Assembly: GCA_011192155.1 (NCBI GenBank) | Contig: DUEK01000004.1 | Span: forward strand, 1-64,000 | DNA length: 64,000 nucleotides | Source: Thermoflexia bacterium | GTDB lineage: Bacteria > Chloroflexota > Anaerolineae > B4-G1 | Reading direction: 5' to 3' | Shown: positions 1-64,000 of the stretch, piece by piece | How positions within the stretch are numbered: the first letter of the stretch is position 1 | Layout: every line of letters starts with the position of its first letter | Notes under the pieces: model-generated | Databases searched by the model: none | The model's input: only the letters and a program-made list of their open reading frames with translations | Told to the model about the DNA's origin: nothing | Program-made: the position numbers and the translations under genes

Positions 1-217
1 AACCGCCGATCTGACAGGCTATGTTGCCGAACATGAACGAGCCAAATCCAAAACCTTCATAGTGGAAACGGCCGCCCTCAGAGAAAAGGTAGAAACAATA
101 CATCTCGACCGGCCCCAGGATAGCGGCGGCTATGCCGACCAGTAGCAAAAGGGCCCCGATGGCGACGAGAACAAAGGTCCGATCTTTATAATCTAGATTG
201 CCTGCATGTATTTCCAT
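1..217 (-). CDS. partial hypothetical membrane protein (N-terminal 72 codons; continues beyond left edge)
   Basis: Open minus-strand frame from ATG at 217..215 (MEIHAGNLDYKDRTFVLVAIGALLLLVGIAAAILGP...) with no stop to position 1. Hydrophobic segment. Not in ORF track because it is truncated. Confidence 0.3.
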   Translation of the reverse strand, partial: MEIHAGNLDYKDRTFVLVAIGALLLLVGIAAAILGPVEMYCFYLFSEGGRFHYEGFGFGSFMFGNIACQIGG

Positions 218-238
218 GACGAACCCGCCTCAAATTCT

Positions 239-1759
239 CTATTCCAGATTGCGCGCCACGGCCTGGTGCAGCACGATGTAAAACGTCTGGACGTCGGGAT
301 CGCGCGGATCGTGCACGTCATCGAACAGAATTGTGACCAGTACCCAGCGCTCCCGTTCGAGGGCCAGGTCGGCCCACATGCGGGTGCCGTAATCGTCGGT
401 GGTGCGCCCCGCCGACTGGAACCAGTAGGCAGCCGAGGCCAGGCTGTGGCCCTCCCCGTCGCTCAGGGAAAGAAAGCGCACGGGAAAATCGGGAGCGACC
501 AGGTAGGTGCGCGAGTCGTCGAGCGATAGTCCGTAGACCTCGAAGCAGCGCTCCGGCCAGTGCTGGGCGCGCCAGGTGTTGCTGGTGATGAGGATCATTG
601 AGCCTGTGATATCGCGCCACTCAAAGCGCAGCCTGGTGGCCGAATTGGCGCCGCCCCGGGTCAGCCATTCGATCTCGTCGGGTCGGAGCGGCATTGGCTC
701 GGTGACCAGCCCGGCCGGGAACTCCCACGTCGGCGCGGCCTGCGCCAGCCCGGTCTGCGGGCGGGGGGTGTAGACGAGCGCCATCGCCAGTATGACCGCC
801 GCCAGAGCGGGTGCCAGCCACGCCGGGCGGGTAAGGTCGGGTTGGCAATCCGACCCACGCGCGACCGGTTGCAGCCGCAGGAGCACGACCACGGCCGCGC
901 AGGCCACGACGAAGCCGAGCACGCCGAGCGGAACGTGGATCATCTCGGCGACCGTCTCCCAGCCCGCCACCTGCCCGACGACGACCAGCACGCCGACGCG
1001 GGCCACGTTGGCGGCGAGCAGCAGCGCGGCGAAGGCCAGCGCGGTCAGGAGCCAGCGCAGGTTGAGCCGCCGCCGCTCGATCCAGGTCGCGGCGATGAGG
1101 AACAGCGCGCCGGTCCACAGGCTCTTGACCCCGCTGCACGGCACGTCCACCTGCGAGACGCCGTTTTCCAGCACCAGGATGGTGTCCACGCCGACGGACG
1201 CGACGCCGGCCCCCGCCAGCCCGTCGCGCACGAGGGCGGCGGTCAGGATGCGGACGGGGTAGCCGACGAAGGTTTGCAAGTGCTCGCCGAAGGGGAGCGC
1301 GCCGATGAGCAGCAGCAGCGCGGCCGGCAGCCCCTCGCGCCAGCGAGCCGGCTCCATCCACAGCCCCAGCAGCCCGTAGCTGGCTAACCCGAACAGGCTG
1401 GCCGAGATGGTGTTGATGTCGAGAAAGCGTTCGACGAGCAGGTAGAGCGCCGAGCCGCCGAGGACAAGGGTCAGCGCCGGGACGGATAGCTGCGGCGACG
1501 CGTCGAGCCGCGGATGCACGCGCCCTGGGAGCACACGCCCCCCTCGCGCAAGCGAGGTGCGCACGCGGACGGCAATCAGCACGGCCACGCCGACAAGCAC
1601 GATCTGGTTGGTGCGAAAGTCCTCGCGCGAAAAGATGATCGAGAGGTAGCCGAACATACCTCGGTAGAGCCACAGCCACAGGCCAACCACGCCCACGTTG
1701 GCGGCGATGCGGGCGACGCGATTGGCTGTTGTGTGTGTCAGTGTATTGTCAGTTGACAT
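239..1759 (-). CDS. exosortase/archaeosortase-family transmembrane protein fused to an EpsI-like C-terminal domain
   Basis: 506 aa, multi-TM N-terminal half with conserved Cys motif (VDVPCSGVKSLW) typical of exosortases. About 180-aa soluble C-terminal domain as in XrtA-EpsI fusions. Confidence 0.6.
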   Translation of the reverse strand: MSTDNTLTHTTANRVARIAANVGVVGLWLWLYRGMFGYLSIIFSREDFRTNQIVLVGVAVLIAVRVRTSLARGGRVLPGRVHPRLDASPQLSVPALTLVLGGSALYLLVERFLDINTISASLFGLASYGLLGLWMEPARWREGLPAALLLLIGALPFGEHLQTFVGYPVRILTAALVRDGLAGAGVASVGVDTILVLENGVSQVDVPCSGVKSLWTGALFLIAATWIERRRLNLRWLLTALAFAALLLAANVARVGVLVVVGQVAGWETVAEMIHVPLGVLGFVVACAAVVVLLRLQPVARGSDCQPDLTRPAWLAPALAAVILAMALVYTPRPQTGLAQAAPTWEFPAGLVTEPMPLRPDEIEWLTRGGANSATRLRFEWRDITGSMILITSNTWRAQHWPERCFEVYGLSLDDSRTYLVAPDFPVRFLSLSDGEGHSLASAAYWFQSAGRTTDDYGTRMWADLALERERWVLVTILFDDVHDPRDPDVQTFYIVLHQAVARNLE

Positions 1760-1786
1760 ACTATCGAGCGCTGTTAAGCGCCGCGC

Positions 1787-2260
1787 TCAGTCCGGCGGCG
1801 TAGGGGTGATGACCATCACCTCGACCGCCACCCAGCCGTCGTTGTCGCTCAGGATATCGTCGTCAATGCGCAGGTAGAGGGGGCCGGATTCGTTCGCCCG
1901 CCAGCGGACGCGTTGCCCCACGTAAAACGGTTCTCCGTCCTCGCCGATGCGCCCGATCAGCGCGCCACCGGGCACGTTGGGCAAGGGGTAGAAGGCAGGC
2001 GAACTGTAGCGCCGGTGTCCCTCCGGCCCGTGGTACTCGCCCGGCGTGTACAGCCACGTACCCTGGGCCAGGATGCGCACCTCGTCCCCTTCGCGCACGC
2101 GCACCCCTACGCTCTGCCAGCTCCGGTAGGCAAAGATGCGGGGATTGGTGAGCGATTCCTGATACACGGGGAGCACTGTCGCCTGTGCCGCCAGCGCGAC
2201 CAGCCCAATGGTCGCGATCAGGGTCAGGGCTACCAACATGAGTGATTTTTTCATGGTCAT
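1787..2260 (-). CDS. secreted hypothetical protein
   Basis: 157 aa, N-terminal signal peptide (MKKSLMLVALTLIATIGLVALAAQA). RBS GGAGAGG upstream. Confidence 0.5.
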   Translation of the reverse strand: MTMKKSLMLVALTLIATIGLVALAAQATVLPVYQESLTNPRIFAYRSWQSVGVRVREGDEVRILAQGTWLYTPGEYHGPEGHRRYSSPAFYPLPNVPGGALIGRIGEDGEPFYVGQRVRWRANESGPLYLRIDDDILSDNDGWVAVEVMVITPTPPD

Positions 2261-2293
2261 CCTCTCCGTCGAGACCCTAAGGGTTTTGGGTTG

Positions 2294-3217
2294 TCACTCG
2301 CCGGACGATGGGCTTGCCGGCAGCTCTGCGGGGGGCGCATCTTCGCCGCGCAGGTCTACGATGGGGGTGCCGTCGCCACTGATGACCCATTTGCTGTTCT
2401 CCTTCAACTCCTGGGCGATCAGGTATTGGAGGTACATCTCGGCCAGGTCGCCCTGGCCCTCTAGTTCCGAGAGAATGGCGCGCACCGCCAATTGCTGGGC
2501 CGCGGCGATCTCGGTGATCTGATACGCCTCCGCGTCCGCCTGCCGCTGGGCGACGTAGAACTCGGCATCGGCCAGCGTCTTTTGCTGGGCCGCCTCGGCC
2601 TGGGCCTGCTCCTGGCGCTGCACGGCCACCATGCGGTCCTTAATAGCCGTCATCACCTCGTCCGGCGGCGAGGCGCTCTGCATCTGCACAGTGATGAACT
2701 GGACGCCGTACTGCTCCTCTTTCTCCCGCAGCGCCTCCACCACCTCCTGATTCATGGCGGCCCGACTGTGCATCACGACCGTCATCGCCTTGGTGTTGAC
2801 CACGTCCCGCAGCTTGCCCTGCACGAACTCGAAGACAATACGCTCCGGGTCGTCCACCTCCAGGGCATATCGTTGGGGATCGGTCACGCGGTAGGTGTAT
2901 TGGAGCGAGACGTCCATGGTCACGTCGTCGGAGGTCATGGCCGCCAGTTGTTCGACGTAGCCCAGCCGCTCGTTGACTTTGACGATGATGACAGTGTCCG
3001 CCAGCGGAATCTGCACGTGCCAACCCGGTCCTTCCACAGCGACGAACCGACCGCCGCGCAGGTGCAGCCCACGCTCATATTCGTGGATCTTGTAGATCGC
3101 GGCCCGGCCCAAAAAGATCACGGCGGCCAACAGGATGAAGGCGGCCAGTATGACGACGGCCACTTTGTAGAATCGTTCCAGGGTATTGCGTGAAGGGGAT
3201 GCTACAGTCTCGGTCAT
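2294..3217 (-). CDS. SPFH/band-7 (prohibitin/HflC-like) membrane protein
   Basis: Band-7 core (HVQIPLADTVIIVKVNE...TVVMHSRAAMNQEVVEAL) followed by a long coiled-coil-like tail. Start set at the internal ATG (MTETVASP...) with RBS GGAGGTAGAACA. The ORF-track extension to 3340 is low-complexity. Confidence 0.8.
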   Translation of the reverse strand: MTETVASPSRNTLERFYKVAVVILAAFILLAAVIFLGRAAIYKIHEYERGLHLRGGRFVAVEGPGWHVQIPLADTVIIVKVNERLGYVEQLAAMTSDDVTMDVSLQYTYRVTDPQRYALEVDDPERIVFEFVQGKLRDVVNTKAMTVVMHSRAAMNQEVVEALREKEEQYGVQFITVQMQSASPPDEVMTAIKDRMVAVQRQEQAQAEAAQQKTLADAEFYVAQRQADAEAYQITEIAAAQQLAVRAILSELEGQGDLAEMYLQYLIAQELKENSKWVISGDGTPIVDLRGEDAPPAELPASPSSGE

Positions 3218-3517
3218 TGTTCTACCTCCGAAGGATTGAAGATTGGGTGATGGTGATTTGGAGATGGATGATTTAAGATCTACAGATTTGAGATTTGGAA
3301 AGCTGCGCGAAACATCGTGATAAGAGAGGAAAACTCTCACAGGTTGGCGCCCAAAACCCCGGTAGGCTGTTTTTTGTAGGGTGAAGAACGCCGCAGGGGT
3401 TTTGGCCCTTTTTCAAGTTGTTTCTTAGCAGTAATTTGTGCTTTTGCGCCGTCTCCAGTAAATCCGTCAATCTTAAATCAACAGTGACTGCCCAGACCAT
3501 AGTTACACAGAGATACA

Positions 3518-3590
3518 CGGAGAAAAAGCTTAAATTTCTTTTCAGTTCTCTGTGTCCAAATTAGACTGTCTGGGTAGTTACAATCAACAA
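3518..3590. repeat. GTTACACAGAGA...AAATTAGAC repeat (family D), imperfect about 100-bp palindrome
   Basis: ACACAGAGA...TCTCTGTGT inverted arms. Related copies at 44531..44590 (GTTACACAGAGAAGGCACAGAGATTCACTGAG...AAATTAGAC) and 48226..48250 (CACAGAGGCACAGAGGACACTGAG). Confidence 0.4.
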
Positions 3591-3690
3591 ATCATAAATC
3601 ACCTTGATGCTTCCAGCTTACCAGAATCAGAGCGGTTTGTCTACTGTAATTTCATACAGTTCTACCTGTAGATTCCTACAGGGCGATCAA

Positions 3691-3720
3691 ACAAAAAGAG
3701 CCCGGCGCTCGGCGCCAGGC
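3691..3720 (-). terminator. rho-independent terminator after the response-regulator gene
   Basis: Minus-strand GC-rich stem GCCTGGCGCC-GAG-CGCCGGGC followed by TCTTTTTGTTTG, 30 nt after the stop at 3750. Confidence 0.4.
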
Positions 3721-3749
3721 ACCTCCCAGTCTATCCCTGCTCTACTACA

Positions 3750-4379
3750 TCAAGGGGCGATGCCGTGCTCCGTGGCCCACATCGCCGCCTCCACCCGCGA
3801 GGCCGCTCCCAACTTGTGCAGAATATTGCTGACGTGAAATTGCGCTGTTCGCTCCACCACCTGCAGCTTGAAGGCGATTTCCTTATTGCTCAACCCTTCT
3901 GCTACCAGCCGCAGCACCTCTAGCTCCCGTTTCGTCAGACCGCCCGGTTGTTCTCCTCGCGCCCAGGCCGTCACCGTGGCCGTCACCGTTGGGCTAAAGT
4001 ATCCCTTGCCTCGCGCCGCAGCCCGCACCGCGGCCACGATCACGCTCGGCGCTTCGTCCTTCAGCAGGTAGCCCACGGCGCCCGCTTTCAGCATCCCGCG
4101 CACGTACCGTTCATCGTCGTAGGAGCTGAGGGCCAGTACGCACGCCGGCAAGTTCCGCCGCCGAATCTCGCGCGCCACATCCACGCCCTCCACCTCCGGC
4201 AGTTCGCAATCCAGCACGACCACGTCGGGCTGTGCTGTCTCAATCAACGCCAGCGCTTCCGCGCCGTTCTCTGCCTCGCCCACCAGTTCCACGTCGGGCG
4301 CGCGCTCCAAGAGCACCCGCAACCCCAAGCGTAGGGCGGGGTGATCGTCGACCAGCAGCACACGGATGGTCTCGCTCAC
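3750..4379 (-). CDS. response regulator, NarL/FixJ family (REC + LuxR-type HTH)
   Basis: N-terminal receiver (LLVDDHPALR...D...VVVLDCELP), C-terminal LuxR HTH (LTKRELEVLRLVAEGLSNKEIA). GTG start overlaps the upstream stop (GTGA). Confidence 0.85.
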   Translation of the reverse strand: MSETIRVLLVDDHPALRLGLRVLLERAPDVELVGEAENGAEALALIETAQPDVVVLDCELPEVEGVDVAREIRRRNLPACVLALSSYDDERYVRGMLKAGAVGYLLKDEAPSVIVAAVRAAARGKGYFSPTVTATVTAWARGEQPGGLTKRELEVLRLVAEGLSNKEIAFKLQVVERTAQFHVSNILHKLGAASRVEAAMWATEHGIAP

Positions 4380-5842
4380 GGTTTCCCTTTCAACAGCAAG
4401 TCGAATTCCTCCGCCGCGTCCAGCAACCGGCCCGGCTGTCGCGTGAGGCTAAAGTATTCCCACTGCGTGTCGTGCGGGAAATAGTCCAGGAACCAGCACA
4501 ATGCCTTGATCTGTGGCTCCTCGTTGATCACCCCCAGCGCGGCCGTCAGCCAGCCGCGAGGGTAGTTCTGCGCCGGAGGGACACTTTCGTCGGGGGCAAA
4601 GGTGTTGGCGACGGTGAGGTATACCGGCAGCCCGCGCGTCGTGGAATAGGCATTGACAATGTCCAGCCACTCCCGGTAGACGCGGAACCCGGCCTGGGCG
4701 CCGTTCCACTCCCCCCGCTTCAGATCCAGCCGCGGCTCCTCGTCCGCGTCCCGTCCGGCCAGTTCCGGCGCGGCGGGGCGGCCCGCAGCCTGGACGGCAA
4801 AGCCATCGGGCGCGGTCAGCGGAATGCCAGTGGCCGCTTTCGCCCGCGCCCCTTCGTCCAGCGCAGCTACCAGTGTGTTCGCATAGTTGAGCCAGGGCGC
4901 ATCTATCTCGTAGCGCTGCTCCCCATCCTGGTCGGTGGTCCACGGCTGTACCGGGCCAACGAGCACGCGCACGTGGGGGTTATCCGCCCGCATCACCTGC
5001 ACTGCGTTATCGGCGTGGGCGATCTCTTCGCCGTAGCCGTTGAAGACGCGCGCGTACCATTCCGGCGTCACCGGGTGGGCCGGGGCCAGAGAGTTGCTGT
5101 CCAGCGAGTTGTAGCTGCTGCCGAGGAAATAGCCGTACACGTCTCGCAGGCGCTCGTCCCGGGCCAGCCGTTGCAGGTATTGGAGATACTGGGACAAGGC
5201 TAGATAATCGCCCGCCGGGGGCAAGCTCTGGCCATAGTCGTAATCCACCCGCACCAACACACGCAGCCCTTTTCCCGCAGCTTGATGGACGCGCGCGGCC
5301 AGGTCGTCTATGCCCCAGTGCTCCTCCTCGGCCATCAGCGCGTAGGTCAGTTCCACGTTCCATCCGCTGCGGCCGTGCCAGTCTCGCTCCGGGTTGGCAA
5401 AGACGAGCCCCAGTTTGGTGGGCAGCGGGTTGGTCTGAGCAGCGGGCGGCCCCGTTCCTATCGTCATGCGCCCCCGTTCTATGCAGCCGGTGTGGCAATC
5501 GCGGTAAAAGACGAGCGTGCATCCCCCATCCTCTGGGACGACGAATTTCCACTCCCACACCAGGGCGTCGTCGGGGCCGGTGGGCCATCTCTTGGCCTGG
5601 GCCGGCTGCCCATCCACCGTGAGCAGGACGTAGCTCCACGGAACGCCGTCCGTTACCCGCAGGGTGGCCTCCTGACCGGGGGCGGGGGCGGGCGGCGATA
5701 GCCGCATCTGGGGCCAAAGCAGGCCGATCGGGTCGCCGCCGGGTATGATCACCACTTGCCCAGAGATGGGCAGCAGCCAGTAGCCGCCCAACAGGACCAG
5801 GAGCGGTAGTATCCACCACCACTTCCGCAACCAAGTGTTCAC
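4376..5842 (-). CDS. membrane-anchored extracytoplasmic protein with a glycoside-hydrolase-like (TIM-barrel-like) domain; putative accessory component of the two-component system
   Basis: 488 aa. N-terminal TM helix (WWWILPLLVLLGGYWLL), Pro-rich linker, about 120-aa beta-rich region, then about 330 aa with hydrolase-like pattern (LRVLVRVDYDYGQS..., NPHVRVLVGP...). GTG start with RBS GGAGGAGG overlapping the kinase stop (GTGA). Own stop overlaps the regulator GTG start. Confidence 0.5.
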   Translation of the reverse strand: MNTWLRKWWWILPLLVLLGGYWLLPISGQVVIIPGGDPIGLLWPQMRLSPPAPAPGQEATLRVTDGVPWSYVLLTVDGQPAQAKRWPTGPDDALVWEWKFVVPEDGGCTLVFYRDCHTGCIERGRMTIGTGPPAAQTNPLPTKLGLVFANPERDWHGRSGWNVELTYALMAEEEHWGIDDLAARVHQAAGKGLRVLVRVDYDYGQSLPPAGDYLALSQYLQYLQRLARDERLRDVYGYFLGSSYNSLDSNSLAPAHPVTPEWYARVFNGYGEEIAHADNAVQVMRADNPHVRVLVGPVQPWTTDQDGEQRYEIDAPWLNYANTLVAALDEGARAKAATGIPLTAPDGFAVQAAGRPAAPELAGRDADEEPRLDLKRGEWNGAQAGFRVYREWLDIVNAYSTTRGLPVYLTVANTFAPDESVPPAQNYPRGWLTAALGVINEEPQIKALCWFLDYFPHDTQWEYFSLTRQPGRLLDAAEEFDLLLKGKP

Positions 5843-6972
5843 GCCCTCACCTCCTCCGGCAAAATCGACAGGACAAAGCGCACGCGCGTACCCGTCTCCT
5901 CACCCACGGTGCGGCTTTGCAGTTCCAGGCGGCTCTGGTGACGGCGCAGGATTTCCTCCACCAGCGTCAGTCCCAAGCCGCTGCCCTCTATCTTGCGGGG
6001 GACGGCGCGGTAAAAGCGGCGAGTGACGTGCGGTAGGTGCTCGGCCGGGATGCCGGGGCCGGTGTCACGCACGATGCACTCAACCCCCTCCTCCACCCGC
6101 CCCAGCGAGACGATCACCCGGTCGCCAGGTCTGGAGTATTTGATGCCGTTATCCAGGAGGTTGAGAAAAACTTGCAAGAGACGGCCTTCCTGCCCCACGA
6201 CGAGAGGCAGAAGGGTTTGAGCATGCAAAGAGAGGTCAATCTCTCGCCCCTCCGCCTGGGGCGCGCTCTGAGCAATGGCCTGCTCCACTAGGGCCAGGAG
6301 GTCCACAGGCCGCCGCTCAATCTCGACACTGGTTTCCAGGCGGCCCAGCTCAAGCATCTGGTTGATCAGCCGGGCCATGCGCCTGGTCTCTGTCTGCAAC
6401 AGATGGAGCGACTGTTGGCGAATCTCCTCAGAGACGTCAGGTAGGAGCAGAATTTCCAGATGGGTCAGGATGGTGCCGATGGGGGTGCGCAGTTCGTGGG
6501 AGAGCGCGCTGAACAGGTAGCTGGCGGCCTGCTCAGCCCGGTGCTGGGCAGTGGCCTCCATCACCACGACGATGTCCATCTCGTTCCAGGGAGTGACCCA
6601 CCAGCGGACGACCCGGTCTGAGGGAAGCGAGACGCGGCGGTAGCGCCCCATCGCCCCCATCTCCTGCCGCGCCGCTCCCCGGTCTTCTTCCAGGAGCGGA
6701 ACCCAGGCCGCTTCGGGGAGCAGGCCATCGGGTGAGGTCAGCCCCAGCAGGCGGCGAGCGTAGGGGTTGGCGTAGCGATAGGAGCGCGGGCCATCCAGCA
6801 TCAGCCAGCCAAAGGAGGCGCGTTCCAGCACGGTATGCACGCCCTCCGGGGTGAGGGGCGAGGCCCGGCGCTCTCTACGCCGCCATCGCGCCAGCCGGAC
6901 GGTCAACGAGACGATGGAGATCGTCGCCAGCAGGAGAACAAAGATCACCCAACGCAGGTCGAGGAAGAGCAT
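5839..6972 (-). CDS. sensor histidine kinase (HisKA + HATPase_c), single N-terminal TM helix
   Basis: H-box LSHELRTPIGTIL, N/G1/G2 boxes (NLLDNGIKYS, RDTGPGIP, GSGLGLTLV). TATAAT 11-16 nt upstream of the ATG. Confidence 0.85.
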   Translation of the reverse strand: MLFLDLRWVIFVLLLATISIVSLTVRLARWRRRERRASPLTPEGVHTVLERASFGWLMLDGPRSYRYANPYARRLLGLTSPDGLLPEAAWVPLLEEDRGAARQEMGAMGRYRRVSLPSDRVVRWWVTPWNEMDIVVVMEATAQHRAEQAASYLFSALSHELRTPIGTILTHLEILLLPDVSEEIRQQSLHLLQTETRRMARLINQMLELGRLETSVEIERRPVDLLALVEQAIAQSAPQAEGREIDLSLHAQTLLPLVVGQEGRLLQVFLNLLDNGIKYSRPGDRVIVSLGRVEEGVECIVRDTGPGIPAEHLPHVTRRFYRAVPRKIEGSGLGLTLVEEILRRHQSRLELQSRTVGEETGTRVRFVLSILPEEVRA

Positions 6973-7020
6973 AGTGGGCTAATTATACGGGAGAAGTGGG
7001 CAAGTAGGCAAGTTCGCGTA

Positions 7021-7037
7021 TTGGTTGCAATTTGCAA
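7021..7037. promoter_or_regulatory. palindromic operator candidate (GGTTGCAA-T-TTGCAACC) overlapping the -35 region of the vapBC promoter
   Basis: Perfect 8-1-8 inverted repeat 14 nt upstream of TATAAT (7051..7056). RBS AGGAGGTGG, then vapB ATG at 7073. Confidence 0.35.
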
Positions 7038-7072
7038 CCAGAAATGGTATAATCAGGATAGGAGGTGGACAT

Positions 7073-7315
7073 ATGTCTATTTTGCACGTGCGGAATGTTC
7101 CCGAGCCACTGTATGCACGCTTGAAACAACGGGCAAAGACACAGCGCCGCTCGTTGAGCGCAGAAGTCGTCACCTTGCTGGAATGGGCCGTCGAGGAAGT
7201 AGAGCGTGCGTCGCAAGTTTCCCTGGCGACAATTCGTCGCCGTCGCTTTTTCGAGCCTGCCGCTGTCAACGCGCCTGATAGTACAACACTGCTGCGCGAG
7301 GACCGCGAGCGATGA
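7073..7315 (+). CDS. vapB: VapB-type antitoxin (ribbon-helix-helix/Arc-like)
   Basis: 80-aa protein (MSILHVRNVPEPLYARLKQRAKTQRRSLSAEVVTLLE...). Strong RBS. Stop overlaps the vapC ATG (ATGA). Confidence 0.7.
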   Translation: MSILHVRNVPEPLYARLKQRAKTQRRSLSAEVVTLLEWAVEEVERASQVSLATIRRRRFFEPAAVNAPDSTTLLREDRER

Positions 7316-7767
7316 TAGCGGAACGAGGGGAAAACTTTGATTGTGTGGTTGATGCCAGCGTAGGAATCAAGCTCTTTCTAGTCGAGCCACTTTCGAATCG
7401 AGCTGATGTGCTGTTCGACCGCTTGACCGACGACCCACCGAGCCGGTTCTATGTGCCGGACTTGTTCTTTATTGAATGTACCAACATCCTGTGGAAATAC
7501 GTACGGCGCTTCAATTATCCTGCGGACGCGGCGCGGCAGGATGTCGCAGACCTCACCCAGTTGCCATTGAGGGCCGTTTCCAGCGCGGCGCTGGTGGACA
7601 AAGCTCTGGCCCTGGCTATACAGCACGGCAGTACCGCTTACGATTCAGTGTACGTTGCTCTGGCAGAACGATTATCGGCGCCCCTGGTGACGGCCGATGA
7701 AGCGTTGGTGCGTCGTTTTACCGGTACCAACCTGGATGTGCATTTCCTGGGCGATTGGCCCTGGTGA
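7312..7767 (+). CDS. vapC: PIN-domain ribonuclease toxin VapC
   Basis: 151 aa with PIN acidic residues (VVDASVGIKLF...D...E...D). 4-bp overlap with antitoxin. Confidence 0.8.
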   Translation: MIAERGENFDCVVDASVGIKLFLVEPLSNRADVLFDRLTDDPPSRFYVPDLFFIECTNILWKYVRRFNYPADAARQDVADLTQLPLRAVSSAALVDKALALAIQHGSTAYDSVYVALAERLSAPLVTADEALVRRFTGTNLDVHFLGDWPW

Positions 7768-7769
7768 TT

Positions 7770-8933
7770 TTAGTCTCCCCGCCGCAAGAGACGCAACGCC
7801 GCCTCGGCCAGGATGGCGGCCCCGATGGGGAGGCAGCGCTCGTCAACGTCAAAGCGCGGATTGTGGTGTTTGCGCTCGTCCCCTTCGATGCGGCAGCCCA
7901 GCATGAACATTGCGCCCGGTGCAAGATCGGTAAACACGCCAAAATCCTCGGCCCCCATCTCTGGCTTGTTAGGCCGGACGTGTTTCTCTCCGTCCAACAG
8001 TTCGACGGCCACGTCGCGGATGAGGTCCACCACCTCCGCATCGTTGAGCAGGGGCATATCGCCAAGCTCAATGTGGAGCGTATAGTCGCCGCCGAGCGTC
8101 TGGGCCATCTTCAATGCCCGCTCGATCTCGGCGTGAATCTGTTCCCGCACCTCCAACTCCATAAAGCGGATCGTGCCGGACATTTTGACGCTCTCCGGGA
8201 TCACGTTCTCCGCTTGCCCGCCGTGGATAGAACCGATGCTGACCACCGCAGGGGCGGCCGGATGCAGGCGGCGGGAGACGATGCCATGCAGCGCCAAGAT
8301 AACGTGCCCTGCGATATAGATCGGGTCCACCACCTCGTGAGGCATCGCCCCGTGCCCCCCCTGACCGATGACAGTCGCGTAAAAGGTATCCACCCCGGCC
8401 GAGACCGGGCCAGCGCCGACGATAATATCGCCGACGGGCAGCGCGGCGTCCACGTGCAACGCCAATACTGCATCCACGTCCTCCATCGCGTCATCCTCCA
8501 CCATGCGGGGCGCGCCGCTGATTCCCTCGTCGTCCCCCACCTCCTCGGCCGGTTGGAAGAGAAAGCGCACCGTGCCGGGGAATTGCTCCTCTGACAGCAG
8601 CGTCGCCACGCCCAGCGCGATGGCGACGTGGCAATCGTGGCCGCAGGCGTGCATCACGCCTGGGACCTGCGAGGCATAATCCACGTCGTTAGTCTCTTGG
8701 ATGGGGAGCGCGTCCATGTCGGCGCGGATAGCGATGATGGGATGCCCCTCTCCCCGTTCCGCCGCCACACCGGTGCGTCCCACGCCGGTGCGGACCCGGT
8801 AGCCTAAGGGCGTCAATATCTCCGCCACGCGGGCGGAAGTGCGCGTTTCTTGAAATCCCAGCTCGGGGTGCGCGTGGAACTCGCGCCGCCAGACGGTTAG
8901 TTGTTCTTTGATTTTTTGGGCGTGTTGCAACAT
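7770..8933 (-). CDS. M20D-family amidohydrolase (N-acyl-amino acid / hippurate hydrolase-like)
   Basis: HACGHDCH metal-binding motif, dimerisation insert, 388 aa from MLQHAQKIKEQ... The ORF-track N-terminal extension is not supported by homology. Confidence 0.8.
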   Translation of the reverse strand: MLQHAQKIKEQLTVWRREFHAHPELGFQETRTSARVAEILTPLGYRVRTGVGRTGVAAERGEGHPIIAIRADMDALPIQETNDVDYASQVPGVMHACGHDCHVAIALGVATLLSEEQFPGTVRFLFQPAEEVGDDEGISGAPRMVEDDAMEDVDAVLALHVDAALPVGDIIVGAGPVSAGVDTFYATVIGQGGHGAMPHEVVDPIYIAGHVILALHGIVSRRLHPAAPAVVSIGSIHGGQAENVIPESVKMSGTIRFMELEVREQIHAEIERALKMAQTLGGDYTLHIELGDMPLLNDAEVVDLIRDVAVELLDGEKHVRPNKPEMGAEDFGVFTDLAPGAMFMLGCRIEGDERKHHNPRFDVDERCLPIGAAILAEAALRLLRRGD

Positions 8934-8955
8934 ATATGGTTTCTCTCTCCATCTG

Positions 8956-8990
8956 AGAAACCGGGTTTTTCTGAAAAAACCCGGTTTCTG
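8956..8990. repeat. REP-like hairpin, family A (AGAAACCGGGTTTTT-CTG-AAAAACCCGGTTTCT)
   Basis: Perfect 15-bp inverted repeat between the thioredoxin-reductase-like stop and the M20 start. Same loop consensus as the copies at 29037 and 48322. Confidence 0.6.
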
Positions 8991-8993
8991 CAC

Positions 8994-9896
8994 CTAACGC
9001 ATCAGCAGATAATGGCAGGCCGAGATAGCCGATTTGGCTCCCTCGCCGATGTGCACCAGCACTTGTTCAGACACGTGAGTCACGTCGCCGGCAGCGAACA
9101 CTCCCGGCCAGTTGGTGGCGCAGTAGGAGTCTACGATGATGTGCCCGCGACTGTCGCAATTCACCCACTCCCGCACCAGCCCCGAGTTAGGAGTACGCGC
9201 CAATTTGACGAATACCCCTTTGACCGGTATCTCGCGCACCTCGCCGTCAGGCATCGCCGCCACGATGTACTCTACAGACGCATCACCGCCCACCTCCTGC
9301 ACCCTCGCATCCTTGATAACTTGTACATTCTCCATCTGGTCGAGTTTGCTGACCAACGGGGTCGTTACCAGCGGTTCGTAGGCCAGTAGATAGACCCGAT
9401 GCGCCTTGTGGGCCAGGCTCGCCACGGCCCACTGGGCGCGCCGTCCCTGCCCGACCACGGCTACATCTTTGCCCAGGAACAAACCGGCGTGGGTATCCAC
9501 CGAATAACTCAATCCCCTGCCGGCCAGGCGCTTTTCGCCCAGGACGTCCAGACGTTGCGGCTTGGCGCCGGTCGCTATAACGAGGGATCGTCCCTCGTAG
9601 TGGTGACCTTGCACGGTTTCCAAGACAAAGTGGTCTTCTACAGGCGTCACCTCGGTCACAGTGTCAAAATCGCGCACAAAGTCCAAATAGTCGAGTTGGC
9701 GACGGAAAGCGTCCAGCAATGTCTCGCCGGTGATGGTCTCCCGGCCCTCCATGTCCTCCACCTGCATGGCGTAGGTGGTCTGGCCGCCCCACTGCGCGGC
9801 GATGATCAGCGTCTCCAGGCGTTGGTTGATGGCTGTCGCGGCGGCAGTGATGCCTGCCGGCCCGCCGCCGATGATGATTAGATCATACATTGTCAT
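8994..9896 (-). CDS. thioredoxin-reductase-like FAD/NAD(P) oxidoreductase lacking the redox CxxC
   Basis: GxGxxG (IIGGGPAG), C-terminal GDV FAD motif. The position of the CATC/CAVC disulfide reads GLSYSVDTHAG. Start at MTMYD with RBS GAGGAGG. Confidence 0.7.
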   Translation of the reverse strand: MTMYDLIIIGGGPAGITAAATAINQRLETLIIAAQWGGQTTYAMQVEDMEGRETITGETLLDAFRRQLDYLDFVRDFDTVTEVTPVEDHFVLETVQGHHYEGRSLVIATGAKPQRLDVLGEKRLAGRGLSYSVDTHAGLFLGKDVAVVGQGRRAQWAVASLAHKAHRVYLLAYEPLVTTPLVSKLDQMENVQVIKDARVQEVGGDASVEYIVAAMPDGEVREIPVKGVFVKLARTPNSGLVREWVNCDSRGHIIVDSYCATNWPGVFAAGDVTHVSEQVLVHIGEGAKSAISACHYLLMR

Positions 9897-11347
9897 TCCT
9901 CCTCTCGGGCCCATTCCGCCGGTACAGGCGGGATGAGTTCCTTCTCCATCAAAAAGTGGGTCATATCCTGCGCCTGGCGGATGGTATCTTTTGCCATAGC
10001 AAGCAACTCGTCGCGAGAAAAGCTCAGACGGGCCAGGCCTTGTTCCTGCGCCTTCACGCCGACCGCGGCCGCCTCGCGGGGAAAGACTTCCCAATCCGCC
10101 ATCGTCGGCAGGATGTGATCGTCTTCGATCCCTCGTTCCTCGGCGCAGCGAGCCAGTTCGCGGGCGGCGGCGACGGCCATTTCGTCGGTGATGGTCGTGG
10201 CCCGCACGTCCAGCACGCCGCGGAAGATACCGGGGAAGCCCAGCGAGTTGTTGATCTGGTTGGGAAAGTCACTGCGGCCCGTGCCCACGATACGCGCCCC
10301 GGCCTCTTTGGCTTCCCAGGGCCATATCTCGGGGATGGGGTTGGCGCAGGCAAAGATGATGGCGTCATCGGCCATCCCTTTCACCCACTCCGGCAGGATC
10401 GTGCCCGGCCCGGGCTTGCTGGCCGCGATACAGACGTCGGCGCCGCGCATGGCTTCTTTGATGCCGCCGCGCCGCCCTTCGGCGTTGCTGTTCTGGCAAA
10501 TGCGCCACTTATCTACGAACTCGATCTTGCGCTGCGCGATGTCATCCCGCTCTGGGTGCAGGATGCCCTTGCTATCGCAGGCGACGATGTGGCCGAACGG
10601 GACGCCGCTGGCCAAGATCAGGCGGAGTGTGGCAACGTTGGCTGCGCCGGTGCCGATGACGGCAAATTTGGCCTCCTCCACCTGCTTGCCCACCATCTTG
10701 AGCGCGTTGATCGCGCCCGCCAGGATGACGGTGGCCGTCCCCTGCTGATCGTCGTGCCAGACCGGAATTTTGACCTCAGGGTCGGTGCGCAGCATGTCGA
10801 GCACGCGGAAGCACTTGGGCTGTGAAATATCCTCCAGGTTGATTCCGCCGAAGGAAGGCTGGATCAGTTTGACGGCCAGCATGATGCGATAGGGGTCTTT
10901 GGTGTCCAGGCAGATGGGGACCGCGTCCACGCCGCCCAGGTATTTGAATAGCAGCGCCTTACCCTCCATCACTGGCAGCCCGGCCCAAGGGCCAATATCG
11001 CCCAGGCCCAGCACGCGGGTACCATCTGAGACGACGGCGACTGTGTTCCCCTTGTTAGTGTGCTCATAGACCAGGTTTTGGTCCTCGTGGATGGCGCGGC
11101 AGGGAGCGGCCACGCCGGGCGTGTACCAGATAGCGAAATCATTGACATCACGGATGACGCATTTGGGCGCGGTTTGTATCTTGCCTCGGAAGAAGGGGTG
11201 CAACCGCATCGCATCCTTAGCCGGTTCTTTGGCTTTGGCGAGTAATTCTTCTTTGGTAAACTTCTTGCTATCAGATGGATGCGGCCGCATCGCGTCCTCG
11301 GCCGTTTTTTTGGCCTTGGCCAGCAGTTCTTCTCTAGTTACTTTCAT
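9893..11347 (-). CDS. NAD(P)-dependent malic enzyme (small form) with in-frame N-terminal 27-aa tandem duplication
   Basis: Malic enzyme core (FRGKIQ...[15 protein letters not shown] Rossmann). Start MKV with RBS GGAAGGAG. Residues 4-30 and 31-57 are near-identical repeats. Confidence 0.8.
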
Positions 11348-11698
11348 GGGTTTACTCCTTCCTAAAAACAGTCTATTTGTTCCAAGTCTTTGACCGAAGG
11401 TAAGAGTGGCGAGAGCCTGCTGCGGGGCGGAGTATGATCGCAGTCGGTAGAAAGGGGAAAATCCCGACTGGGCGCGATGGAGGTCGCAGGGGTAGTTAGG
11501 CAACGCAAGATGCGGGGCGCGAGCCTGTATGCCATAGTATCATTATTGTAGCACCACTGTGACGGTAATACAAGTGATATGTGTCATCTTCACCTACGTC
11601 ACATTCCGCGTGTATCGAAAAGCGGGACATTCCCAGACGCGACTGGGAGTGTCCCGAAATATTGAGATGGTGCGATTTTTCGACTTGGGCAACTAGGA

Positions 11699-11954
11699 CA
11701 CGGACAAACACGGGGCTGTGCACACGAATTTCTATTGAGATCAGCAGCTTGTCGGAGTGAAATCGTATCTTCTCAATATTCCGGGATGATTATACCGTAG
11801 CCGCGATTTCTATATCGCGCCAGCCCCGTGAGGTATGGAAACCTTGGCTGCATTGCCCCGACTTTCGCCGGATTTGACAATCCGGCGAGAGCACACTTTG
11901 TGTGACAAGTCTCTCCGATAGACTGCTAGTCCGTGAAATTCGTGTTTGTCCGTG
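11699..11954. repeat. about 256-bp inverted-repeat-bounded element (MITE-like candidate) in 666-bp intergenic region
   Basis: 14-bp inverted repeats CACGGACAAACACG at 11699..11712 and 11941..11954, with adjacent partial inverted CACGAATTTC extension. Internal palindromes, including a fragment matching the 121-bp MITE core (GTAGCCGCGATTTCTATATCGCG at 11797..11819). Confidence 0.35.
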
Positions 11955-12013
11955 TTCAATGATTTAGCTGCACAGGTAGCGATTTTTTTGGTTTATATTC
12001 AATAGAGTGGGCC

Positions 12014-12733
12014 TCAGATGCCCAGGTAGGCTTGGCGCACGTGTTCGTTTTGCCCCAGGTCGCGACTGACGCCCTCTAGCTCGACTCGCCCCTCGGCGAG
12101 GACGTACGTATAGTCACTCACTGCCAGGGCCATCTGCACGTTTTGTTCCACCAAAAGCATGGTGAGACCGGCTTTTTTCAATTGACCGAGGGTTTCAAAA
12201 ATATCCAGCACCAAAACGGGCGCCAGGCCAAGCGAAAGCTCGTCCAGCATCAGGATAATGGGTTCGGCCATGATGCCTCTCGCCACGGCCAGCATCTGCT
12301 GCTCACCGCCGCTCAACGTGCCTGATGTTTGGTCTTTGCGTTCTTTGAGGCGCGGGAACATCTCAAAGACGCGCTCCAGATTGCGTTTGGCGTGAGGACG
12401 CGCCCGTTTGGGTGAGGCGCCCATTTCCAGGTTCTCAGCTACACTCATGTCGGTGAACAGTTGGCGGCCTTCGGGCACCAGCACCAGACCCAGTTCGGCC
12501 TTGGCGTGCGGGGGCAAACGGGTGACGTCCTGCCCGTTAAACCAGATAGAACCCTTCCAGGGACGGTTTAGGCCCATCACGCTTCGCAAGAGGGTGGTTT
12601 TACCGGCCCCATTTGTCCCAACGAGTGAGGTCAACTTGCCCTCCTCGGCGGTCATAGTGGTACCCCAAAGAATTTGCACTTCGCCGTAACCGGCGTCTAC
12701 GTCATGAACTTTTAATATCGTCATTGGTCTCAT
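12014..12733 (-). CDS. livF: branched-chain amino acid ABC transporter ATP-binding protein (LivF-type)
   Basis: Walker A GTNGAGKTT, signature LSGGEQQM, Walker B LMLDE. Confidence 0.85.
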   Translation of the reverse strand: MRPMTILKVHDVDAGYGEVQILWGTTMTAEEGKLTSLVGTNGAGKTTLLRSVMGLNRPWKGSIWFNGQDVTRLPPHAKAELGLVLVPEGRQLFTDMSVAENLEMGASPKRARPHAKRNLERVFEMFPRLKERKDQTSGTLSGGEQQMLAVARGIMAEPIILMLDELSLGLAPVLVLDIFETLGQLKKAGLTMLLVEQNVQMALAVSDYTYVLAEGRVELEGVSRDLGQNEHVRQAYLGI

Positions 12734-13512
12734 TCCCCGTTACCATTTTGCTGCATCAGACGTTCGGCCAGCTTGGGATCGCCCAGGTACGCCTCGATCA
12801 CCAGATCGTTGTTCGCGATCTCTTCGGGTGTGCCTTCGGCAATCAGTTTTCCAAAGCTCAACACCAGGATGCGGTCAGACACGTTCATGATGGCGTGCAT
12901 CACGTGTTCGATCATGACGATGGTGATACCCCGATCGCGAATTTCGCGGATCGTCTCCAACATAGCGTCTATTTCGGAGGGGTTGAGCCCGGCCAGGGCT
13001 TCGTCCAGCAGAAGCAGGTAGGGCTGTGCAGACAGGGCGCGGGCCATCTCCAACCGTTTCTTCTGGGCGACGTTCAGGCTGCCGGCCGGTTGTTCCGCTC
13101 GATCAATCAGGCCGACGAACTCGAGCACCTCGTCGGCGACTCTGGCGGCGTTGGATAGGTTATAATCTTTGGAACCAAAACAAGCGCCCACCATTGCGTT
13201 TTCGCGCACCGTGAGTTCATCGAGTGGCTTGACGACCTGGTGAGTGCGAGCCAGCCCCAGGTGAGCCATCTGATAGGTCTTGGAGCCGGTCACATCTTTC
13301 CCCCGGAAGGAGTAACGCCCCTCTGTAGCCGGATAGACCCCGTTGATCACGTTGAAGAGGGTGGTCTTGCCCGCCCCATTGGGGCCAATCAAGCCCAGGA
13401 TTTGACCCTCGGGTAGATCAAAGGTCACGTTGTTGACCGCTACCAGGCCCCCAAAGTGTTTGGATACGCCTTTTACCTGTAAGATCGCTCGGATGTCGTT
13501 TATCCGCGTCAT
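12730..13512 (-). CDS. livG: branched-chain amino acid ABC transporter ATP-binding protein (LivG-type)
   Basis: Walker A GPNGAGKTT, LLLDE. 4-bp overlap with livF. Confidence 0.85.
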   Translation of the reverse strand: MTRINDIRAILQVKGVSKHFGGLVAVNNVTFDLPEGQILGLIGPNGAGKTTLFNVINGVYPATEGRYSFRGKDVTGSKTYQMAHLGLARTHQVVKPLDELTVRENAMVGACFGSKDYNLSNAARVADEVLEFVGLIDRAEQPAGSLNVAQKKRLEMARALSAQPYLLLLDEALAGLNPSEIDAMLETIREIRDRGITIVMIEHVMHAIMNVSDRILVLSFGKLIAEGTPEEIANNDLVIEAYLGDPKLAERLMQQNGNGE

Positions 13513-14480
13513 TGGAGCACCCTCCGTAGGATGGGGAAGCGGTTGCGCAGCCAGCCGACGACTCCGGCCGGTACGAACAGCACGATCAGCAAGAGCAAGA
13601 CCCCGGCAACCGAGAGTTGGATATCCTTGAATATCGGGCTGGTCAGCAGATAGCCGCGCATGCGCTGGTATGCCGTCGCGCCCAGGATTGGCCCCAGCAC
13701 CGTCCCGTACCCGCCGAGCATGACCATCACGATCAACTCGATGGACGATTGCAAGGGAAAGGCATCGTGAGGCTCAATGTTGCCGTTCTTGAAAAAGAAC
13801 AGGGGGCCGATGATACCGGGGAGGATGGCGGAGATGACGTAGGCCCAGGTCTTGGCGTTGGGGGCAACCACTCCCATTACCTCGGCGGCATCTTCATCTT
13901 CCCGGATAGCCAACAGCCCCAGGCCGAACTTTGATGTTCGGATCAGATAGCTGACGATCACGCTGATCAGGGCGATCCCCGCCAGGACGTAAAAGGCCGT
14001 TTCCAATGCCTGAGCAGCGCCGCCATATTGCTGGTAGACCTGAAAGTTGAGGTTCATGCCGATGGGGCCGCCGAACGGTTCAAAGTTAGTGACAAAAGCC
14101 TGCATCGCCGCGTTGACGCCGATGGTCGCCAGGGCAAAGTAAGCGCCGCGCAGGTGCAGGATGGCCTTGCCCAGAAGAAAAGCCAGCACGCCGGCAGCCG
14201 CTCCCCCCGCCAGCATGGCCAGCCACAACGACCAGCCCTGCGCACTGACCAGGTAAAAGCCAACGTAGCCTCCCAGGCCAAAGAAGATGATGTGAGCAAA
14301 GCTGACGTAACCGGTATAACCCAGGATCATGTTCAGGCTGGAGGCCAGAGCAATGGCTTTGAGGACGGTGAAGAATGCCTCACGGGTGGCTGGCTTGCCC
14401 GTGAGCTTTACTCCTACCGCGATACCCACGATGATGAGCACAGGGAGCAGCAAACCCAGGTGTTTTTGCCAGTTTTTCAT
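13509..14480 (-). CDS. livM: branched-chain amino acid ABC permease (LivM-type)
   Basis: Polytopic permease. Start MKNWQKH overlapping the livH stop (ATGA). Confidence 0.8.
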   Translation of the reverse strand: MKNWQKHLGLLLPVLIIVGIAVGVKLTGKPATREAFFTVLKAIALASSLNMILGYTGYVSFAHIIFFGLGGYVGFYLVSAQGWSLWLAMLAGGAAAGVLAFLLGKAILHLRGAYFALATIGVNAAMQAFVTNFEPFGGPIGMNLNFQVYQQYGGAAQALETAFYVLAGIALISVIVSYLIRTSKFGLGLLAIREDEDAAEVMGVVAPNAKTWAYVISAILPGIIGPLFFFKNGNIEPHDAFPLQSSIELIVMVMLGGYGTVLGPILGATAYQRMRGYLLTSPIFKDIQLSVAGVLLLLIVLFVPAGVVGWLRNRFPILRRVLQ

Positions 14481-15331
14481 TGTTTCGCTCCAAGCAAGCC
14501 ACTCGGCCGAAAGATGATGATGACGACGAACAAACCGAACTCGAATACCGGCACCCATGATGTCTCTATGAAAATGGGAATGACGCCCTCTAGGGCGCCG
14601 AGGATCAGGCCGCCTACGAGCGCGCCGAAGGGGTTCCCCAGACCGCCCAATACGCAGACAACAAAGCTCTTGAGTTGGTAGTTCATGCCTGACAGGACGT
14701 TAAAGGGGAAAAAGGTGGCGATCAAACCCCCGGAAATGGCGGCTACCATCGCTCCCAGTCCAAAACTGAGCGCCAGTATCTGGTTGGAAGGAACACCGAC
14801 CATTTCTGCGGCCATCCGATTGTTCGCCACGGCGCGGATATACCGTCCCGGCCGGGTGCGGTACAAAAAGAGGAACAGACCCGCCGCCGCTAAAACGGCT
14901 ACCAGGGCGGCGACCACGCGCGTACCCGGGAGCGTGATCGGACCGAGCGAGATGCTGCCCAGGGAAAAATCTACGTTCCGGGGTGAGTTGGTCCACAGGG
15001 CCGTTGCCACCCCAGTCATGATCATGCTGACGGAAAAGGTTGCCAGCAGTGTGGACAGTTGAGGGGCGTCAATCACTCGATGCAAGGCAACTGTGTAAAT
15101 CAAAATACCCATTAGCAATCCCACGATCGCCATCAGGAGTATCGCCAGGTAGGGGTTCATTTCCAGGGTATTGAACAGCAGGTACACACCAAACATACTG
15201 TAAACAATGAGTACGTTGTGGGACAGATTGATGACTTTCATCACGCCCCAGATGAGGGACATGCCTATGGCGGCCACCCCGTAGACAAACCCCATCAGCA
15301 GACCGTCGACCAGAAACGATAGGAATTCCAT
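14477..15331 (-). CDS. livH: branched-chain amino acid ABC permease (LivH-type)
   Basis: 284-aa polytopic permease typical of LivH. Confidence 0.85.
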   Translation of the reverse strand: MEFLSFLVDGLLMGFVYGVAAIGMSLIWGVMKVINLSHNVLIVYSMFGVYLLFNTLEMNPYLAILLMAIVGLLMGILIYTVALHRVIDAPQLSTLLATFSVSMIMTGVATALWTNSPRNVDFSLGSISLGPITLPGTRVVAALVAVLAAAGLFLFLYRTRPGRYIRAVANNRMAAEMVGVPSNQILALSFGLGAMVAAISGGLIATFFPFNVLSGMNYQLKSFVVCVLGGLGNPFGALVGGLILGALEGVIPIFIETSWVPVFEFGLFVVIIIFRPSGLLGAKQ

Positions 15332-15352
15332 ACGCGCCTCCTTGCGGCTTTG

Positions 15353-15391
15353 TTCGAGACCCTAAAGGTCTTGAACCTTTAGGGTCTCGAA
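15353..15391. repeat. REP-like hairpin, family B (CGAGACCCTAAAGGT-CTTGA-ACCTTTAGGGTCTCG)
   Basis: Perfect 17-bp inverted repeat between the substrate-binding-protein stop and the livH start. Intercistronic stabiliser/attenuator candidate. Confidence 0.55.
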
Positions 15392-15407
15392 TGATTTGGT
15401 TATTCGA

Positions 15408-16706
15408 TCAAGGAATGGGGTAAATAGTCTCGGCAGTAGCGCCCGCTTGAGGCCAGACGACCTGTTTTACCAGGTTGCCATCGGCATCCTTTTGCCACTG
15501 GATGTACACCATAGAGTGACCAATTTGTAGGCCGTGGGCCTCGGCTGTGGTATCAAACTTGGTGTAGCCGAAAAAGGTCAGTACGTCCATATTGTCCAGG
15601 GCGGCTTTGATAGCGGCAGGATCCGTAGAGTCGGCGTCCTCGATGGCCTTTTGCAGGATCAGGCCGGCCGCATAGCCGCCGGCAGAGTGGTAGGAAGGTT
15701 CCTCGTCGTAGGCGGCTTCGTAGGCTGCGACAAACTCGTCGCTCAGAAGGCCATACCACGCCAGACCGGCTTCGGCTGCCGATTCGGGGGTGTAAGCGGC
15801 CAGAGGTTCCCACTGGCTGGGGCCGATGACGGCATAAGCTGCCTCGCCCAACTCGGCAAAGTCAGGCTCCGGCGGGGCCACCAGCAGGGCGAACATCTTG
15901 ATGTCGACGTCCTTCTCGTATACCTGCCGGGCGAACGTGCTGCCATCCGTCATGTGGCCGCCGCCCAGGATAGCCTCGGCGCCGGTGGCCTCGATTTTGT
16001 TGATAAAGGGACCAAAGTCGGTCGTGTCGCCGGCGTAGCCTTCAAAGATCACGATCTCGTAGCCCAACGACTCGGCGTATTCTTTGGCGGCTTCTACCAC
16101 GCCGGTAGCGAACGTGGCATCCTCGTGAACGATGGCGAGTTTGGTGACGTCGGGATCCAACAGCTTTAACAGATCTATCGCGCCGGTCAGATAGCGACTG
16201 GCGGGGGTATAGATCTGAAAGACCTGGGTATAGCCTTGTTGGTAGTTAGAATCAGCGGCCGCGCCCGTGGTGATCATGACCTTGCCGTATTGCTCGGCGA
16301 TGATGGAGGCGGCAGCGGTCAGGCCGCTGGAATATGGGCTGATCAGCAGATCAGCATTGTCCTCGGTCGCCAGGCGGGTGTACAGCTCCTGCACGCGGTC
16401 TTTGCTGCTTTCATCGTCGTAGGTGGCAAAGTCAAACGTGACCACCGTGCCATCGCCTAGGGTGATTCCGCCCGCTCCGTTCACCTCATTCATCCACAAT
16501 TCCAGGCCCTTGGCCTGGCGGCCGGCCGAAACTTCGAGCTTGCCGGTCAGTGAGGACGTAAAGCCGACGACCAATGTCTTGGGCTCGGCGGCCGGCGCTT
16601 CCGTCGCTTCGGCTGGCGCCTCGGCCGGTGCTTCGGTTGGTGTTGGCGCGCAGGCTGCCAACCACAACATAGAAACGACTATCAGAATATAGCTCAATTT
16701 CTTCAC
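15408..16706 (-). CDS. ABC transporter substrate-binding lipoprotein (LivK/branched-chain amino acid family)
   Basis: GTG start with RBS AAGGAGG. Lipobox LAAC, Ala/Pro/Glu-rich linker, type-I periplasmic binding fold. Confidence 0.8.
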   Translation of the reverse strand: MKKLSYILIVVSMLWLAACAPTPTEAPAEAPAEATEAPAAEPKTLVVGFTSSLTGKLEVSAGRQAKGLELWMNEVNGAGGITLGDGTVVTFDFATYDDESSKDRVQELYTRLATEDNADLLISPYSSGLTAAASIIAEQYGKVMITTGAAADSNYQQGYTQVFQIYTPASRYLTGAIDLLKLLDPDVTKLAIVHEDATFATGVVEAAKEYAESLGYEIVIFEGYAGDTTDFGPFINKIEATGAEAILGGGHMTDGSTFARQVYEKDVDIKMFALLVAPPEPDFAELGEAAYAVIGPSQWEPLAAYTPESAAEAGLAWYGLLSDEFVAAYEAAYDEEPSYHSAGGYAAGLILQKAIEDADSTDPAAIKAALDNMDVLTFFGYTKFDTTAEAHGLQIGHSMVYIQWQKDADGNLVKQVVWPQAGATAETIYPIP

Positions 16707-16892
16707 TTTTTTCCTCCTTATATTATTCAAGAATTGTGTGCCCAGTAAGATTTGGGTGTGTTTAATTTCGGTTGTAGTGTAGGGCCTTGTGCCCGTTAAA
16801 TGGCCTATAAAACGCCCTACCAAACTCCCAACTCATTTGAAACACACCCGTAAGATTTGCCTAAACTCTTCTCCAATAGTCATCCTCCTTTC

Positions 16893-17261
16893 TCACACTT
16901 TGACTGTCTCAGCCAGGTTGGCCGGGCGACGGATCGCTGCCAGCAACTCTTCCGTCGGACATCCTTTCAACAAATAGCCATCAGCCCCGATTTCCAGGGC
17001 TGCGTCCAGGTAGCGGTCGAACACCGCAAGCAGGATGACGCGCGTCTGAGGCCGGCGGGCTTTGATCTGTCGCGCGGATTCCAAACCCATCTTTTCGGGG
17101 GCGATCAAAACTACGTCGGGGAGCGCCAAAGCCACCAGGTCTATTGCTTCGGGACCGTTGCCTGTGGTCAACACGCTGTCGCAGTAATCGCTCAGGACCA
17201 TTTGCAGTCCATCGCGGAACACTTTGTCGTCGTCCACGATGAGAACCTGGCGTGCAATCAT
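16893..17261 (-). CDS. stand-alone receiver-domain protein (CheY-like)
   Basis: VLIVDDDKVFRDG...D...K receiver motifs, no output domain. Start MIARQ with RBS GAGGGAGGG. Confidence 0.75.
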   Translation of the reverse strand: MIARQVLIVDDDKVFRDGLQMVLSDYCDSVLTTGNGPEAIDLVALALPDVVLIAPEKMGLESARQIKARRPQTRVILLAVFDRYLDAALEIGADGYLLKGCPTEELLAAIRRPANLAETVKV

Positions 17262-17405
17262 TTCCCTCCCTCGCCGGACAATCACAACAGCACAGGCAAA
17301 TGATAGCAAAAATCAGGCGGTCTGTCATCGTTCTTACACGCTGACCTGGCAAGAAAAAAGACCGATCTTTCGACCGGTCTTTGTGGTACTTTTGGGCAAG
17401 GGTTT

Positions 17406-18086
17406 CTAATCGTCTTCCGAAAGCAATCCCAACTGGATTGCCTTGGCCACCGCCTCGGCGCGGGTGTTGGCATCCAGCTTTTGCATGGCATTGGCGATGT
17501 GGGTCTTGACCGTGCGCTCCGAGATGAACAGCGACTCGGCAACGTCGCGGGTGCGCGCTCCGCCAGCCAGCAGGAACAGTGCCTCTCGCTCGCGGGCGGT
17601 GAGGTGTGTGCCGGGCGCGGGTTCGGGGGGCGGGGACTCGCTGGCCGTCATCATCTCGCCCAGTTTGTCCAGCACGCGGGCGGCCACCACCGGCTGCAAC
17701 AACGACTCTCCGCGCGCCACCAGGCGAATGGCCCGCACCAGTTCGTCGGGCGAGGCGTCCTTGAGCAAGTAGCCGCGCGCGCCAGCGCGAATGCCGGCCA
17801 TGATGTACTCTTCGTCGGCGTAGGTGGTCAGCACCAGGACGTGGGTATCCGACAGTTCGGCGCGGATGCGCTCGGTGGCCGCGACGCCGTCCACGTTAGG
17901 CATCTTGAGGTCCATTAGCACCACGTCGGGGCGCAGTTGGCGGGCCTGGCGCAGCGCCTCGGCGCCATCCCACGCTTGTCCGACGACGGTGATGTCATCC
18001 TCCACGTCCACGATGGCGCTCAGGCCCTCGCGTACTACGGGGTGATCGTCGGCTACCAGCACACGGATGGGATTCTTTGTGGTCAT
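17406..18086 (-). CDS. response regulator, NarL family
   Basis: REC (VLVADDHPVVREG) + LuxR HTH (LTAREREALFLLAGGARTRDVAESLFISERTVKTH). Confidence 0.85.
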   Translation of the reverse strand: MTTKNPIRVLVADDHPVVREGLSAIVDVEDDITVVGQAWDGAEALRQARQLRPDVVLMDLKMPNVDGVAATERIRAELSDTHVLVLTTYADEEYIMAGIRAGARGYLLKDASPDELVRAIRLVARGESLLQPVVAARVLDKLGEMMTASESPPPEPAPGTHLTAREREALFLLAGGARTRDVAESLFISERTVKTHIANAMQKLDANTRAEAVAKAIQLGLLSEDD

Positions 18087-18097
18087 ATTTCTACTTC

Positions 18098-20893
18098 CTA
18101 TCCCGGCACGATGACTTTTATCTGCGCGCCCTCGCCAGGGACGCTAGAGATGCGCATCTCCCCGCCCAACAGCGAAGCCCGCTCTTTCATCCCGATGAGG
18201 CCAAAGCCGCCATCGTCGCCGGACGGGTCGGGCAAGTTGGCCGGTAAAAGTCCCCGGCCATCGTCCTGCACCACCAGGCGCACTTGCCCTTCCTCAAAAC
18301 CGAGGTGGACGTGGGCGCTGTGAGCCTGGGCGTGTCGCACTATGTTGCTCAATGCCTCTTGCGTGATGCGGAACAGGTTCAATTCTACGTCGGGAGATAG
18401 GGCGCGCTCCTCGCCAGAGATGGAGAAATGTAGGGCCAGATCATTTTCCTCCCGCTCTTGCATCGCCGCAATATAGTTGGCGACCGCTCCGACCAGCGTC
18501 ACACCCTCTAACGTGCGCGGGCGCAGTCCCCACACCGAGCGCCGCGCTTCTTGCAGGCTGTGACGGGCCAAATCGAGCGCGCGCTGGAGCGCCCTCACAG
18601 CCTGCTCCGGGCGGCGTTTGGCCAGCCGTTCCGTGGCCTCCAGTTGCACGATAATGCCGGTCAGCCCTTGCGCCAGCGAGTCGTGTATCTCGCGCGCCAT
18701 ACGGTTGCGCTCGTCCAGTGTGGCCGCCTGGCGACTGCGGCGGTAGAGACGCGCGTTCTCCACTGCCAAACCCACCTGCCCACCGATGGCCGAGAGCAGA
18801 TTCACCTCGTCGTCGCTAAAGCGCCGGTCGCCCCGCGAGGCCACACCCAGGGTACCCACAACACTCTCTTTGGCCTGTAACGGCACGACGGCAAATGAGC
18901 GCAATCCTTCCTCAAGGCTGGCCGGCAGCGGATGGGGCGAGTCTTGGCTTGTGTCTTCTATCAGCAAGGGCTTGCCTGCCTGCGCCACCCAACCATCCAC
19001 CCCGGCGCCTATCTCCTGCTCCGCCGCCTGGCGGGCAAAGCGGGCGGAAAAGCCCTGGTGTGCGCGCAACCGCAGAGTCGTCTCCCCTTCGGCCATCAGG
19101 TAGACCCAACCGGTGTCGGTCTCCATCACCTGCACGACGGCGTCGAGGGCGTTGTTGAGCACGTCGTCCAGCAGCAGCGATTGGCTGACCGTCAACGCCA
19201 CCTGGTTGAGCGCCCGCAGCGATTGTACCTGTTTCTGTAACTCTTCGTCGGTCAGGCTAAAGAGGGCGGCGTTCTCCAACGCCATAGCGGCGTGGTTGGC
19301 AAAGCTGGAAGCCAGTTCCAATTCGGAAGGGCTGTACTGATATGGTTCCGATTTGTAGAGTAGCAAAACAGCCGGCGGCGCGTGTTTAGTGAGCAGCGGG
19401 ATCGCCAGTATGGAGCGATGCCCCTCCGCGCGAGCGCGCTGGCGAAAGTCGGGGTATAGATAATCGCCCTCGATATCCGATACCTGTACCGGCGTTCGGC
19501 TGTGTAGAGCGCGCATAGAGGGCGAGCTTGGCTCGGAAGGCGCGATGCGCAGACGACTCACGTACTGCTCGGACAATCCTCGGCTGGCCCGGATGCGGAA
19601 CTCTCCGGCCTGCTCGTCCAACGCCACGACCGCGCAACGCTCGACGTTCAGTAGCCGCCGAACCTGGTCGAGAATGTTGTCGATTACGTCGGTCACGTCC
19701 AGCGAGGCGACGACGGTCTGGCTGGTCTCTAGCAAAGTGGATAACTCCACAAATCGCTTTTCGATGCTCTGCGCCATACCGGTGAGAGAGCGGGTCAGGT
19801 GCCCGATCTGATCCTGCCGCCCAGATAGCGGGGCGAGTCGCGTCCCTTCCTCCAGGCGCAGACTGCCCCGGCGCCGGCCCACCAGGCGGCTGAACTCTGC
19901 CAATCGTTCCAGGGGGCGGATGACTTGGCGGGAGAGGACCAGCCAGAAAAGCAGGCCGATGACCAGAAAGACGACAGTGGCGGCCAGCACAGCGCGATGA
20001 AAAGTGCGCAGGGTGGCGAAAGCGGCCGTGGTGGGGCGGCTGACGATGACGCCCCAACCTACGCTAGGCACGGGGACGTAGCTGTACAAGATTTCCTCGT
20101 CGTTTTCGCAGAAACAAATGAGGTTGCCGGAATGACCAGAGAGGGCGGGTTGGATCACCTCCGGCGTGATAGAATCCATTTCGTCTAGCAGAAAAGATGG
20201 ATCAGGATGAGCGATCACGTGGCCCGCTGAATCCACAATCAGCACTCGAAACTGCTCTTCGGCCCGGTATTCGCGAGCGATGGTAGCCAGGATGTCCGAG
20301 AGGCTTTGCAGGCGAATGTCCGTAGCCACGACGCCGATGAACTCGCCCGATGCGCTGCGGACGGCTATGGCCGTGGTCGCCACGGGCTGCCTCGTCGGCG
20401 GGGAGACAAAACCTTTGGAGACGACCGGACGATCGGTGTGAAGAGCAGCCTGGAAGTAATCGCGAAAGTCCGACTTGAGGCCCAGCATTGAGCCGGGGCC
20501 GGTCGGATAATGGTACAACATCACGCCGCCCGGCCCCAGGCGGGAGATCAGGCCAATATCTGAGCGAGCGCGGGTCACGTCGGCAAAGAGCGATTGCATC
20601 TCGTCTCTATCCACCGCGATTACGGCCGGGTGCTGGGCCAGTTGGGCCACGGTGCGGAGGGCGTTGTTCAGCGTGGCGTCTGTCTCCAGGGCAATGGCGC
20701 GCGCCAGGGCCAGATCGGCCGCTTTGACATCTTGCTCCAACCGCGCTTGGGCGAAAGAGTCGAAAACGAGCGCGCCAGCGAGTACTGGAACGACGAGCAG
20801 TAGATACAGCGCGAGCAACTGAAGACCAAGGTCTCGCCGGATGGAGAACTTGACTCTCCTACTCTCTTCCTGGTTGCCAGTTGCGATCTCCAA
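18098..20893 (-). CDS. multidomain sensor histidine kinase (TM, HAMP, multiple GAF, HisKA_3, HATPase_c)
   Basis: 931 aa. HisKA_3 H-box REIHDSLAQGLTGI. GAF-like repeats. Apparent TTG start, so the exact 5' end is uncertain. Confidence 0.8.
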   Translation of the reverse strand: MEIATGNQEESRRVKFSIRRDLGLQLLALYLLLVVPVLAGALVFDSFAQARLEQDVKAADLALARAIALETDATLNNALRTVAQLAQHPAVIAVDRDEMQSLFADVTRARSDIGLISRLGPGGVMLYHYPTGPGSMLGLKSDFRDYFQAALHTDRPVVSKGFVSPPTRQPVATTAIAVRSASGEFIGVVATDIRLQSLSDILATIAREYRAEEQFRVLIVDSAGHVIAHPDPSFLLDEMDSITPEVIQPALSGHSGNLICFCENDEEILYSYVPVPSVGWGVIVSRPTTAAFATLRTFHRAVLAATVVFLVIGLLFWLVLSRQVIRPLERLAEFSRLVGRRRGSLRLEEGTRLAPLSGRQDQIGHLTRSLTGMAQSIEKRFVELSTLLETSQTVVASLDVTDVIDNILDQVRRLLNVERCAVVALDEQAGEFRIRASRGLSEQYVSRLRIAPSEPSSPSMRALHSRTPVQVSDIEGDYLYPDFRQRARAEGHRSILAIPLLTKHAPPAVLLLYKSEPYQYSPSELELASSFANHAAMALENAALFSLTDEELQKQVQSLRALNQVALTVSQSLLLDDVLNNALDAVVQVMETDTGWVYLMAEGETTLRLRAHQGFSARFARQAAEQEIGAGVDGWVAQAGKPLLIEDTSQDSPHPLPASLEEGLRSFAVVPLQAKESVVGTLGVASRGDRRFSDDEVNLLSAIGGQVGLAVENARLYRRSRQAATLDERNRMAREIHDSLAQGLTGIIVQLEATERLAKRRPEQAVRALQRALDLARHSLQEARRSVWGLRPRTLEGVTLVGAVANYIAAMQEREENDLALHFSISGEERALSPDVELNLFRITQEALSNIVRHAQAHSAHVHLGFEEGQVRLVVQDDGRGLLPANLPDPSGDDGGFGLIGMKERASLLGGEMRISSVPGEGAQIKVIVPG

Positions 20894-20921
20894 ATCTCAA
20901 ATCCGTCGATCCTGGATATTT

Positions 20922-22880
20922 TTACGCTGCTTTGACGAGTTGTTCGACCGATATGATGGAACCGTATTTCGCTTTCAACGCTTCGAGACCATCTCTCTGC
21001 TCGGCATAGACCTGGAATAACTTGGCCGGGATGTTCTTTTCTTTCCCGTAAGCCTCTTCCTGGAGGTTAATCCGCGCCAGGATGTTGTCCACGTAGAACG
21101 CGAACTGTTTATTGTATAGTTCCCGTGGGTACTCTTTGCCGATCCCGGCAAAGAGCTCTTTGAGGTCATCGTACTTGGGTATAAACCCGATGGGCGTCTC
21201 AATCGCCTCGACGTCTCCGTGCGCCCGCAGTTCGAGCCAGCCCAGCCATACCTTCACGTCACGCTTCTCACCGAGCAGACCATTTCCCTCTCCGCCGCGA
21301 GCCTTGTGCGTCAGGAAATAGTTCAACCCGGCTATGATGGGTTTTGTCTTTAACTTGTCGGAATTAAAAAAGGTAAACTGGGCGTCCATATAGTCGGCCA
21401 GCGGGCCGGGGATAAAAGGCTCATTAGCCCAGGGCTGCCGCCGGACGCCACTGACCCCTACCTCCGTCTTGGTCGCCGCCGACATGATCGAAGCCCCAAT
21501 GACAACTCCCTGGTCAGGGTTCTTGGCGACCCAGACCGGCGGCATAGTGTCGCTATCCCGCCCGCTGTAGGTGATGACTTTTATCTCTGCCCCGCGCGGA
21601 TCCTCGGCCGCGGCCTGGTTATAGTTGCCGATGAATGTGTTATCCACCGTGCAGCGGGCGTTCGGATTAGAAAGCGGAATAGGCTCACCGTTCTCATTCG
21701 TTTTGCCTTCCCACCATTCGCCCTGAAAGTTGACGCCTTTCTTGGGGTGTTCCTCGCCGTTCCCGACCCAGTGCGGCACTCTGTTTTCGTCAATCAACAC
21801 ATTCGTCCAGATCACTTCCGCGCCTGGTTCGCGCAGCGCTTTGATCAAGTATGGGTCGCTTGCGCGGTTCACGTCCCGCACGATGCCAAAGATGCCCTTC
21901 TCCGGGTTGATAGCCCGCAGCGTCCCATCATCGGCGATCCACAACTGCGCCAGGTCGTCGCCGATGAAATCGGTGCCGACCATAGCCGTCGTGGTTTTCC
22001 CGCATCCCGAAGGCGCAGCTCCGGCGCAAAATGTCTTTCTCCCGCCGAGGCCGGTCAGACCGGTGATGAACATATGCTCCGAGAGCTTGTCTTCCTTTTG
22101 ATAATAGGTCGCCAGGTCAACCGCAAAACGATGGTTCCCCTTTTTCAACAGCAGTGTGTTGCCGGCGTAGGTGCAGAACATTGAGAAGGTCGTCAGCCAA
22201 CTCCGGTCCATAAACACGCGGGCGTTCGGTAGGTCCTCCGGCCTATTTGGCCCTTCACTGTGGACGTTGGTCAAGAACAGCCCCGCCCGTTCCGCCTCTT
22301 TGTCGAATTGGTCATAGACATTCCTGTACAGGATGTTGGCCGAGTGCATAACGTAGGTCGAGGTGGTGATCTCTAGCGCAGGGAGCGCAGCCGGAGCGCC
22401 GATAGGGCCACGGCTAAAGAATCCGATCAGCAAGGTCATCCCCTTGGCGATGCCGGTCATGTAGGTTTTGACGTACTCGTATGCTTCATCCCGAAGGATG
22501 CTCTTTGCCAAAGTGCTGGTCTCTTCGCCCTCGTTTACGATGTAGGACGTTCTATCAACGATGCGCGCCTGTTCCTGGCAAAGGTCAAAGTGGATCGTGT
22601 GATTCTTCATCGCCAGAGGCTTTTCCTCGCCTTTTTCGAGGCTCATTTCCCGGACTCGCTGAACGTCCGCCGTCGATCCGGTGTTCACGAAAACTGCATC
22701 AGGGCTGGTCATAGAAATGGCGTTGGCGATTTTCAGCAACGCTTTCTCGTTGGCGATCTGGCTCAGTTTGGCAACAGTTTCTTGATCGCACCTGGCCTCG
22801 AATAGAGCTTGTGCCTCGTCCAGGGTGTTGATCCCGCCGATCTCGGCCAGGATATCAATGCCTTTGTGCAGTTCTAGCAT
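20922..22880 (-). CDS. pckG: phosphoenolpyruvate carboxykinase (GTP)
   Basis: 652 aa. Kinase-1a/P-loop region CAGAAPSGCGKTTTAM and PEPCK-GTP family length and motifs. RBS AAGGAG. Confidence 0.9.
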   Translation of the reverse strand: MLELHKGIDILAEIGGINTLDEAQALFEARCDQETVAKLSQIANEKALLKIANAISMTSPDAVFVNTGSTADVQRVREMSLEKGEEKPLAMKNHTIHFDLCQEQARIVDRTSYIVNEGEETSTLAKSILRDEAYEYVKTYMTGIAKGMTLLIGFFSRGPIGAPAALPALEITTSTYVMHSANILYRNVYDQFDKEAERAGLFLTNVHSEGPNRPEDLPNARVFMDRSWLTTFSMFCTYAGNTLLLKKGNHRFAVDLATYYQKEDKLSEHMFITGLTGLGGRKTFCAGAAPSGCGKTTTAMVGTDFIGDDLAQLWIADDGTLRAINPEKGIFGIVRDVNRASDPYLIKALREPGAEVIWTNVLIDENRVPHWVGNGEEHPKKGVNFQGEWWEGKTNENGEPIPLSNPNARCTVDNTFIGNYNQAAAEDPRGAEIKVITYSGRDSDTMPPVWVAKNPDQGVVIGASIMSAATKTEVGVSGVRRQPWANEPFIPGPLADYMDAQFTFFNSDKLKTKPIIAGLNYFLTHKARGGEGNGLLGEKRDVKVWLGWLELRAHGDVEAIETPIGFIPKYDDLKELFAGIGKEYPRELYNKQFAFYVDNILARINLQEEAYGKEKNIPAKLFQVYAEQRDGLEALKAKYGSIISVEQLVKAA

Positions 22881-22925
22881 ACCTTTTTCTCCTTTGTCTA
22901 TACATTATCAGAAAAACCGGTTTAT

Positions 22926-23345
22926 CTACTGCCCCACAGGGAATTGGACAAATCCTACGACGGAAAAGTGATGGTCGAAGGCGAACGCCTCCGTGAGTTC
23001 CCGTTGCTGCATCAGAGCGAAACTCACTGCGTCGGTATAGCTGAAATCCTGATCGTCGTAGCGGCGCAAAATATCGCGTGCCTGGGCTTCCAGCTTTTGG
23101 TCCGACCAGATACAATGAACAGAAGATGACTGTTCAATGATGTCCAGAAAGGAGATTGCCTTGTGATGCCCCAACTTCCAGACAAGGTTAGTGTACGTTT
23201 CGGAAACGATAAGGTTAGATATCAAGAGACGCCTTTTCTGGGCCAAGACGTCGCCGTAAAATTCTTTGGCGGAGAGATGGTACTTGTCTCTAGGATTAAT
23301 GATCGCAATCCAGGCCGATGTGTCTACAAATATCGGCTCATTCAT
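22926..23345 (-). CDS. vapC: PIN-domain toxin VapC
   Basis: IFVDTSAWIAIINPRD...SETYTNL...D PIN signature. 8-bp overlap with the upstream antitoxin gene. Confidence 0.8.
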   Translation of the reverse strand: MNEPIFVDTSAWIAIINPRDKYHLSAKEFYGDVLAQKRRLLISNLIVSETYTNLVWKLGHHKAISFLDIIEQSSSVHCIWSDQKLEAQARDILRRYDDQDFSYTDAVSFALMQQRELTEAFAFDHHFSVVGFVQFPVGQ

Positions 23346-23601
23346 TTTGACATTCTTCTACCAGATAGCGGTCATGGTTGACAGACCAATCTGTTGGGGT
23401 ATCTGCGTCTCCCCCGGCCAGCCCGATGAGCTGCCAGGCCGGGTCCTCCTCCACGGGCACGACCTCTCGCGCCAGGGATTCCAGCCCGCGCCGCAGCGCT
23501 TCTGCTTTTGAAACATTCAGCTTTTTCACCAACGTATCCAGGATGTTCTGATGTCTCGACCCCAGGTAAACCTGCACCGGTTTCTTTTCTAGTACGGCCA
23601 T
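23338..23601 (-). CDS. vapB: RHH/CopG-type antitoxin (VapB-like)
   Basis: 87-aa protein immediately upstream of and overlapping the PIN gene. N-terminal beta-strand plus helices (VQVYLGSRHQNILDTLVKKLNVSKAEALRRGLE). Confidence 0.65.
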   Translation of the reverse strand: MAVLEKKPVQVYLGSRHQNILDTLVKKLNVSKAEALRRGLESLAREVVPVEEDPAWQLIGLAGGDADTPTDWSVNHDRYLVEECQNE

Positions 23602-23714
23602 CGCCCTCTCCTTGCATTTAACAAAATGAATGTATCACGATGCATTAACTATACTACATTCAAATCCACCTGTCAAATCCAAACCGGCGTACTGGGGCGT
23701 GGAGGACAAGGCGA

Positions 23715-25103
23715 CTAGACGAAAATCTTGCCCGGATTCAGGATATTGTTCGGATCCCACGCCTGCTTGATCCGCTTTTGCATCTCAACCGCCACCGGCC
23801 CCAGCGCCATCTCCAAGTAGGGCCGCTTGAGCACGCCCACGCCGTGCTCGCCGGAGAGGGAACCGCCCAACTCGACCGCCACGCGGAACAAGTCGCCCAC
23901 CGCGCCCTCCACCCGCTCGTACTCCTCCGGATCGCGCTTGTCGAAGAGGATATTGGGGTGCAGATTGCCGTCCCCGGCGTGACCAAAGATGACGATGGGC
24001 AGGTTCCAGCGGGCCGAGATCTCTTTGATGCGGGTGATCAGCCTCGGGATGACGCTGTGAGGCACGGTGATGTCTTCGCCCAGCTTGTTGGGCCGGATGC
24101 GTCCCAGCGAGCCGGAGATGGAATGGCGAGCGTGCCACATCTCTGCGCTTTCCTCCGGCGTGGCCGCCACGCGCACATCGCGGGCGCCGTTCTGGCGGCA
24201 CACCTCGGCCACGATCTCTATGCCGCGCACGGCCTCTGCTTCGTCACCGTCGGTCTGGATGACCAGGATGGCCTCGACGTCCAGGGGCAGTCCCAAGTGC
24301 AGATAATCCTCCACGCTCTTGATGGACGTCTCATCCATGATTTCCAACATGGACGGCTTGGCTCCACTGGACAATACGGCGTTGATCGCTTTACCGGCGT
24401 CGGCCAGTTTAGGAAAGATTGCCTCGGCAGTACGCTCTGTCTCCGGCGGCGTGATAAAGCGCACCGTCACCTCGGTGATGATAGCCAGCGTGCCCTCGGA
24501 ACCGATCAGTAAATGCACCAAGTCGTAACCGGTGACGTTCTTGGTCGCCTTGCCGCCCACGCGCATGATGCGTCCATCGGCCAGCACCACTTCCAGGGCC
24601 ACGACATAGTGGCCGGTGATGCCGTATTTCAGGCAATGCGCGCCCCCGGCGTTGCAGGCGGCGTTGCCGCCCAGAGTGGAGTAATGGTCGCTGGAAGGAT
24701 CGGGCGGATAAAAGTACCCCTTACGGGCCAGTGCGTCCGCCAACTCCGACGTGATGATTCCCGCTTCCGCCGTGGCCATCATATTGTCGAGATCAATATC
24801 CAACAAACGATCCATGCGGGTCAGGGGCAAGACGATCCCCCCGCCGAAGGGAATCGATCCGGCCGACAGGCCAGTGCCCATCCCCCGAGGCACAATCGGA
24901 ATCAGCTCTCGATTGGCCACCTCGAGCACCTTCGAGACCTCCTGTGTGCTGCCTGGCAGAACGACCAGATTGGGCCGGGCGGATGTGAATGTAGAATCGT
25001 AAGAATAAGCCACCAAGTCCTCCGGCGAATTCAGCACGTATTGTTCGCCGACGATGGCCTCTAGTTCGTCAATCACTGCTGGCGACAGTTTGTTCTCAGT
25101 CAT
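23715..25103 (-). CDS. glcD: FAD-linked oxidase (GlcD/D-lactate dehydrogenase family)
   Basis: FAD-binding PCMH domain (VVLPGSTQEVSKVLEVAN...PRGMGTGLSAG) and C-terminal FAD-oxidase domain. Confidence 0.8.
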   Translation of the reverse strand: MTENKLSPAVIDELEAIVGEQYVLNSPEDLVAYSYDSTFTSARPNLVVLPGSTQEVSKVLEVANRELIPIVPRGMGTGLSAGSIPFGGGIVLPLTRMDRLLDIDLDNMMATAEAGIITSELADALARKGYFYPPDPSSDHYSTLGGNAACNAGGAHCLKYGITGHYVVALEVVLADGRIMRVGGKATKNVTGYDLVHLLIGSEGTLAIITEVTVRFITPPETERTAEAIFPKLADAGKAINAVLSSGAKPSMLEIMDETSIKSVEDYLHLGLPLDVEAILVIQTDGDEAEAVRGIEIVAEVCRQNGARDVRVAATPEESAEMWHARHSISGSLGRIRPNKLGEDITVPHSVIPRLITRIKEISARWNLPIVIFGHAGDGNLHPNILFDKRDPEEYERVEGAVGDLFRVAVELGGSLSGEHGVGVLKRPYLEMALGPVAVEMQKRIKQAWDPNNILNPGKIFV

Positions 25104-26292
25104 CGGACGGGTCCTCCAATTGTCTCAAGACCACCTCGGAGAGGTCAGTCACGCGGATGCGGATTTTCTCGCGGCGGGTAGCGCCGGATAGGGTGCGTTT
25201 GCACTGCTGGCAGGAGACGACGGTGTACTTGGCCCCGGCGTCCCGCGCCTGCTCCAACCTCCGACGAGGCAGCGATTGGGCCAACTCTCGATTGTAGGTC
25301 TCCAGATTGCCGCCGCCCCCGCAACAAAGCGAGTTCGCGTGATGGTCGGCCATCTCCACCAGTTCCAGATCGGGGATGGCTCGCAGCACGTCGCGCGGAG
25401 CCTCAAAGATGCCGCCCTTGCGGCCCAGGTCGCAGGAATCGTGATAGGTGACGGTGACTGGCCAGGGTTTCAAGTGCAGCCGTCCCGCGCGAGCCAGTTC
25501 GGCCAGCATCTCCGTCTCGTGCAGCACCTCCAGGCCATCCAGCGCGTCCTCGTCGAGCAGCTCCGGGTAAGTGTGCTTCCACATATGGTGGCAAGAGGGA
25601 CATGACATCACCACGCGGCTCGCGCCGGTGGCTCGCACTGCTTCGATGTTGCGCCGCGCCATCTCCACGGCCCGTTCGACCTCCCCGTTCAGATAGAGAG
25701 GATAGCCGCAGCAGCGCTCCTCGCCGCCCATCAGACCATAGTTCACGCCGGCCCGCTCAAAGATTTGGACCAGCGATTGGGGGATGCTGTAACTGGCCGG
25801 GAACAGCGACGATACGCAGCCCACAAAGTAAGCGACCTCGGCTTGTCCGCCGTGATCGAGGCCGGCGGGCGGCGACTCCAGGTTGGAGGTCCAGCCCAAT
25901 CGCTGTTCGTTTGCCTCGCCGGAAATGTTGCCGGCGGCGACGATGGTCTCGTCCAGCCGTTGCAGCGAGCCGGGCAGCAGGCCGCTGCGGGCCATGTCGG
26001 CGCGCACCTGAGTCAGGATCACGTCCAACTGGACGCCGCTGGGGCAGGCCTCGCGGCAGGCTTCACACATCAGACAGTTGTAGAACTTGTTGGCATAGAC
26101 CTCGCCGGTCGAAAGTTCGTTTTCTCCAACGGCGCGGTAGAGGGCCACCCGCCCTCGCGGCGACAGCGTCTCGATGCGCGTCTCACGGTAGACCGGGCAG
26201 ACCGCGAGGCATTTGCCGCAGCGGATACATTGGAGATATAGTTCTTCGGCGATCTCGCCGACGGTGCGTGTTTCTGTGTTGTCAGTTGTCAT
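25096..26292 (-). CDS. glcF: iron-sulfur subunit (GlcF/LutA-like; 2x[4Fe-4S] + two CCG domains)
   Basis: CIRCGKCLAVCP and CLMCEACREACP ferredoxin motifs, then Cys-rich CCG repeats. 8-bp overlap with glcD-like gene. Confidence 0.75.
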   Translation of the reverse strand: MTTDNTETRTVGEIAEELYLQCIRCGKCLAVCPVYRETRIETLSPRGRVALYRAVGENELSTGEVYANKFYNCLMCEACREACPSGVQLDVILTQVRADMARSGLLPGSLQRLDETIVAAGNISGEANEQRLGWTSNLESPPAGLDHGGQAEVAYFVGCVSSLFPASYSIPQSLVQIFERAGVNYGLMGGEERCCGYPLYLNGEVERAVEMARRNIEAVRATGASRVVMSCPSCHHMWKHTYPELLDEDALDGLEVLHETEMLAELARAGRLHLKPWPVTVTYHDSCDLGRKGGIFEAPRDVLRAIPDLELVEMADHHANSLCCGGGGNLETYNRELAQSLPRRRLEQARDAGAKYTVVSCQQCKRTLSGATRREKIRIRVTDLSEVVLRQLEDPSDD

Positions 26293-26317
26293 CTAGCACT
26301 CCAAATTTTGTGATTTT

Positions 26318-27616
26318 TTATCTGTTTGCATCGGAAACCACCGGCAGCGTCAACAGCGCGTGGGGCACGACGAGCACGTCCAGCGCGTTCCCCAATTCGC
26401 AGGCCGCCAATGCCAGCGCCTCCTTCATCGTCGCGGCGGGCGTCATCTTGCAATCCCGCACCACGTCCGGCGTCTCGCTGCCCACGATGACGACGCGGGC
26501 TTTTTCTAATACCTTGGCCATCACAAAGGCTCGCTGCTGGCCCGGCGGGTAGCCGTGCTTGCGGGCGTCGTCCAGGATAAATTGCACGTCGGGCGCGTCC
26601 CGCATCGCGGCCAGAAAGCGCCGCTCCCCCACGCCGTCGCCAGCCCCTTCCTCGCAGCGGGCCGGGATGATGAGAAACCCGCCCGGCTTGACCACCGGTG
26701 TCGGCGCGAAAAATAGATAGGATGCGGCGCGGCTGGCCTGGTAGAGGTTAGCGTCCTTGGGAAAGCCGGCCCCGCCGATGGCGACATCGTACTGGTGGGG
26801 GATGGGAACCTCGTAGATGGAGCGGGCGAACTCGACCAACTGGGCGTGGGTCTCCTCCATCTCCCCGGCCTTGACGCACACGACGCGCTTTTCGTCGTCC
26901 AGCACCACGTTGATGATAAAGCGCAGGTTGGCGCGGCGGGCGGCCTCGGTGACGGCGTCGTGGAAGGGGTTGCCCTCGATGCGGCCCAGCCGGGTGCGGG
27001 GATCGTCTATAAAGGCCGGGCCGTGAGTGTGCGCGATGAGCGCTTCGCCCGCCGCCCCCACCGCCAACGTCTTCCGCCCGCCAGAGTACCCGGCGTATTG
27101 GTGAGGTTCGACGATCCCGGTGGCGATCAGCAAGTCCGCCTCCACCGCCGCACGGTGAGCGGAGACCGGCGTCCCGCCGGGCGTCACGCCCAGGTCGACC
27201 AGCGCCTTGGGGTTCTGCGGCTCGTTGTCGATCACACGGTAGCGATCTACCACAGACTGACCCAGCTTGGCGACCTTTTCCTCGTCCGTCGAAGGGCGGT
27301 GCATACCGATGCCGCACAGCAGGGTGATGTCCTCGTCGCGGACGCCGGCCGCCTCCAGTTCCCGCAACAGCGCGGGGACGAGGAGTTGGTCGGGGCTGGC
27401 GCGGGTGATGTCGGTAAAGACGATGCAGACGCGGTCGCCAGATTTTGCCATCTCCCGCAGCGGCGGCGAGCCGATGGGATGGGTCAACGCTTCGGCGATG
27501 GCAGCTTTCACATCGCTCAACGGCTCAACTTGTTTGGAGGCGACCACCGTGCCGCGCATACCCGGCGGTAGGTCAAATTCAAGCGTTGATTTACTGTACG
27601 GAACGTGATATTTCAT
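26318..27616 (-). CDS. larA: LarA-family (nickel-pincer-dependent lactate racemase-like) protein
   Basis: 432 aa with DUF2088/LarA N-terminal domain architecture. First gene of an operon with the glcF/glcD-like genes. RBS AAAGGAG. Confidence 0.65.
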   Translation of the reverse strand: MKYHVPYSKSTLEFDLPPGMRGTVVASKQVEPLSDVKAAIAEALTHPIGSPPLREMAKSGDRVCIVFTDITRASPDQLLVPALLRELEAAGVRDEDITLLCGIGMHRPSTDEEKVAKLGQSVVDRYRVIDNEPQNPKALVDLGVTPGGTPVSAHRAAVEADLLIATGIVEPHQYAGYSGGRKTLAVGAAGEALIAHTHGPAFIDDPRTRLGRIEGNPFHDAVTEAARRANLRFIINVVLDDEKRVVCVKAGEMEETHAQLVEFARSIYEVPIPHQYDVAIGGAGFPKDANLYQASRAASYLFFAPTPVVKPGGFLIIPARCEEGAGDGVGERRFLAAMRDAPDVQFILDDARKHGYPPGQQRAFVMAKVLEKARVVIVGSETPDVVRDCKMTPAATMKEALALAACELGNALDVLVVPHALLTLPVVSDANR

Positions 27617-27636
27617 ACAGACTCCTTTCTTATTAC

Positions 27637-27650
27637 CCCACCAATGATGT
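27637..27650. promoter_or_regulatory. 14-bp palindrome TGATGTAAACATCA immediately upstream of the larA RBS (operator candidate)
   Basis: Perfect inverted repeat of GntR/FadR-like shape (GT-N-AC core), 20-34 nt upstream of the larA ATG. Confidence 0.3.
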
Positions 27651-27971
27651 AAACATCACCTAGCGTGGGTGTTACTGTAGCACAGACCTTCTAACGAGGC
27701 AAGTGCATATCATCACCCGCGACGGTGTATAACATCACAACGATAGTGCTGCCAAAAATTCGCGAATGTGAGCGAAACTGAAGCACTTGAACAAATCGCA
27801 CAAAACGTGGTAACCTCAAGCATCGGGAGGTGTAATCGTTCAGATGCCTCCCCTTTTTCTAACCGCAGAGGGCGCTGAGATGATCAAAAAGAAAGAACTC
27901 GACATGCTCTGCGGTAAAACGGGCACCTGAACGGTTACGCGGAATTCGCTTGTCATTATCAAATCTCTGAA

Positions 27972-29012
27972 TTACATCGTCACGACAACGCGGTACGTAT
28001 CGGATCGCAGGGCGGCCTGCAAGCCCTCCTCTAGCTTCTCAAAGGGTAAAATCAGTGAGATGAACGGTTTGAGGTCAACCAACCCCTGGGAGATCATGCG
28101 CACGGTTTGGAGCACGTCCTCTTTGTCCTGGCTCATTGTGCCGGTCAGCACGATCTCTTTACTGTGAAAGGTGTTGGGGTCAATCGAGATCTTGTCGCCG
28201 CGCGGGTGGATGCTGGCATAGATGTGGACGCGCCCGCCCTTGGCGACCGCTTCCACAGCCTGCTCCACCGCCTGGGCCGTGCTGGCCGCGCAAAAGACCA
28301 CGTCCGCGCCGCGGCCGTTGGTTGATGCCTTCACCTGGCCGGCAAACATCTCTTGGGTGGGATCAATGACCTCATCGGCGCCCATCTCCTGGGCGAAGGC
28401 TGTTCGTTCGGGGTTAGGCTCGCTGATGATGACGCGGGCGCCGATCTGCTTGGCTAGCATCAGGTGGAACAGGCCCATGATGCCCGCCCCAACGACGACC
28501 ACATTGTCGGTTCGCTTCACACCCGCCTTGCGCACACTGCGCAGAACGCAGGCCAGTGGCTCGGCGAGGCATATCTCCTCGAACGGCGCATCGTTGTTGG
28601 CCTTGTAGAGCTGATAGTCTTCGAGCAAGATGTACTCTGCCAGCCCCGCCGGGCCGGGCACGTCCGTCTCGCGGAAGGGTTTGCGATTGTTGTCGCAGAT
28701 GTTATCCAGTCCGCGCCGGCACGATTCACAGTAGCCGCAGCGCGTCAGCGGCGAGGCCATTACCCGGTCGCCTATTTGTGTGTCCGTGTAGACCTGACGG
28801 CCCAGTTTGACCAGTTCGCCCGAGACCTCGTGCCCGCCGGCCAGGGGATAAAAGTGCTCCTCGCCGGTGTACACCCGCTGCTCCCAGGTGCATAACGCGC
28901 ACGCCTTGACTTTGACCAACGCCTGGCGGGGGCCAGGTTCAGGGATAGGGAGTTCGTCAAAGCGAATCTGTTTAGGCCCGACAAAAACCGCTCGTTTACA
29001 AGTTCCTGCCAT
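27972..29012 (-). CDS. zinc-dependent alcohol/polyol dehydrogenase (MDR family)
   Basis: Catalytic Zn (C..H..E) and structural Zn (CGYCESCRRGLDNIC) motifs, Rossmann GAGIMG. Start MAGTCK with RBS AAGGAG. The ORF-track extension to 29069 overlaps the hairpin. Confidence 0.8.
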   Translation of the reverse strand: MAGTCKRAVFVGPKQIRFDELPIPEPGPRQALVKVKACALCTWEQRVYTGEEHFYPLAGGHEVSGELVKLGRQVYTDTQIGDRVMASPLTRCGYCESCRRGLDNICDNNRKPFRETDVPGPAGLAEYILLEDYQLYKANNDAPFEEICLAEPLACVLRSVRKAGVKRTDNVVVVGAGIMGLFHLMLAKQIGARVIISEPNPERTAFAQEMGADEVIDPTQEMFAGQVKASTNGRGADVVFCAASTAQAVEQAVEAVAKGGRVHIYASIHPRGDKISIDPNTFHSKEIVLTGTMSQDKEDVLQTVRMISQGLVDLKPFISLILPFEKLEEGLQAALRSDTYRVVVTM

Positions 29013-29036
29013 TGATGACTCCTTTATTGCAAAATC

Positions 29037-29083
29037 AGAAACCAGGTTTTTCTGTAAGCGAAGCGGCAAAAACCTGGTTTCTC
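29037..29083. repeat. REP-like hairpin, family A (AGAAACCAGGTTTTT-17 nt loop-AAAAACCTGGTTTCT)
   Basis: 15-bp perfect inverted repeat. Overlaps the aldolase stop codon and sits upstream of the dehydrogenase RBS. Confidence 0.6.
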
Positions 29084-29084
29084 T

Positions 29085-29879
29085 CTACTTGAGGTACTCC
29101 AGCGCCGCGTCCACACTCGCATCCTCGTGGATAATGGCCGCGATAGCGGCCGTCATCTTGTCCGGCTCGGGATAGCGCCAGATGTTCCGACCGACCGCGA
29201 CGCCGCTGGCGCCGGCCTGCATCGACTCGTGAATCGAGTTCAGCAGATCGCGGGGGGCCTTGGACCTGCCGCCGCCCAACACGACGAGGGGCACGTACAC
29301 CTGTTCACAGATAGCGCGGAAACTCTCCACGTCGCCGCTGTAGGTGGTCTTGATGAAATCCACACCAAGTTCAGCGCCGATGCGGCAGGCGTGGCCGATA
29401 TTCTCCGGCGTCCACATTTCGGTCGGGTTCTCGAACCCACCGGGCAGCATCTCGGCCATCACGGGTACGTTCCACTCGGCGCATTGAGAGATCAAATCAG
29501 ATAGGTATGGCAGCGTCACCGACTCGTACACTGAGCCTGGCATACCCATACAACAGACAGCGTCGGCTCCAACCCGTAGCGCATCGTAGACGTCGTATAT
29601 CAACTGCATCGGCCCGCGCTCCTGGGCCAACAACGAACCGCCGCCATCGACGCGCAGGAGGATGCCCATAGCGCCGATCTCTTTGGCAAACCGCGTGACG
29701 ACGCCATAGGTCGTCAGCATACCGTCCGCGCCGCCGGCTCGAATCTTGCGGATGACCTGGCCCGGTCTCTCCAACCCTTCCATCATACCAAACACAGCCG
29801 GATGGTCCATCGCGACGATCAGCGTCTTGCCGTCCTCGCGAAAGATGTGGTTCCAACGATGGGTTTTGAGTCCGATCAT
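29085..29879 (-). CDS. class I (DhnA/archaeal-type) aldolase family protein
   Basis: 264 aa with Schiff-base lysine context DFIKTTYSG and (beta/alpha)8 pattern. Confidence 0.7.
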   Translation of the reverse strand: MIGLKTHRWNHIFREDGKTLIVAMDHPAVFGMMEGLERPGQVIRKIRAGGADGMLTTYGVVTRFAKEIGAMGILLRVDGGGSLLAQERGPMQLIYDVYDALRVGADAVCCMGMPGSVYESVTLPYLSDLISQCAEWNVPVMAEMLPGGFENPTEMWTPENIGHACRIGAELGVDFIKTTYSGDVESFRAICEQVYVPLVVLGGGRSKAPRDLLNSIHESMQAGASGVAVGRNIWRYPEPDKMTAAIAAIIHEDASVDAALEYLK

Positions 29880-29914
29880 TCTTTGTTCTCCTTTGTGCTC
29901 TGTGATGTGAAAAA

Positions 29915-29950
29915 GTGAAACGTGAAACTTGATCGCGTTTCACGTTTCAC
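29915..29950. repeat. perfect palindrome GTGAAACGTGAAAC-N8-GTTTCACGTTTCAC (family C)
   Basis: 14-bp arms, between PTS gene stop and aldolase start. Built from the same GTGAAACG/GTCAAACG heptamer-like units found at 55611..55698 and 56204..56237. Confidence 0.55.
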
Positions 29951-29969
29951 GAATCACTTGGCGCCGTTG

Positions 29970-31751
29970 CTAGAAGAGCCCGATCTCGATGGCCTCGCCT
30001 GTTTCCATATTGAGGCCAGGCCAAATGGGATAGGAACCCAACACACCAACCAGGATAATGATGATCATAATCGTCGTCGGCGACACGTTCTTTTTGGCGA
30101 CCAGCCACCAGATGAGCAGTACCAACAGCAACGGCAGCAGATTGGGCATAAAGCTATCTATGATCGACTGAATCTGGAACGGAGTACCGCCAATCATAAA
30201 GGCCACCGAAGTCGAGAGACTAACGAACTGTACGACCAGCGCGCCCATGATAAAATTGCCCAGCACGCCCGCGCCGGTAATGACGCGGTTCAGCGTGCCG
30301 CTCCTCAGGATATTGGTGACAGCTGCGCGTCCCTGCTTGTACCCCTGCCACCAGATGAACCAACCGCCGCCCCAGATACCGGCCGCCATCAAAACGATAA
30401 AGACGATGGGACCGAGAATGCTGCCGCTGGTCGCCTGGGCGATATTCCCGCCCAGCGCGATGCTCATACCGATGGAGAGCGCGATGGGGATCAGGATACC
30501 CTGCTGAAGTGTGTCGCCGATACCCGCCATCGGCCCCATCAGACCGGTCTTTACTGCGTTGATGGCGTCATCGCTGATGTCGGCTCCGGCCGCGCGCTCC
30601 TCTTCCATCGCAATGACAATACCGTGAATCACACCACCCGCGTCCGGCTGCGTGTTGAAGAAAACCATGTGGCGCTTGAGCGCGGCGCTGATATCTTCCT
30701 TGCTCTTGTACAATTTCTTGATGATGGGCGTCATACTGTGCATAAATCCCATGCCCTGCATACGCTCCCAGTTGTAGGTCGAGTGGGAGAAGAATAGCCA
30801 GCGCACAAAGGCCCGGAAGACGTCATTTTGCGTGAGCAGGCCGGGCGCTTTACGTTCCTCGGCGCCCTCGATCACTCCTTCGCTGCCAAACCCTTCAGTG
30901 AACAGCACGTGGACGTATGCCATGCAGGCGCCGATAATGGCCATCACCAGTAGATTGGCGCTCCCACTCATCATTGAGGTGACGAGAAAGCCCACGAAAA
31001 AGTAGGGCCAGACGTTGCCCTGGAACAGGAATTTGAGGTTGAGCGCGATACCCAAAGCCGCGAGCATGCCGCTGGCAGCATATAGCCCGCTCATCACCCA
31101 GATAGCGTTCGCGTCAATCCATTCCAGCGCTTCGGCGACTGCGGTGGAACCCAGATAAGCGGCAATCATCACTGGCACTGCATAGATCAGGAACAGGAAA
31201 GGCTGGGAGTAGATATAGTTACTGCGTGCCGCTTTCTCAATATTCCCTTCCTCAGCAAACTTGTCCGCCCAGTGGGGGATGATGGAGCACGTAGACATAC
31301 GCAGCGACCAAGCCAGGCTACCCAGCAATCCCAGCGGCGCAGCCACTGCCAACGCTGCGTCTGCGCCCAAACCGCCGCCCAGCGCCAGTGCCGTGCCCAG
31401 GTAACCTGCCAGTCCAGGGTCACCGGGCAGCGAGCCGCCCGCCGAGATCCATCCCAGGTAGAGCACGTTGATGTTGGCGCCAATGGCGACCCCTTCACCG
31501 GGCCGTCCCATCACGATGCCGACCAGCGCGCCGGCGACCAACGGGCGGTAGAGCGCAGTAAAACCGAGGTTGGCGAACCAGGGCGACATGGAAAAGTAGT
31601 ACAGAATGCCGATGATGAGGGCCATCACGAGATTCATGCGCATCGGCTCCTCTTGCGTCACTGGCGCAGCCTCGACCACGACGACGCTCGCCGCCATCAA
31701 CAACATACTAACAGCCATAGCTATGCCGATTTGCTTCTTATTCACTTTCAT
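29970..31751 (-). CDS. PTS mannose/fructose/sorbose-family permease, fused IIC-IID
   Basis: 593 aa. N-terminal half resembles EIIC(Man). C-terminal half contains the EIID hallmark VFFNTQP. RBS AAGGAGAAG. No EIIA/EIIB/HPr/EI in window. Confidence 0.6.
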   Translation of the reverse strand: MKVNKKQIGIAMAVSMLLMAASVVVVEAAPVTQEEPMRMNLVMALIIGILYYFSMSPWFANLGFTALYRPLVAGALVGIVMGRPGEGVAIGANINVLYLGWISAGGSLPGDPGLAGYLGTALALGGGLGADAALAVAAPLGLLGSLAWSLRMSTCSIIPHWADKFAEEGNIEKAARSNYIYSQPFLFLIYAVPVMIAAYLGSTAVAEALEWIDANAIWVMSGLYAASGMLAALGIALNLKFLFQGNVWPYFFVGFLVTSMMSGSANLLVMAIIGACMAYVHVLFTEGFGSEGVIEGAEERKAPGLLTQNDVFRAFVRWLFFSHSTYNWERMQGMGFMHSMTPIIKKLYKSKEDISAALKRHMVFFNTQPDAGGVIHGIVIAMEEERAAGADISDDAINAVKTGLMGPMAGIGDTLQQGILIPIALSIGMSIALGGNIAQATSGSILGPIVFIVLMAAGIWGGGWFIWWQGYKQGRAAVTNILRSGTLNRVITGAGVLGNFIMGALVVQFVSLSTSVAFMIGGTPFQIQSIIDSFMPNLLPLLLVLLIWWLVAKKNVSPTTIMIIIILVGVLGSYPIWPGLNMETGEAIEIGLF

Positions 31752-31763
31752 TACGGCTTCTCC

Positions 31764-31916
31764 TTGCGACTGGAGTCTGGCAAATTTTCAGAATGCCCAC
31801 ATCTTGGGGTAGGCAACAATAAAGGCGCTAGATATGGGGGTTCGTAGTAGCGGCTTTAGCCGCTTTTGAGCCTTTTGGACGGCTGAAGCCGTCACTACGA
31901 ACAAAAACGCCAGACT
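31764..31916 (-). promoter_or_regulatory. about 150-nt structured 5' leader of the PTS gene (nested inverted repeats)
   Basis: Outer inverted repeat GACTGGAGTCTGGC (31764..31777) / GCCAGACTCCAGTC (31903..31916), the former abutting the RBS. Inner imperfect inverted pair TTCGTAGTAGCGGCTTTAGC / GCTGAAGCCGTCACTACGAA. Confidence 0.35.
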
Positions 31917-32009
31917 CCAGTCACTTAAACTAGCTTGCAATTTTTTTCATCTCTGGTAAACTTTTACCCTGCCGCCGTTGGGCGGCGTCTTTGCGGCAAG
32001 TGAAAGGGC

Positions 32010-33575
32010 ATGGTAATGAAACGATTGCAGCATTGGTCGCTTTTGGCTAGGGTGTGCGCGTTGTGCGTCATTGCCGCCTGCGCGCGCCCCGCGCCTGAAC
32101 AAGAGCTTGAAGTTGTCGAGCAACCGGACTCTTCCACGTCACTTTCCCCTGTGCCTACGCCTACGGTAGTTCTTTCCCCCGCCTACCCCGGCGCATACAC
32201 GGGCACGCCCACGCCCAATCCACCGCCTGCCGGCAATCCCAACGGCGAGGGTGTGGAATCATACGTCGTGCAGCCGGGTGAGACGTTGAGCCTGATCGCG
32301 GCTGTGTTTGGCTGCACCGTCGAGGAGATCGCCGCTGCCAGTGGTTTATCCGATGCGAACAGCATCGGCGCCGGTCAGGCGCTCTACATCCCCACCGCCG
32401 CCACCGAGACCGGTCCATACCTCAAGCTGATTCCCGATAGTGAACTGGTCTATGGCCCGGCCTACATCTACTTTGACCTGGCGGGTTTTGTGGCCGAACA
32501 GGATGGCTACCTGGCGGGCTACAGCGAGCAGGTCGAGGGCCGCACTCTCAGCGGCGCAGAGATCGTGCAGCTCGTCTCTCAGCGCTTTAGCGTGGGGCCG
32601 AGGGTGTTGCTGACGCTGCTGGAGCTGCGCTCTGGATGGGTCACGCAGCCCCAGCCGGCCGAAGAGACACTCACCTTCCCGCTGGGCTATGTCCAATCGT
32701 ACCACGAAGGACTGTTCCAGCAGCTAAGTTGGGCGGCGGTGCGGCTCAACGAGGGATACTATGGCTGGAAGCAGGGCGACCGCGCGACGGCGCGCGTGCG
32801 CACAATGCGCGTGAGCAACGGAATCCGCGCCTCGTTCGCGCCGGGGCTTAATCCGGGCAGCGCCGGCGTGCAGAACTGTCTGGCCGAACTCTCCGCCACT
32901 TGGGACGAATGGCTGACGCTGATCGGCCGCGATGGTTTTGCGGCTACCTACGAGCGGTTTTTCGGCAATCCCTTCGCTTATGCGGTGGAACCGTTGCTGC
33001 CGCCCGATTTGGCGCAGCCAGAGTTGCATTTGCCGTGGGAGGCCGGGTATACGTGGTATTTCACCGGCGGCCCGCACGGAGGCTGGGGAAACGGCAGTGG
33101 CCGCGCCGCGCTCGACTTTGTACCGGGTGACAAGATACCGGATTGCACACTCTCGAAAGAGTGGGTGGTTGCCGCCGCGCCGGGGCTGGTCTTGCGCAGC
33201 AATTATGGGGAGGTGCTCGTGGACCTGGACAGTGATGGTTTTGAGCAGAGCGGCTGGGTGTTGCTCTATATGCACGTCAATGCCCATGACCGTGTGGCAG
33301 TGGGCGCGGCGCTACAGCGCGGCCAGCGCATCGGGCATCCTTCCTGCGAGGGCGGCTACGCCGAAGCGACGCACCTCCACTTTGCCCGCCGCTACAATGG
33401 CGAGTGGATCCCCGCCGGCAGCGGCCTGGCACCGATGGTGCTTTCTGGCTGGACGGCCCACGAGGACGTGATGCCCTACGACGGCGCGGTGACGCGCGGC
33501 GACGAGGTGCGCGAGGCCTGCGAGTGTTGGAACGAGGAAATCAACGGCCTGGTTTCAGATAACGCCAGACCTTGA
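32010..33575 (+). CDS. LysM + M23-family metalloendopeptidase lipoprotein
   Basis: Lipobox VIAAC, Pro/Thr-rich linker, LysM (YVVQPGETLSLIAAVFG...), C-terminal M23 motifs (HGGWGNG...D, HLHFA). Confidence 0.8.
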   Translation: MVMKRLQHWSLLARVCALCVIAACARPAPEQELEVVEQPDSSTSLSPVPTPTVVLSPAYPGAYTGTPTPNPPPAGNPNGEGVESYVVQPGETLSLIAAVFGCTVEEIAAASGLSDANSIGAGQALYIPTAATETGPYLKLIPDSELVYGPAYIYFDLAGFVAEQDGYLAGYSEQVEGRTLSGAEIVQLVSQRFSVGPRVLLTLLELRSGWVTQPQPAEETLTFPLGYVQSYHEGLFQQLSWAAVRLNEGYYGWKQGDRATARVRTMRVSNGIRASFAPGLNPGSAGVQNCLAELSATWDEWLTLIGRDGFAATYERFFGNPFAYAVEPLLPPDLAQPELHLPWEAGYTWYFTGGPHGGWGNGSGRAALDFVPGDKIPDCTLSKEWVVAAAPGLVLRSNYGEVLVDLDSDGFEQSGWVLLYMHVNAHDRVAVGAALQRGQRIGHPSCEGGYAEATHLHFARRYNGEWIPAGSGLAPMVLSGWTAHEDVMPYDGAVTRGDEVREACECWNEEINGLVSDNARP

Positions 33576-33599
33576 AGGTTTCAGAAAACCCTCAAGGTC
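33568..33599. repeat. REP-like hairpin, family B (GACCTTGAAGGTTT-CAGA-AAACCCTCAAGGTC)
   Basis: Overlaps the stop of the + strand M23 gene and lies 0-18 nt from the stop of the convergent minus-strand gene. Bidirectional terminator-like. Confidence 0.55.
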
Positions 33600-34918
33600 T
33601 TTATCCGCGAGACAAAGTCGGCCAGAGAAAATTCGTAGCGGTCGGCAAAGTTGTCGGTAGGCAGGGATAGGGTGAGGGTCAGGTCTTGCAGGTCGTAGAC
33701 GATGGTCCATTGCGTGGAGGTGTGAACCGCGGCCATCACTTCCATCATTTCCTCGGTATCTATCTGTCCGTCTCCATCTTCCAGCGCGCCGACGGCGGTC
33801 TGGTAGCGTGGGCAATCGGGTTGGTCGGCGGGGCCGGCCCAATGGCTGTTGGTCATCACCTGATAGGCGGTATCCGCGCGGCTGACCACCACTCCCTCGG
33901 CCAGGAATTCTACGACGGCGGATGCGCCGCTGCGATCGGCCAGCAGGACGTGGGTGCCGAACTGAGGGCTGAAGGCAAAAGGAATTTCCTGTAGCAAACT
34001 GATCGCTTCTTCTACATCGGCGCAAGTTTCCAAAAGGATGTGATAGACTTGCAGGTCTATCAGCGCCGGATGCGTACCGGTCGGATAGCCGGCCGCGTCT
34101 ACTGCGGCGACGCCGAGCGCCAGTCCCTGGTCATTCATTCCATCAAAAGCGGTAAAGTTGGGCGCGCCGACGGTCATGACGACGTTGGGGTAGGCGTCCT
34201 CTGGGTAGGCAAAGACGAGCGTTGTTTGGGGCATACTGCTGTTCCAATCGTTGTTGCGACCCAGACGGGCGTGGCCGTCGGCCGTCATCTCTGGCCGGGC
34301 AAAGGCAACGCTGCAAAAGGGGTTATACACCACGCCCGGCAGCAAAAAGCTCCACCAATCATCCCAGACCGGGATGCCCTCGCTCACGTCATCCAGGTTC
34401 AGGTCGTAAGCGGCATAGATACCGCGCATTTGTTCGACTGTACCTGTATGAACCTCTGTGTACAAGTCGAGCATCGCGTGGGCGGTTTCTTGTTCGTCGG
34501 CGGTGAGCGGGCGGGGGGAGAATCGCTGCTCCTGGTACCATTCGCCAAAGGCTTGGCCGATTTCCTCATAGGTTCCAGCCACCTCGATTTTCTCCAGCGG
34601 ATAGCTCGAGACGATTTTCTCGGTCGTCCAGTAAGCGCCAGCGATGGGGGTGGGAGTAGGTTCTGGCGTGGGAGTGGCGGTGGGGATCTCGGTGGGCGTC
34701 GGTGTGGGCACGTTTGTCGATGTGGGGAGCACTGTGGCGAGGGCGGCATGGGTTGCTGGAGGAAAGGGGTTAAAGGGCAGGCGCGGGTTGATGGCAATGG
34801 TGAGGTAACAGCAACTCAAGGCAGCGGTGGCGACAAGGGTGAGGATGGTGAGGATGTTGGGGAGCGAGGGCTTACCTTGTTCTTGCTGAGAGAGGGTCTC
34901 TTTTAATTTGGATAACAT
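33581..34918 (-). CDS. secreted Ntn-hydrolase-like protein (C45 / choloylglycine-hydrolase-like fold, tentative)
   Basis: 445 aa. Signal/TM, Pro/Thr-rich linker. NPFCSVAFA putative self-processing Cys and GRNNDW motif. Confidence 0.4.
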   Translation of the reverse strand: MLSKLKETLSQQEQGKPSLPNILTILTLVATAALSCCYLTIAINPRLPFNPFPPATHAALATVLPTSTNVPTPTPTEIPTATPTPEPTPTPIAGAYWTTEKIVSSYPLEKIEVAGTYEEIGQAFGEWYQEQRFSPRPLTADEQETAHAMLDLYTEVHTGTVEQMRGIYAAYDLNLDDVSEGIPVWDDWWSFLLPGVVYNPFCSVAFARPEMTADGHARLGRNNDWNSSMPQTTLVFAYPEDAYPNVVMTVGAPNFTAFDGMNDQGLALGVAAVDAAGYPTGTHPALIDLQVYHILLETCADVEEAISLLQEIPFAFSPQFGTHVLLADRSGASAVVEFLAEGVVVSRADTAYQVMTNSHWAGPADQPDCPRYQTAVGALEDGDGQIDTEEMMEVMAAVHTSTQWTIVYDLQDLTLTLSLPTDNFADRYEFSLADFVSRIKTLRVF

Positions 34919-34919
34919 T

Positions 34920-35576
34920 TTACTTTCCTGTCTGGTGGACGGGCAGTGGGCCGTCCATTAGCTCAACCGCCTGGCGCACGCTCTTTACGTCAGGATTGCG
35001 CAGGGCGTGGGGTGGAGCGGCGCGGTCGTCGGTCATGATGGCGACTGTCCCGCTGTGGCAGGGTATGGCCATATCCACTATGTACTTGACGCCCCGCTCG
35101 CGCAGAGAGTACTCGCGCTCGGGGTAGAACCCGGCCTCTTTGAGGGTGACGTACAGTCCGTCGGCGCCGGAAGCATAGAGGTCGTTGACTTCCTCGGCAG
35201 CGGTGAAGCGGTCCCAGGAAGTTTCGATAAAAGTCACCCTCCTCCAACGCAGGCTGGGGATGGGTTGTTCCAGTTGCATCAGCGGCCCTACCTGGAGTTT
35301 GTAGTACATCTCGTCGGCGCGGGGATGAGATGCTTCATCGGGGAACAGGTCGCGGCGGTAGGCTAACTCGTGGCCGCGCATGGCCCCATAGTAGCGGACT
35401 GACCATTTCTCATCGCCAAAGGCCTTGGTAAAGTAAAAGGCCAGCACGACAGCCTCAATGGTGCTCTGGGGGGCGTGTTTTTTGGGGATGCGGTACCAGC
35501 CCTCTTCCTGCGCGATCTTGAAATCGCGCCGGTTGTTCATTATGGCGACCAGGACGCGGTCGGATGCGTGGAACAT
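34920..35576 (-). CDS. hypothetical protein
   Basis: 218 aa from MFHASDRV with RBS GAGGAAACGAC. No confident family. Confidence 0.5.
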   Translation of the reverse strand: MFHASDRVLVAIMNNRRDFKIAQEEGWYRIPKKHAPQSTIEAVVLAFYFTKAFGDEKWSVRYYGAMRGHELAYRRDLFPDEASHPRADEMYYKLQVGPLMQLEQPIPSLRWRRVTFIETSWDRFTAAEEVNDLYASGADGLYVTLKEAGFYPEREYSLRERGVKYIVDMAIPCHSGTVAIMTDDRAAPPHALRNPDVKSVRQAVELMDGPLPVHQTGK

Positions 35577-35708
35577 GTCGTTTCCTCGATGTTTTTTATC
35601 ATTATGCCCGAACAAGCTCGGGACTCTGATACATTTTATTATAGTCCAACCCCAATAGTTACACAAATACCTCTCTCCCGCTGCCTCAACAGAAGAACCT
35701 GCCAGCTA

Positions 35709-36824
35709 TCAGCCGCTTTGGGAAAGGTGCTGCAGGCGGGCGGCGCACACGCGCGCGGGGAGCACGCGCACGCCCAGCCCCGGCCCGGTGGGCACAGAGA
35801 GCGTCGAATCCTCGTTGAGCGTAAAGTTTGGTTCAGCGACATCTTTGCCCTCGGGGTAGTAACGGATCGAAGCGGAGATGTCGCCGGGCAGGGCAAAGTT
35901 GGGCAGCGCGGCCACGGCTACGTTGGCCGCCCGCCCCACGTTCGTCTCCAACATGCCGCCGCACCAGACCGGTACGCCTCGCTCCACACCCAGGTCGTGT
36001 ATCTGCCTGGCGGCGGTCAGGCCGCCCACGCGCCCTACCTTGATGTTGATGATGCGGCAGGCCCCGATATCCAGCGCCCAGCGGGCGTGCTCCGGCGAGT
36101 GGATGCTCTCATCCAAGCATACGGGCGTGCGGAGTTGGGCTTGCAACTTGGCATGGTCCACGATGTCGTCGTGGTGAAACGGCTGCTCAATGAGCAGCAG
36201 ATCGAACTGATCCAGCTCGCGCAGAGTAGGGGCGTCGGCCAGGGTGTAGGCGCAGTTGGCATCCACTTGCAGCGGCAGGTCGGGCCAGCGCTCACGCACA
36301 GCACGCACCACATCCACATCCCAGCCCGGCTTGATCTTGAGCTTGATGCGCCCGTACCCCTCGTTCACGTGCTGCGCCACCCGCGCGAGCAGTTGGTCGA
36401 GCGTCGGCTCAATGCCCACGCTCACGCCAACCCTCACCCGCTCCGCCTGCCCTCCCAACATCTCGGACAGGGATACACCTTGCGCCTGCGCCAACAAGTC
36501 CCACACCGCATTCTCCAGCGCGGCTCGCGCCATCGGGTGGCCTTTTACCGGGCGGAAGCGGGCCACTACATCGGCGGGCGAGGTCACCTCCTGCCCCAGC
36601 ACAGCCGGGATGAGGAAATCATGCAGCACGTGCCAGGCAGTCTCGATAGTTTCATACGAGTACCACGGCCCGTCGCCGGCCACGCACTCGCCCCAGCCGG
36701 CAAGCCCCTCCGCGTGGACAGTCACCAGGATGCAGGGGCGGTTGACCTCGCGCCCAAAGCTGGTCTCGAATGGGTGCGCCAGCGGTAGTTCGATATGATG
36801 TAGTTCGATGCGTTCAATTTTCAT
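35709..36824 (-). CDS. enolase-superfamily MR/MLE-subgroup enzyme (N-succinylamino acid racemase / dipeptide epimerase-like)
   Basis: KxK (KLKIKPGW), metal ligands D (QVDAN), E (IEQP), D (LDES). C-terminal barrel residues. Confidence 0.8.
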   Translation of the reverse strand: MKIERIELHHIELPLAHPFETSFGREVNRPCILVTVHAEGLAGWGECVAGDGPWYSYETIETAWHVLHDFLIPAVLGQEVTSPADVVARFRPVKGHPMARAALENAVWDLLAQAQGVSLSEMLGGQAERVRVGVSVGIEPTLDQLLARVAQHVNEGYGRIKLKIKPGWDVDVVRAVRERWPDLPLQVDANCAYTLADAPTLRELDQFDLLLIEQPFHHDDIVDHAKLQAQLRTPVCLDESIHSPEHARWALDIGACRIINIKVGRVGGLTAARQIHDLGVERGVPVWCGGMLETNVGRAANVAVAALPNFALPGDISASIRYYPEGKDVAEPNFTLNEDSTLSVPTGPGLGVRVLPARVCAARLQHLSQSG

Positions 36825-37653
36825 TTTGGTTCTCCTTTCTCAACAAGTAATAGCTCTGATTGTTTTCGAACAATAGATCAACTATGGTATACCCGGCGTC
36901 AAAGACAGCCTCGAACAACTCACAGGTGTGCGTCCGCCAGTCACAAGCCAGTTTCAGGTCAGCCGATTTGATACTCTGGAAATGAGCCGGTATCTGGACA
37001 AGTATTCGATCTCCCTCAATGGGGAGAACTTGGCGCGGCGGTTCGCCGGAGAGGGCGGGGTTCAGGATAGCGACGCCCTCGGCCCGCAGCGCGGCGAGCA
37101 CAGGCCCAACCCAATCGCCGCGCAGGCGTTCGGCGACGTGCGCGCTGCTGATGCGCCAATCCACCTGGAAGCGGTCGCTGGGCAGCCCGGCGTTGAGTTC
37201 GCCCAGCCTGTCGCCGTACACGTCTCGCAGATAGGTGTTGCACGTCACGCCCAGCTTGCGAAAGTTGAGCCGCGCGTTCCGGCTCTCCAGGGGGTCAAAC
37301 GTCCACCTGATGTGGTCTATTCCCTGGGCCAGCACGCACTCCCGTTGGGCCAGCTTGAGCTGGTAGCCCAGGTTCTGATTCTGGTAGGCGGGCAACACGC
37401 CGGCCATATCAGACCAGTGTTTCACCTGGCCCTCTGCGGTCAGTTGAACGAGACCAAAGAGAAAGCCAACGAGCCGCTCTTGTCCCGGCGCGATGTCGAA
37501 CGCGCCCAGCACTAGCCCACCGCTCTTTTGAATGGAAAACAACATGTGGTCGGGCACGATCTTGACGTCCTCGAAATGCCACACCTGGCGTTGGATCTGC
37601 TCTACAGCCTGGTATTCTTTGATAGTTTTGAGGGGGCGAATCTCAATGTTCAT
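36814..37653 (-). CDS. GNAT-fold acyltransferase-like protein with about 100-aa C-terminal extension (paralog 1)
   Basis: 279 aa. Acyl-CoA-binding-like segment (YQNQNLGYQLKLAQ) and FDPLESRNARLNFRKLG. 57% identical to the adjacent paralog. Confidence 0.5.
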   Translation of the reverse strand: MNIEIRPLKTIKEYQAVEQIQRQVWHFEDVKIVPDHMLFSIQKSGGLVLGAFDIAPGQERLVGFLFGLVQLTAEGQVKHWSDMAGVLPAYQNQNLGYQLKLAQRECVLAQGIDHIRWTFDPLESRNARLNFRKLGVTCNTYLRDVYGDRLGELNAGLPSDRFQVDWRISSAHVAERLRGDWVGPVLAALRAEGVAILNPALSGEPPRQVLPIEGDRILVQIPAHFQSIKSADLKLACDWRTHTCELFEAVFDAGYTIVDLLFENNQSYYLLRKENQNEN

Positions 37654-38540
37654 TTCTGTTTTCCTCGACGCGGCGACCAGCCCTTTTCCAGCAGATAGCA
37701 GCTTGTCCCTTTCTCAAACAACAGGTCAATGGCGGTGTATCCTGCGGCAAAGGCGGCCTCGAACAACTCTCGGGTGTGCGTCCGCCATGCGCGGGCCAGT
37801 TCCATATCGGCCGCTTTGACGGCCTGGAAGCGGGCCGGTATCTGGATGAGCAACCGCTCTCCCTCAATGGGATGGGCCTGGCAGGGCGGTTCGCCGGGGC
37901 GGGCGAGGTTCAGGATGGCGGCGCCCTCGACTTGCAGCGCGGCGAGCGAGTGGCCGGCCCAGTCATCGCGCAGCCGTTCGGTGACGCGCGCGCTGCTGAT
38001 ATGCCAATCCACCTGGAAGCGGTCGCTGGGCAGCCCGACGTTCAGTCCGCCGCGCATACTACCGTACAGGTTTCGCAGATAGGTGTTGCACGTCACGCCC
38101 AGTTTGTGAAAGTTGAGCCGCGCGTTCCGGCTTTCCAGCGGATCGAACGTCCAAGTAATCAGGTTTATTCCCTGGGCCAGCACGCGCTTGCGCTGGGCCA
38201 GCTTGAGGCGGTAGCCTACATTCTGGTTCTGGTACGCCGGCAACACTCCAACCATGTGGGAGCAGTGCTTTATTCTGCCATCATGCGTCAGGCCGACAAA
38301 GCCAAAGGCAAAGCCGACGAGCCGCTCTCCCTCTCCTTTTGAGGAGGATTCAAACGCGCCCAGCACCGCCCCGCCGTTCTTCTGAACGGTGAGCAGTACG
38401 TGGTCAGGTACAAAGTCTGCCGCGTTGTGCTGCCAAGCTTCCTGTTGGAGAGGGCCTAAAGCCCGGTACTCTTCGATGGTCTTGAGAGGGCGAATCTCGA
38501 TAGTCATTGGCCTGCTCCTCGACCGGTCATACCCAATCAT
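37650..38540 (-). CDS. GNAT-fold acyltransferase-like protein (paralog 2, tandem duplicate)
   Basis: 296 aa. Same architecture (IEIRPLKTIEEY..., FDPLESRNARLNFHKLG). 4-bp overlap with paralog 1. Confidence 0.5.
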   Translation of the reverse strand: MIGYDRSRSRPMTIEIRPLKTIEEYRALGPLQQEAWQHNAADFVPDHVLLTVQKNGGAVLGAFESSSKGEGERLVGFAFGFVGLTHDGRIKHCSHMVGVLPAYQNQNVGYRLKLAQRKRVLAQGINLITWTFDPLESRNARLNFHKLGVTCNTYLRNLYGSMRGGLNVGLPSDRFQVDWHISSARVTERLRDDWAGHSLAALQVEGAAILNLARPGEPPCQAHPIEGERLLIQIPARFQAVKAADMELARAWRTHTRELFEAAFAAGYTAIDLLFEKGTSCYLLEKGWSPRRGKQK

Positions 38541-39516
38541 CCAGCTCGCCCAAAGCGGCGGCGCCGCTGCTCGATGCAGGGTTAAAATGCCACCGCTCCA
38601 GCATCTCTTCCAGCCCCTGCGTCAAGCTGAATTGAGGCTGGAACCCCATCTCGATCAATTTTGACGAGTCCACCTCAAAGCTGATCTCTGTCAGAATATC
38701 TTGGTCTGTATACCACACTGGGGCGTTAGGCACAATGGCCTGCAAGGTGCGCGCGATGCGGTTGATAGAGGGGTTTACCACGACGGCGTTTATGATCTCT
38801 CCCTCGGTTCCAGAATCGGCCAGGCACAACCGCAGAACCGCCGAGGCGTCGCGCACGTGGATCAATGGTCGGAGCTGCTCGCCGCTGCCGTGGATGACCA
38901 TTGGCCGCCCGACGCCGGCCTGGTAAGCCAGACGGTTGGCTATGCCGTCGAACCGCATCGCGGGCGCGTTGCCAAAGACAGTGCCCAACCGTACGATTGT
39001 GTAGGGCGACCGTATCGCCTCTTCCTCGCCCTTTAGTTTCGAGATCGCATAAGGCCCGATGGGGCGGCGCGTATCCGCCTCTCGGAACGGGCCGCCCGGC
39101 CCATACACGCTGGCTGAGCTGACGTACAACAAACGGGGCACGTTTGCGCTCAGGGCGCAATCTACCACAGAGGCCGTGCCCCAATGGTTGACCTGCTCTG
39201 TCCATTCAGGATGATCAAAGTTGAGCGGCGTCTTGACAAGCGCGGCCAAATGGACGACTGTTTGGGCGCCGCGCATCGCTCGTCCCAGGTTGAGACGGTC
39301 CAGGATATCTCCCTCGATGAACTCGTACCGCCCACCGGTCGGCAGGTCCATCAGGCCGCAAAAGTGCTGGCGCTGCAAGTTATCGTATATTCGGATAGTG
39401 TAATCCGAAAAACGCGGATCTGACGCCATGTCGCGGACGAGTTGGGAGCCGATATAGCCCGCTCCGCCCGTCACCAGAATGACCGGCCTTTCATTTTGAC
39501 TTTGCTGGTTGATCAT
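38527..39516 (-). CDS. NAD-dependent epimerase/dehydratase (extended SDR)
   Basis: VTGGAGYIGS Rossmann, YxxxK (YAISK). Start MINQQ (second ATG; RBS GGAGGAA lies in the first). Confidence 0.8.
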   Translation of the reverse strand: MINQQSQNERPVILVTGGAGYIGSQLVRDMASDPRFSDYTIRIYDNLQRQHFCGLMDLPTGGRYEFIEGDILDRLNLGRAMRGAQTVVHLAALVKTPLNFDHPEWTEQVNHWGTASVVDCALSANVPRLLYVSSASVYGPGGPFREADTRRPIGPYAISKLKGEEEAIRSPYTIVRLGTVFGNAPAMRFDGIANRLAYQAGVGRPMVIHGSGEQLRPLIHVRDASAVLRLCLADSGTEGEIINAVVVNPSINRIARTLQAIVPNAPVWYTDQDILTEISFEVDSSKLIEMGFQPQFSLTQGLEEMLERWHFNPASSSGAAALGELDDWV

Positions 39517-39517
39517 T

Positions 39518-40267
39518 TCATTCCTCCACATTCACACTATTCAGGAACTCCAAGTTCCCCCATTCCGTGTGCAGGCCGCACTCGGTCTTCTCTGTACCCG
39601 CCCACCGCCCGGCACGCTCCTCCTCGCTGGTAGAGATCGGGCGCGTGCAAGGCGCGCAGCCAACGCTGAGATAGCCTGCGGGATACAGCGGATGGTATGG
39701 TAGCCGGTGGCGCTCAATGTACTCCCATACCTCTTGTTTTGTCCAGTTGAGCATAGGGTGGATTTTCAGCAAGCCCGTCGGTTGTAGTTCGAGCACGCGC
39801 AGGCTGCTTCTGTGTGTGGTCTGGTCGCGCCGCACGCCAGATACCCAGGCGCTCATCCCGACGAGCATCCGTTGCATCGGCTCGACCTTGTTGATGTAAC
39901 AGCACAGATCCGGGTCACGACGGTAGAGTCCCCCGCCGTACCTTTCCAGCAGTTGGCTCTTCCGAACAGCCGGGCGCACCACGACAATGTTCAGGCCGTA
40001 GCGCGCCTGCAGTTCGTCGCGGAAGGCCAGCGTCTCCAAAAAGTGAAAGCCAGTATCAATGAAAATCACCGGCATCTCGGGACACACCTGCGCTATGATG
40101 TGCAGCAACGGGACGCTCTGCGTCTGGAACGACGAACTCGCTATCGCTTTCGGTTTGAAGGTCTCCCAGGCCCAGGCCAGGATATCCCCGGGCGACCAGC
40201 GGTCGAGACGGTCGTTAAAGTGGGATATGTCCAGGCCCAGCCGGGTTGTTGCGCGATTTTGCGTCAT
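39518..40267 (-). CDS. cysH: phosphoadenosine phosphosulfate reductase-family protein (CysH-like)
   Basis: PP-loop-like SSFQTQS, C-terminal ECGLH motif characteristic of CysH. Start MTQNR inferred. The ORF-track extension would overlap the next gene. Confidence 0.65.
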   Translation of the reverse strand: MTQNRATTRLGLDISHFNDRLDRWSPGDILAWAWETFKPKAIASSSFQTQSVPLLHIIAQVCPEMPVIFIDTGFHFLETLAFRDELQARYGLNIVVVRPAVRKSQLLERYGGGLYRRDPDLCCYINKVEPMQRMLVGMSAWVSGVRRDQTTHRSSLRVLELQPTGLLKIHPMLNWTKQEVWEYIERHRLPYHPLYPAGYLSVGCAPCTRPISTSEEERAGRWAGTEKTECGLHTEWGNLEFLNSVNVEE

Positions 40268-40305
40268 TGTGTTGATTCCGGCCCGCCCCCACGCCGCTAG
40301 CGGTT

Positions 40306-40839
40306 CTATACCTGCCTGACTCTGATGTTCCCTACGAAGCAATTCACTTGCAACTGAATCTTGCGCTCGGCTGTCTCATAACCATCGCTGGCCAAGTGGA
40401 TGGGCGTCAGAAAGCTATCGCGCTTTTGGCCCAGCATCCTGGCATCGGTGAAGAACGACGTGGATGAAACGGACACCCCCACGCCCTGCGGCGCGAGCAG
40501 CCTCACACCGCCCACAAAGCCCAAGACGCGAATCTGCGTCTCGCCTGTGGGGATGTCTGCGCCGGTCATGTCCAGCCGCACGTCTCCTACGCCGATCCAG
40601 ATCTCCTCGTCGGCCACCTGCCAGTCCCCGTGGCGGCGAATGTCGCCCAGCAGCTTTAGCTGAACCGATTCGTCGGGGCCGATCAGTCGCGGGCGTAGCA
40701 GCAAAAAGACTCCCAGCAGGATCAGCCCAACCGGGAAGCAAAAGTCTCCCACGTCTACTTTGAATATGCTCCCGATCAGGAGCATCAGCCCAAGCAATGT
40801 GATCGTGCCGCCGATAAAGATTTGCCGTTTGTTGCTCAT
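40306..40839 (-). CDS. LiaF-like / DUF2154-type membrane protein
   Basis: Two N-terminal TM helices, then a beta-rich domain. No liaSR nearby. Confidence 0.45.
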   Translation of the reverse strand: MSNKRQIFIGGTITLLGLMLLIGSIFKVDVGDFCFPVGLILLGVFLLLRPRLIGPDESVQLKLLGDIRRHGDWQVADEEIWIGVGDVRLDMTGADIPTGETQIRVLGFVGGVRLLAPQGVGVSVSSTSFFTDARMLGQKRDSFLTPIHLASDGYETAERKIQLQVNCFVGNIRVRQV

Positions 40840-41010
40840 ATCTTTTTCCTCCTTTCGTCACTGTGAATTTACACTCTTGCAATTATACTCAGAATCATTG
40901 TTGAGTGCCAATTTGCGCAAGGAGGGTTTGATTTTCTACCCAGTCTGGCTATAATTTGGTCGAGACCACGGGGTAGACGGAAATCAACATCTGATAAACA
41001 CGGAGGAACA

Positions 41011-42048
41011 ATGTTGGAGAAAATGAGAAGCTGGCGACCGCCCGATCATTGGCTCAAGATCACGACCATTGATTGCCACACCGCAGGCGAGCCGTTCCGC
41101 GTCATTACCGGCGGTTATCCCGATCTGCCGGGCGATACTATCCTGGCCCGCCGCCGCTATGCACGCGAGCATCTGGATCACCTGCGCACCGCGCTGATGT
41201 GGGAGCCGCGCGGCCACGCCGATATGTACGGCTGCATCGTCACCCCGCCCGTCAGCCCAGAGGCCGATATCGGCGTGCTCTTTATGCACAACGAGGGGTA
41301 CAGCACCATGTGCGGGCACGGCATCATCGGCATCACCACGGTGGCGCTAGAGACCGGCCTGCTGCCAATGACCGCGCCAGAGACGGTGATCAAGATTGAC
41401 GCCCCGGCGGGGCTGATCACGGCTCACGCGCGGGTGGCCGAGGGGCGCGTGAGAAGCGTCTACTTTCACAACGTGCCCTCGTTTGTCCTGGACTTGGACC
41501 AGACGGTCGAGGTGGCGGGCCTAGGCGAGGTGCGCTACGACCTGGCCTTTGGCGGCGCGTTCTACGCTTACGTGCAGGCCGAGGAGGTCGGCCTGACCTG
41601 CGCGCCGGATAACTTTCGCGCCTTTATCGAAAAAGGGCTGGCCATCAAGCGGGCTATCGTGGCCAGCCGGCCCATCCCCCATCCTTTCGAGGAGGATTTG
41701 AGTTTTCTCTACGGCCCCATCTTTATCGGGCCGCCGATGGAGGCGGATTCGCACAGCCGCAACGTGTGCGTCTTTGCCGAGGGAGAGGTGGATCGCTGCC
41801 CGACCGGCACGGGCGTCAGCGGGCGGCTGGCGATTCATCACGCGCGGGGCGAGCTAGGCGTGGGTGAATCTATCGTCGTCGAAAGCATCATCGGCACGCG
41901 CTTTAGCGGCCGCGTCGTCGAGACCACCACCTTTGGCCCTCACCAGGCCATCATCCCAGAGGTGGAGGGCGCGGCCCACATCACCGGCCGCCACGAGTTC
42001 TTGATTGATCCCGACGACCCGCTCAAGGATGGGTTTATCCTGCGCTAA
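41011..42048 (+). CDS. proline racemase-family enzyme, Cys/Thr type (predicted trans-3-hydroxy-L-proline dehydratase)
   Basis: First catalytic motif STMCGHG retains Cys. Second motif DRCPTGTGVSG has Thr where racemases/epimerases have the second Cys. RBS ACGGAGGAACA. Confidence 0.7.
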   Translation: MLEKMRSWRPPDHWLKITTIDCHTAGEPFRVITGGYPDLPGDTILARRRYAREHLDHLRTALMWEPRGHADMYGCIVTPPVSPEADIGVLFMHNEGYSTMCGHGIIGITTVALETGLLPMTAPETVIKIDAPAGLITAHARVAEGRVRSVYFHNVPSFVLDLDQTVEVAGLGEVRYDLAFGGAFYAYVQAEEVGLTCAPDNFRAFIEKGLAIKRAIVASRPIPHPFEEDLSFLYGPIFIGPPMEADSHSRNVCVFAEGEVDRCPTGTGVSGRLAIHHARGELGVGESIVVESIIGTRFSGRVVETTTFGPHQAIIPEVEGAAHITGRHEFLIDPDDPLKDGFILR

Positions 42049-42079
42049 AGTTGCAACGTCGTTGCTGTGATGGCAGTGG

Positions 42080-42802
42080 TCAGACGTCTTTGCTCTGCCA
42101 TATCAATCGTTCAATGAGGTTTACGATCCAGCTCTCCAGCCGGGCCTGGTAGCGCCAAAAGAGCCAGGCCAGCGCAGCCGCGCCCCCGCCCAACGGGATC
42201 CACGCCCACACCGGCAATTGCGCTGCGCGCGCGCCTACCCAGCAGGAGACGAACACCCCCGGCAGCCGCCCAAATGTAGCCAGCACGAGCATGGAGGGAA
42301 TCGAAAGGGGGCTGAGGCCGATCAGGAAACAAGCGACGTCGTCGGGAACAAAGGGGAACAGAAAAACGAGAAAGAAAAAGAGCGGCCCTCGGCGGCCGGC
42401 GAGCCTGTCCCAGCGGGCCAACGTTTCCCCGCTCACCAGCCACTCGACCACCGGCCGCCCAAGCCAGCGGGCCAGCCCCATCGCCAGGGCCGTCCCCAGC
42501 AGCAGGCCGGCCATGCTGTAGAGCGTGCCCAGCCAAAGGCCGTAGAGGTAGCCGTTCAGCAGGCCCACGAACTGGCCCGGAAGCGGGGCCAGCAACACCT
42601 GCGCCACGTTGAGCGCGACGCTGACCAGCGGCCCCCAGGGGCCAAATCCGGCCACCCACTCCCGCGCGCGCTCCGCATCGGAAAAGAAGGCGAATAGCGG
42701 TTCGCGCCAGACCCACAATGCGCCACCAATGGCAACGATCAACCCGGCGAGCAACGCGGCCCGCGCCCAGGCTAAATTGTCACCGCGCTGCTTGTCCCGC
42801 AT
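42080..42802 (-). CDS. TVP38/TMEM64 (DedA-related) family membrane protein
   Basis: Motif FVPDDVACFLIGLSPLS and 5-6 TM helices. Confidence 0.75.
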   Translation of the reverse strand: MRDKQRGDNLAWARAALLAGLIVAIGGALWVWREPLFAFFSDAERAREWVAGFGPWGPLVSVALNVAQVLLAPLPGQFVGLLNGYLYGLWLGTLYSMAGLLLGTALAMGLARWLGRPVVEWLVSGETLARWDRLAGRRGPLFFFLVFLFPFVPDDVACFLIGLSPLSIPSMLVLATFGRLPGVFVSCWVGARAAQLPVWAWIPLGGGAAALAWLFWRYQARLESWIVNLIERLIWQSKDV

Positions 42803-42804
42803 GG

Positions 42805-44133
42805 CTAACTCTCACTTTGAGCCGGTTTCAGCTTCAGAGTGAACAAGAACCCAAGCGCCACGATCGCGGCCGTTGCGCCAAAGAGCGCGGTGTAAGAGGT
42901 CGTTTCTAGCAGCCAGCCCCCCGCCATCGGCGCCAGGGTCAACGCGCCCATTAGTGTGTTGCCCAGGCCGACATAGGCCGGGCGCATCCCGTCCGGCGCG
43001 ATTTCCAGCAGATAGTTGAAAAAGCCCAGCATCCACGCGCTGTTCACGATCCCCAGCGCCACATAGACCAGGGGATAGGCCCAAGCCAGCCAATCGCCGC
43101 CTGCCAGGTGAACGGACAGCGCAAAGAGTGGCCCGGCCGCCGCCGCCGCACTACCGATGCGAATCACATAGCGCGGCCCCCAGCGCTCGCTGACCCAGCC
43201 CAACACGATGCTGGTGACTATGCGCGTCAGCGTCTGGGCTACCACAAAGTCGCCAATGATGCTTGGCGGCAGATGCAGCACATCGGCGGCGTGGCCCACG
43301 TAGAATGAAGTCGCCAATCCCATCATGCCCACTAATATGCGGCAGATCATCAAGTTACGAAAGGCCCGGTCGCTGACCAAGAGTTTCCACCAGTTCTCTT
43401 GAGTCTGGTTGCTCGTTTCCTGGCTCACGTCGTTGGGCGGAGGTTCCCGCAGGAGAATCAGTGCGATTGCCGATGGGACGAGCGCCACGCTTGCCAGCGT
43501 AAAGAGCATGGCATAGTTGCTGGGGAAAGGGCGGTGGGCCAAGATCAAGCCCACCAACGCCCCCGCTCCGATGCCCGCCACACCGATGATGAACTGCGCC
43601 GTCCCCATCAGTCGCCCGCGCTGTTTCAACGGAATGGCTCGCGCCAGGATGTCGAACCAGGCCACGCTGGTAAAGCCGTCGGCGGCGGCAAAGAGGCCGA
43701 GGCAGATGAAAAACAGAGCCAGCATAGAGATAGGATAGCGGGGCAGCGCGGTCCACAGCGCGGCCGCTATCATGCCGAGAAAGACCCGCCCGCCCAGCCC
43801 GGCCAGCAGGTACGGTTTCTTGCGCGGTTTGTTGTTGATGTAGCGCGCGGTCGCCAATTGGGGCAGCAGCCAGGCGCCCGTAAAGATTGTGTTGACCAGC
43901 CCAATGATGGGGGCCGAATCGGTCAGTTGGCCAACGAGCGCGGGCATCACTGTACTGACGTCTATGAAAGTAAAGGCCAGCCCGAAGGAGGCATAGTCTA
44001 CCAAGAAGGCGTAAAAGTTCCAGCGATAATGAGGGGACGGCGCGCCGGGCAGTTTGCTCACAGAGTCTCTTCGGAGATGATCAAATCGGCCGTCGCGACG
44101 TTGGTTGCGATGGGTACATCGTGGACGTTGCAA
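42805..44133 (-). CDS. MFS transporter
   Basis: 12-TM MFS with loop 2-3 motif. Possible alternative GTG start at 44061 overlapping the mgsA stop (GTGA). Confidence 0.8.
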   Translation of the reverse strand: MQRPRCTHRNQRRDGRFDHLRRDSVSKLPGAPSPHYRWNFYAFLVDYASFGLAFTFIDVSTVMPALVGQLTDSAPIIGLVNTIFTGAWLLPQLATARYINNKPRKKPYLLAGLGGRVFLGMIAAALWTALPRYPISMLALFFICLGLFAAADGFTSVAWFDILARAIPLKQRGRLMGTAQFIIGVAGIGAGALVGLILAHRPFPSNYAMLFTLASVALVPSAIALILLREPPPNDVSQETSNQTQENWWKLLVSDRAFRNLMICRILVGMMGLATSFYVGHAADVLHLPPSIIGDFVVAQTLTRIVTSIVLGWVSERWGPRYVIRIGSAAAAAGPLFALSVHLAGGDWLAWAYPLVYVALGIVNSAWMLGFFNYLLEIAPDGMRPAYVGLGNTLMGALTLAPMAGGWLLETTSYTALFGATAAIVALGFLFTLKLKPAQSES

Positions 44134-44459
44134 GCGCGCAGCAGTGTCTGAATGTCTGGGTCGTGGGGGTGCTTGTCGAGTGGGTCAACAAAGAAGAACA
44201 CGGCGTCCACCTCGCCCTGGGCCACGAGGGCCGCGATCTGCGCGTCCCCGCCCAAAGGCCCCGAGAGCAAACACTCGACTTCAAGCCCTACTTTTTCTGC
44301 CAGCAAGTGCCCGGTTGTGCCCGTGGCGACGAGATTGAAATTTGCCAGTTTTTCCCGGTTGAACGTAGCAAAGGCAACCATGTCAGCTTTCTTGCCATCG
44401 TGCGCAACTATGGCAATAGTCTTATCTAACGTTTTACCCGGCCTATCATTATTCTGCAT
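44058..44459 (-). CDS. mgsA: methylglyoxal synthase
   Basis: IAIVAHDGKKADMVAF, HDVPIATNVATAD motifs. Start MQNNDRP with RBS GGGAGGAAAAAT. Confidence 0.85.
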   Translation of the reverse strand: MQNNDRPGKTLDKTIAIVAHDGKKADMVAFATFNREKLANFNLVATGTTGHLLAEKVGLEVECLLSGPLGGDAQIAALVAQGEVDAVFFFVDPLDKHPHDPDIQTLLRACNVHDVPIATNVATADLIISEETL

Positions 44460-44778
44460 AATTTTTCCTCCCATGGCGTCCAAATGACGTTCAAGAGTGT
44501 GCTTTACTACCGGACATTTTTTCAGATGTGTCAAAAACAGTTACACAGAGAAGGCACAGAGATTCACTGAGACATTGAAAATTAGACAAAGCGCTGTTCC
44601 ATACTCAGCAGATCCAAATTTCAGACCTCGGAGGTCTCGGAAGGTGACATTGGCAGTAAAATTGCTTAGATTGCGCCCGTAAATTCTCCGTGAATCTCTG
44701 TAATCATACACTTGGCAAAAGTGTCTGGTGGCAAAGAGTGTACCACGAAGTAGTATGCCGTCAAGCTAATCTTGTTGG

Positions 44779-44821
44779 ACAAAAACAAAGCCGGCGAGAC
44801 CTATGCGGCCTCCCCGGCTTT
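44779..44821 (-). terminator. rho-independent terminator of the sigma/anti-sigma operon
   Basis: On minus strand, stem AAAGCCGGGGAGG...CCGGCTTT followed by GTTTTTGT. Preceded by a second perfect hairpin GGGCAAATTGCCAATTTGCCC at 44826..44846. Confidence 0.5.
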
Positions 44822-44848
44822 TCAAGCGGGGCAAATTGGCAATTTGCC

Positions 44849-45901
44849 CTACGTGTTGATGTTGGGAGTTTCGGGCGATTCGACCGGCGGTGGCACCGGC
44901 GCGGGCGGCGTGTGAGCTATGGCGCCAAAGCGAGTTAGCGCCACAGCGCCCAGTCCCAGGCAGCCCAGGACGAGGGTCAAGAGTACCCCCAACACACCCA
45001 GGCAAGGGAGCACGCCTAGCCCGGTCGTCACTAGCGTGATGAGCAATGTTCCCAGTCCGGCGGCCCACAGCGGCGCGACCGCGCGGACATTGAGCGCCTG
45101 CATCAGCCGCTGGCCCACCAGAGCGCCAACGCCGATCCAGCCGAACAGCCCGGCCACGCCCAGGGCAAGCGCGACCAGCATCGCGATTGGCGAGAGACAG
45201 ATCGTGACCAGCAATGCAATGGCGAGCGCCACGGCTGCAAAAGCGGTCAGCAACCCTATCCCCAAGCTGGCCCCCGGCGACTCGACCACAGTCCGCCCGA
45301 CCCGCATTACCTGCTGCGGCCAGATCAGCGCCGCCAACCCGGCCACCGCAGAGATCACCAGCACCGAGGCCACACCTCGTATCACATTGAGCGCCCAGGT
45401 AACGGCCTGTCCTGCGCCAGAGATCGAAAAAGTAGGTGGAGAGGGAAGTACGGGGACAGGGATGCCGTACCAGTGTTCAGAGGGGAATTCGCCCAAAGGG
45501 ACGCCCTCAATGATTCCTCCATCCACCTGCGCTCCATCCTCTTGATCGAGGTCGCAGTTCCAACTGCATACTACGTTTCCGCCCACTTGTGCGCTATCGC
45601 CCAGGTAGATGTCACCGCCAGAGACGACCAGTTCTCCCTTAATGTCGCCCTGCGCCTCAACATTGCCGTTCCAGACAATGACAGAGCCGGCGACGCGGCT
45701 GCCGGGTTTCAGAGTCACGTCACCATCAAAGACGACCAGGTCGCCGTCCAGCCGCTCATCCTCTTCCAATGCATAGTCCTCGCCCCAGATAGTGATGCCG
45801 CCGTCGCCGGGCGGGCTGCCATCCGCTAGCGCTGGCGCGATTGGAAAGTACAACCCCAATGCCAGTAGTGCGATCAACCACATGATCCATCGTTTATACA
45901 T
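44849..45901 (-). CDS. membrane protein with bactofilin-like (DUF583 beta-helix) N-terminal domain and multi-TM C-terminal domain
   Basis: Repeats GDVTLKPGSRVAGSVIVWNGNVEAQGDIKGELVVSGGDIYLGDSAQVGGNVV, then Ala/Leu/Gly-rich TM region. RBS GGAGGAAAAT. Confidence 0.5.
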   Translation of the reverse strand: MYKRWIMWLIALLALGLYFPIAPALADGSPPGDGGITIWGEDYALEEDERLDGDLVVFDGDVTLKPGSRVAGSVIVWNGNVEAQGDIKGELVVSGGDIYLGDSAQVGGNVVCSWNCDLDQEDGAQVDGGIIEGVPLGEFPSEHWYGIPVPVLPSPPTFSISGAGQAVTWALNVIRGVASVLVISAVAGLAALIWPQQVMRVGRTVVESPGASLGIGLLTAFAAVALAIALLVTICLSPIAMLVALALGVAGLFGWIGVGALVGQRLMQALNVRAVAPLWAAGLGTLLITLVTTGLGVLPCLGVLGVLLTLVLGCLGLGAVALTRFGAIAHTPPAPVPPPVESPETPNINT

Positions 45902-45915
45902 AATTTTCCTCCATA

Positions 45916-45947
45916 GACCTTGAGGGTTTCAGAAAACTCTCAAGGTC
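45916..45947. repeat. REP-like hairpin, family B (GACCTTGAGGGTTT-CAGA-AAACTCTCAAGGTC)
   Basis: Intercistronic, between the DUF4097-like stop and the bactofilin-like RBS. 30/32 identical to the copy at 33568. Confidence 0.55.
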
Positions 45948-45948
45948 T

Positions 45949-46836
45949 TTAATCAGAGATTTCTATCAGATGCAGCGTGCCTACGCCTGTTGTAACCTCG
46001 ATGCGCAGTTCTACCTCCGCTTCGCCAAAGGCGGCGTTGACGTAGGTATCACCATCGCGCTCCAGGCCCGACGCATTCACGTTAGAGAGTCCTCCCTCCA
46101 CGTCAACCTGCACGCCCACGTCGTCAGGCAGCCGCAAGGTGAGAGCGCCGACGCCGGCCGTGACGCGCACGTCGGCCGAGCGAGACCAATCTCCGGTCAG
46201 GTCCAAGTCGATGTTGCCCACGCCGCCCTGCACCTTTATCATCTCTGGGCTGGCATTGCCGATTCCGACCACTTCCAATCTCGAGGCTCCGGCATCCAGT
46301 GTGAGATCGCCCATCTCGGCCCCGTTCGGCTCACCGAATTGCACCGAGAAATCGCCTGCGCCCAGGTCCAGGTCTAGTTTCACGAGTTGCAAGCCTGTAA
46401 GGTCCAGGTTGCCCTTGCCCGCGCCGACTTGGAGGTTCACATCGAGCGGTATTTCGGGCGAGAATTCCAACTCCCACTCATTGCGAGTGTTTCCGGTGGG
46501 AAAGCCCCACTCTTCGTCGGCGCCGCCCTGCTCAATGGTTAGTACGTGGGCCGCATAGGTCACTTCCGGCTCCCATTGTTCGACGTTGTAGCGAAAGTGC
46601 CCAGAGAAGAGTTGATCGGAAGCACCGGCCTCGATCTCTAGATCTCCCGCGCCAAAAGCAAGCTCTACGGCAACCGGCTCGTCATCCTCGAGGGGGATCG
46701 CCTCCCGTTTGTCCTGCATCTCGCCGACTTGGATTGTTGGCACTTTGATGTCTGGTACCTGCGGCGGCTCATCGCACGCAATTTGGCTGCCCAGCAACAA
46801 GAGCAGCGCCAGTATGATTGTGATATACTTTTTCAT
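45949..46836 (-). CDS. lipoprotein with DUF4097/toast-rack-like beta-repeat domain (LiaG-like putative adhesin)
   Basis: Lipobox GSQIAC. Repeated G-x-G-x-L/D beta-strands (VGAGKGNLDLTGLQLVKLDLDLGAGDFSV...). Confidence 0.5.
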   Translation of the reverse strand: MKKYITIILALLLLLGSQIACDEPPQVPDIKVPTIQVGEMQDKREAIPLEDDEPVAVELAFGAGDLEIEAGASDQLFSGHFRYNVEQWEPEVTYAAHVLTIEQGGADEEWGFPTGNTRNEWELEFSPEIPLDVNLQVGAGKGNLDLTGLQLVKLDLDLGAGDFSVQFGEPNGAEMGDLTLDAGASRLEVVGIGNASPEMIKVQGGVGNIDLDLTGDWSRSADVRVTAGVGALTLRLPDDVGVQVDVEGGLSNVNASGLERDGDTYVNAAFGEAEVELRIEVTTGVGTLHLIEISD

Positions 46837-46858
46837 TTTATGTACTCCCTTTGGTGAT

Positions 46859-47506
46859 TCAAATTTGTTTGATTTGAGAATCTAGCATCGCGTTGCGCGC
46901 GCGGCGCACTGCGCCTATCCATAGGCCGTTCAACGTCAACGTCATTGCCAGCCCACACAGACCCAGGAAGGCCAAGGGGACGGCGACGGTTTCCATCAAG
47001 ACCAGCAGCGCGCGCCCCACTGATCCCAGGAAAGCGAGCAACTGCACGATGGTCGTCGGGCCGCCGCTGACGAGGGCCGGCAGGATGCCGGCTATATTCG
47101 AAAAATCCGCAAAAATGGGGGCCGGCAGGATGCCGGCTATATTCGAAAAATCCGCAAAAATGGGGGCCGGCAGGATGCCAGTCGCGTCCAAAAAGCCCAC
47201 AAAGATGGGAGCCAGCGCCAGCAGCGCCAGCGACACCGTCCCCAGGGTCAGCGTCGCGCCGCCGACGACCGCGCGACGGGCCTGATCTCGGCGAGCCAGG
47301 CGCGTCATCACCTGTACGCGCACGCGGAGCGGGGGTTGCACCATCGGCGCGGCGGAGAACAGGGTATCAAGTGCCTGCAGGCTCTGCCACCCGGCCTGAC
47401 ACGCGCCGCACGCGGTCAGGTGTTCGTCCAGGAGCGCGCTATCTGCGTCATTGAGACGACCATCCAGCCGCTCGGACATCATTTGACCAGCCTGTTTACA
47501 TCGCAT
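46859..47506 (-). CDS. anti-sigma factor, zf-HC2 type, single-pass membrane, with internal tandem 15-aa repeat
   Basis: HLTACGACQ zinc motif, TM segment. GILPAPIFADFSNIA repeated (45-bp DNA tandem repeat 47077..47181). Overlaps the ECF sigma gene by 11 bp. Confidence 0.7.
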   Translation of the reverse strand: MRCKQAGQMMSERLDGRLNDADSALLDEHLTACGACQAGWQSLQALDTLFSAAPMVQPPLRVRVQVMTRLARRDQARRAVVGGATLTLGTVSLALLALAPIFVGFLDATGILPAPIFADFSNIAGILPAPIFADFSNIAGILPALVSGGPTTIVQLLAFLGSVGRALLVLMETVAVPLAFLGLCGLAMTLTLNGLWIGAVRRARNAMLDSQIKQI

Positions 47507-48080
47507 ACTTGATATCTCCTTGCATTGTCTCTGCCAGGGTGCGCCGGGCGCGAAAGAGCCGAGATTTGACCGCGCTCACCGTCAGGTTCAGCGACTCGGC
47601 GATCTCTTCGTAGGAATGATCGTACCAGTAGAGGAGCGTGATTGCCGCCCTATCGGTGGGTGAGAGAGCCGTTAGCAATTGTTGTATCTGTTGTTCCCGC
47701 TCGTGCTGCACTGCCACGGATTCTGGGTTGGGGTCGGTGCTTATCAAGCGCTCCGTTCGCCCGCCCTGAACAGCGATCTCTTCTGTGAGCGAGAGCCAGT
47801 TGATGCGCCGCCGCCGCAACCGGTCAATGCAGTAGTGTGAGGCAATGGACAGTATCCAGGAATGGAAAGGGCGCTGCGGGTCGTAGGTGTGCAATTTGGT
47901 ATAGACGCGCAGAAATGTCTCCTGGGTCGCTTCATCGGCCTCATCCGTGTTGCTCAGCATCCGGTAGGCCAGGTTGTAGACGGGCGTCTGGTAAGCCACG
48001 ACCAGGCGACCAAATGCGACTTGGTCGCCCGCCCGCGCTAGTTGAATCCACTCTCTTTCTTTTTCGTTTTCGTCGGTCAC
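47496..48080 (-). CDS. ECF (group IV) RNA polymerase sigma factor
   Basis: Sigma-70 region 2 (ETFLRVYTKLHTYDP...FHSWILSIASHYCID) and region 4 (EEIAESLNLTVSAVKSRLFRAR). Confidence 0.85.
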   Translation of the reverse strand: MTDENEKEREWIQLARAGDQVAFGRLVVAYQTPVYNLAYRMLSNTDEADEATQETFLRVYTKLHTYDPQRPFHSWILSIASHYCIDRLRRRRINWLSLTEEIAVQGGRTERLISTDPNPESVAVQHEREQQIQQLLTALSPTDRAAITLLYWYDHSYEEIAESLNLTVSAVKSRLFRARRTLAETMQGDIKYAM

Positions 48081-48321
48081 ACGTGTGCTCCCACCCCGGC
48101 CCGAATACTTCCAGGCAGTCTATATACGCACCAATCTTGGCAGGGTTGCAGGTTATTTTCGTTGTTTAGAGTGGGTTTGTCAAGTTTGAGTTGTCTGGTG
48201 ATTACCCACAAATATGCAGATGTCAGGTGATCGTTTTTTCACCACAGAGGCACAGAGGACACTGAGCCTATATTTCGCATCCTGGCGCAGCCTATTTGTG
48301 TCTTTTTCAAAAAGCGGGGAA

Positions 48322-48356
48322 AGAAACCAGGTTTTTCAGAAAAAAACCTGGTTTCT
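48322..48356. repeat. REP-like hairpin, family A (AGAAACCAGGTTTTT-CAGAA-AAAAACCTGGTTTCT)
   Basis: 15-bp perfect arms. Located in the 750-bp divergent intergenic region, not at a gene end. Confidence 0.6.
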
Positions 48357-48553
48357 CACTGGCCCAGACGGCGAATCTGCCCAAGTTGGGTTTGGAAGAA
48401 CAAAGTGTCAAGCCCCAAATCAAGCTGTCCAGAGGTGCGGAAAATAGGCTGAGACAGGGTATTTTTGTGTTTTCTTTCTCTACCGTACACTTTGTGATCA
48501 CGAATAACACAAATGAACAAATGACACGAATCTGTGTTGAAATGAATAAAAAA

Positions 48554-48674
48554 CAGCAACTCCCGTTATGGGGGAAAAGTCAGGTCGTAACCGCGATTTC
48601 GCAATCGCGCAGGGCGCTTTACGCGGAAAAACAGACGCGATTTGGAAATCGCGGCTACAAAACGGGAATTGCTG
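48554..48674 (+). mobile_element. 121-bp MITE-like element, copy 1
   Basis: CAGCAACTCCCGTT...AACGGGAATTGCTG terminal inverted repeats. Internal nested palindromes. About 95% identical, in inverted orientation, to 62908..63028. Confidence 0.6.
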
Positions 48675-48831
48675 AGCTGTGGTGAGATGTGGGTAATCAC
48701 CAGTGAGATGTGCTTTGGTGCAACACGCCTACACTTTGGGTTTTCATTCAGGTGTGATAAAATAGCGACCTCACAATGGGAACAATACACAGCTTGAGCA
48801 ACAGAGCAATTTCCGGTGGGCGAGGTGCTTT

Positions 48832-49032
48832 GTGATCCGCGTCAATAATCGCGATGAGATCGAGTGGGAAGAGGGATTGACCGTCTCCAATCTGCTGACA
48901 CGGTTTGGCTATACCTTTGTCCACATCATTGTCAAAATCAACGGCGAGGTAATCCCCCGCGAGGCGCACGCCACCCACACCGTCCCCGATGGCGCGGACG
49001 TGCGGGTGATCCACCTCATCGCCGGTGGATGA
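48832..49032 (+). CDS. thiS: ThiS/MoaD-like sulfur-carrier (ubiquitin-fold) protein
   Basis: 66 aa ending in GG. Pattern MIRVN..EIEWEEGLTVSNLL...INGEVIPR...DGADVRVIHLIAGG. GTG start. No thiF/thiG/moaE nearby. Confidence 0.5.
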   Translation: MIRVNNRDEIEWEEGLTVSNLLTRFGYTFVHIIVKINGEVIPREAHATHTVPDGADVRVIHLIAGG

Positions 49033-50431
49033 TGGCGGCGCTTGGGAGAAACCATTGAGCGACGTCGTCGAGTCACTCCAAACGATTGATCTGCGCATCG
49101 AGCATCTGAACCGCACCATCCTCAAACTTTCTGTCCCCTCAGTGATGGAGAGTATACTGACCACCCTAGTCTATCTCGTTGACGCGATCCTCGTCGGCTG
49201 GCTGAACGATCCGGCTGCGCTGGCGGCGGTGGGTTTGAGCGGCATGTTAATGTGGGCCGCCGACGGCCTGTTTGGAGCCATCTCGGTCAGCGTGTCGGCG
49301 CTGGTGGCCCGCTTTTGGGGGGCGGGGGACTTTGAAAACGCGCGCCGAGTCGCTGGGCAATCCCTCATTTTGAGCATTTTGGCGGCGCTGGCACTGATGG
49401 CCCTGCTGATTCCCGCGTCTGAACTTTTTCTCCAGGTGATGGGGGGCGAGCGGGATGTCGTGCTGCGCGGGGCAGAGTACATTCGCATCCTCTTGGCGGC
49501 AGCACCCGTCAGCTTTACGCTTATCGTCGCCAACAGCATTATGCGGGCCACTGGCGATACCCGCAAGCCGATGACCATCACTGGCATGATGAACTTGTTC
49601 AACGTGGCTTTAGCCTATGCGTTGATCTTTGGGCTTGGCCCGATCCCGCGACTGGAACTGCGGGGGGCGGCCCTGGCGACCAGTTTGGCCCGCGCGCTTG
49701 GCGGCGTCATCGCGTTGAGTGTTCTGTTTTCGCCCAAAACGCCCATTCACCTGCGGTTGAGGCACCTCCGCCGCTGGGATTTCGGCCTCATCTGGCGCAT
49801 CATCCGCATATCGCTGCCAAACGTCGGCGAGACAATCGTCTCTCGGCTTGGCTTTATTCTGTTTATGCGCATCGTCTCCGCCCTGGGCACGATTGCGCTG
49901 GCCGCGCACCAGATTGCTCTGTGCGTTGAGTCGCTGGCCTTTATGCCCAGTTGGGGATTGGCGACGGCGACGGCGGCCCTAGTCGGCCAGGCGTTGGGCG
50001 CGCAGAAGGAGAACGTAGCCGAACAGGGCATCCGGCGTACGTTGCTGATGGGGAATGGGATGATGACCCTGATCAGCGCCGTGTTCGTCGCTTTTGGGCC
50101 GGCAATTGTACGGCTCTTTGGCATCCAGGATGTGGATTTGGCGAGCATGGCGGCCACGGCTATTCGCACCTCGGCTCTGGAGCTGTTTGGCCTCTGCTCG
50201 TTGATGATCATCGCCGGCTGTCTGCGTGGGGCGGGCGACACCCGCACACCGATGACGGTCACACTGGTGGGCACGCTCCTGTTCCGCGTACCGACGACCT
50301 ATCTCTTTGCCATCACCCTGAACGCGGGGTTGAGGGGCGTCTGGCTGGCGACGGCGGTGGATTGGAGTATGCGGGCGCTGATCATGTTCTTTCTCTACAT
50401 GCGCGGCAATTGGAAGACGGTCAATATCTGA
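49025..50431 (+). CDS. MATE-family efflux transporter
   Basis: 12 TM, two MatE repeats. GTG start overlapping the thiS-like stop. Start uncertain. Confidence 0.75.
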   Translation: MDDGGAWEKPLSDVVESLQTIDLRIEHLNRTILKLSVPSVMESILTTLVYLVDAILVGWLNDPAALAAVGLSGMLMWAADGLFGAISVSVSALVARFWGAGDFENARRVAGQSLILSILAALALMALLIPASELFLQVMGGERDVVLRGAEYIRILLAAAPVSFTLIVANSIMRATGDTRKPMTITGMMNLFNVALAYALIFGLGPIPRLELRGAALATSLARALGGVIALSVLFSPKTPIHLRLRHLRRWDFGLIWRIIRISLPNVGETIVSRLGFILFMRIVSALGTIALAAHQIALCVESLAFMPSWGLATATAALVGQALGAQKENVAEQGIRRTLLMGNGMMTLISAVFVAFGPAIVRLFGIQDVDLASMAATAIRTSALELFGLCSLMIIAGCLRGAGDTRTPMTVTLVGTLLFRVPTTYLFAITLNAGLRGVWLATAVDWSMRALIMFFLYMRGNWKTVNI

Positions 50432-50479
50432 ACAAGGAGGCCCAAAATAAACAAGCGGCTAGATGTACTGTGTGCTAAA

Positions 50480-51607
50480 ATGACTAAAGCTGGGATAGAT
50501 GCGGCCCTCTTGCTCCATCACCGCGATATACTCTATTATGCCGGTGTTGCGCGCCCGGCGGCTCTGCTCGTCTCTCCTGGCGACGCGGCGCTTTTCGTGC
50601 GACGCGGTCTTGAGTATGCTCAACAAGAGGCCACTATCGCGCGCGTCGAACCGATGAAGGGGTTTTCCAGCATCGCCGAGGTCGTGGACGAGCTGGGATT
50701 GACCGGCGGCGTGATGGGCACTGAGCTTGATCTGGTTCCAGCGCAGCTCTACCGGCGGTTGGCGGAGACGTTCCCCGCCTGGTCGCTGGCCGACATCACG
50801 CCACTGGTGCTGACTCAACGCATGGTCAAGGGCGAGAACGAGATCACCGCTACGCGCCGCGCGGCCGCCGTAGCCGACATCGGGCACGAGACTGCCCGCC
50901 GAACCGTCGCGCCAGGTGTGAGCGAGTTGGCGCTGGCGGCCGAGGTGGAAGCGGCAATGAGGCGGGCCGGCCACGAGGGGTTCCAGCCGCTGCGCCACCC
51001 CGGCGCGCGTGGAGCGGGGGTGCTGCTGGCGAGCGGGGAAAACCTGACCATACGCGGAGGTCACGGCCTGGTGGTGACTGGCGCAGGGCTAGGTCCTGCT
51101 ATGCCCTACGGCCCCTCCCACCGGGTGATGGAGCCGGGCGACTTGGTCGTTGTGGACATTGGCTCCACCTACACGGGCTACACTGGCGACGAATCTCGCA
51201 CCTTTGTCGTGGGACCGGCCACAGCGGAGCAGCACGCACTCTTTGGGGTGGTCCGCGCGGCGGAGGAGGCAGTGCTTGAGAGTTTGCGCCCTGGCGTCCC
51301 TATCGTTGGTCTCTATCTCGTGGCTGAGAAAGTGATTGCACAAGGCAGCCGGCCTTTTTTCTCTCCCGGCAGTCTGACGCTGCCCGGATTTGTCGGTCAC
51401 GGCATTGGGCTGGAACTGGACGAACCGCCCGTGCTCTGGCCGCGCGCTGAGGCGCGCTTGCAGGCGGGGATGGTGCTCGCCATCGAGATTGAGGTCAGCG
51501 CGCCCGCTCAGGGGATGATGATCAAGTTGGAGGACACCGTCGTCGTGCGGCCGGATGGGTGCGAGGTATTGACTCGTACGCCGCGCGAGTTGATCGAGTG
51601 TGGTTAG
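50480..51607 (+). CDS. M24-family metallopeptidase (Xaa-Pro aminopeptidase/creatinase-like)
   Basis: Creatinase N-domain plus pita-bread domain metal ligands (D...D...H...E...E: VVDIGSTYTGYTGDESRT, HGIGLELDE). Confidence 0.8.
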   Translation: MTKAGIDAALLLHHRDILYYAGVARPAALLVSPGDAALFVRRGLEYAQQEATIARVEPMKGFSSIAEVVDELGLTGGVMGTELDLVPAQLYRRLAETFPAWSLADITPLVLTQRMVKGENEITATRRAAAVADIGHETARRTVAPGVSELALAAEVEAAMRRAGHEGFQPLRHPGARGAGVLLASGENLTIRGGHGLVVTGAGLGPAMPYGPSHRVMEPGDLVVVDIGSTYTGYTGDESRTFVVGPATAEQHALFGVVRAAEEAVLESLRPGVPIVGLYLVAEKVIAQGSRPFFSPGSLTLPGFVGHGIGLELDEPPVLWPRAEARLQAGMVLAIEIEVSAPAQGMMIKLEDTVVVRPDGCEVLTRTPRELIECG

Positions 51608-51646
51608 AGCGTTCGGCTCGCGCCGGGAATGAAGAAACCAGGTCTC

Positions 51647-53476
51647 TTATGCGGCGACCGGTATCGTGAATGTGAAAGTTGTCCCTTCTCCAAGCTGGCT
51701 TTTCACCTTCATCTCGCCGCCCTGAAGCTCCACCAGGCTCTTGGTTATGCACAGCCCCAGCCCCGTGCCGGGCATATCGCGCACTGCGGGATTTTCTGAT
51801 CGGAAGAACTTTGTGAATAGTTTTTCCAAATCCTCCGGCGACATGCCAACGCCCGTATCAGAGACGGTACAACTGACATAGCCATTCTGCTGCCGGGCGT
51901 GTACCTTGATGCTGCCCCCCTCAGGGGTGTATTTGTAGGCGTTGCTGAGCAGGTTGATCAAGATTTGCGTCAGCCGCGCCTGGTCAGCGTGGATCAGCGG
52001 CAAGTCCTCCGACATCTCCACCATCAACTGCTGTGATCGAGCCTCGACCTGCCCTTGCGTAGATTGCAAAGCCTCCGTCAGTGCGTCTTTCAGAGCCGTC
52101 GGCTGCATTTCGAGTTTCAGATGCCCGGTCTCAATGCGAGAGACGTCCTGCAGATCTGAAACCTGGATTTGCATACGCTTCACGTTGCTGCTGATGGTTT
52201 GGATAAACTGTTCTTGTTGGGGGGACAATTCGCCAAACATTCCCTTCAATAGCATCTCGGCATAGCCCCGGATGGATGTCATCGGCGTGCGCAGTTCGTG
52301 GGCGACGAACGAGACAAACTCTGTTTTGGCCTGGTTGGCCTGTTGAACTTGATCGTACAACTGGGCGTTCTCGATCGCCATAGCAGCGTGACCCGCTAAC
52401 TGGCCAGCAAATTGAACACGAGACAACTGGAATGCAGCGCCTTTATCCCTTCGCAGGTCCAACAGCCCCACTGTCCGATCCTCGTAACGAATGGGAACCA
52501 GCATCCGTGTGGCCTCGATCAAAATAGGCTCTTGGCTGCTCATAACTCGCTTGACTATATCCGGCTTTGGTTCCGCCAGATTTTTGTCGCCAGCGCGGGA
52601 AACCGTGCTCACGTTGCCGTTTTCGTCCAGGATGCACAATGTCCCCACGTCCGCCCGCGTGGCCTGCATTGCCCAGGAAAGCGCCAGGTCTAGCACCCGT
52701 CCAAGATCCAGGCTGGTGGCGTTCAGTTCCTGATCAATATGTTGCAATGTTGTCAGTTCCTCTACTCGCGCGCTCAAGGCCTGATCGGTCATCGTGTACA
52801 AACGGGCGTTCTCGATGGCGATGGCGGCTTGGCTGGCGAACGCCGTCAGCAAAGGTAAATCAGACTCGGAGAAAACATTCTCTCGAATTCGGTTATCCAG
52901 GTAAAGAGCGCCGATCACCCAGTCCCGGATGTGCAATGGCACGCAGGCAATTGACCGCAGATTGTAACCGACGACACTCTCTTGCCCTGAGAAGCGAGGG
53001 TCACGTTGAGCATTGGTGGTCAGCACCGGTTCCCCTCCATCCACCGCCTCACGCACCACTGTCTGACTGACTTCCAAGTCGGAAGCGTCAACACTCTCCT
53101 GATCAAAGTTCTGAGCTGCCCGGATATCTAGATGGCCTTTTTCGTCCAAGAGCATCAGGCAGCCCCGTTCGGCGCCTGTGAGGTGGATGAGTGAGTCCAT
53201 CACCAACCCCAATGTCTCTGTCAGGTCAAGCGACGAGTTCAAAACTGTGATGATTTCGTAGAGGGTCGCCACCTCCGCTCCCTCCGCCGATCCTCCGGCT
53301 AGGTCCATCACCATCTGTTGCCATTCCTGGAGACGGGCGATCAATTGCTCGTGCGGAATCCCGTGAGGTTGCCTCAGCGCGTTTTGTACTACACGCATGC
53401 TCTCCAGAAGTGTTGCAGTTGTGCCTCCTCCCACTGTGATTGTAGCTTTATTCATTGTGGCTTTTGTCTCCTTCAT
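51647..53476 (-). CDS. orphan sensor histidine kinase with tandem GAF domains (cytoplasmic)
   Basis: H-box AHELRTPMTSIRGY, HATPase N/G boxes. Two GAF domains. No TM. No adjacent regulator. Confidence 0.8.
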   Translation of the reverse strand: MKETKATMNKATITVGGGTTATLLESMRVVQNALRQPHGIPHEQLIARLQEWQQMVMDLAGGSAEGAEVATLYEIITVLNSSLDLTETLGLVMDSLIHLTGAERGCLMLLDEKGHLDIRAAQNFDQESVDASDLEVSQTVVREAVDGGEPVLTTNAQRDPRFSGQESVVGYNLRSIACVPLHIRDWVIGALYLDNRIRENVFSESDLPLLTAFASQAAIAIENARLYTMTDQALSARVEELTTLQHIDQELNATSLDLGRVLDLALSWAMQATRADVGTLCILDENGNVSTVSRAGDKNLAEPKPDIVKRVMSSQEPILIEATRMLVPIRYEDRTVGLLDLRRDKGAAFQLSRVQFAGQLAGHAAMAIENAQLYDQVQQANQAKTEFVSFVAHELRTPMTSIRGYAEMLLKGMFGELSPQQEQFIQTISSNVKRMQIQVSDLQDVSRIETGHLKLEMQPTALKDALTEALQSTQGQVEARSQQLMVEMSEDLPLIHADQARLTQILINLLSNAYKYTPEGGSIKVHARQQNGYVSCTVSDTGVGMSPEDLEKLFTKFFRSENPAVRDMPGTGLGLCITKSLVELQGGEMKVKSQLGEGTTFTFTIPVAA

Positions 53477-53847
53477 TCCAGTTCCTTTTTGGGCTTTTTG
53501 ATACAGAATTGCACCACTGCTATCCGGCGAGCAAGCGAGAGAGACTCTCTCCCCGATGATGACAACAGGATACCACAAAAGGAGCTGACGGGAGTTGCGA
53601 TGCAGTTACGATTTGGTTAACGCACTGCAGGACGCTGCTCAGGGGGTATAATCTGTGGAGATCCGGAATCTTGGCTGAACATTTGTTCCCTACTCCCTAT
53701 TTCTACATTTGGCAGACAACTTTTCCCATGATATACTGGCGTAAATTGCTCTACTGTAACATATTCGAGAGACATTGCCAATCATCCAACCGGCGGCGGG
53801 CGAACCCTCGCTGGACGGCTACAAATAATCATCAAGGAGGAAACACC

Positions 53848-55614
53848 ATGACCCTAAACCTGGATGCAATCGGCAAGAAAATCGGTCCCATCACTACCGA
53901 GTACAATTGGAAGGACATCGTCCTCTACGCGCTGGGCGTGGGGGCCGGCTTTGACGAGTTGGAATACGTCTACGAAGACCGGCTAAAGGCGATCCCGTCT
54001 TTTGCCGCCACCGCCCTTTACGATTTTCTGGGTGAGTTTGTGGCTATCACGGGCGTCAACCTGGCAGGCATCCTTCATGGGGAGCACGATCTGATTTTCC
54101 ACAATCCCATTCCCCCAGAGGGCGGTGCGCTCACCAGTGAGGCGCGTATCACCAATATCTACGACAAGGGCGAGGGCAAGGGCGCGCTGGTGATCGGCCA
54201 GGTGAATACTTACCACGAGGATGGGCAAAAGCTGTTCACCAACGTCGCCACCCTGTTTTCCCGGCTGGATGGCGGCTTTGGCGGCGAGAACGCGCCCCGG
54301 ACGACGTTCGAGTTCCCAGACCGGGAACCGGATTTCGAGGAACTAGCGCAGCCCTCAGCCGACCAGCCTCTGACCTACCGGCTTTCGGGCGACACCTTTG
54401 CTTTGCACGTTGACCCCGACTTTGCTCAGATGAGCGGCTTTGAGCGACCCATCATGCATGGCCTGTGTACCCACGGCTACGCCTGCCGCGCCGTCATCAA
54501 ACATCTGTTCCCCGGTGAGCCGGAGCGGATGACGCACTTTCGCAATCGCTTTTCCAAGGCGCTCTATCCGGGTACGCCGATCAAGACCCAGATATGGCAA
54601 GTCGAGGAAGGAAAAGCTCTTTTCAGAACCATCAACGTCGAGACGGGCAAGGCGGTACTCGATCGGGGCGTGGTCGAGTGGATGAGCCGGGGGGAGGCGG
54701 AGAAGCGAGGTAAGGGCGGCATTCGATTTGACAGCCAGGTAGCCATCGTCACCGGCGCTGGCGGCGGCCTGGGCCGCGTCTATGCGCTGGAATTGGCGAA
54801 ACGGGGCGCCAAGGTAGTGGTCAACGACCTGGGCGGCGCGCGCGATGGCACGGGTAAAGGCTCCGCCCGCCCCGCCGACGCGGTTGTGCAGGAGATTCAG
54901 GAGGCTGGCGGCGAGGCGGTCGCTAACTATGACTCGGTCGCCACGCGGGAGGGGGGCGAGGCAATCGTCCAGACCGCGCTGGATAGCTTTGGCAAGGTGG
55001 ACATCCTCATCAACAACGCCGGCATCCTGCGCGATAAATCCTTCGCCAAGATGACGCCGGAGCAATGGGACGGTGTGCTGGCGGTACATCTGCAAGGGGC
55101 CTACAACGTCACCGCTCCGGCTTTCCGCGCCATGCGGGAGAACGGCTATGGGCGCGTGGTGATGACCACCTCGGCGGCGGGGCTGTTCGGCAACTTTGGG
55201 CAGGCCAATTACAGCGCGGCCAAGATGGGACTGGTGGGAATGATGAACACACTCAAGCTGGAGGGAGCCAAGCACAACATCAAAGTCAACACCATCGCGC
55301 CCCTGGCCGCTACCCGGCTGACGGAGGACGTCATGCCGCCCGATATGCTGAAAAAGCTCAAGCCGGAAATGGTCGCGCCGCTGGCGCTCTATCTCTGCGC
55401 GGAGCAGTGCGCCGAGAGCGGTCTGGTCGTGAACGCCGGCGGCGGGTTCTTTAGCCGAGCGGCGGTGGCCTCTGCGCCCGTCGTGCAGGTTGGTGACGGG
55501 CAGCAAGCGCCCACGGTGGAAGAGATTCACCGTCACTGGGCCGAAATTGACAGCCTGGAAAGCAGCCGGCAGTATCAAGATGCCAATGCAATGTTGATGG
55601 ATATGCTGGCGTGA
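53848..55614 (+). CDS. bifunctional MaoC-like (R)-hydratase (double hot-dog) :: SDR 3-hydroxyacyl-CoA dehydrogenase fusion
   Basis: N-terminal hot-dog pair, C-terminal SDR (VAIVTGAGGGLGRVYAL, NNAG, YSAAKMGL). Start at MTLNLD with RBS AAGGAGGAAACACC. Domain order is the reverse of eukaryotic MFE-2. Confidence 0.8.
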   Translation: MTLNLDAIGKKIGPITTEYNWKDIVLYALGVGAGFDELEYVYEDRLKAIPSFAATALYDFLGEFVAITGVNLAGILHGEHDLIFHNPIPPEGGALTSEARITNIYDKGEGKGALVIGQVNTYHEDGQKLFTNVATLFSRLDGGFGGENAPRTTFEFPDREPDFEELAQPSADQPLTYRLSGDTFALHVDPDFAQMSGFERPIMHGLCTHGYACRAVIKHLFPGEPERMTHFRNRFSKALYPGTPIKTQIWQVEEGKALFRTINVETGKAVLDRGVVEWMSRGEAEKRGKGGIRFDSQVAIVTGAGGGLGRVYALELAKRGAKVVVNDLGGARDGTGKGSARPADAVVQEIQEAGGEAVANYDSVATREGGEAIVQTALDSFGKVDILINNAGILRDKSFAKMTPEQWDGVLAVHLQGAYNVTAPAFRAMRENGYGRVVMTTSAAGLFGNFGQANYSAAKMGLVGMMNTLKLEGAKHNIKVNTIAPLAATRLTEDVMPPDMLKKLKPEMVAPLALYLCAEQCAESGLVVNAGGGFFSRAAVASAPVVQVGDGQQAPTVEEIHRHWAEIDSLESSRQYQDANAMLMDMLA

Positions 55615-55698
55615 AACATCAAACGTCAAGCGTCAAACGTGAAACGTGAAACGTCAAACGTCAAGCGTCAAACGTGAAACGTCAAATGGGAAACGTGA
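55611..55698. repeat. tandem array of GTCAAACG/GTGAAACG heptamer-based units (about 2 x 30 bp)
   Basis: Sequence gtgaaacatcaaacgtcaagcgtcaaacgtgaaacgtgaaacgtcaaacgtcaagcgtcaaacgtgaaacgtcaaatgg. Starts at the stop codon of the MaoC-SDR gene. Confidence 0.6.
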
Positions 55699-55709
55699 GA
55701 GAGGAAACG

Positions 55710-56213
55710 ATGAACTATGAGGAGTGGGTCGCAACGGTGCCGGAGGAGATCAAAGCTGATTCCCTCTGGAAGATGACCGCCTACCGGTTGGCGTTGTTTC
55801 TGGGTGATCTGGGGTGGTATGATACGGCAAAGTTAGTGCGAAACCGGCACTTGACTGGCCTGTCTGACCAGTTGTACAGAGCTTTAGGATCCGTCAGCGC
55901 CAATCTGGCCGAGGGATACTCACGAGGCTCCGGCAAAGATCGCGCCCGTTTCTACGAATACTCTCTCGGTTCTGCCAGAGAAAGCCGGGACTGGTACTTT
56001 AAAGCCCGGCACGTTCTTGGTGAAGTCGTTTTCCAACACCGCCTACAGTTGCTCACTCGGGTGATCCAACTCCTTCTAACTACGATCCCCCAACAGCGCG
56101 GTCGTGCGCTGCGGGAACGACCAGGGACCTATCAAGTAGCCTATGACGAAGCGAACGAGGCGTTGGAATCCCTGCTCCAACACGTCCCCCTTCCCGATTC
56201 GGATGACGAATGA
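55710..56213 (+). CDS. four-helix-bundle protein (TIGR02436; 23S rRNA intervening-sequence-protein-like)
   Basis: 168 aa. Diagnostic LGSVSANLAEGYSRGSGKDRARFYEYSLGSARESRDW segment. RBS GAGAGGAAACG. Confidence 0.75.
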   Translation: MNYEEWVATVPEEIKADSLWKMTAYRLALFLGDLGWYDTAKLVRNRHLTGLSDQLYRALGSVSANLAEGYSRGSGKDRARFYEYSLGSARESRDWYFKARHVLGEVVFQHRLQLLTRVIQLLLTTIPQQRGRALRERPGTYQVAYDEANEALESLLQHVPLPDSDDE

Positions 56214-56237
56214 CGTTTGACGAATGACGTTTGACGG
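56204..56237. repeat. inverted-orientation GTCAAACGTC repeat pair (GAATGACGTTTGAC x2)
   Basis: Immediately after the four-helix-bundle stop. Reverse complement of the CGTCAAACGTC units in the 55611..55698 array, so the gene is bracketed by inverted repeats. Confidence 0.55.
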
Positions 56238-56272
56238 GCCAGAAGGCAGATTAGAGTCAAGGAGGAACTATT

Positions 56273-57481
56273 ATGGCTACAGGAATTCGAGATAAAGTCG
56301 CCATCATCGGGATGGGCTGCACAAAATTCGGCGAGCGGTGGGACGTTGGCTCTGAGGAATTGATGGTCGAGGCGTTCGAGGAGGCGATAGTGGACGCCGG
56401 CATTGAGCGGAACGAGATCCAGGCCGCCTGGCTGGGCACTTGCTTTGAGGAGGCCAGCGTTGGCAAGAGCGCGCTGCCGCTCTCGCTGACCTTGCGCTTG
56501 CCCAGGATACCGGTAACGCGCGTCGAGAACTTTTGCGCCACCGGGACGGAGGCCTTTCGCGGGGCCTGCTACGCCGTCGCCTCCGGCGCTTATGATATCG
56601 CCCTGGCGTTGGGCGTGGAAAAGCTCAAGGATATTGGCTACGGGGGTCTGCCCAACTGGGGCTCTGGCGCCGGCGCGTTGACGTGGCAGTTCATGCCCAA
56701 CGTGACCGCGCCGGGGGCCTTTGCTCAGTTGGCGACCGCCTACGCCGCCAAGCACGATATTTCCATCAACGACCTGAAGCAGGCGATGGCCCACGTTTCT
56801 GCCAAAAGCCACGCCAACGCCGCGCTCAACCCCAAGGCCCACCTGCGCAAGCCGGTCTCTGTTGACCAAGTGATGGCCGCCCCCACCATCGCCTACCCCT
56901 TGGGGCTGTTCGATTGCTGCGGCGTCAGCGACGGCGCCGCCTGCGCCATCGTCGCCACGCCGGAAATCGCCGAGAGGCTGGGCAAACAGAACCTGGTCAG
57001 CGTCAAGGCGCTCCAACTGGCGCTCTCCAGCGGCGAGGAGATGGGGTACAATAACTGGGACGGTGATCACTTTATCACCACTTCCACATGTAGCACCAAG
57101 GCCTACGAGGAAGCGGGCATCACCAATCCGCGCGAAGAGATCAGCATGATGGAGGTACACGATTGTTTCTCCATCACCGAGCTGGTGACGATGGAAGACC
57201 TGCACATCTCCGAGCGCGGTCAGGCGCCCCAAGACGTTCTGGATGGATTCTACGATCTGGACGGCCAGATCCCGTGTCAGCCCGACGGTGGGCTAAAGTG
57301 CTTTGGACATCCCATCGGCGCATCGGGGCTGCGGATGTTGTACGAGATGTATCTCCAGTTCCAGGGGCGGGCGGGCGAGCGGCAACTGGACAATCTACGC
57401 TATGGACTGACGCACAACCTGGGCGGCATGCCGTACATGAACGTGAGCGCTATCGCGATTGTGGGGCGGTACGGGGAATGA
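56273..57481 (+). CDS. SCP-x/nsLTP-type thiolase-fold protein
   Basis: Active-site Cys context (VENFCATG), C-terminal GHPIGASG. RBS AAGGAGGAAC. Confidence 0.8.
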   Translation: MATGIRDKVAIIGMGCTKFGERWDVGSEELMVEAFEEAIVDAGIERNEIQAAWLGTCFEEASVGKSALPLSLTLRLPRIPVTRVENFCATGTEAFRGACYAVASGAYDIALALGVEKLKDIGYGGLPNWGSGAGALTWQFMPNVTAPGAFAQLATAYAAKHDISINDLKQAMAHVSAKSHANAALNPKAHLRKPVSVDQVMAAPTIAYPLGLFDCCGVSDGAACAIVATPEIAERLGKQNLVSVKALQLALSSGEEMGYNNWDGDHFITTSTCSTKAYEEAGITNPREEISMMEVHDCFSITELVTMEDLHISERGQAPQDVLDGFYDLDGQIPCQPDGGLKCFGHPIGASGLRMLYEMYLQFQGRAGERQLDNLRYGLTHNLGGMPYMNVSAIAIVGRYGE

Positions 57482-57819
57482 AACGTAAAGGTGTGAAGCG
57501 TGAGTACGTTCACCGGGAGTTGAATCAGGAGGTTACCGCCATCGGTGGACGGTACGCGCTGGTGAAGGAGGCGCGTTTGCCCTTCCGGGGACGGGAGGTG
57601 CTGTACCTGGTTGGTTATGGCGTTTTCGATACGGCCTGTTGCGGCGTCGGCGGGTGCGCGTATGCGCGGGTGACGGGCTTTGTCCAAGAGTGGAAGTGCG
57701 AGACAAACGAGGACGGTCTTGCAGTGTCTTTCGTGGAGCCAATCCGCGACGAGATCATCCAGAAGGAGGTGCGACAGCTGATAAAAGAGCGAGAGACAGT
57801 TCAGCAGATCGAATTCTAG
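57478..57819 (+). CDS. small Cys-containing protein translationally coupled to the thiolase (possible DUF35-like partner)
   Basis: 113 aa, ATGA overlap with the thiolase stop. CCx4C...C cluster (DTACCGVGGCAYARVTGFVQEWKCE). Confidence 0.4.
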   Translation: MKRKGVKREYVHRELNQEVTAIGGRYALVKEARLPFRGREVLYLVGYGVFDTACCGVGGCAYARVTGFVQEWKCETNEDGLAVSFVEPIRDEIIQKEVRQLIKERETVQQIEF

Positions 57820-57838
57820 TGAAAATCTGGAGGTAAAA

Positions 57839-58792
57839 ATGACAAAGTTTATTTCGTTACTCTTTTGTGTGGCTTTCCTAGCCTTTACCATCACTGCCTG
57901 TGGGCCAGATCAAACTCCCACCGAGCCCCCTCCAACAGTTCCTGCGGAGCCGGGGGAGACGCTCGTTGAAACTAGTGCACCACCTACCCCAGAACCAACC
58001 ACCGAAGCGCCGCCGCCCACCGCAGCGCCGGTCTTGGAACCGCTGCCGCCCGAACCACAAGAGATCGAGTTCCAGGCCGCGGACGGTCAGGCTTTGCTGG
58101 GCGTATACTATCCGGCGGCGGTCAACCCCGCGCCGATGGTCGTGCTGCACCATTGGGCCCCCGGAGATCAACGCGACTGGATCGAGATCGCCTACTGGCT
58201 GCAAAATCGCGGCCTGGGAGGTCAGACCGATCCGGCGGCTCCCTGGCTCGACTCATCCTGGTTCCCGCCAATTCCGCCCGAGTGGGAGGAGCAGTCGTTT
58301 GGGGTCTTTACCTTTACCTTCCGCGGTTGCGAGGGCGGCTGCAGCTCGTTTGAGCCGGATGGATGGCTACAGGATGCGCAGGCGGCTATGGAGACGGCGC
58401 GAGGGCTCGAGGGCGTGAACCCGCAGCGGATCGTCGCCGTCGGGGCCAGCATCGGAGCCGACGGCGGTCCCGACGGATGCTTCTGGCTCAACCAACAGTA
58501 CGAAAACAGTTGCTTGGGAGGGTTCTCGTTCTCTCCAGGCAGCTACCTGAAAGTGCCCTACGCCGACGCCGTGGACGCTCTGGGCGCAGAGCAGCCGCCC
58601 AAACCGGGCTGGTGCCTATTCGCGGTCGAGGACACGGCAGCAGCCGAGGCCTGCCAATCGGCTACAGGCGATCACTACCGGGTTGTTCAGTACGAGGGGC
58701 AAATGCACGGTATGGACTTGATTAACCCCGATGTAGAACCGAACGCATTGCTCTTGCTGCTCGAGTTCATCGCGTTGAGTATGGGGCTTTGA
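57839..58792 (+). CDS. lipoprotein, alpha/beta-hydrolase-like (dienelactone hydrolase-like)
   Basis: Lipobox ITAC, Pro/Thr/Glu linker, GxSxG (VGASIGADG). Confidence 0.5.
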   Translation: MTKFISLLFCVAFLAFTITACGPDQTPTEPPPTVPAEPGETLVETSAPPTPEPTTEAPPPTAAPVLEPLPPEPQEIEFQAADGQALLGVYYPAAVNPAPMVVLHHWAPGDQRDWIEIAYWLQNRGLGGQTDPAAPWLDSSWFPPIPPEWEEQSFGVFTFTFRGCEGGCSSFEPDGWLQDAQAAMETARGLEGVNPQRIVAVGASIGADGGPDGCFWLNQQYENSCLGGFSFSPGSYLKVPYADAVDALGAEQPPKPGWCLFAVEDTAAAEACQSATGDHYRVVQYEGQMHGMDLINPDVEPNALLLLLEFIALSMGL

Positions 58793-58804
58793 TGAGAGGT
58801 GACA

Positions 58805-58840
58805 AAACCCTTAGGGTCTTTGAGGAGACCCTAAGGGTTT
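58805..58840. repeat. REP-like hairpin, family B (AAACCCTTAGGGTCT-TTGAGG-AGACCCTAAGGGTTT)
   Basis: Perfect 15-bp arms between the lipoprotein stop and the fadD RBS (GGAGGAAC). Confidence 0.55.
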
Positions 58841-58864
58841 CAGGATCGAATAGGAGGAACTGAC

Positions 58865-60580
58865 ATGGAGAAACCCTGGTTGAAACATTACGATGAGGGA
58901 GTGCCAGCGACGATAGATTATCCTTCCATACCGTTGGATCAATTCCTGACGGATGCGGCGGCCAAGCACCCCGATCACGCCGCTATCGTGTTTGGCGCGG
59001 CGCTCGGCTCGCGTGTGATGGACGCACAGCTCACCTACGGCCAACTGGACGACGCAGTGAATCGCTTCGCGGCGGGCCTGCAAAAGATGGGCGTCCAAAA
59101 GGGCGACCGGGTAGCCATCATGCTGCCCAACTGCCCCCAGTTCGTCATCGCCGCCTACGGAACCTGGCGCATCGGCGGCATTGTGGTCTGCTGCAACCCG
59201 CTGTACGTGCCGCGCGAGGTCGAGCACCTGGTCAACGATTCCGGCACAGAGACGATAGTCGTGATGAGCAGCCTCTACGAGCGGGTCAAGTCCATCCGCG
59301 CCGCAACCGGCCTCAAGCGCGTGATAGTCACCAATATCAAAGAGTACTTTCCCGGCCTGCTCAAGTTTCTGTTCACGCTGGCCAAGGAGAAGAAAGAGGG
59401 CCACAGGGTGGAAATCTCTGACGACGCGGACACGTATTGGTTCCAGAGTGTCCTCCAAAGCACAGCGGCCCAACCCGCGCCGGTGAAGATTGAGCCGGAG
59501 GAGGTCGCCACGTTGATCTACACTGGTGGCACCACGGGCGTGCCCAAGGGGGCGCAACTCACCCACCACAATTTGGTCTCCAATGCCACCCTCCTCAACG
59601 TCTGGTCCAAGAGTAAGGAGGCCGAGGACGTAATGATCGCCTGCATGCCCTACTTTCACGTCTATGGCCTGACGGCCGGCATGAATACTCCTATCGCCAA
59701 TGCTCTCACCATCGTCCAGATTCCCAACCCGCGTGACATGGTGCACGTGCTCAAGTCCATCGAGAAACACCGCGCCACGTACTATCCCGGCGTGCCGACC
59801 ATGTTCATCGGCTTTAACAACTTTCCGACGCGGGACGAGTACGATCTGACGTCGCTGCGCTTTGCCGTGAGCGCGGCCGCGCCACTGCCCCCGGAGGTGC
59901 AGCAAAAGTTCGAGACCATCACCGGCGGCAAGATGGTCGAGGCATATGGACTGACCGAGACTAGCCCGGCGGCGTGTATGGACCCCATCGAACACCCCCG
60001 CGCCCGTTCCATCGGCGTGCCCGTGCCAGATACTGAGCTCAAGATCGTGGACGCGGACACCGGCACACAGGAGATGGAGGTGGGCGAGGTCGGCGAGATC
60101 ATCATCAAAGGGCCGCAGGTGATGAAAGGGTACTGGAATATGCCCACCGAGACAGCCAACGCCATCCGCACCGGCCCAGACGGCCAGACTGGCTGGTTCT
60201 ATTCTGGCGACATCGGCTATATGGACGAGGACGGCTACTTTCACATCACGGATCGCAAGAAGGACATCATCATCGCCGGCGGCTACAACATCTATCCCGC
60301 CGACGTCGAGGCGGTGCTGTTCGAGCATGCGGCGGTGAAGGAGGCAGCCGTGGTCGGCGTGGTGGATCCGCGCCGGGGCGAGTCGGTCAAGGCCTTTATC
60401 GTGCTCAAGGAGGGAGAGAGCGCCACAAAGGACGAGATCATTGCTTTTTGCCGCGAGCGGTTAGCGATCTACAAAGCGCCGCGCTTTATCGAGTTCCGCG
60501 ACGATCTGCCCAAGTCCATCATCGGCAAGGTGCTGCGCCGCTCGCTGCGTGATGAGGAAGCGCAGAGCGTGGAGAAATAG
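58865..60580 (+). CDS. fadD: long-chain-fatty-acid--CoA ligase (AMP-dependent synthetase)
   Basis: AMP-binding motif IYTGGTTGVPKGAQLTH, YGLTET, C-terminal IIGKVLRR. Confidence 0.85.
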   Translation: MEKPWLKHYDEGVPATIDYPSIPLDQFLTDAAAKHPDHAAIVFGAALGSRVMDAQLTYGQLDDAVNRFAAGLQKMGVQKGDRVAIMLPNCPQFVIAAYGTWRIGGIVVCCNPLYVPREVEHLVNDSGTETIVVMSSLYERVKSIRAATGLKRVIVTNIKEYFPGLLKFLFTLAKEKKEGHRVEISDDADTYWFQSVLQSTAAQPAPVKIEPEEVATLIYTGGTTGVPKGAQLTHHNLVSNATLLNVWSKSKEAEDVMIACMPYFHVYGLTAGMNTPIANALTIVQIPNPRDMVHVLKSIEKHRATYYPGVPTMFIGFNNFPTRDEYDLTSLRFAVSAAAPLPPEVQQKFETITGGKMVEAYGLTETSPAACMDPIEHPRARSIGVPVPDTELKIVDADTGTQEMEVGEVGEIIIKGPQVMKGYWNMPTETANAIRTGPDGQTGWFYSGDIGYMDEDGYFHITDRKKDIIIAGGYNIYPADVEAVLFEHAAVKEAAVVGVVDPRRGESVKAFIVLKEGESATKDEIIAFCRERLAIYKAPRFIEFRDDLPKSIIGKVLRRSLRDEEAQSVEK

Positions 60581-60744
60581 GATGCAGATTCACACAGATT
60601 ATTTGCCGATAACCTCCAAGACAGATGCTCACCTTTCCCCGAGTTTTAAATTATACCCCCCATATGTACTGGTATGCCACTCGACGCTTCTGCTACGGAA
60701 TCCCTCTTTGGAGTCACATTGTCAAAATAGTTTATGATACTACT

Positions 60745-61611
60745 ATGCTAAAATTATCACGGAACGACCCATGTTGGTGCGGGAGCGGAAAAAAGTACAA
60801 GTACTGCCATCTCGAGCAAGATCAAGCAGCGCATCGCCGACGCAGGAAGGCGAGAAAACATTCATCTGATATTATCATCAAGACCGATGAGCAAATTGAG
60901 GGCATCCGCAGGAGCAGCCGTTTGACCCGCGACATCCTGGATATGCTGGAGGAGCGGATCGTCGTTGGCGTCGCCACTGGCGACATCAATCGCTGGGTTC
61001 ACACGTACACCCTATCACACGGCGCCGCTCCTGCGCCGCTGAACTATCGAGGCTTTCCCAAGAGCGTCTGCACCACGCTCAACAATCAGGTCTGCCACGG
61101 CATCCCCGACGGCACCGTGTTGAAAGATGGCGACATCCTCAACGTCGACGTCACCTCCATTCTGGACGGCTACTATGGCGACGCCAGCCGCATGTTCCTG
61201 ATTGGCGAGGTCTCTGAGGAAGCGCGCAAGTTGGTGCAAGTGACCCGTGAATGTCTCTATCTGGGGATTGAGCAGGTAAAGCCGGGCCACACCCTGGGCG
61301 ACATCGGCCACGCCATCCAGCAGCACGCCGAGCGGCACGGTTACTCTGTCGTGCGGGATTACATCGGGCACGGGACGGGTCTCCAGTTCCACGAACCGCC
61401 GGAGGTGCGCCATTTCGGGAAACCTGGAACTGGCGAGATGCTCGCGCCGAACATGGTCTTTACCATCGAACCAATGATCAATGCCGGCGATTACAAAGTC
61501 GAGATACTAAAAGACGGCTGGACGGTCGTGACCGCCGACGGCTCTCTCTCGGCCCAGTGGGAACACACTATGCGTGTCACTGAGGATGGCGTGGAGGTGT
61601 TGACGGGGTAG
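60745..61611 (+). CDS. map: type I methionine aminopeptidase with N-terminal SEC-C zinc-finger motif
   Basis: PCWCGSGKKYKYCH SEC-C motif, then MetAP pita-bread ligands (D..D..H..E..E). Confidence 0.85.
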   Translation: MLKLSRNDPCWCGSGKKYKYCHLEQDQAAHRRRRKARKHSSDIIIKTDEQIEGIRRSSRLTRDILDMLEERIVVGVATGDINRWVHTYTLSHGAAPAPLNYRGFPKSVCTTLNNQVCHGIPDGTVLKDGDILNVDVTSILDGYYGDASRMFLIGEVSEEARKLVQVTRECLYLGIEQVKPGHTLGDIGHAIQQHAERHGYSVVRDYIGHGTGLQFHEPPEVRHFGKPGTGEMLAPNMVFTIEPMINAGDYKVEILKDGWTVVTADGSLSAQWEHTMRVTEDGVEVLTG

Positions 61612-61629
61612 GAAAATGGAGAATGGCGA

Positions 61630-62154
61630 ATGAGCGAAACAAAAGGGTACGTACAAGTCTATACCGGCGATGGCAAGGGCAAGACGACAGCCGCGCTAGG
61701 ATTGGCATTGCGCGCATCGGGCCACGGAATGCGCACCTACATCGGCCAGTTTATGAAAGGGCAGCCCTACGGGGAATTGGACGCGCTGCGCGACAATTCT
61801 CACATCACTATTGAGCAGTACGGTGACGTGCGCTGCATCCATCGCGAAGAGGTCACTTCCGACCACATAGCCCAGGCTCAGCGCGGGCTGGCGCGGGCGC
61901 GGGAGGCGCTGCTTTCAGGCGAGTACGACATCGTCGTGCTAGACGAGGTCAATGTAACCATCTGGTTTGGGCTGCTGAGTGTGGAGGAGGTGCTGGCGTT
62001 TCTGAACAAAAAACCAGAGCGCGTGGAGGTGATTCTCACCGGCCGCCGCGCGCCGCATGAATTGATTGAGCGAGCCGACCTGGTGACAGAGATGCTGCCG
62101 GTCAAGCACTATTACGAGCAGGGAGTATTAGCGCGAAAGGGGATTGAGCGATAG
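61630..62154 (+). CDS. cobO: ATP:cob(I)alamin adenosyltransferase (CobO/BtuR family)
   Basis: P-loop-like GDGKGKTTAALG, typical 174-aa length. Confidence 0.85.
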   Translation: MSETKGYVQVYTGDGKGKTTAALGLALRASGHGMRTYIGQFMKGQPYGELDALRDNSHITIEQYGDVRCIHREEVTSDHIAQAQRGLARAREALLSGEYDIVVLDEVNVTIWFGLLSVEEVLAFLNKKPERVEVILTGRRAPHELIERADLVTEMLPVKHYYEQGVLARKGIER

Positions 62155-62188
62155 GGAACATGAAACGTAATGTGTGCTCAGAGGTTAT

Positions 62189-62884
62189 GAGATGACTAAT
62201 ACCGTCGTTCAAATCAACACAGGCTTGGTCAATGTTTTCCTGATCCAGGGCGGCGCGGGCTGCATGCTGGTGGACGCCGGCAACCCCGGTCAGGCGGACC
62301 TCATCCTAAAGCAGCTGGCGGAGCATGACGTCGCTCCCGATGACGTGCGCCTGATCCTGATCACCCATGGGCACATTGACCACTTTGGCAGCGCGGCGGC
62401 CTTGCGCGAGCAGACCGGCGCGCCGGTAGCCATCCACGCGCTGGACGCCGTCGCCGCGCGGCAAGGCGCCCATCAGCCGGATAGCCTCCAACCGACGAAC
62501 CGCTGGATCGGCTTGGCAATGCGGTTTCCGTTCCTCCATCTGCCCAACCGCGCCCCAGCCTTTGAGCCGGACGTGGTGATTGAGGAAGAATGGCGATTGG
62601 ACGAGTACGGCATCGCCGGGCGGGCGGTTCACACGCCGGGGCATACACCCGGCTCTATCTCGGTGCTGTTGGACGGCGGCGAGGCCATTGTCGGCGATAT
62701 GGTGATGGGCAAGCTAATGGGGCTGATCCGCAAGCCGGGGCCGCCCGTCGTCGCCTGGGATTTGGAGCAAAACCAAGAGAGTGTGCGCCAGTTGCTGGCC
62801 CTCTCGCCGCGCGTGGTGTACGTTGGGCACGGCGGCCCGTTTCGGGCCGAGGACGTATCCGCCGAGTGGAACACCCAACCCTGA
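62189..62884 (+). CDS. MBL-fold metallo-hydrolase
   Basis: HxHxDH motif (ILITHGHIDHFG), downstream His/Asp ligands. Start MTNTV with GAGG 9 nt upstream. Confidence 0.75.
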   Translation, partial: EMTNTVVQINTGLVNVFLIQGGAGCMLVDAGNPGQADLILKQLAEHDVAPDDVRLILITHGHIDHFGSAAALREQTGAPVAIHALDAVAARQGAHQPDSLQPTNRWIGLAMRFPFLHLPNRAPAFEPDVVIEEEWRLDEYGIAGRAVHTPGHTPGSISVLLDGGEAIVGDMVMGKLMGLIRKPGPPVVAWDLEQNQESVRQLLALSPRVVYVGHGGPFRAEDVSAEWNTQP

Positions 62885-62907
62885 ATTTTCAGATATGCTC
62901 TTGGCTG

Positions 62908-63028
62908 CAGCAATTCCCGTTTTGTAGCCGCGATTTCCAAATCGCGTCTGTTTTTCCGCGTAAAGCGCCCTGCGCGATTGCGAAATCGCGGCTACGACCT
63001 GACTTTTCCCCCATAACAGGAATTGCTG
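62908..63028 (-). mobile_element. 121-bp MITE-like element, copy 2, with 9-bp target-site duplication
   Basis: Terminal inverted repeats CAGCAATTCCCGTT / AACAGGAATTGCTG. Flanked by direct repeats TCTTGGCTG at 62899..62907 and 63029..63037. Inverted relative to copy 1. Confidence 0.7.
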
Positions 63029-63111
63029 TCTTGGCTGAACGACGGCGAGCGTATCCTAAAACGGAATTTGTGTTATAATCTGTGAAATCTTTATAGGAGG
63101 AACAAGCTACC

Positions 63112-64000
63112 ATGAACCCGATTCAAAAACGTATTGACGCGATGAATCAACGAGTGGCCGATCTCCAGCAGGCGGGGCTGTATTTCTATCTACAACCCCT
63201 GGATGAACTTGACGGGGCCTGGGTCACGACCGGCGGGCGGCGCATGTTGAACTTTGCCTCCTACGGCTACTTGGGCCTGTTGGGCCATCCGAGGATCGAG
63301 GCAGCAGCTCAAGCGGCGCTGGCCCGCTACGGGACCGGCACTCACGGCGTCCGCATCCTGGCCGGCACGCTGCCGCTGCACAACGAACTGGAGCAGACCA
63401 TCGCCCGCTTCAAAGGAGCCGAGGCAGCTATCGTCTATTCTAGCGGCTACGTCACCAACTTGGCGACCGTATCGTCGCTGGTGGGCCGCAACGACACGGT
63501 CATCTGCGACAAGTTCAACCACGCCAGCATCGTTGATGGCTGCCTGCTCAGCGGAGCCAAGTTCGCGCGCTTCCGTCACAATGACATGGCCGGCCTGGAA
63601 AAGAGGTTACAGCAAGCCAACCCCGGCGCTGGCACACTGGTCATCGTGGACGCCGTCTTTAGCATGGATGGCGACGTCATCAACATGCCCGAGGTCAGCC
63701 GGCTGTGCCGCGAGTACGACGCGCTGCTGATGGTGGACGAGGCCCACAGCCTGGGAGTGCTGGGCGAGAAAGGGCACGGCATTGAGGAACACTTTGGGCT
63801 TGAAAAAGCGATTGACGTGTATATGGGCACGCTCTCCAAGACGATCCCCAGCGTCGGCGGGTACGTGGCGGGAAGCCAAGATTTGATCACCTACCTGAAG
63901 CACGTGGCGCGAGCGTTTGTCTTTTCGGCCGCGCTGCCCCCGGCCCAGGTGGCTGCGGCCAACGAATCGTTCAAAGTAATAGAGGATGAGCCAGAGCGGG
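63112..64000 (+). CDS. class-II aminotransferase (8-amino-7-oxononanoate synthase / 2-amino-3-ketobutyrate CoA ligase / SPT family), 3'-truncated by window edge
   Basis: Open frame from ATG 63112 to window end. PLP-lysine region (GTLSKTIPSVGGY), DEAHS motif. RBS GGAGGAACAAGCTACC. Confidence 0.75.
   Translation, partial: MNPIQKRIDAMNQRVADLQQAGLYFYLQPLDELDGAWVTTGGRRMLNFASYGYLGLLGHPRIEAAAQAALARYGTGTHGVRILAGTLPLHNELEQTIARFKGAEAAIVYSSGYVTNLATVSSLVGRNDTVICDKFNHASIVDGCLLSGAKFARFRHNDMAGLEKRLQQANPGAGTLVIVDAVFSMDGDVINMPEVSRLCREYDALLMVDEAHSLGVLGEKGHGIEEHFGLEKAIDVYMGTLSKTIPSVGGYVAGSQDLITYLKHVARAFVFSAALPPAQVAAANESFKVIEDEPER

Follow-up and report, generated by a model that had tools for sequence, protein, structure and literature searches.

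Nested MITEs between divergent promoters in an uncultured Anaerolineae bacterium and the promoter-proximal placement of one family

A 750-bp intergenic gap separates two divergently oriented groups of genes in the window, by which we mean the whole 64-kb stretch of DNA that was analysed. The gap and the two genes at its edges are as follows.

47496-48080, minus strand: ECF sigma-factor gene, left edge of the gap
48081-48831: intergenic region between the ECF sigma-factor gene and the ThiS-family gene
48832-49032, plus strand: ThiS-family gene (thiS, 66 aa), right edge of the gap

On the minus strand, the sigma-factor gene is followed by zf-HC2 anti-sigma, toast-rack/LiaF-like and bactofilin-like genes, in this order. 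On the plus strand, thiS is followed by a MATE gene and an M24-peptidase gene. The sigma-factor homologues carry the source names of Chloroflexi/Anaerolineae MAGs, and a 12-kb ENA metagenome contig showed 99.9% identity to the window. The search of genome contigs with the MATE protein returned a sole match, from Lactobacillus, which was irrelevant. Rfam and tRNA scans of the 64-kb window gave no matches. The first-pass annotation of this DNA had placed a flip of coding-strand polarity at the gap. The flip is real but weaker than had been claimed: in our own ORF call, 35 of 44 genes to the left were on the minus strand and 12 of 13 to the right were on the plus strand.

Both edges of the gap contain promoter-like sequences. 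Promoter calls throughout this work are consensus matches.

48183-48155, minus strand: putative sigma-70-type promoter of the sigma-factor gene, TTGACA-N17-GAAAAT
48149-48123, minus strand: putative ECF-type promoter of the sigma operon, with -35 GCAACC at 48149-48144, a 16-nt spacer and -10 CGTATA at 48128-48123
48728-48764, plus strand: putative promoter of the thiS-MATE operon, with extended -10 TGATAAAAT at 48755-48763

The consensus scan found TTGACA-N17-GAAAAT as the sole promoter-like match in the region. It is kept in three relatives (L004, L005 and L038), and most lineages share both this promoter and a conserved leader. When six lineages with sigma proteins of 75-100% identity were aligned, GCAACC and CGTA were invariant. 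GCAACC-N16-CGTA is probably an ECF-type promoter and looks autoregulatory; we take this function from its resemblance to established ECF promoter motifs. On the other side, 48728-48764 is 86% identical to the promoter region of a Fer4-AFOR-ThiS-MATE operon in L005. This segment probably drives thiS-MATE, its extended -10 being read from the sequence.

Between the two sets of promoters lies an element with terminal inverted repeats, here named MITE-X.

48187-48194: left target-site duplication of MITE-X, 8 bp, TGAGTTGT, matching 48704-48711 at 7/8 positions
48195-48703, plus strand: MITE-X, 509-bp copy, with perfect 16-bp terminal inverted repeats CTGGTGATTACCCACA
48704-48711: right target-site duplication of MITE-X, 8 bp, TGAGATGT

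The arm CTGGTGATTACCCACA at 48195-48210 and its complement at 48688-48703 agree at 16/16 bp, with 477 nt between them. An inverted repeat with 14-bp arms had been reported here; the repeat is present, but its arms are longer (16 bp) and perfect. When up to two mismatches were allowed, the 14-mer had 3 matches in the window, against 0.29 expected by chance. The conserved internal and subterminal parts of MITE-X are represented by CACAGAGGCACAGAGG at 48243-48258 and GGTGAGATGTGGG at 48681-48693. The former, which occurs only once in the window, is the previously described family-D repeat (CACAGAGG/CACAGAGGCACAGAGG); the repeat exists at these coordinates and not at 48226-48250, where it had been placed. 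The direct repeat GTGAGATGTG was confirmed at 48682-48691 and 48703-48712, and its second copy consists of the last G of the MITE-X terminal repeat plus the right target duplication. The target duplication in the window contains one mismatch and also resembles the subterminal MITE-X sequence TGAGATGTG, so a short local duplication is possible instead.

A compact copy of the same element was found in L005, a relative whose sigma factor is 77% identical. This 143-bp MITE-X lies at 9349-9491 in an unrelated locus, where its neighbours are a hypothetical gene and a gene for an EF-Tu-like GTPase. It starts with TGGTGATTCCCCACAAGTATGCAGAT, contains TTTTTTCATCACAGAGGCACAGAGGACACTGAG, ends with GTGGTGAGATGTGGGTAATTACCAG and is flanked by the direct repeat TACGCTT(G). 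This short copy holds the inverted-repeat arms, the GTGAGATGTG motif and the family-D repeat together, and the three therefore form a single unit. A metagenome scan was then made with the conserved 20-mer from the right end of MITE-X as query. It yielded 22 loci, representing about 20-21 independent MITE-X insertions at unrelated sites. The modal length was 143-145 bp, and the 16-bp ends were common to all copies. Clear 8-bp target duplications were present at no fewer than eight loci. The duplications are mostly 8 bp long, with 9 bp at L015 (TTAAACATC); others are CTTTGCGC (L016), GACGCGGG (L027), AACCAGAA (split across L017 and L028) and G[T/C]TTCAAG (L034). The 143-nt consensus folds as a long hairpin (z = -9.6), and its positions 1-77, 73-99 and 117-143 correspond to positions 1-72, 255-281 and 483-509 of the window element. 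Foreign insertions were found in 8 of 21 copies. With its terminal inverted repeats, target duplications of fixed length, small size, lack of coding sequence and multiple copies, MITE-X is a family of MITEs. Rfam gave no matches on four MITE-bearing loci, and a plasmid similarity search with the MITE-X consensus returned nothing relevant.

The arms could also be seen as paired operators of a transcription factor that co-regulates the two divergent operons, possibly through DNA looping. Their placement is symmetric: a start codon follows 115-129 bp downstream of each arm, and both arms are oriented alike with respect to their genes. The arm motif also recurs upstream of genes at other loci. However, wherever else the arms occur, they are again the paired ends of a 143-bp element with target duplications, and L004, L005, L008, L036 and L038 lack the arms at this locus although they keep the promoters. 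The paired-operator reading was rejected on these two grounds, and we regard it as highly improbable.

Mapping of the MITE-X consensus onto the window copy resolved its interior into the following segments.

48195-48266: left part of MITE-X (consensus mapping)
48267-48448, plus strand: N1, 182-bp MITE, with ends CCTATATTTCGCA and TGCGGAAAATAGG
48454-48475: middle part of MITE-X (consensus mapping)
48476-48553: AT-rich filler of 78 bp, replacing part of the right hairpin arm of MITE-X
48554-48674, plus strand: MITE1, 121-bp MITE, with 14-bp terminal inverted repeats CAGCAAYTCCCGTT
about 48677-48703: right end of MITE-X (consensus mapping)

The window copy of MITE-X reaches 509 bp because it carries N1 (182 bp), MITE1 (121 bp) and the 78-bp filler. 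N1 is flanked by a 5-bp duplication, CTGAG, at 48262-48266 and 48449-48453, and its 13-bp ends match at about 11/13 positions as judged by eye. The family-A hairpin at 48322-48356 forms the palindrome in its centre. The earlier description of this hairpin was confirmed, with perfect arms of 15 bp, and folding computations also gave a hairpin; other copies in the window are at 8956-8989 and 29037-29082. Another copy of N1 was found in L023/L030. It is 95.6% identical and occupies the same CTGAG site of another MITE-X in the opposite orientation, and the CTGAG duplication accompanies both insertions. The inverted copy at the CTGAG of a different MITE-X indicates that N1 is itself mobile.

MITE1 was recovered exactly at the coordinates and the length given in the first-pass annotation, and its 14-bp terminal repeats contain one mismatch. 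The family has at least 7 copies, including a second copy in the window at 62908-63028 and copies in L014, L016, L019 and L031. Three copies show 9-bp duplications: the one at 62908-63028 (TCTTGGCTG) and those in L014 (ATCTGGCGA) and L019 ([C/G]CACAGAGA). In L019, MITE1 is located within a MITE-X, and in L014 it is located in a MITE-X terminal repeat. The flanks of the copy at 48554-48674 carry no target duplication, which suggests a later rearrangement at its left junction. The filler at 48476-48553, to the left of this copy, does not match the MITE-X consensus, and a second copy of it was found neither in the window nor in L001-L034, near-identical contigs excluded. No terminal-repeat pair flanking a transposase, as expected of an autonomous partner of MITE-X, was found in the window or in the collected loci. 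MITE-X, N1 and MITE1 are probably mobilised in trans by transposases encoded elsewhere.

The annotations of L001 and L010-L012 list an ORF of 129 aa (48296-48685) as a gene, and the interval between the arms might accordingly be read as a real protein gene or as the cargo of a composite transposon. The ORF, however, spans N1, the filler and MITE1, three repeats unrelated to one another, has a GC3 of 0.49 compared with 0.68-0.87 for most of the larger ORFs in the window, and gave no Pfam match; as a gene, it was rejected for these reasons. Moreover, the annotators of L001 called a different ORF, of 156 aa in another frame (window 48214-48684); L001 and the window differ by one indel within 12 kb. 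The chance that cargo or a genuine gene lies between the arms is negligible in our judgement, and metagenome annotators evidently call a spurious gene across the nest.

The native spacer was reconstructed by subtracting the 509-bp nest and one copy of the duplication, which left 233 bp. The homologous spacers are of similar size, with 223 bp in L005, 241 bp in L008, 163 bp in L036 and 194 bp in L038. In the reconstructed empty site the distance between the promoters is 30 nt, compared with 34 nt in L005. The flanks on both sides of the nest are homologous to the relatives and the nest is not; in L004, an 89%-identical relative, the homology stops just past TTGACA, where MITE-X begins. An empty site was also sought in the near-identical contigs L001 and L010-L012, and 4/4 carried the complete nest with 0-2 SNPs. 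Since no empty site was found within the species, the mobility of MITE-X at 48195-48703 is deduced from the behaviour of the family.

Taken together, these data make it very probable that the 750-bp gap is an ancestral two-promoter spacer of about 233 bp that was enlarged by the insertion of MITE-X with further MITEs nested in it. The ancestral spacer would have contained back-to-back promoters, serving the ECF sigma/anti-sigma operon leftward and thiS-MATE rightward. A MITE-X of about 143 bp would have inserted 11 bp upstream of the TTGACA -35 of the sigma gene, duplicating 8 bp of target. This copy may then have served as a neutral landing pad for N1, with its CTGAG duplication, and for MITE1. 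A rearrangement would have left the 78 bp of AT-rich filler, bringing the total to 509 bp. Among the readings offered earlier for this region, that of a nested-insertion hotspot was correct: one MITE accounts for the CACAGAGG repeat and the GTGAGATGTG motif as well as for the arms, and it encloses two more. The features described in the gap are not independent signals.

A replication- or recombination-associated locus had been proposed as well, and the gap does share several properties with a bacterial oriC. Besides the divergent genes and their strong strand bias, there is a sign change of the skew, with a cumulative GC-skew minimum at about 46-48 kb. Two DnaA-box-like 9-mers, TTACCCACA, are present, one in each arm as had been described, and an AT-rich stretch accompanies them. 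The coding-strand skew also shows a trend, 0.032 in co-oriented versus -0.011 in anti-oriented genes.

The boxes and the AT-rich stretch belong to MITE-X, however. Both TTACCCACA 9-mers are positions 8-16 of its terminal repeats and occur in every copy of the family, at about 20 other loci. The sole AT-rich stretch, 48476-48553, lies within MITE-X and is not native sequence, and the native 233 bp contain two promoters and no cluster of DnaA boxes. Within the gap, the one-mismatch DnaA boxes are just the two in the MITE-X ends, and one more is inside thiS; counted against background, the whole window has 14 such boxes where 7.1 are expected. The earlier remark that neither dnaA nor dnaN is near the gap held for the full 64 kb, which also lack parAB, gidA and rpmH, and a Pfam scan of about 47 larger ORFs in the window found no replication or partition gene. 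The spacers of the relatives are short (163-241 bp), and only mobile elements have been added here, which is an outcome that the first-pass annotation had itself named as speaking against its reading.

In L008, L036 and L038 the sigma operon follows co-directional genes (in L036 a block of 11 genes, his/purH), and the flip is therefore not conserved but a lineage-specific gene order. The strand flip is a gene-order feature of the lineage, not a property of the repeats. The cumulative GC-skew minimum of the 64-kb window tracks gene orientation. The strand-corrected difference between co- and anti-oriented genes runs in the direction expected from replication but is non-significant in an underpowered comparison (p = 0.2-0.4, with 10 anti-oriented genes), and G at codon position 1 (+0.21) dominates the sign change. 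The GC-skew flip is probably for the most part a coding-strand effect; on the evidence of 64 kb, a replichore boundary may lie nearby. In contrast to a bacterial oriC, this locus has no box cluster beyond the ends of mobile elements and no replication genes nearby, and neither its flip nor its sequence is conserved in relatives. No origin-specific evidence is left within the 750 bp, and it is very unlikely that the gap is or contains the chromosomal replication origin. An origin-looking, repeat-rich spacer is reduced in this way to nested MITEs in a promoter region. The case illustrates that origin prediction can be misled by transposable elements whose terminal repeats look like DnaA boxes.

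The boxes may still have a function in the element. The left end of MITE-X, CTGGTGATTACCCACAAGT, and the outside end of IS50, CTGACTCTTATACACAAGT, match at 13/19 positions (CTG at 1-3, TTA at 8-10 and CACAAGT at 13-19), a score that 17/200,000 shuffles reached in this post hoc comparison. The IS50 ends were checked on a Tn5-bearing plasmid, where IS50 is 1534 bp long and adjoins aph(3')-IIa. In both IS50 and MITE-X a DnaA-box-like 9-mer occupies positions 8-16 of the end, each matching TTATCCACA at 8/9 positions. The ends of Tn5 bind DnaA (PMC3347997). With a box at the same place as in these DnaA-binding ends, the "DnaA boxes" of MITE-X may be real binding sites for a host factor of transposition and not origin boxes. 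The target duplications are 8-9 bp, mostly 8, in MITE-X and 9 bp in Tn5. The MITE-X ends resemble those of IS50 (IS4 family) at the sequence level, which we regard as a lead only.

In their general properties, the three families are similar to known prokaryotic MITEs, such as the BOX/RUP/SPRITE clusters of Streptococcus pneumoniae and the Correia elements of Neisseria. They are small (here 121-182 bp) and non-coding, have terminal inverted repeats, target duplications and hairpin interiors, occur in multiple intergenic copies, and are found inserted in each other. Nested clusters of MITEs are known in S. pneumoniae (PMC10969869). The present elements differ in being new sequence families from uncultured Chloroflexota/Anaerolineae without an Rfam match; a search of the literature on MITEs in Chloroflexi found nothing relevant. 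Three MITE families of uncultured Anaerolineae are thereby defined and become available for masking or annotation. The families are new but their kind is well known, and only the promoter-proximal placement of MITE-X goes beyond the ordinary.

This placement was first evident in the window, where the left end of MITE-X is 11 bp from the TTGACA of the sigma gene. In 13 of 21 independent insertions, a -35-like hexamer, mostly an exact TTGACA, begins 10-12 bp beyond the end of the terminal inverted repeat. This offset equals the 8-bp duplication plus 2-4 bp. In each of the 13, a TATAAT-like -10 follows after 16-18 bp (TTGACA-N16-18-TATAAT-like). For two more insertions, motifs of this type lie at offsets 6 and 21, and the MITE-X of L023 has an exact TTGACA at offset 10 with no qualifying -10. 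The background density of the motif in the same loci is 2.3e-4 per position, which corresponds to a chance of 0.0023 per insertion and P~1e-29 for 13/21. The scan pattern is inside the element, so the flanks of MITE-X were not selected for. These results indicate that the position of this one family, directly upstream of -35 hexamers, is highly non-random.

Two explanations of the spacing were weighed. The first is selection after random insertion, by which copies would be kept where they are harmless or where the end of the element helps the promoter. MITEs are generally restricted to intergenic DNA by selection (PMC10969869), and MITE-X is found next to promoters in both orientations. However, tolerance alone predicts a broad upstream spread, and in 13/21 insertions the offset is 10, 11 or 12 bp. 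Four non-nested MITE1 copies in the same genomes lack the 10-12 bp promoter spacing. Nor is the MITE-X end A/T-rich, and an A/T-rich, UP-like signal was sought in the reconstructed MITE-X empty sites and none was found. We consider selection alone a possible but rather doubtful explanation.

The second explanation is target choice, to which we give about an even chance. MITE-X, and presumably its IS50-like parent too, would be a promoter hunter that picks 8 bp lying 2-4 bp upstream of a strong sigma-70-type -35, at about -38 to -46. The cue may be promoter DNA that is bent or occupied by RNA polymerase, or a contact between the transposase and the holoenzyme, and DnaA bound to the box in each MITE-X end is a possible host factor in the targeting. 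To our knowledge, Tn5 does not choose promoter-upstream sites with such precision, and we know of no bacterial transposable element with a preference for the upstream edge of sigma-70-type promoters. The literature on promoter-targeting bacterial IS elements and MITEs yielded just cases of activation by IS1 and IS5 and general reviews. A spacing of 10-12 bp to the -35 is not among the insertion preferences listed in a 2024 review of MITEs (PMC10969869). Insertion guided by a functional DNA landmark without a strict target sequence is a property of IS1111/IS110 (REP/MITEs), class IIC group II introns (after terminators) and Tn7 (attTn7), and MITE-X appears to share it; its landmark would instead be this promoter edge. 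Whereas Correia elements bring promoters of their own, the promoter next to MITE-X is part of the host flank and lies beyond the target duplication.

If targeting is true, it would be a type of target selection new to bacterial transposons and a bacterial counterpart of promoter-targeting eukaryotic elements, with ready-made means of promoter rewiring or insulation. Where an organism has no transcriptome data, the element would also act as a natural marker for its strong promoters. Several of the promoters adjacent to MITE-X precede sizeable ORFs in the right orientation, and by eye these look like candidate rplU, glnA, nuoB and aminoacyl-tRNA synthetase genes.

In six Anaerolineae lineages (the window and the relatives L004, L005, L008, L036 and L038), the motif GCAACC-N16-CGTA was found unchanged 5′ of the ECF sigma gene. 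The motif resembles a classic ECF autoregulatory promoter. Its position in the window is as follows:

48123-48149, minus strand, GCAACC-N16-CGTA motif, invariant across the six lineages

A leader sequence of roughly 60 nt, likewise located 5′ of the gene, is conserved in the same six lineages. The sigma/anti-sigma/toast-rack/bactofilin-like module itself was conserved, while the neighbour upstream of it differed among lineages. In L004, the 89% relative, a palindromic repeat of a different kind (100-290) was observed 5′ of the same sigma promoter as in the window. Its units are CACAGAG/CACGGAG (GGTTACACAGAGTTACACAGAG...CTCTGTGTTACAACC). This heptad is shared with the interior of the MITE family MITE-X, but the terminal repeats of MITE-X are absent.

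The promoter on the thiS side was compared between L005, the 77% relative (1168-4054), and the window (48712-49032). The homologous promoter in L005 drives genes for Fer4, aldehyde:ferredoxin oxidoreductase (AFOR), ThiS and MATE, whereas in the window it directly adjoins thiS and no Fer4 or AFOR genes are present. The two loci differ by genes that were either lost or gained next to one and the same promoter.

The palindrome GAGAAACCNGGTTTTT...AAAAACCNGGTTTCTC of N1, the MITE nested in MITE-X, has additional copies in the window:

8955-8990, palindrome copy
29036-29083, palindrome copy
51633-51647, palindrome copy

These copies outside the nest are located at gene boundaries without the remainder of N1, and the palindrome behaves like a REP-like family of short palindromic repeats.

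Among other MITE-X copies, the one in L027 (3528-4067) contains roughly 400 bp of inserted sequence, composed of two tandem units of about 170 bp. An extra solo terminal repeat lies a few bases past one MITE-X end in L029 (2181-2199) and in L005 (9499-9514). The right flank of MITE-X adjoins a promoter in both L033 and L034, and the two promoters are very similar (TTGACA-N17-TAAACTGAC). No convincing ORF was seen 3′ of them and no Rfam match was obtained; they may drive unannotated RNAs.

On L001, L010, L011 and L012, metagenome gene callers place a "protein" of 129-156 aa over the MITE nest (48296-48685 in the window). This ORF has a GC3 of 0.49 and gave no match in a Pfam search, and the protein is almost certainly spurious.

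Within the anti-sigma factor gene (46859-47506), BLAST self-matches at about 47074-47179 are offset by 45 bp and point to a 45-bp tandem repeat.

Follow-up and report, generated by a model that had tools for sequence, protein, structure and literature searches.

Organization of the 4HB locus

The stretch of DNA analysed here (the window, 64,000 nt) contains a gene for a four-helix-bundle (4HB) protein between two co-oriented genes of a beta-oxidation operon, all on the + strand. The upstream gene (53848..55614) encodes an MFE-2-type (MaoC) hydratase apparently fused to an SDR domain, as judged by Pfam and by comparison with relatives, and the downstream gene (56273..57481) encodes an SCP-x-type thiolase (Pfam). 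The 4HB gene itself (55710..56213; 167 aa) was assigned to PF05635 and TIGR02436 by Pfam and NCBIfam. The first-pass annotation, made from the sequence alone, had placed the end of the hydratase::SDR gene at 55614, the start of the thiolase gene at 56273 and the intervening ORF at 55710-56213; these coordinates were borne out.

Upstream of the 4HB gene lies an array of ~12 heptamers (F array; 55610..55698, + strand), detected by TRF with period 7 at 55610-55686/98 (11 copies, score 105-122) and also with periods 14 and 28. Its units 1-6 read GAAACAT, CAAACGT, CAAGCGT, CAAACGT, GAAACGT and GAAACGT, and units 7-12 read CAAACGT, CAAGCGT, CAAACGT, GAAACGT, CAAATGG and GAAACGT. The downstream array (R array; 56204..56237, + strand; TRF and pairing) consists of GACGAAT, GACGTTT, GACGAAT, GACGTTT and GACGG, and was detected by TRF with period 14 at 56204-56236 (2.4 copies, 100% matches). 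GTCAAAC of the upstream array is the reverse complement of GTTTGAC of the downstream array. When up to two mismatches were allowed, SAAACGTSAAACGT had 21 matches in the window relative to 1.1 expected, and 0 of 100 shuffles reached 21. The presence of TRF arrays with reverse-complementary units on both sides agrees with the earlier description of the 4HB gene as a discrete unit between inverted heptamer arrays.

This cassette fits the spacer without a gap, running from the upstream host gene's stop codon to the ribosome-binding site of the downstream one. The F array starts at the TGA stop codon of the hydratase::SDR gene, the R array overlaps the final three codons and the stop codon of the 4HB gene, and the thiolase gene has its own Shine-Dalgarno (SD) sequence (AAGGAGG) 3' of the R array. 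An SD-like sequence, GAGAGAGGA (55696..55704, + strand), is located 6 nt 5' of the 4HB ATG, just within the loop of the predicted stem. No promoter-like or terminator-like site for the 4HB gene was found in the spacers. With Rfam, 55400-56400 had no match at E <= 1, and no family, rRNA included, reached the gathering threshold anywhere in the window.

Properties of the 4HB protein

The 4HB protein scored 53 bits against PF05635 (cut-off 33.8) and 59.7 bits against TIGR02436 (cut-off 24). Both scores are above the curated cut-offs, which supports its earlier assignment to the protein family of 23S rRNA intervening sequences (IVSs). The AF2 monomer model (pLDDT 84, pTM 0.78) has four long helices, and its best Foldseek matches were 2gsc and 2rld (target TM 0.78-0.89, rmsd 1.8-3.0); the fold is a four-helix bundle like those of XCC0516 (2GSC) and BT_0352 (2RLD). 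Members of the window subfamily are longer than usual (167 aa versus about 118) owing to extra N- and C-terminal segments. No catalytic motif was recognisable in the protein, and it gave no match to the Avd equivalog model NF033474. The dN/dS of the gene was 0.08-0.15, and the protein is under strong purifying selection.

Predicted RNA stem around the 4HB gene

MFE and centroid folds of 55600-56250 both paired 55652-55684 (5' stem arm, + strand) with 56204-56236, giving a predicted stem of 28 Watson-Crick pairs that encloses the 4HB ORF. On average, an R base was paired with an F base at a probability of 0.81. The stem contains internal A.A mismatches and draws on just the ~5 F-array units nearest the gene, leaving ~6 more upstream units spare.

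Pairing was then compared across 78 related 4HB loci from many phyla. The duplex energy was -66.8 for cognate arrays, -53.2 for non-cognate arrays and -42.2 for shuffled arrays (p = 2e-8). Whole-transcript MFE folds in the same survey contained 41.8 long-range pairs, versus 30.2 and 22.6 in the respective controls; the baseline of these controls is high, as RNA ends generally tend to pair and even shuffled flanks yield 22.6 pairs. Antisense pairing was slightly stronger than sense pairing (-71.3 versus -66.8; G:U 672 versus 506), and the G:U versus A:C asymmetry was opposite to that predicted for a sense-RNA stem; array register confounds this result, and we read the test for selection on the sense-strand RNA as negative or ambiguous. 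Complementarity of the arms would suit a role at the DNA level equally well.

Heptamer arrays flank 4HB genes family-wide

Period-7 arrays were detected upstream of the gene in 66 of the 78 loci and downstream in 64. Best-window period-7 self-match was 0.72 upstream and 0.73 downstream, versus 0.33-0.46 for other periods and for the gene interior. The unit varies by locus, and each locus has a downstream array complementary to the upstream one: cognate arrays had 12.0 complementary 7-mers in common, compared with 4.3 for non-cognate pairs and 2.7 for the same-strand comparison. Neighbouring genes were co-oriented with the 4HB gene in 66/72 cases upstream and 65/75 downstream. The median distance from the end of the F array to the ATG is 16 nt, which leaves room for a GGAGG-type site in the relatives, and that from the stop codon to the start of the R array is 2.5 nt. 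The ORF is not always enclosed, since the whole F+R hairpin lies 5' of the gene at six loci (L024, L042, L043, L090, L093 and L096).

The same layout, built from other units, was found in Xanthomonas (GGGAATC), Bacteroidota (AATTGAC), Nostocales (CAGGAGT) and Azospirillum. In Xanthomonas, the 4HB gene XCC0516 lies between accB and accC and is bracketed by GGGAATC arrays. 4HB genes of Bacteroides and Flavivirga are bracketed in the same manner, BT_0352 of Bacteroides being located between araD and araA, and bracketing arrays are also present at 4HB loci on cyanobacterial and Azospirillum plasmids. The bracketing first noticed at a single gene therefore accompanies the gene family, in the surveyed loci and in five other lineages. 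These findings demonstrate that the heptamer-hairpin layout around the 4HB gene holds family-wide in many bacterial phyla.

4HB proteins 54-65% identical were found in many phyla, which suggests horizontal transfer. A tblastn search with the window subfamily gave no match in phages and one distant match only in plasmids, and on this basis a phage or plasmid origin was rejected. One viral contig carries a heptamer array.

Two possible properties of the arrays were considered. Stops in all three frames are present in 40/66 F arrays and 14/64 R arrays; as the purpose of the F array this does not apply to arrays made purely of GTCAAAC (L011, for example), and three-frame stops are therefore a contributing property at most. 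A purine-rich upstream arm was rejected as a universal rule (it holds for 68/78 F and 64/78 R arrays and fails in the window itself).

Heptamer repeats without the gene and cassette turnover

Heptamer repeats also occur in the window without a 4HB gene. An empty ("solo") hairpin on the minus strand, GTGAAAC x2 / 8-nt loop / GTTTCAC x2, is present at 29917..29950 (RNA fold: dG -26.3, z -3.9), between the co-oriented minus-strand genes 29970-31751 and 29085-29879. The palindrome with 14-bp arms noted in the first-pass annotation is thus real, with perfect arms, and relatives carry empty hairpins homologous to it. Degenerate traces had also been noted at 57481 and 62160. Both exist and are weak: the latter belongs to a spacer of 2-3 units (62155-62173), and the former was rejected as a repeat site, 57479-57505 probably coding for the N-terminus of the next ORF, whose start codon overlaps the preceding stop codon in an ATGA. 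A further short heptamer spacer lies at 61612-61632, in the window's own operon like that at 62155-62173.

The repeats had been proposed to be associated with this gene family. As stated, this was not supported, since repeats occur at many loci that lack the gene: in a metagenome sample, a 4HB gene adjoined 2/126 (GAAACGT)4 arrays, and in relatives empty hairpins and single arrays are common, with 60 further arrays in 471 kb. The repeats are therefore not cassette-specific ends. Arrays of many units, and mixed arrays, occur in the same contigs. The unit differs even inside one genome, the window cassette having GTCAAAC and the solo hairpin GTGAAAC; at L012, likewise, the cassette unit differs from that of the adjacent solo hairpin. 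When sampling started from the arrays, convergent pairs outnumbered divergent pairs (19 versus 4). Single hairpins with a loop >200 nt were found at L162, L168 and L151, each holding either a 4HB gene or what is left of one after deletion (in L151, a 52-aa remnant with an internal deletion), and no cargo gene other than 4HB was found in heptamer hairpins of this array-first sample. The 4HB gene inhabits a far more abundant repeat system.

Orthologous operons were then compared. The operon junction occupied in the window carries a 94%-identical cassette in L001 and an empty heptamer hairpin in L005, in which an 83%-identical cassette is present at the other junction of the operon. Cassettes at different junctions can thus be 83% identical, versus 64% at the same junction. 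The F array at one site has 12 units in the window versus 2-3 in L001, and among loci encoding an identical protein (P0070) the F array is variable and the R array constant. Cassettes turn over between junctions and decay to empty hairpins.

Possible explanations of the layout

We propose, with moderate confidence and by analogy, that the cassette is an IVS-type guest in an mRNA operon instead of 23S rRNA, with a stem predicted to be processed by RNase III. In the operon transcript, the two arrays would pair to form a ~28-bp duplex. As with the 23S rRNA IVSs in which this gene family is found, the duplex would be a substrate of RNase III, a step drawn from rRNA IVSs and one Haemophilus 5'-UTR. 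Cleavage would free the ORF-bearing loop and separate the flanking cistrons, and we propose that the host operon tolerates the guest for this reason. Because the arm units are common to many other genomic hairpins, cassettes have probably been moved or replaced via recombination between arrays. This explanation is silent on the role of the strongly conserved 4HB protein.

Such a role is supplied by a second explanation, which we hold as tentative: the 4HB protein would be a trans-acting partner of the heptamer arrays, in a system of autonomous and non-autonomous repeats like RAYT/REP. Putative binding of 4HB to array RNA or DNA would promote spread, maintenance or copy-number change of the arrays; the 4HB gene would lie between inverted arrays for the same reason as RAYT, and solo hairpins and arrays would be non-autonomous derivatives. 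The strong purifying selection on the protein is consistent with this reading, as are the great excess of arrays over 4HB genes and the long-loop hairpins that have 4HB as their only cargo (L162, L168 and L151). The flanking unit is of the type dispersed in its own lineage (GGGAATC around XCC0516 in Xanthomonas, for example), unit flavour follows cassette lineage, and the homologous protein Avd, a pentamer, binds nucleic acid and acts together with a reverse transcriptase. However, the 4HB protein has no catalytic motif and its neighbourhood no partner enzyme, and because units vary between sites of one genome (GTCAAAC versus GTGAAAC; L012), a single specific reader is not obvious.

A third explanation, that the cassette is mobile at the DNA level, seems improbable to us. 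The arrays would then serve as homology arms or terminal inverted repeats at which host enzymes, or a recombinase encoded elsewhere, carry out recombination, and pairing of the RNA would be incidental. The absence of a sense-strand G:U signature is in its favor, and so is the spread of cassettes: those at junction 1, at junction 2 and after a TPP-enzyme gene are 80-84% identical, one junction can hold a 64%-identical paralogue, and 54-65%-identical proteins cross many phyla. Transposition-remnant and mobile-element hypotheses for IVSs are also cited by the authors of the Coxiella study (PMC4990558). Compared with IS or MITE elements, however, the cassette has no linked transposase or integrase, its ends are variable-length arrays, and no target-site duplication was seen by eye at its boundaries. 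Several contexts are also conserved among deep lineages of Chloroflexota (the position 5' of accC in L067, L068, L076, L087 and L088; beta-oxidation junctions in L023, L036, L049, L066 and L083), which points to long residence, not frequent hopping. Strict co-orientation and the exact stop-to-RBS fit indicate constraints at the transcript level.

The view that the arrays are generic slippage filler of intergenic spacers and that 4HB is located there by chance is highly improbable and already strongly disfavoured: it fits the many-unit and mixed arrays frequent in the same contigs (the 60 in 471 kb) and the two short spacers in the window's own operon, but leaves unexplained the two-sided period-7 arrays (66 and 64 of 78), the cognate complementarity (12.0 versus 4.3), the recurrence in at least 6 lineages with unrelated units and the convergent pairs (19 versus 4).

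Implications

The S23p/IVS four-helix-bundle family has, to our knowledge, lacked an assigned function since the early 1990s, and tandem heptamer repeats have repeatedly been observed in excess in bacterial genomes, with no explanation offered. In the literature searched, we found no report of a general link between 4HB genes and heptamer arrays. The gene family and the repeats are connected by a rule that the window illustrates cleanly: the 4HB gene lies in the loop of a hairpin of its own lineage's heptamer arrays, in transcribed operons and rRNA alike. Both problems become approachable in tractable organisms through XCC0516 and BT_0352, for which crystal structures exist. The layout further suggests that the "association" of PF05635 with CRISPR-cas and other operons is that of a guest in intercistronic spacers, and it may represent a widespread element that shapes operon mRNA processing.

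It is possible, although we consider it doubtful, that PF05635 (Avd-like) proteins are dedicated trans-acting partners of the heptamer arrays which, with units specific to each lineage, are over-represented in many bacterial genomes (Xanthomonas GGGAATC, Chloroflexota NCGTNAN, Bacteroidota AATTGAC and cyanobacterial STRR-like units, for example), and that the cassette represents a repeat element of a class not recognised before, in its autonomous form. If so, thousands of empty hairpins and arrays would be derivatives of the gene-in-hairpin cassette, and the rRNA IVS would be a special case in which the element landed in an rRNA helix.

Comparison with known systems

RAYT is an HUH/Y1 transposase with a known DNA-cleaving mechanism, and REP is a fixed palindrome of 20-40 nt. 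Like REP/RAYT, the repeat described here is dispersed, intergenic and hairpin-forming, lies in transcribed spacers, and far outnumbers the gene that is flanked by two inverted copies. In contrast, 4HB is a four-helix bundle and not an HUH Y1 enzyme, and the window repeat is a variable-copy tandem 7-mer array. Avd, the accessory protein of diversity-generating retroelements (DGRs), binds nucleic acid as a pentamer and acts with reverse transcriptase (RT). It belongs to a homologous four-helix-bundle fold family, and its small gene also lies between repeats (VR and TR); those of the window are inverted heptamer arrays, not direct repeats of ~100 bp. A DGR/Avd reading was rejected: the neighbours are hydratase/SDR and thiolase genes, no RT, TR or VR was found beside the cassette, and the Avd model is unmatched. 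An integron cassette was also rejected, given repeats on both sides, mostly single cassettes (<=2 per operon) and housekeeping operons; no integrase was found in the loci inspected.

IVSs with an S23p/PF05635 ORF have been described in Leptospira, Coxiella burnetii, Haemophilus and Brucella (PMC4990558). In the Coxiella 23S rRNA IVS, the ORF lies in the loop of a 28-bp terminal stem that is cut by RNase III (PMC4990558), and 2-3 strain-variable heptamers (GACAGAT) are located 5' of the ORF (Warrier et al. 2016, PMC4990558). The window cassette resembles rRNA IVSs in having the same protein family in the loop, an inverted-repeat stem of ~28 bp around the ORF, tandem heptamers of variable copy number directly 5' of the ORF, and no promoter of its own, so that expression relies on the host transcript. 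It differs in that the host transcript is a protein-coding operon and not helix 9, 25 or 45 of 23S rRNA, and in that each of its two arms consists of a long heptamer array. The window ORF has a good SD and, with a dN/dS of ~0.1, is under purifying selection, whereas that of Coxiella is in decay and has no usable SD. RNase III cleavage has been demonstrated for rRNA IVSs; for the window cassette we infer it.

A transcribed heptamer array also forms one arm of a long hairpin in the 5'-UTR of H. influenzae hmw1A, where the (ATCTTTC)n hairpin is cut by RNase III and the repeat number varies in a hairpin-dependent manner (PMC12721329). Unlike the window cassette, this is a single regulatory 5'-UTR, that of an adhesin gene; its second arm is G-rich and not a complementary array, and no gene is enclosed.

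Dispersed arrays of GGGAATC and GGGGAYT are known in Xanthomonas and Nostoc (Rehm et al. 2015, PMC4692102), the former with ~186 sites and 70 convergent pairs per genome (PMC4692102), and arrays of TAACTGA in Beggiatoaceae, Cyanobacteria and Bacteroidetes (MacGregor 2015, PMC4679880). The arrays described here are likewise intergenic, lineage-specific, variable in length and often intra-operon just 5' of start codons, and, like those of Xanthomonas, often form convergent pairs. In both studies (PMC4692102, PMC4679880) the arrays were treated as G-quadruplex-forming or translational elements, with no gene connection. Our analysis goes beyond PMC4692102 in that the Xanthomonas unit brackets the 4HB gene XCC0516, and other lineages do alike with units of their own.

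Organisation of the 4HB cassette

The gene for a four-helix-bundle (4HB) protein of the S23p (23S rRNA intervening sequence, IVS) family lies on the plus strand, at an operon junction. The upstream MFE-2-type hydratase::SDR ORF ends with a TGA at 55612-55614, and from this stop codon to 55698 runs an array of ~12 SAAACGT heptamers (F array; TRF period 7, 11 copies, score 105). A ribosome-binding site (GAGAGAGGA) and the 4HB ORF follow (55710-56213; PF05635 53 bits, cut-off 33.8; TIGR02436 59.7 bits, cut-off 24). A second plus-strand array (R array; GACGAAT GACGTTT GACGAAT GACGTTT, TRF period 14, 100% matches) occupies 56204-56237 and includes the last three 4HB codons and the stop codon; the thiolase gene, also on the plus strand, begins at 56273, preceded by an AAGGAGG of its own. 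The R-array core GTTTGAC is the reverse complement of GTCAAAC in the F array. The sequence thus agrees with the layout in the first-pass annotation (array, 4HB gene, reverse-complement array, flanking genes), with a 4HB ORF of 167 aa. The window belongs to an Anaerolineaceae MAG, and a 100%-identical database protein bears that name.

The two-unit pattern occurred 21 times in the window (1.1 expected), a number reached in none of 100 shuffles. Beyond the cassette it matched the previously noted palindrome, which is present with perfect 14-bp arms at 29917-29950, and a weak trace at 62155, near the reported position 62160. No promoter-like or terminator-like sites were found in the two cassette spacers, and no Rfam family matched the window.

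The AF2 model of the protein was a four-helix bundle (pLDDT 84) whose best PDB matches were 2GSC and 2RLD. dN/dS against four relatives was 0.08-0.15, indicating that the protein is under purifying selection.

Several other features of the window were observed. The hydratase::SDR gene (53848-55614) looks chimeric: in relatives, the hydratase part matches gene 1 (MFE-2 with SCP2; 77% overall to locus L005), and the SDR part is nearer the SDR domain that gene 3 (ACP_syn_III_C-OB-SDR) carries in locus L001. Deletion between the two SDR domains would have taken out the SCP2 tail, the junction-1 cassette and the thiolase-like/OB part; assembly collapse in this MAG could also account for it. Two more intercistronic spacers in the same plus-strand gene run hold short purine-rich heptamers: 61612-61632 reads GAAAATG GAGAATG GCGAATG, its last ATG being the start of the next gene, and 62155-62173 reads GGAACAT GAAACGT AATGTGT and comes after a TAG stop. 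In this genome, spacers made of heptamers seem to be the general rule. A perfect 45-bp tandem repeat at 47074-47179 (2.4 copies, TRF score 212), in-frame within the minus-strand ORF 46859-47506 (15 codons per copy), looks like a recent in-frame duplication.

Heptamer arrays flank the 4HB gene across the family

DNA of relatives came from exact protein look-up and from scanning a single genome for each species. The scan yielded 80 loci (protein identity 54-94%) from Chloroflexota, Acidobacteriota, Verrucomicrobiota, Poribacteria, Ignavibacteria, Marinimicrobia, Desulfobacterota, Rhodothermales and others, and visual inspection showed upstream heptamers with complementary downstream units in nearly all of them. 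Flanks were complete for 78 loci. In these, a strict period-7 detector, which misses some loci because their arrays are short or degenerate, called arrays upstream of the gene at 66 and downstream of it at 64. Period-7 self-identity in the best 35-nt window was 0.72 upstream and 0.73 downstream; controls (all other periods, and sequence within the gene) gave 0.33-0.46. Flanking repeats of this type, with a unit that varies by locus, accompany other 4HB genes, and bracketing by heptamer arrays characterises the family as a whole. The median distance was 16 nt from upstream array to start codon and 2.5 nt from stop codon to downstream array. Neighbouring genes were co-oriented in 66/72 and 65/75 cases by crude ORF calls, counts that are too low because spurious antisense ORFs are among the exceptions. 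These findings show that the cassettes are co-oriented and fit exactly into intercistronic spacers.

Genes of both solved family structures were located. Xanthomonas XCC0516 (2GSC), between accB and accC, has CGGGAAT CGGGAGT GGAGAAT CGGGAAT upstream and CCCATTC CCCATTC CCGACTC CCTATTC downstream. This unit is the GGGAATC heptamer of Rehm et al., reported at ~186 sites per Xanthomonas genome, 70 as convergent pairs, with no gene linked to it (PMC4692102). For the Bacteroides BT_0352 type (2RLD), the neighbours are an araD-like aldolase gene and araA, and the flanking arrays, (AATTGAC)n and (TTGTCAA)n, differ in copy number between two metagenome contigs; a Flavivirga homologue with the same units lies between two mevalonate-pathway genes. 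Plasmid copies carried CAGGAGT/ACTCCTG (Trichormus, as in Nostoc punctiforme) and CAGAGGA/TCCTCTG (Azospirillum lipoferum). Two further plasmid cassettes stand within CRISPR-cas operons, between cas6 and cas4 in Anabaena sp. 90 (GGTGACA/TGTCACC; L236:1201-1569) and between cas10/cmr2 and cmr3 in Picosynechococcus (octamers AGGAGATA/TATCTCCT; L100:1444-1800). Such cassettes could explain the listing of '23S rRNA IVP' among CRISPR-linked domains in large surveys (PMC10910872). As an exception, one Nostoc 7120 copy, between transposase genes, has a downstream array only.

Some loci showed additional features. The GGGAATC array at L224:2444-2500 encodes the N-terminal residues of crystallised XCC0516 (..ENRESAKRPHERL..), the ORF apparently starting at a GTG within the array. 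Cassettes stand directly upstream of accC (biotin carboxylase) in two unrelated phyla (L222-L227, Xanthomonas, where the cassette separates accB from accC; L067, L068, L076, L087 and L088, Anaerolineae/Chloroflexia); the shared position may be due to chance, or such an essential, strongly expressed operon may be a favoured site. The L050 cassette follows apparent CRISPR repeats (GTGCTCAAACCCTAACAGGGATTGAAAC). Heptamer arrays also occur within apparent coding regions, for example in loops of a membrane glycosyltransferase-like ORF (L136, three arrays) and inside accC (L088, 3846-3867 and 4410-4435), on the strand where the unit has no stop codon; three units would give a 7-residue peptide repeat. 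At L054:2640-2752 and L066:4880-4940, R-type arrays that are long, rich in pyrimidines (TTCACGY, up to 16 units) and lack a partner arm span stop codon to next ATG, with no recognisable Shine-Dalgarno.

Locus-specific complementarity and a predicted stem

Units varied by locus (ACGTGAA, ACGTCAA, ACGTAAA/G, GCGTGAT, GAGTGAT, GAGTAAA, TGCGTAT), and at the surveyed loci the downstream array was always the complement of its own locus's unit, as in L092 (GAGTGAT/ATCACTC), L089 (TGCGTAT/ATACGCA), L080 (GAGTAAA/TTTACTC) and L012 (ACGTAAG/CTTACGT). Three measures separated cognate from non-cognate arms: shared complementary 7-mers (12.0 cognate, 4.3 non-cognate, 2.7 same strand), duplex energy (-66.8 cognate, -53.2 non-cognate, -42.2 shuffled; cognate versus non-cognate, p = 2e-8) and long-range pairs in the whole-transcript fold (41.8, 30.2 and 22.6 for cognate, non-cognate and shuffled arms). 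RNA ends readily pair in general, so the baselines of all three measures are high, and the values show arm-arm specificity and not stem formation in vivo. The complementarity of the arms is locus-specific.

When 55600-56250 was folded as a single transcript, the minimum-energy and centroid structures both enclosed the 4HB ORF by a predicted long-range stem of 55652-55684 with 56204-56236 (28 Watson-Crick pairs, small internal loops between). R-array bases had a mean predicted probability of 0.81 of pairing with a base of the F array; about six upstream F-array units were surplus to the stem. A test of RNA against DNA pairing gave no preference for RNA, as arms of the antisense strand would pair slightly better and with more G:U pairs. 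At some loci a complete hairpin stands upstream of the 4HB gene, not around it.

Empty hairpins and turnover

An array-first search with exact (GAAACGT)4 gave at least 120 metagenome contigs and one viral contig (729 kb listed). Only 2 of the 126 arrays listed adjoined a 4HB ORF, so the repeats are not specific to the 4HB gene, and the matches listed held only three 4HB-like ORFs. Sensitivity was not the cause of this scarcity, since the 4HB HMM finds Xanthomonas, Bacteroides and cyanobacterial proteins at E <= 1e-9. Among the matches listed, a complementary array lay within 2.5 kb downstream of 19 arrays and upstream of 4. Most of these 19 convergent pairs had loops of 5-100 nt and were empty hairpins; three single hairpins had loops over 200 nt. 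Two of these (L162, L168) hold 4HB genes, and the third (L151) a 52-aa remnant that has lost all of the 4HB protein except its N- and C-terminal ends. L107, taken as a further long-loop case, proved to be two separate empty hairpins flanking a fabF-like gene. In relatives, too, empty hairpins and single arrays were common next to cassettes, and the window's palindrome is itself an empty hairpin between two co-oriented minus-strand genes. Hairpins and arrays greatly outnumber 4HB genes, and 4HB was the only cargo found among the matches listed. These findings demonstrate that cassettes decay to empty hairpins.

The proposed comparison of orthologous operons revealed both states at the window's occupied junction: L001-L004 carry a cassette of 94% identity preceded by just 2-3 units, and L005 an empty hairpin with ACGTAAT/ATTACGT units. 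At the other junction, L005 has an 83%-identical cassette and L001 a paralogue only 64% identical to it; in L007 a cassette of 80% identity stands after a TPP-enzyme gene. Close relatives of the cassette thus occupy different sites. In eight contigs encoding one identical 4HB protein (P0070), the upstream array varied in unit number and order while ORF and downstream array were invariant; the upstream array is hypervariable. Cassettes can also be old residents, as the same contexts (upstream of accC, junctions of the beta-oxidation operon) recur across deep Chloroflexota branches. Two cassettes are probably damaged: in L073:2501-2896 the ORF stops prematurely, ~100 nt short of the R array, and in L022:767-1843 the reading frame continues for 358 codons.

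Discussion

We propose that the F and R arms would pair within the operon transcript, that RNase III may process the duplex by analogy with rRNA IVSs, and that recombination between arrays could move or replace cassettes. The main rival, compatible with this reading, is that the 4HB protein is the trans-acting partner of the arrays, in a RAYT/REP-like relationship that lacks a recognisable catalytic domain. Such a role would explain why this gene, apparently alone, lives in hairpins and why it is strongly conserved.

IVS elements with a 4HB-family ORF are already known, as are scattered reports of dispersed heptamer arrays. In a full-text search with most subscription journals outside its coverage, a paper on Coxiella (PMC4990558) was the sole match for the 4HB family with heptamer repeats, and no report was found of the family being generally embedded between complementary heptamer arrays or residing thus in mRNA operons.

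Processing of a transcribed heptamer array has a precedent in the Haemophilus influenzae hmw1A 5'-UTR, where RNase III cuts a hairpin that has an (ATCTTTC)n array as one of its arms; change in repeat number requires both hairpin and RNase III (PMC12721329). The 23S rRNA IVS of Coxiella burnetii is a 428-nt element whose loop holds an S23p ORF of the 4HB family, reported to be decaying; two or three GACAGAT heptamers, variable among strains, immediately precede the ORF, and RNase III cuts the 28-bp terminal stem (PMC4990558). Its anatomy is the same as that of the window cassette; in contrast, the window cassette lies in a messenger-RNA operon, its ribosome-binding site is good, and purifying selection acts on its ORF.

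Follow-up and report, generated by a model that had tools for sequence, protein, structure and literature searches.

The spacer between a metallo-beta-lactamase-fold hydrolase gene (62174-62884) and an aminotransferase gene starting at 63112 harbors a 121-bp element (copy A), located 24 nt past the stop codon of the former and 84 nt ahead of the latter. A second copy (copy B) lies between an ECF sigma-factor gene on the minus strand and a ThiS-like gene, and both copies are intergenic. Together they form the longest inverted pair (125 nt, 97%) of the window, i.e., the whole 64-kb stretch of DNA that was analysed. The initial annotation described copy B as inverted relative to copy A and without an obvious target-site duplication, both of which hold, and as ~95% identical, which is too low: the copies agree at 118 of 121 positions (97.5%), with three differing positions. 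Their similarity ends exactly at the terminal repeats CAGCAATT...AATTGCTG.

The terminal inverted repeats of copy A, CAGCAATTCCCGTT and CAGCAATTCCTGTT, match at 13 of 14 positions and at 15 of 17 when extended. The copy is bracketed on both sides by the 9-mer TCTTGGCTG, which has four occurrences in the window where 0.7 would be expected. A 121-bp element with terminal repeats and a perfect 9-bp duplication, as first annotated, is therefore borne out. The flanks of copy B, AATAAAAAA and AGCTGTGGT, are unrelated to each other. The 12-mer TCTTGGCTGAAC, previously pointed out as an uninterrupted target, is indeed present at 53669-53680, but its flanks there show no further similarity and it is best taken as a coincidence.

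The element is short (<300 bp) and non-coding, being crossed solely by read-through ORFs of the repeat. The ORFs spanning the copies (48296-48685 and 62590-63078) are spurious, in keeping with the earlier view that the peptides at 48296-48685 and 62889-63113 are simply translations of the repeat. The constituent parts of both copies are collected in Table 1. The final G of the IRR-type repeat (62924) doubles as the first base of the adjacent REP head.

Table 1. Coordinates of the two copies, their parts, and an independent REP doublet in the window.
Feature	Coordinates	Strand	Remarks
Copy A of the candidate MITE, 121 bp	62908-63028	-	IRR-type end at 62908 and IRL-type end at 63028, relative to the parent IS
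Left 9-bp target-site duplication TCTTGGCTG	62899-62907		Single target-like copy in the empty-site orthologue L108
IRR-type terminal inverted repeat CAGCAATTCCCGTTTTG	62908-62924	+	Matches right end CAGTAATTCCCGTTTTG of the L185 IS
REP unit GTAGCCGCGATTTCCAAATCGCG, GTAG head and hairpin	62924-62946	+	Identical at all 23 positions to a REP that flanks the L027 RAYT gene
26-nt spacer between the two REP units	62947-62972		Present, in similar form, in the free doublet L017:2445-2515
Inverted second REP unit (minus strand: GTAGCCGCGATTTCGCAATCGCG)	62973-62995	-	
Segment adjoining the IRL end (GACCTGACTTTTCCCC)	62996-63011		Without partner on the other arm; also in the 42-bp L156
IRL-type terminal inverted repeat (CAGCAATTCCTGTTATG on the minus strand)	63012-63028	-	Compare the 20-bp ends CAGCAATTCCCGTTATGGGA of the L195 IS
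Right 9-bp target-site duplication TCTTGGCTG	63029-63037		
Copy B of the candidate MITE, 121 bp	48554-48674	+	118/121 identical to copy A, inverted relative to it, without target-site duplication
Copy B REP unit, mutated head (GTAACC...)	48587-48609	+	
Copy B REP unit	48636-48658	-	
Independent REP doublet (GTAGCCGCGATTTCTATATCGCG and degenerate inverted partner)	11797-11860	+	Not bounded by the MITE ends

Empty site and transposition signature

Hydrolase homologues at 86% identity sit in the same CobA-hydrolase-aminotransferase order on two other contigs (L108 and L107), in which the gene order is kept and the element is absent. The hydrolase-aminotransferase spacer measures 101 bp in L108 and 52 bp in L107, as compared to 227 bp in the window. 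The site reads ATGCCCTTAAAACTGAACGACGACGAGCG in L108 and ...ATGCTCTTGGCTG[121 bp]TCTTGGCTGAACGACGGCGAGCG in the window; in this alignment, L108 lacks the element and has the target only once. The comparison with an empty orthologue, suggested at the outset as a check on mobility, is thus provided by L108.

A protein match at 100% places the window in the MAG Anaerolineaceae bacterium 4572_32.2. Other assemblies of the source organism share the insertion at site A (L102 and L104) or carry copy B at the same place and in the same arrangement (L196 and L197), and no empty site was seen among them. L101 was rejected as an empty site; it has a 244-bp deletion or misassembly, with most of the element still present. 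Two candidate filled/empty pairs, L057/L003 and L047/L072, were dropped, their similarity stopping short of the insertion point.

The inner 23-mer GTAGCCGCGATTTCNNNATCGCG, scanned against a single genome from each species, returned at least 100 loci, all in Chloroflexota and mostly in Anaerolineae MAGs. Among the loci listed there are at least 22 complete end-bounded copies (23 end pairings), most of them between perfect 9-bp direct repeats that share no sequence from one site to the next. Scanning metagenomes with the 19-nt end yielded 61 further loci. A viral-contig scan with the 17-nt end gave 14 matches, all by chance and inside unrelated sequence.

Target-site duplications were counted in 64 non-redundant short elements with these ends from Chloroflexota genomes and metagenomes, in which the terminal inverted repeats are conserved. 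The flanking 9-mers match at all nine positions in 39 elements, at eight in 9, and at seven in 2, and are unrelated in the remaining 14; when the left 9-mer is moved by 3 bases as a control, no element has two mismatches or fewer. No target-site consensus was found among the duplications of the 64 elements. Some of the 14 cases with unrelated flanks are probably assembly chimeras; a similar flank swapping is seen in full-length IS contigs. The insertion points avoid long open frames, lying in frames of at least 150 codons in 20 of 45 cases versus 205 of 225 random positions, which points to selection or targeting.

Counting copies, another check put forward with the initial annotation, gives many of them at unrelated sites with 9-bp duplications. 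The copies number more than two, no longer local duplication includes the flanking 9-mers, and the element does not keep a syntenic position from genus to genus. There is next to no chance that copies A and B are a local inverted duplication with fortuitous 9-mers at its flanks: the window does hold just two full copies, one of them (B) without a duplication, but dozens of copies occur in many genomes, the 39 perfect duplications stand against none in the shifted control, and the A/B similarity halts precisely at the terminal repeats.

A vertically inherited, immobile module, either a conserved structured RNA or a protein-binding operator or terminator, is highly improbable, as the copies lie at unrelated loci with unrelated flanks, the orthologous site is empty in a relative, and the 9-bp duplications mark insertion events. 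The fold of the element is nonetheless very stable, consisting of one long hairpin with an energy of -60.8 kcal/mol as RNA (z = -7.8 versus shuffles) and a z of -6.9 as DNA, and the inner palindromes may bind a dimeric protein. A search of the whole window with Rfam covariance models at gathering thresholds gave no family match, which also speaks against a structured RNA. The first REP hairpin of copy A and the TCTGTTTTTC behind it fit a simple terminator pattern, 40 nt past the stop codon of the hydrolase gene, and look terminator-like, a feature that such a module would also account for. The element may also have been co-opted secondarily for regulation, for example as a predicted terminator after the hydrolase gene.

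Parent insertion sequence and its transposase

A metagenome pattern built to leave out REP-containing copies retrieved about a dozen contigs that are broken ~120 nt inside a different sequence that starts with the same 19-nt end, as contigs of a multicopy IS are. A further contig (L178) runs on into an ORF whose homologues, 410-436 aa long, number more than 8000 and lie mostly on contigs of 1.6-2 kb. Full-length ISs of 1.6-1.74 kb (L195, L194, L186, and L187-L193) share the MITE ends CAGCAATTCCCGTTATGGG, their own ends reading CAGCAATTCCCG(T/C)T... The L195 IS is 1618 bp long, fills a contig of 1619 bp, and has perfect 20-bp ends. The 1637-bp IS of a Chloroflexi MAG (L186) has the ends CAGCAATTCCCGTTATG and CAGCAATTCCCGCTATG, and the 1740-bp IS (L187-L193) has the ends CAGCAATTCCCGCTACT. 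In the latter, identical 9-mers on opposite sides in different contigs reveal 9-bp duplications, CTCCTGGGC and AACCGGGTA. At its right end, the L185 IS reads CAGTAATTCCCGTTTTG, which identifies the element's end at 62908 (TTTTG) as the right-type and that at 63028 (ATGGG) as the left-type IS end.

Four full-length transposase proteins pass the Pfam DDE_Tnp_1 model (PF01609) with 24.7-27.4 bits versus a cut-off of 23. None of the curated IS-family models of NCBIfam is reached; IS4, IS1634, and ISAs1 score 16-20 bits versus cut-offs of 70-152, with IS4_2 at 19 bits versus 152. A search of the PDB by sequence, with a single protein and with a profile, gave no match. The AlphaFold model of the transposase (pLDDT 84.5, pTM 0.86) is matched by Foldseek over its full length to the Tn5 transposase 1mm8_A (E 5.9e-10, TM 0.57). 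The matches to 1mm8_A, 4dm0_A, 3ecp_A, and 1mus_A span E values of 6e-10 to 3e-9 and TM scores of 0.56-0.58, and the next fold, piggyBat, is far weaker (E 3e-3). In the consensus RGGRARWKIENETFNTLK, R-x3-E is present, no conserved Tyr stands two residues before it, and a Lys is found at +8. On this predicted structure, the parent appears to be an IS4-like IS with a Tn5 fold. As the curated IS4-family model is not reached, it is named IS4-like and assigned to no named IS4 subgroup, the family assignment being made on two grounds, the Pfam match and the modelled fold.

A transposase gene bounded by the same ends, for which a search was suggested at the outset, is thus found in other Chloroflexota and in metagenome contigs, but none with these ends was seen in the 64-kb window (Pfam scan of its 56 ORFs, best 25 families) or in the few contigs of the source MAG. 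The search for the parent IS found no unpaired or distant MITE ends among the 100 genome loci listed or in the window, and an all-against-all comparison of the listed genome loci found no long multicopy repeats. The high identity of the two copies (97.5%) and the perfect duplication around copy A make present-day mobility in this lineage plausible but, with no transposase gene seen in the DNA covered, no more than that.

A REP core in a separable shell

The nested dyads that the initial annotation recognised in the interior are present but not peculiar to this MITE. They consist of two inverted 23-nt units, GTAGCCGCGATTTC-NN-AATCGCG, and are GTAG-headed REP hairpins of a separate REP/RAYT system. 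The unit GTAGCCGCGATTTCNNAATCGCG occurs five times in the window versus 0.02 expected, and at least 130 inner units are distributed over at least 100 Chloroflexota MAG loci. In this phylum, the unit takes the form of single hairpins, head-out doublets with short spacers, and tandem arrays with periods of 28, 72, 80, and 127 bp, and it is also the core of several different longer repeats. The 72-bp-period arrays in L041 and L098 were rejected as CRISPR, since their "spacers" are themselves repeated; they are tandem REP doublets.

Partner units were gathered by their GGCTAC end only and hence without selection for pairing. The GTAGCC head is invariant and the TCC loop is kept, while the stem varies by compensation (CGCGAT/ATCGCG, CGCGCT/AGCGCG, CGAGGT/ACCTCG, CGGGGTA/TACCCCG, and CGCGAAA/TTTCGCG). 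Pairing is observed in 89.7% of stem cells versus 71% in shuffles, a value equalled by none of 500 shuffles. Both sides are changed in 23 stem cells, and slid controls pair at 47% or less.

Y1_Tnp (RAYT-like) ORFs are found in L027 (398-940), L028, and L007, with Pfam scores of 34.5-40.2 bits versus a cut-off of 23. They harbor the HUH and Y-x-x-x-NP motifs and are directly flanked by GTAGCC units, and in L027 and L028 the gene ends on a TAG stop codon contributed by the GTAG head. The inner units fit the definition of GTAG REPs and RAYT genes in the literature (PMC2817692, PMC3733652), where Chloroflexi are among the phyla with GTAG repeats (PMC3733652).

REP doublets also occur free of the shell. 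One of them, L017:2445-2515, has no terminal repeats and shares 80.6% identity with positions 17-88 of the MITE, spacer included. The sequence at 11797-11819, earlier regarded as a fragment of the internal dyad, turns out to be the first half of an independent REP doublet, which sits within another repeat of ~100 bp, with 89% identity to L003:5885-5983. The 10-mer CTTGGCTGCA at 11843 was rejected as a larger target motif; it is the degenerate REP partner of this doublet (cctcggctac in the relatives L003, L062, and L067).

Conversely, the shell is found with other contents. The same ends and 9-bp duplications enclose a 122-bp family with a different GTAG REP pair (GTAGTAACGACTTTAGTCGTT / GTAGTAGCGACTTTAGTCGCT), which adjoins the opposite end from that in the 121-bp element. 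This second REP class is also free, occurring in doublets, one of them in the window at 31844-31898, and in an 80-bp array. Shells of 91 bp carry one REP unit, a 122-bp shell (L034:48-169) has G-rich hairpins and no REP, and a 42-bp form (L156) has little beyond the two ends. The 42-bp form may have arisen by deletion and need not be a precursor. Since the same ends and 9-bp duplications enclose other REP units or none at all, the ends are what the transposase requires and the REP doublet is cargo. The different placement of the REP pair in the 121-bp and 122-bp families suggests at least two separate acquisitions of REP doublets by the shell.

With a true REP doublet from a REP/RAYT system as its core, the whole 121-bp element might be viewed as a REPIN that is copied by a RAYT (HUH/Y1) enzyme via single-stranded DNA, with the outer repeats extending the hairpin. 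Its folding as a single long hairpin and the presence of other REP doublets inside longer palindromic repeats (e.g., 11765-11865 and L003) are in line with this proposal. However, a 9-bp duplication, exact or one base off, flanks 48 of the 64 copies, and IS200/IS605-type Y1 transposases, RAYT-like enzymes included, are not known to produce target duplications. The outer repeats are, moreover, identical to the ends of a DDE IS that itself makes 9-bp duplications, REP-free shells transpose with the same duplication, and free doublets lack these ends, all of which renders a REPIN origin of the whole element very unlikely.

The 9-bp duplications, the empty site, and the matching IS ends instead bear out the early reading of the element as a non-autonomous transposon. 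It is very probably a MITE of an IS4-like family of Anaerolineae and other Chloroflexota, and it looks recently active. The interior of the element is a REP doublet and not transposase-derived.

Proposed history and comparison with known systems

The 14-20 bp ends of the MITE correspond to those of the 1.6-1.74 kb ISs encoding the 410-436 aa DDE transposase of predicted Tn5 fold. By analogy to the Tn5 paradigm, the transposase would bind both ends in trans and excise the element, which would then be inserted at 9-bp staggered cuts whose repair yields the 9-bp duplication. Copy A very probably entered the hydrolase-aminotransferase spacer after the split from the empty-site relative. In the most likely history, the REP doublet ended up within a minimal shell, e.g., by insertion of a RAYT-mobilised doublet; another possible route is that an IS took up a doublet and was then shortened by deletion. 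The composite would then have been amplified by the DDE transposase, and copy B may have lost its duplication through a later rearrangement of its flanks or through recombination between copies.

A more far-reaching proposal, speculative and rather unlikely, is that the DDE shell with a REP doublet is no chance product of nested insertion but a recurrent, selected architecture in which different REP classes repeatedly enter shells or shells form around them. A reason for this might be that the composite is movable by two unrelated transposases, a Tn5-like DDE enzyme and a RAYT, or else that REP hairpins act as terminators or insulators that render insertions harmless. REPs would then gain a horizontal route that REPINs supposedly lack.

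The MITE and its candidate parent constitute a widespread pair of the Anaerolineae, a largely uncultured group, and are undescribed in the literature searched, ISfinder names aside. The pair can be annotated from its ends, the length of its duplication (9 bp), and its candidate Tn5-like transposase. These repeats are also a hazard to annotation, giving rise to spurious ORFs, broken metagenome contigs, and chimeric assembly flanks. GTAG REP/RAYT systems are abundant in Chloroflexota, and their doublets appear able to ride in a DDE-mobilised shell. For REPINs, vertical inheritance alone is commonly assumed, and a shell mobilised in trans by a DDE enzyme would give them another route, which bears on the origin and spread of REP populations.

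Bacterial MITEs derived from DDE ISs include Nezha of cyanobacteria, Chunjie of Geobacter, MITEAba12, Correia/NEMIS, and RUP (PMC3184786, PMC3733652). Like these, the 121-bp element is short and non-coding, has IS-matching terminal repeats and a duplication of fixed length, is present in many mostly intergenic copies, with orthologous sites both filled and empty, and folds as a hairpin. In contrast to them, its interior is an inverted GTAG REP pair and not a deleted IS remnant, and one shell carries at least two REP classes.

The parent IS resembles Tn5/IS50 and IS10 in having a DDE_Tnp_1 domain, inverted ends of 14-20 bp, and a 9-bp duplication, and the predicted fold of its transposase matches that of Tn5 over the whole length. 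The target duplication of Tn5 and Tn10 is 9 bp as well. The transposase differs from that of Tn5 in sharing only ~12% identity in the structural alignment and in reaching no curated IS4-family model. The IS4 signature Y(2)R(3)E(6)K is only partly recognisable, with the Lys one residue further along. In addition, the ends of the parent IS start with CAG, unlike those of IS50 and IS10, which begin with CTG.

The inner units are akin to those of REP/BIME/REPIN and RAYT systems (Nunvar 2010, PMC2817692; Bertels and Rainey 2011, PMC3116915; Di Nocera 2013, PMC3733652) with respect to the GTAG head, the covarying palindrome, the arrangement in singles, head-out doublets, and clusters, the TAG stops, and the flanking of Y1 genes. 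Unlike REPINs, the 121-bp unit is bounded by DDE-type repeats and makes 9-bp duplications. In Pseudomonas, degenerate GTAG units joined to unrelated stem-loops flank RAYT genes (PMC3733652); REP doublets inside a shell of IS origin are not described in that paper. The literature searched holds no description of a REP doublet in such a shell or of these sequences, ISfinder names again aside, and a literature search with the end and REP sequences gave just unrelated primer matches. A MITE with a DDE parent is ordinary, and it is the composite of a DDE shell and a REP core that is modestly new.

Surroundings of the MITE copies

A public assembly of the source organism (L101; JGI 3300005264, Ga0073581_104518) lacks 244 bp at MITE copy A, the copy with the 9-bp target-site duplication. 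The gap, at L101:8090-8105, corresponds to window positions 63011-63254 and removes the left-type end of the MITE, a promoter-like box (TGTGTTATAAT), and the aminotransferase gene as far as approximately codon 47, leaving the junction TTTTCCC|TGCC. The loss may reflect faulty assembly at the repeat, or a genuine deletion adjoining the MITE. In the metagenome contigs that span the 1740-bp IS, a full-length element with the MITE ends (L187-L193), the left flank of one insertion is joined to the right flank of another, such that identical 9-mers lie on opposite sides in different contigs. The absence of a target-site duplication from assembled contigs can thus be the product of an assembly chimera.

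The reconstructed target of copy A, the 12-mer TCTTGGCTGAAC, recurs exactly at positions 53669-53680. Immediately upstream of this recurrence lies a GGTATAATCTGTGGA box, similar to the TGTTATAATCTGTGAA box located downstream of the copy A site. Because the two sites share no similarity beyond the 12-mer and the box, the recurrence is probably due to chance.

Other repeats in the window and REP arrays

The ~100-bp repeat that includes a REP doublet has its counterpart in another Anaerolineales MAG (L003). At its outer ends, the L003 copy carries 12-bp inverted repeats of its own, GTATCTTCTCAA / TTGAGAAGATAC, the right one of which is missing from the window copy.

Repeat features of the window
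Feature	Position	Remarks
~100-bp repeat including a REP doublet	11765-11865	89% identical to L003:5885-5983
REP doublet halves	11797-11819; degenerate inverted partner, ~11837-11860	inside repeat 11765-11865
Second-class GTAG REP, head-out doublet, GTAGTAGCGGCTTTAGCCGCT / GTAGTGACGGCTTCAGCCGTC	31844-31898	intergenic region 31752-32009
37-nt palindromic hairpin, AGACCTTGAAGGTTTCAGAAAACCCTCAAGGTCTTTA	33567-33603; 45915-45951	two copies, 95% identical, each at a gene end
Third-class GTAG hairpin, GTAGGGCAAATTGCCAATTTGCC	44830-44852	minus strand
45-nt repeat in three tandem copies (two identical, one 73%)	47074-47208	within anti-sigma (zf-HC2) gene 46859-47506, minus strand
Tandem 7/14-nt repeats (CGTGAAA / CGTCAAA) and inverted partner block	55610-55707; 56204-56236	520 nt apart

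The 45-nt repeats encode a repeated peptide, AGILPAPIFADFSNI, in the anti-sigma product. The 7/14-nt repeat blocks bracket an ORF (55674-56213) to which the L101 annotation assigns a 23S_rRNA_IVP domain (PF05635). The paired 37-nt hairpins may represent a further small dispersed repeat, or else a terminator that the two genes have in common.

At other loci, REP units are repeated in tandem in regular arrays, whose periods are 72, 80, 127, and 28 bp (L041:3744-4132, L098, L180:1-500, L035, and L052). Their CRISPR-like first impression was rejected, as the "spacers" are themselves repeated.

Further classes of GTAG REPs

The 122-bp "family 2" MITE found in metagenomes has a core of the same REP class as the second-class doublet, whose stem differs by a compensatory change from A-T to G-C. 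A unit similar to the third-class hairpin is present in another locus (L045). In the window, the GTAG head of this hairpin provides the TAG stop codon of the minus-strand gene at 44849-45901; the supply of TAG stop codons to genes by GTAG REPs has already been reported (PMC3733652).
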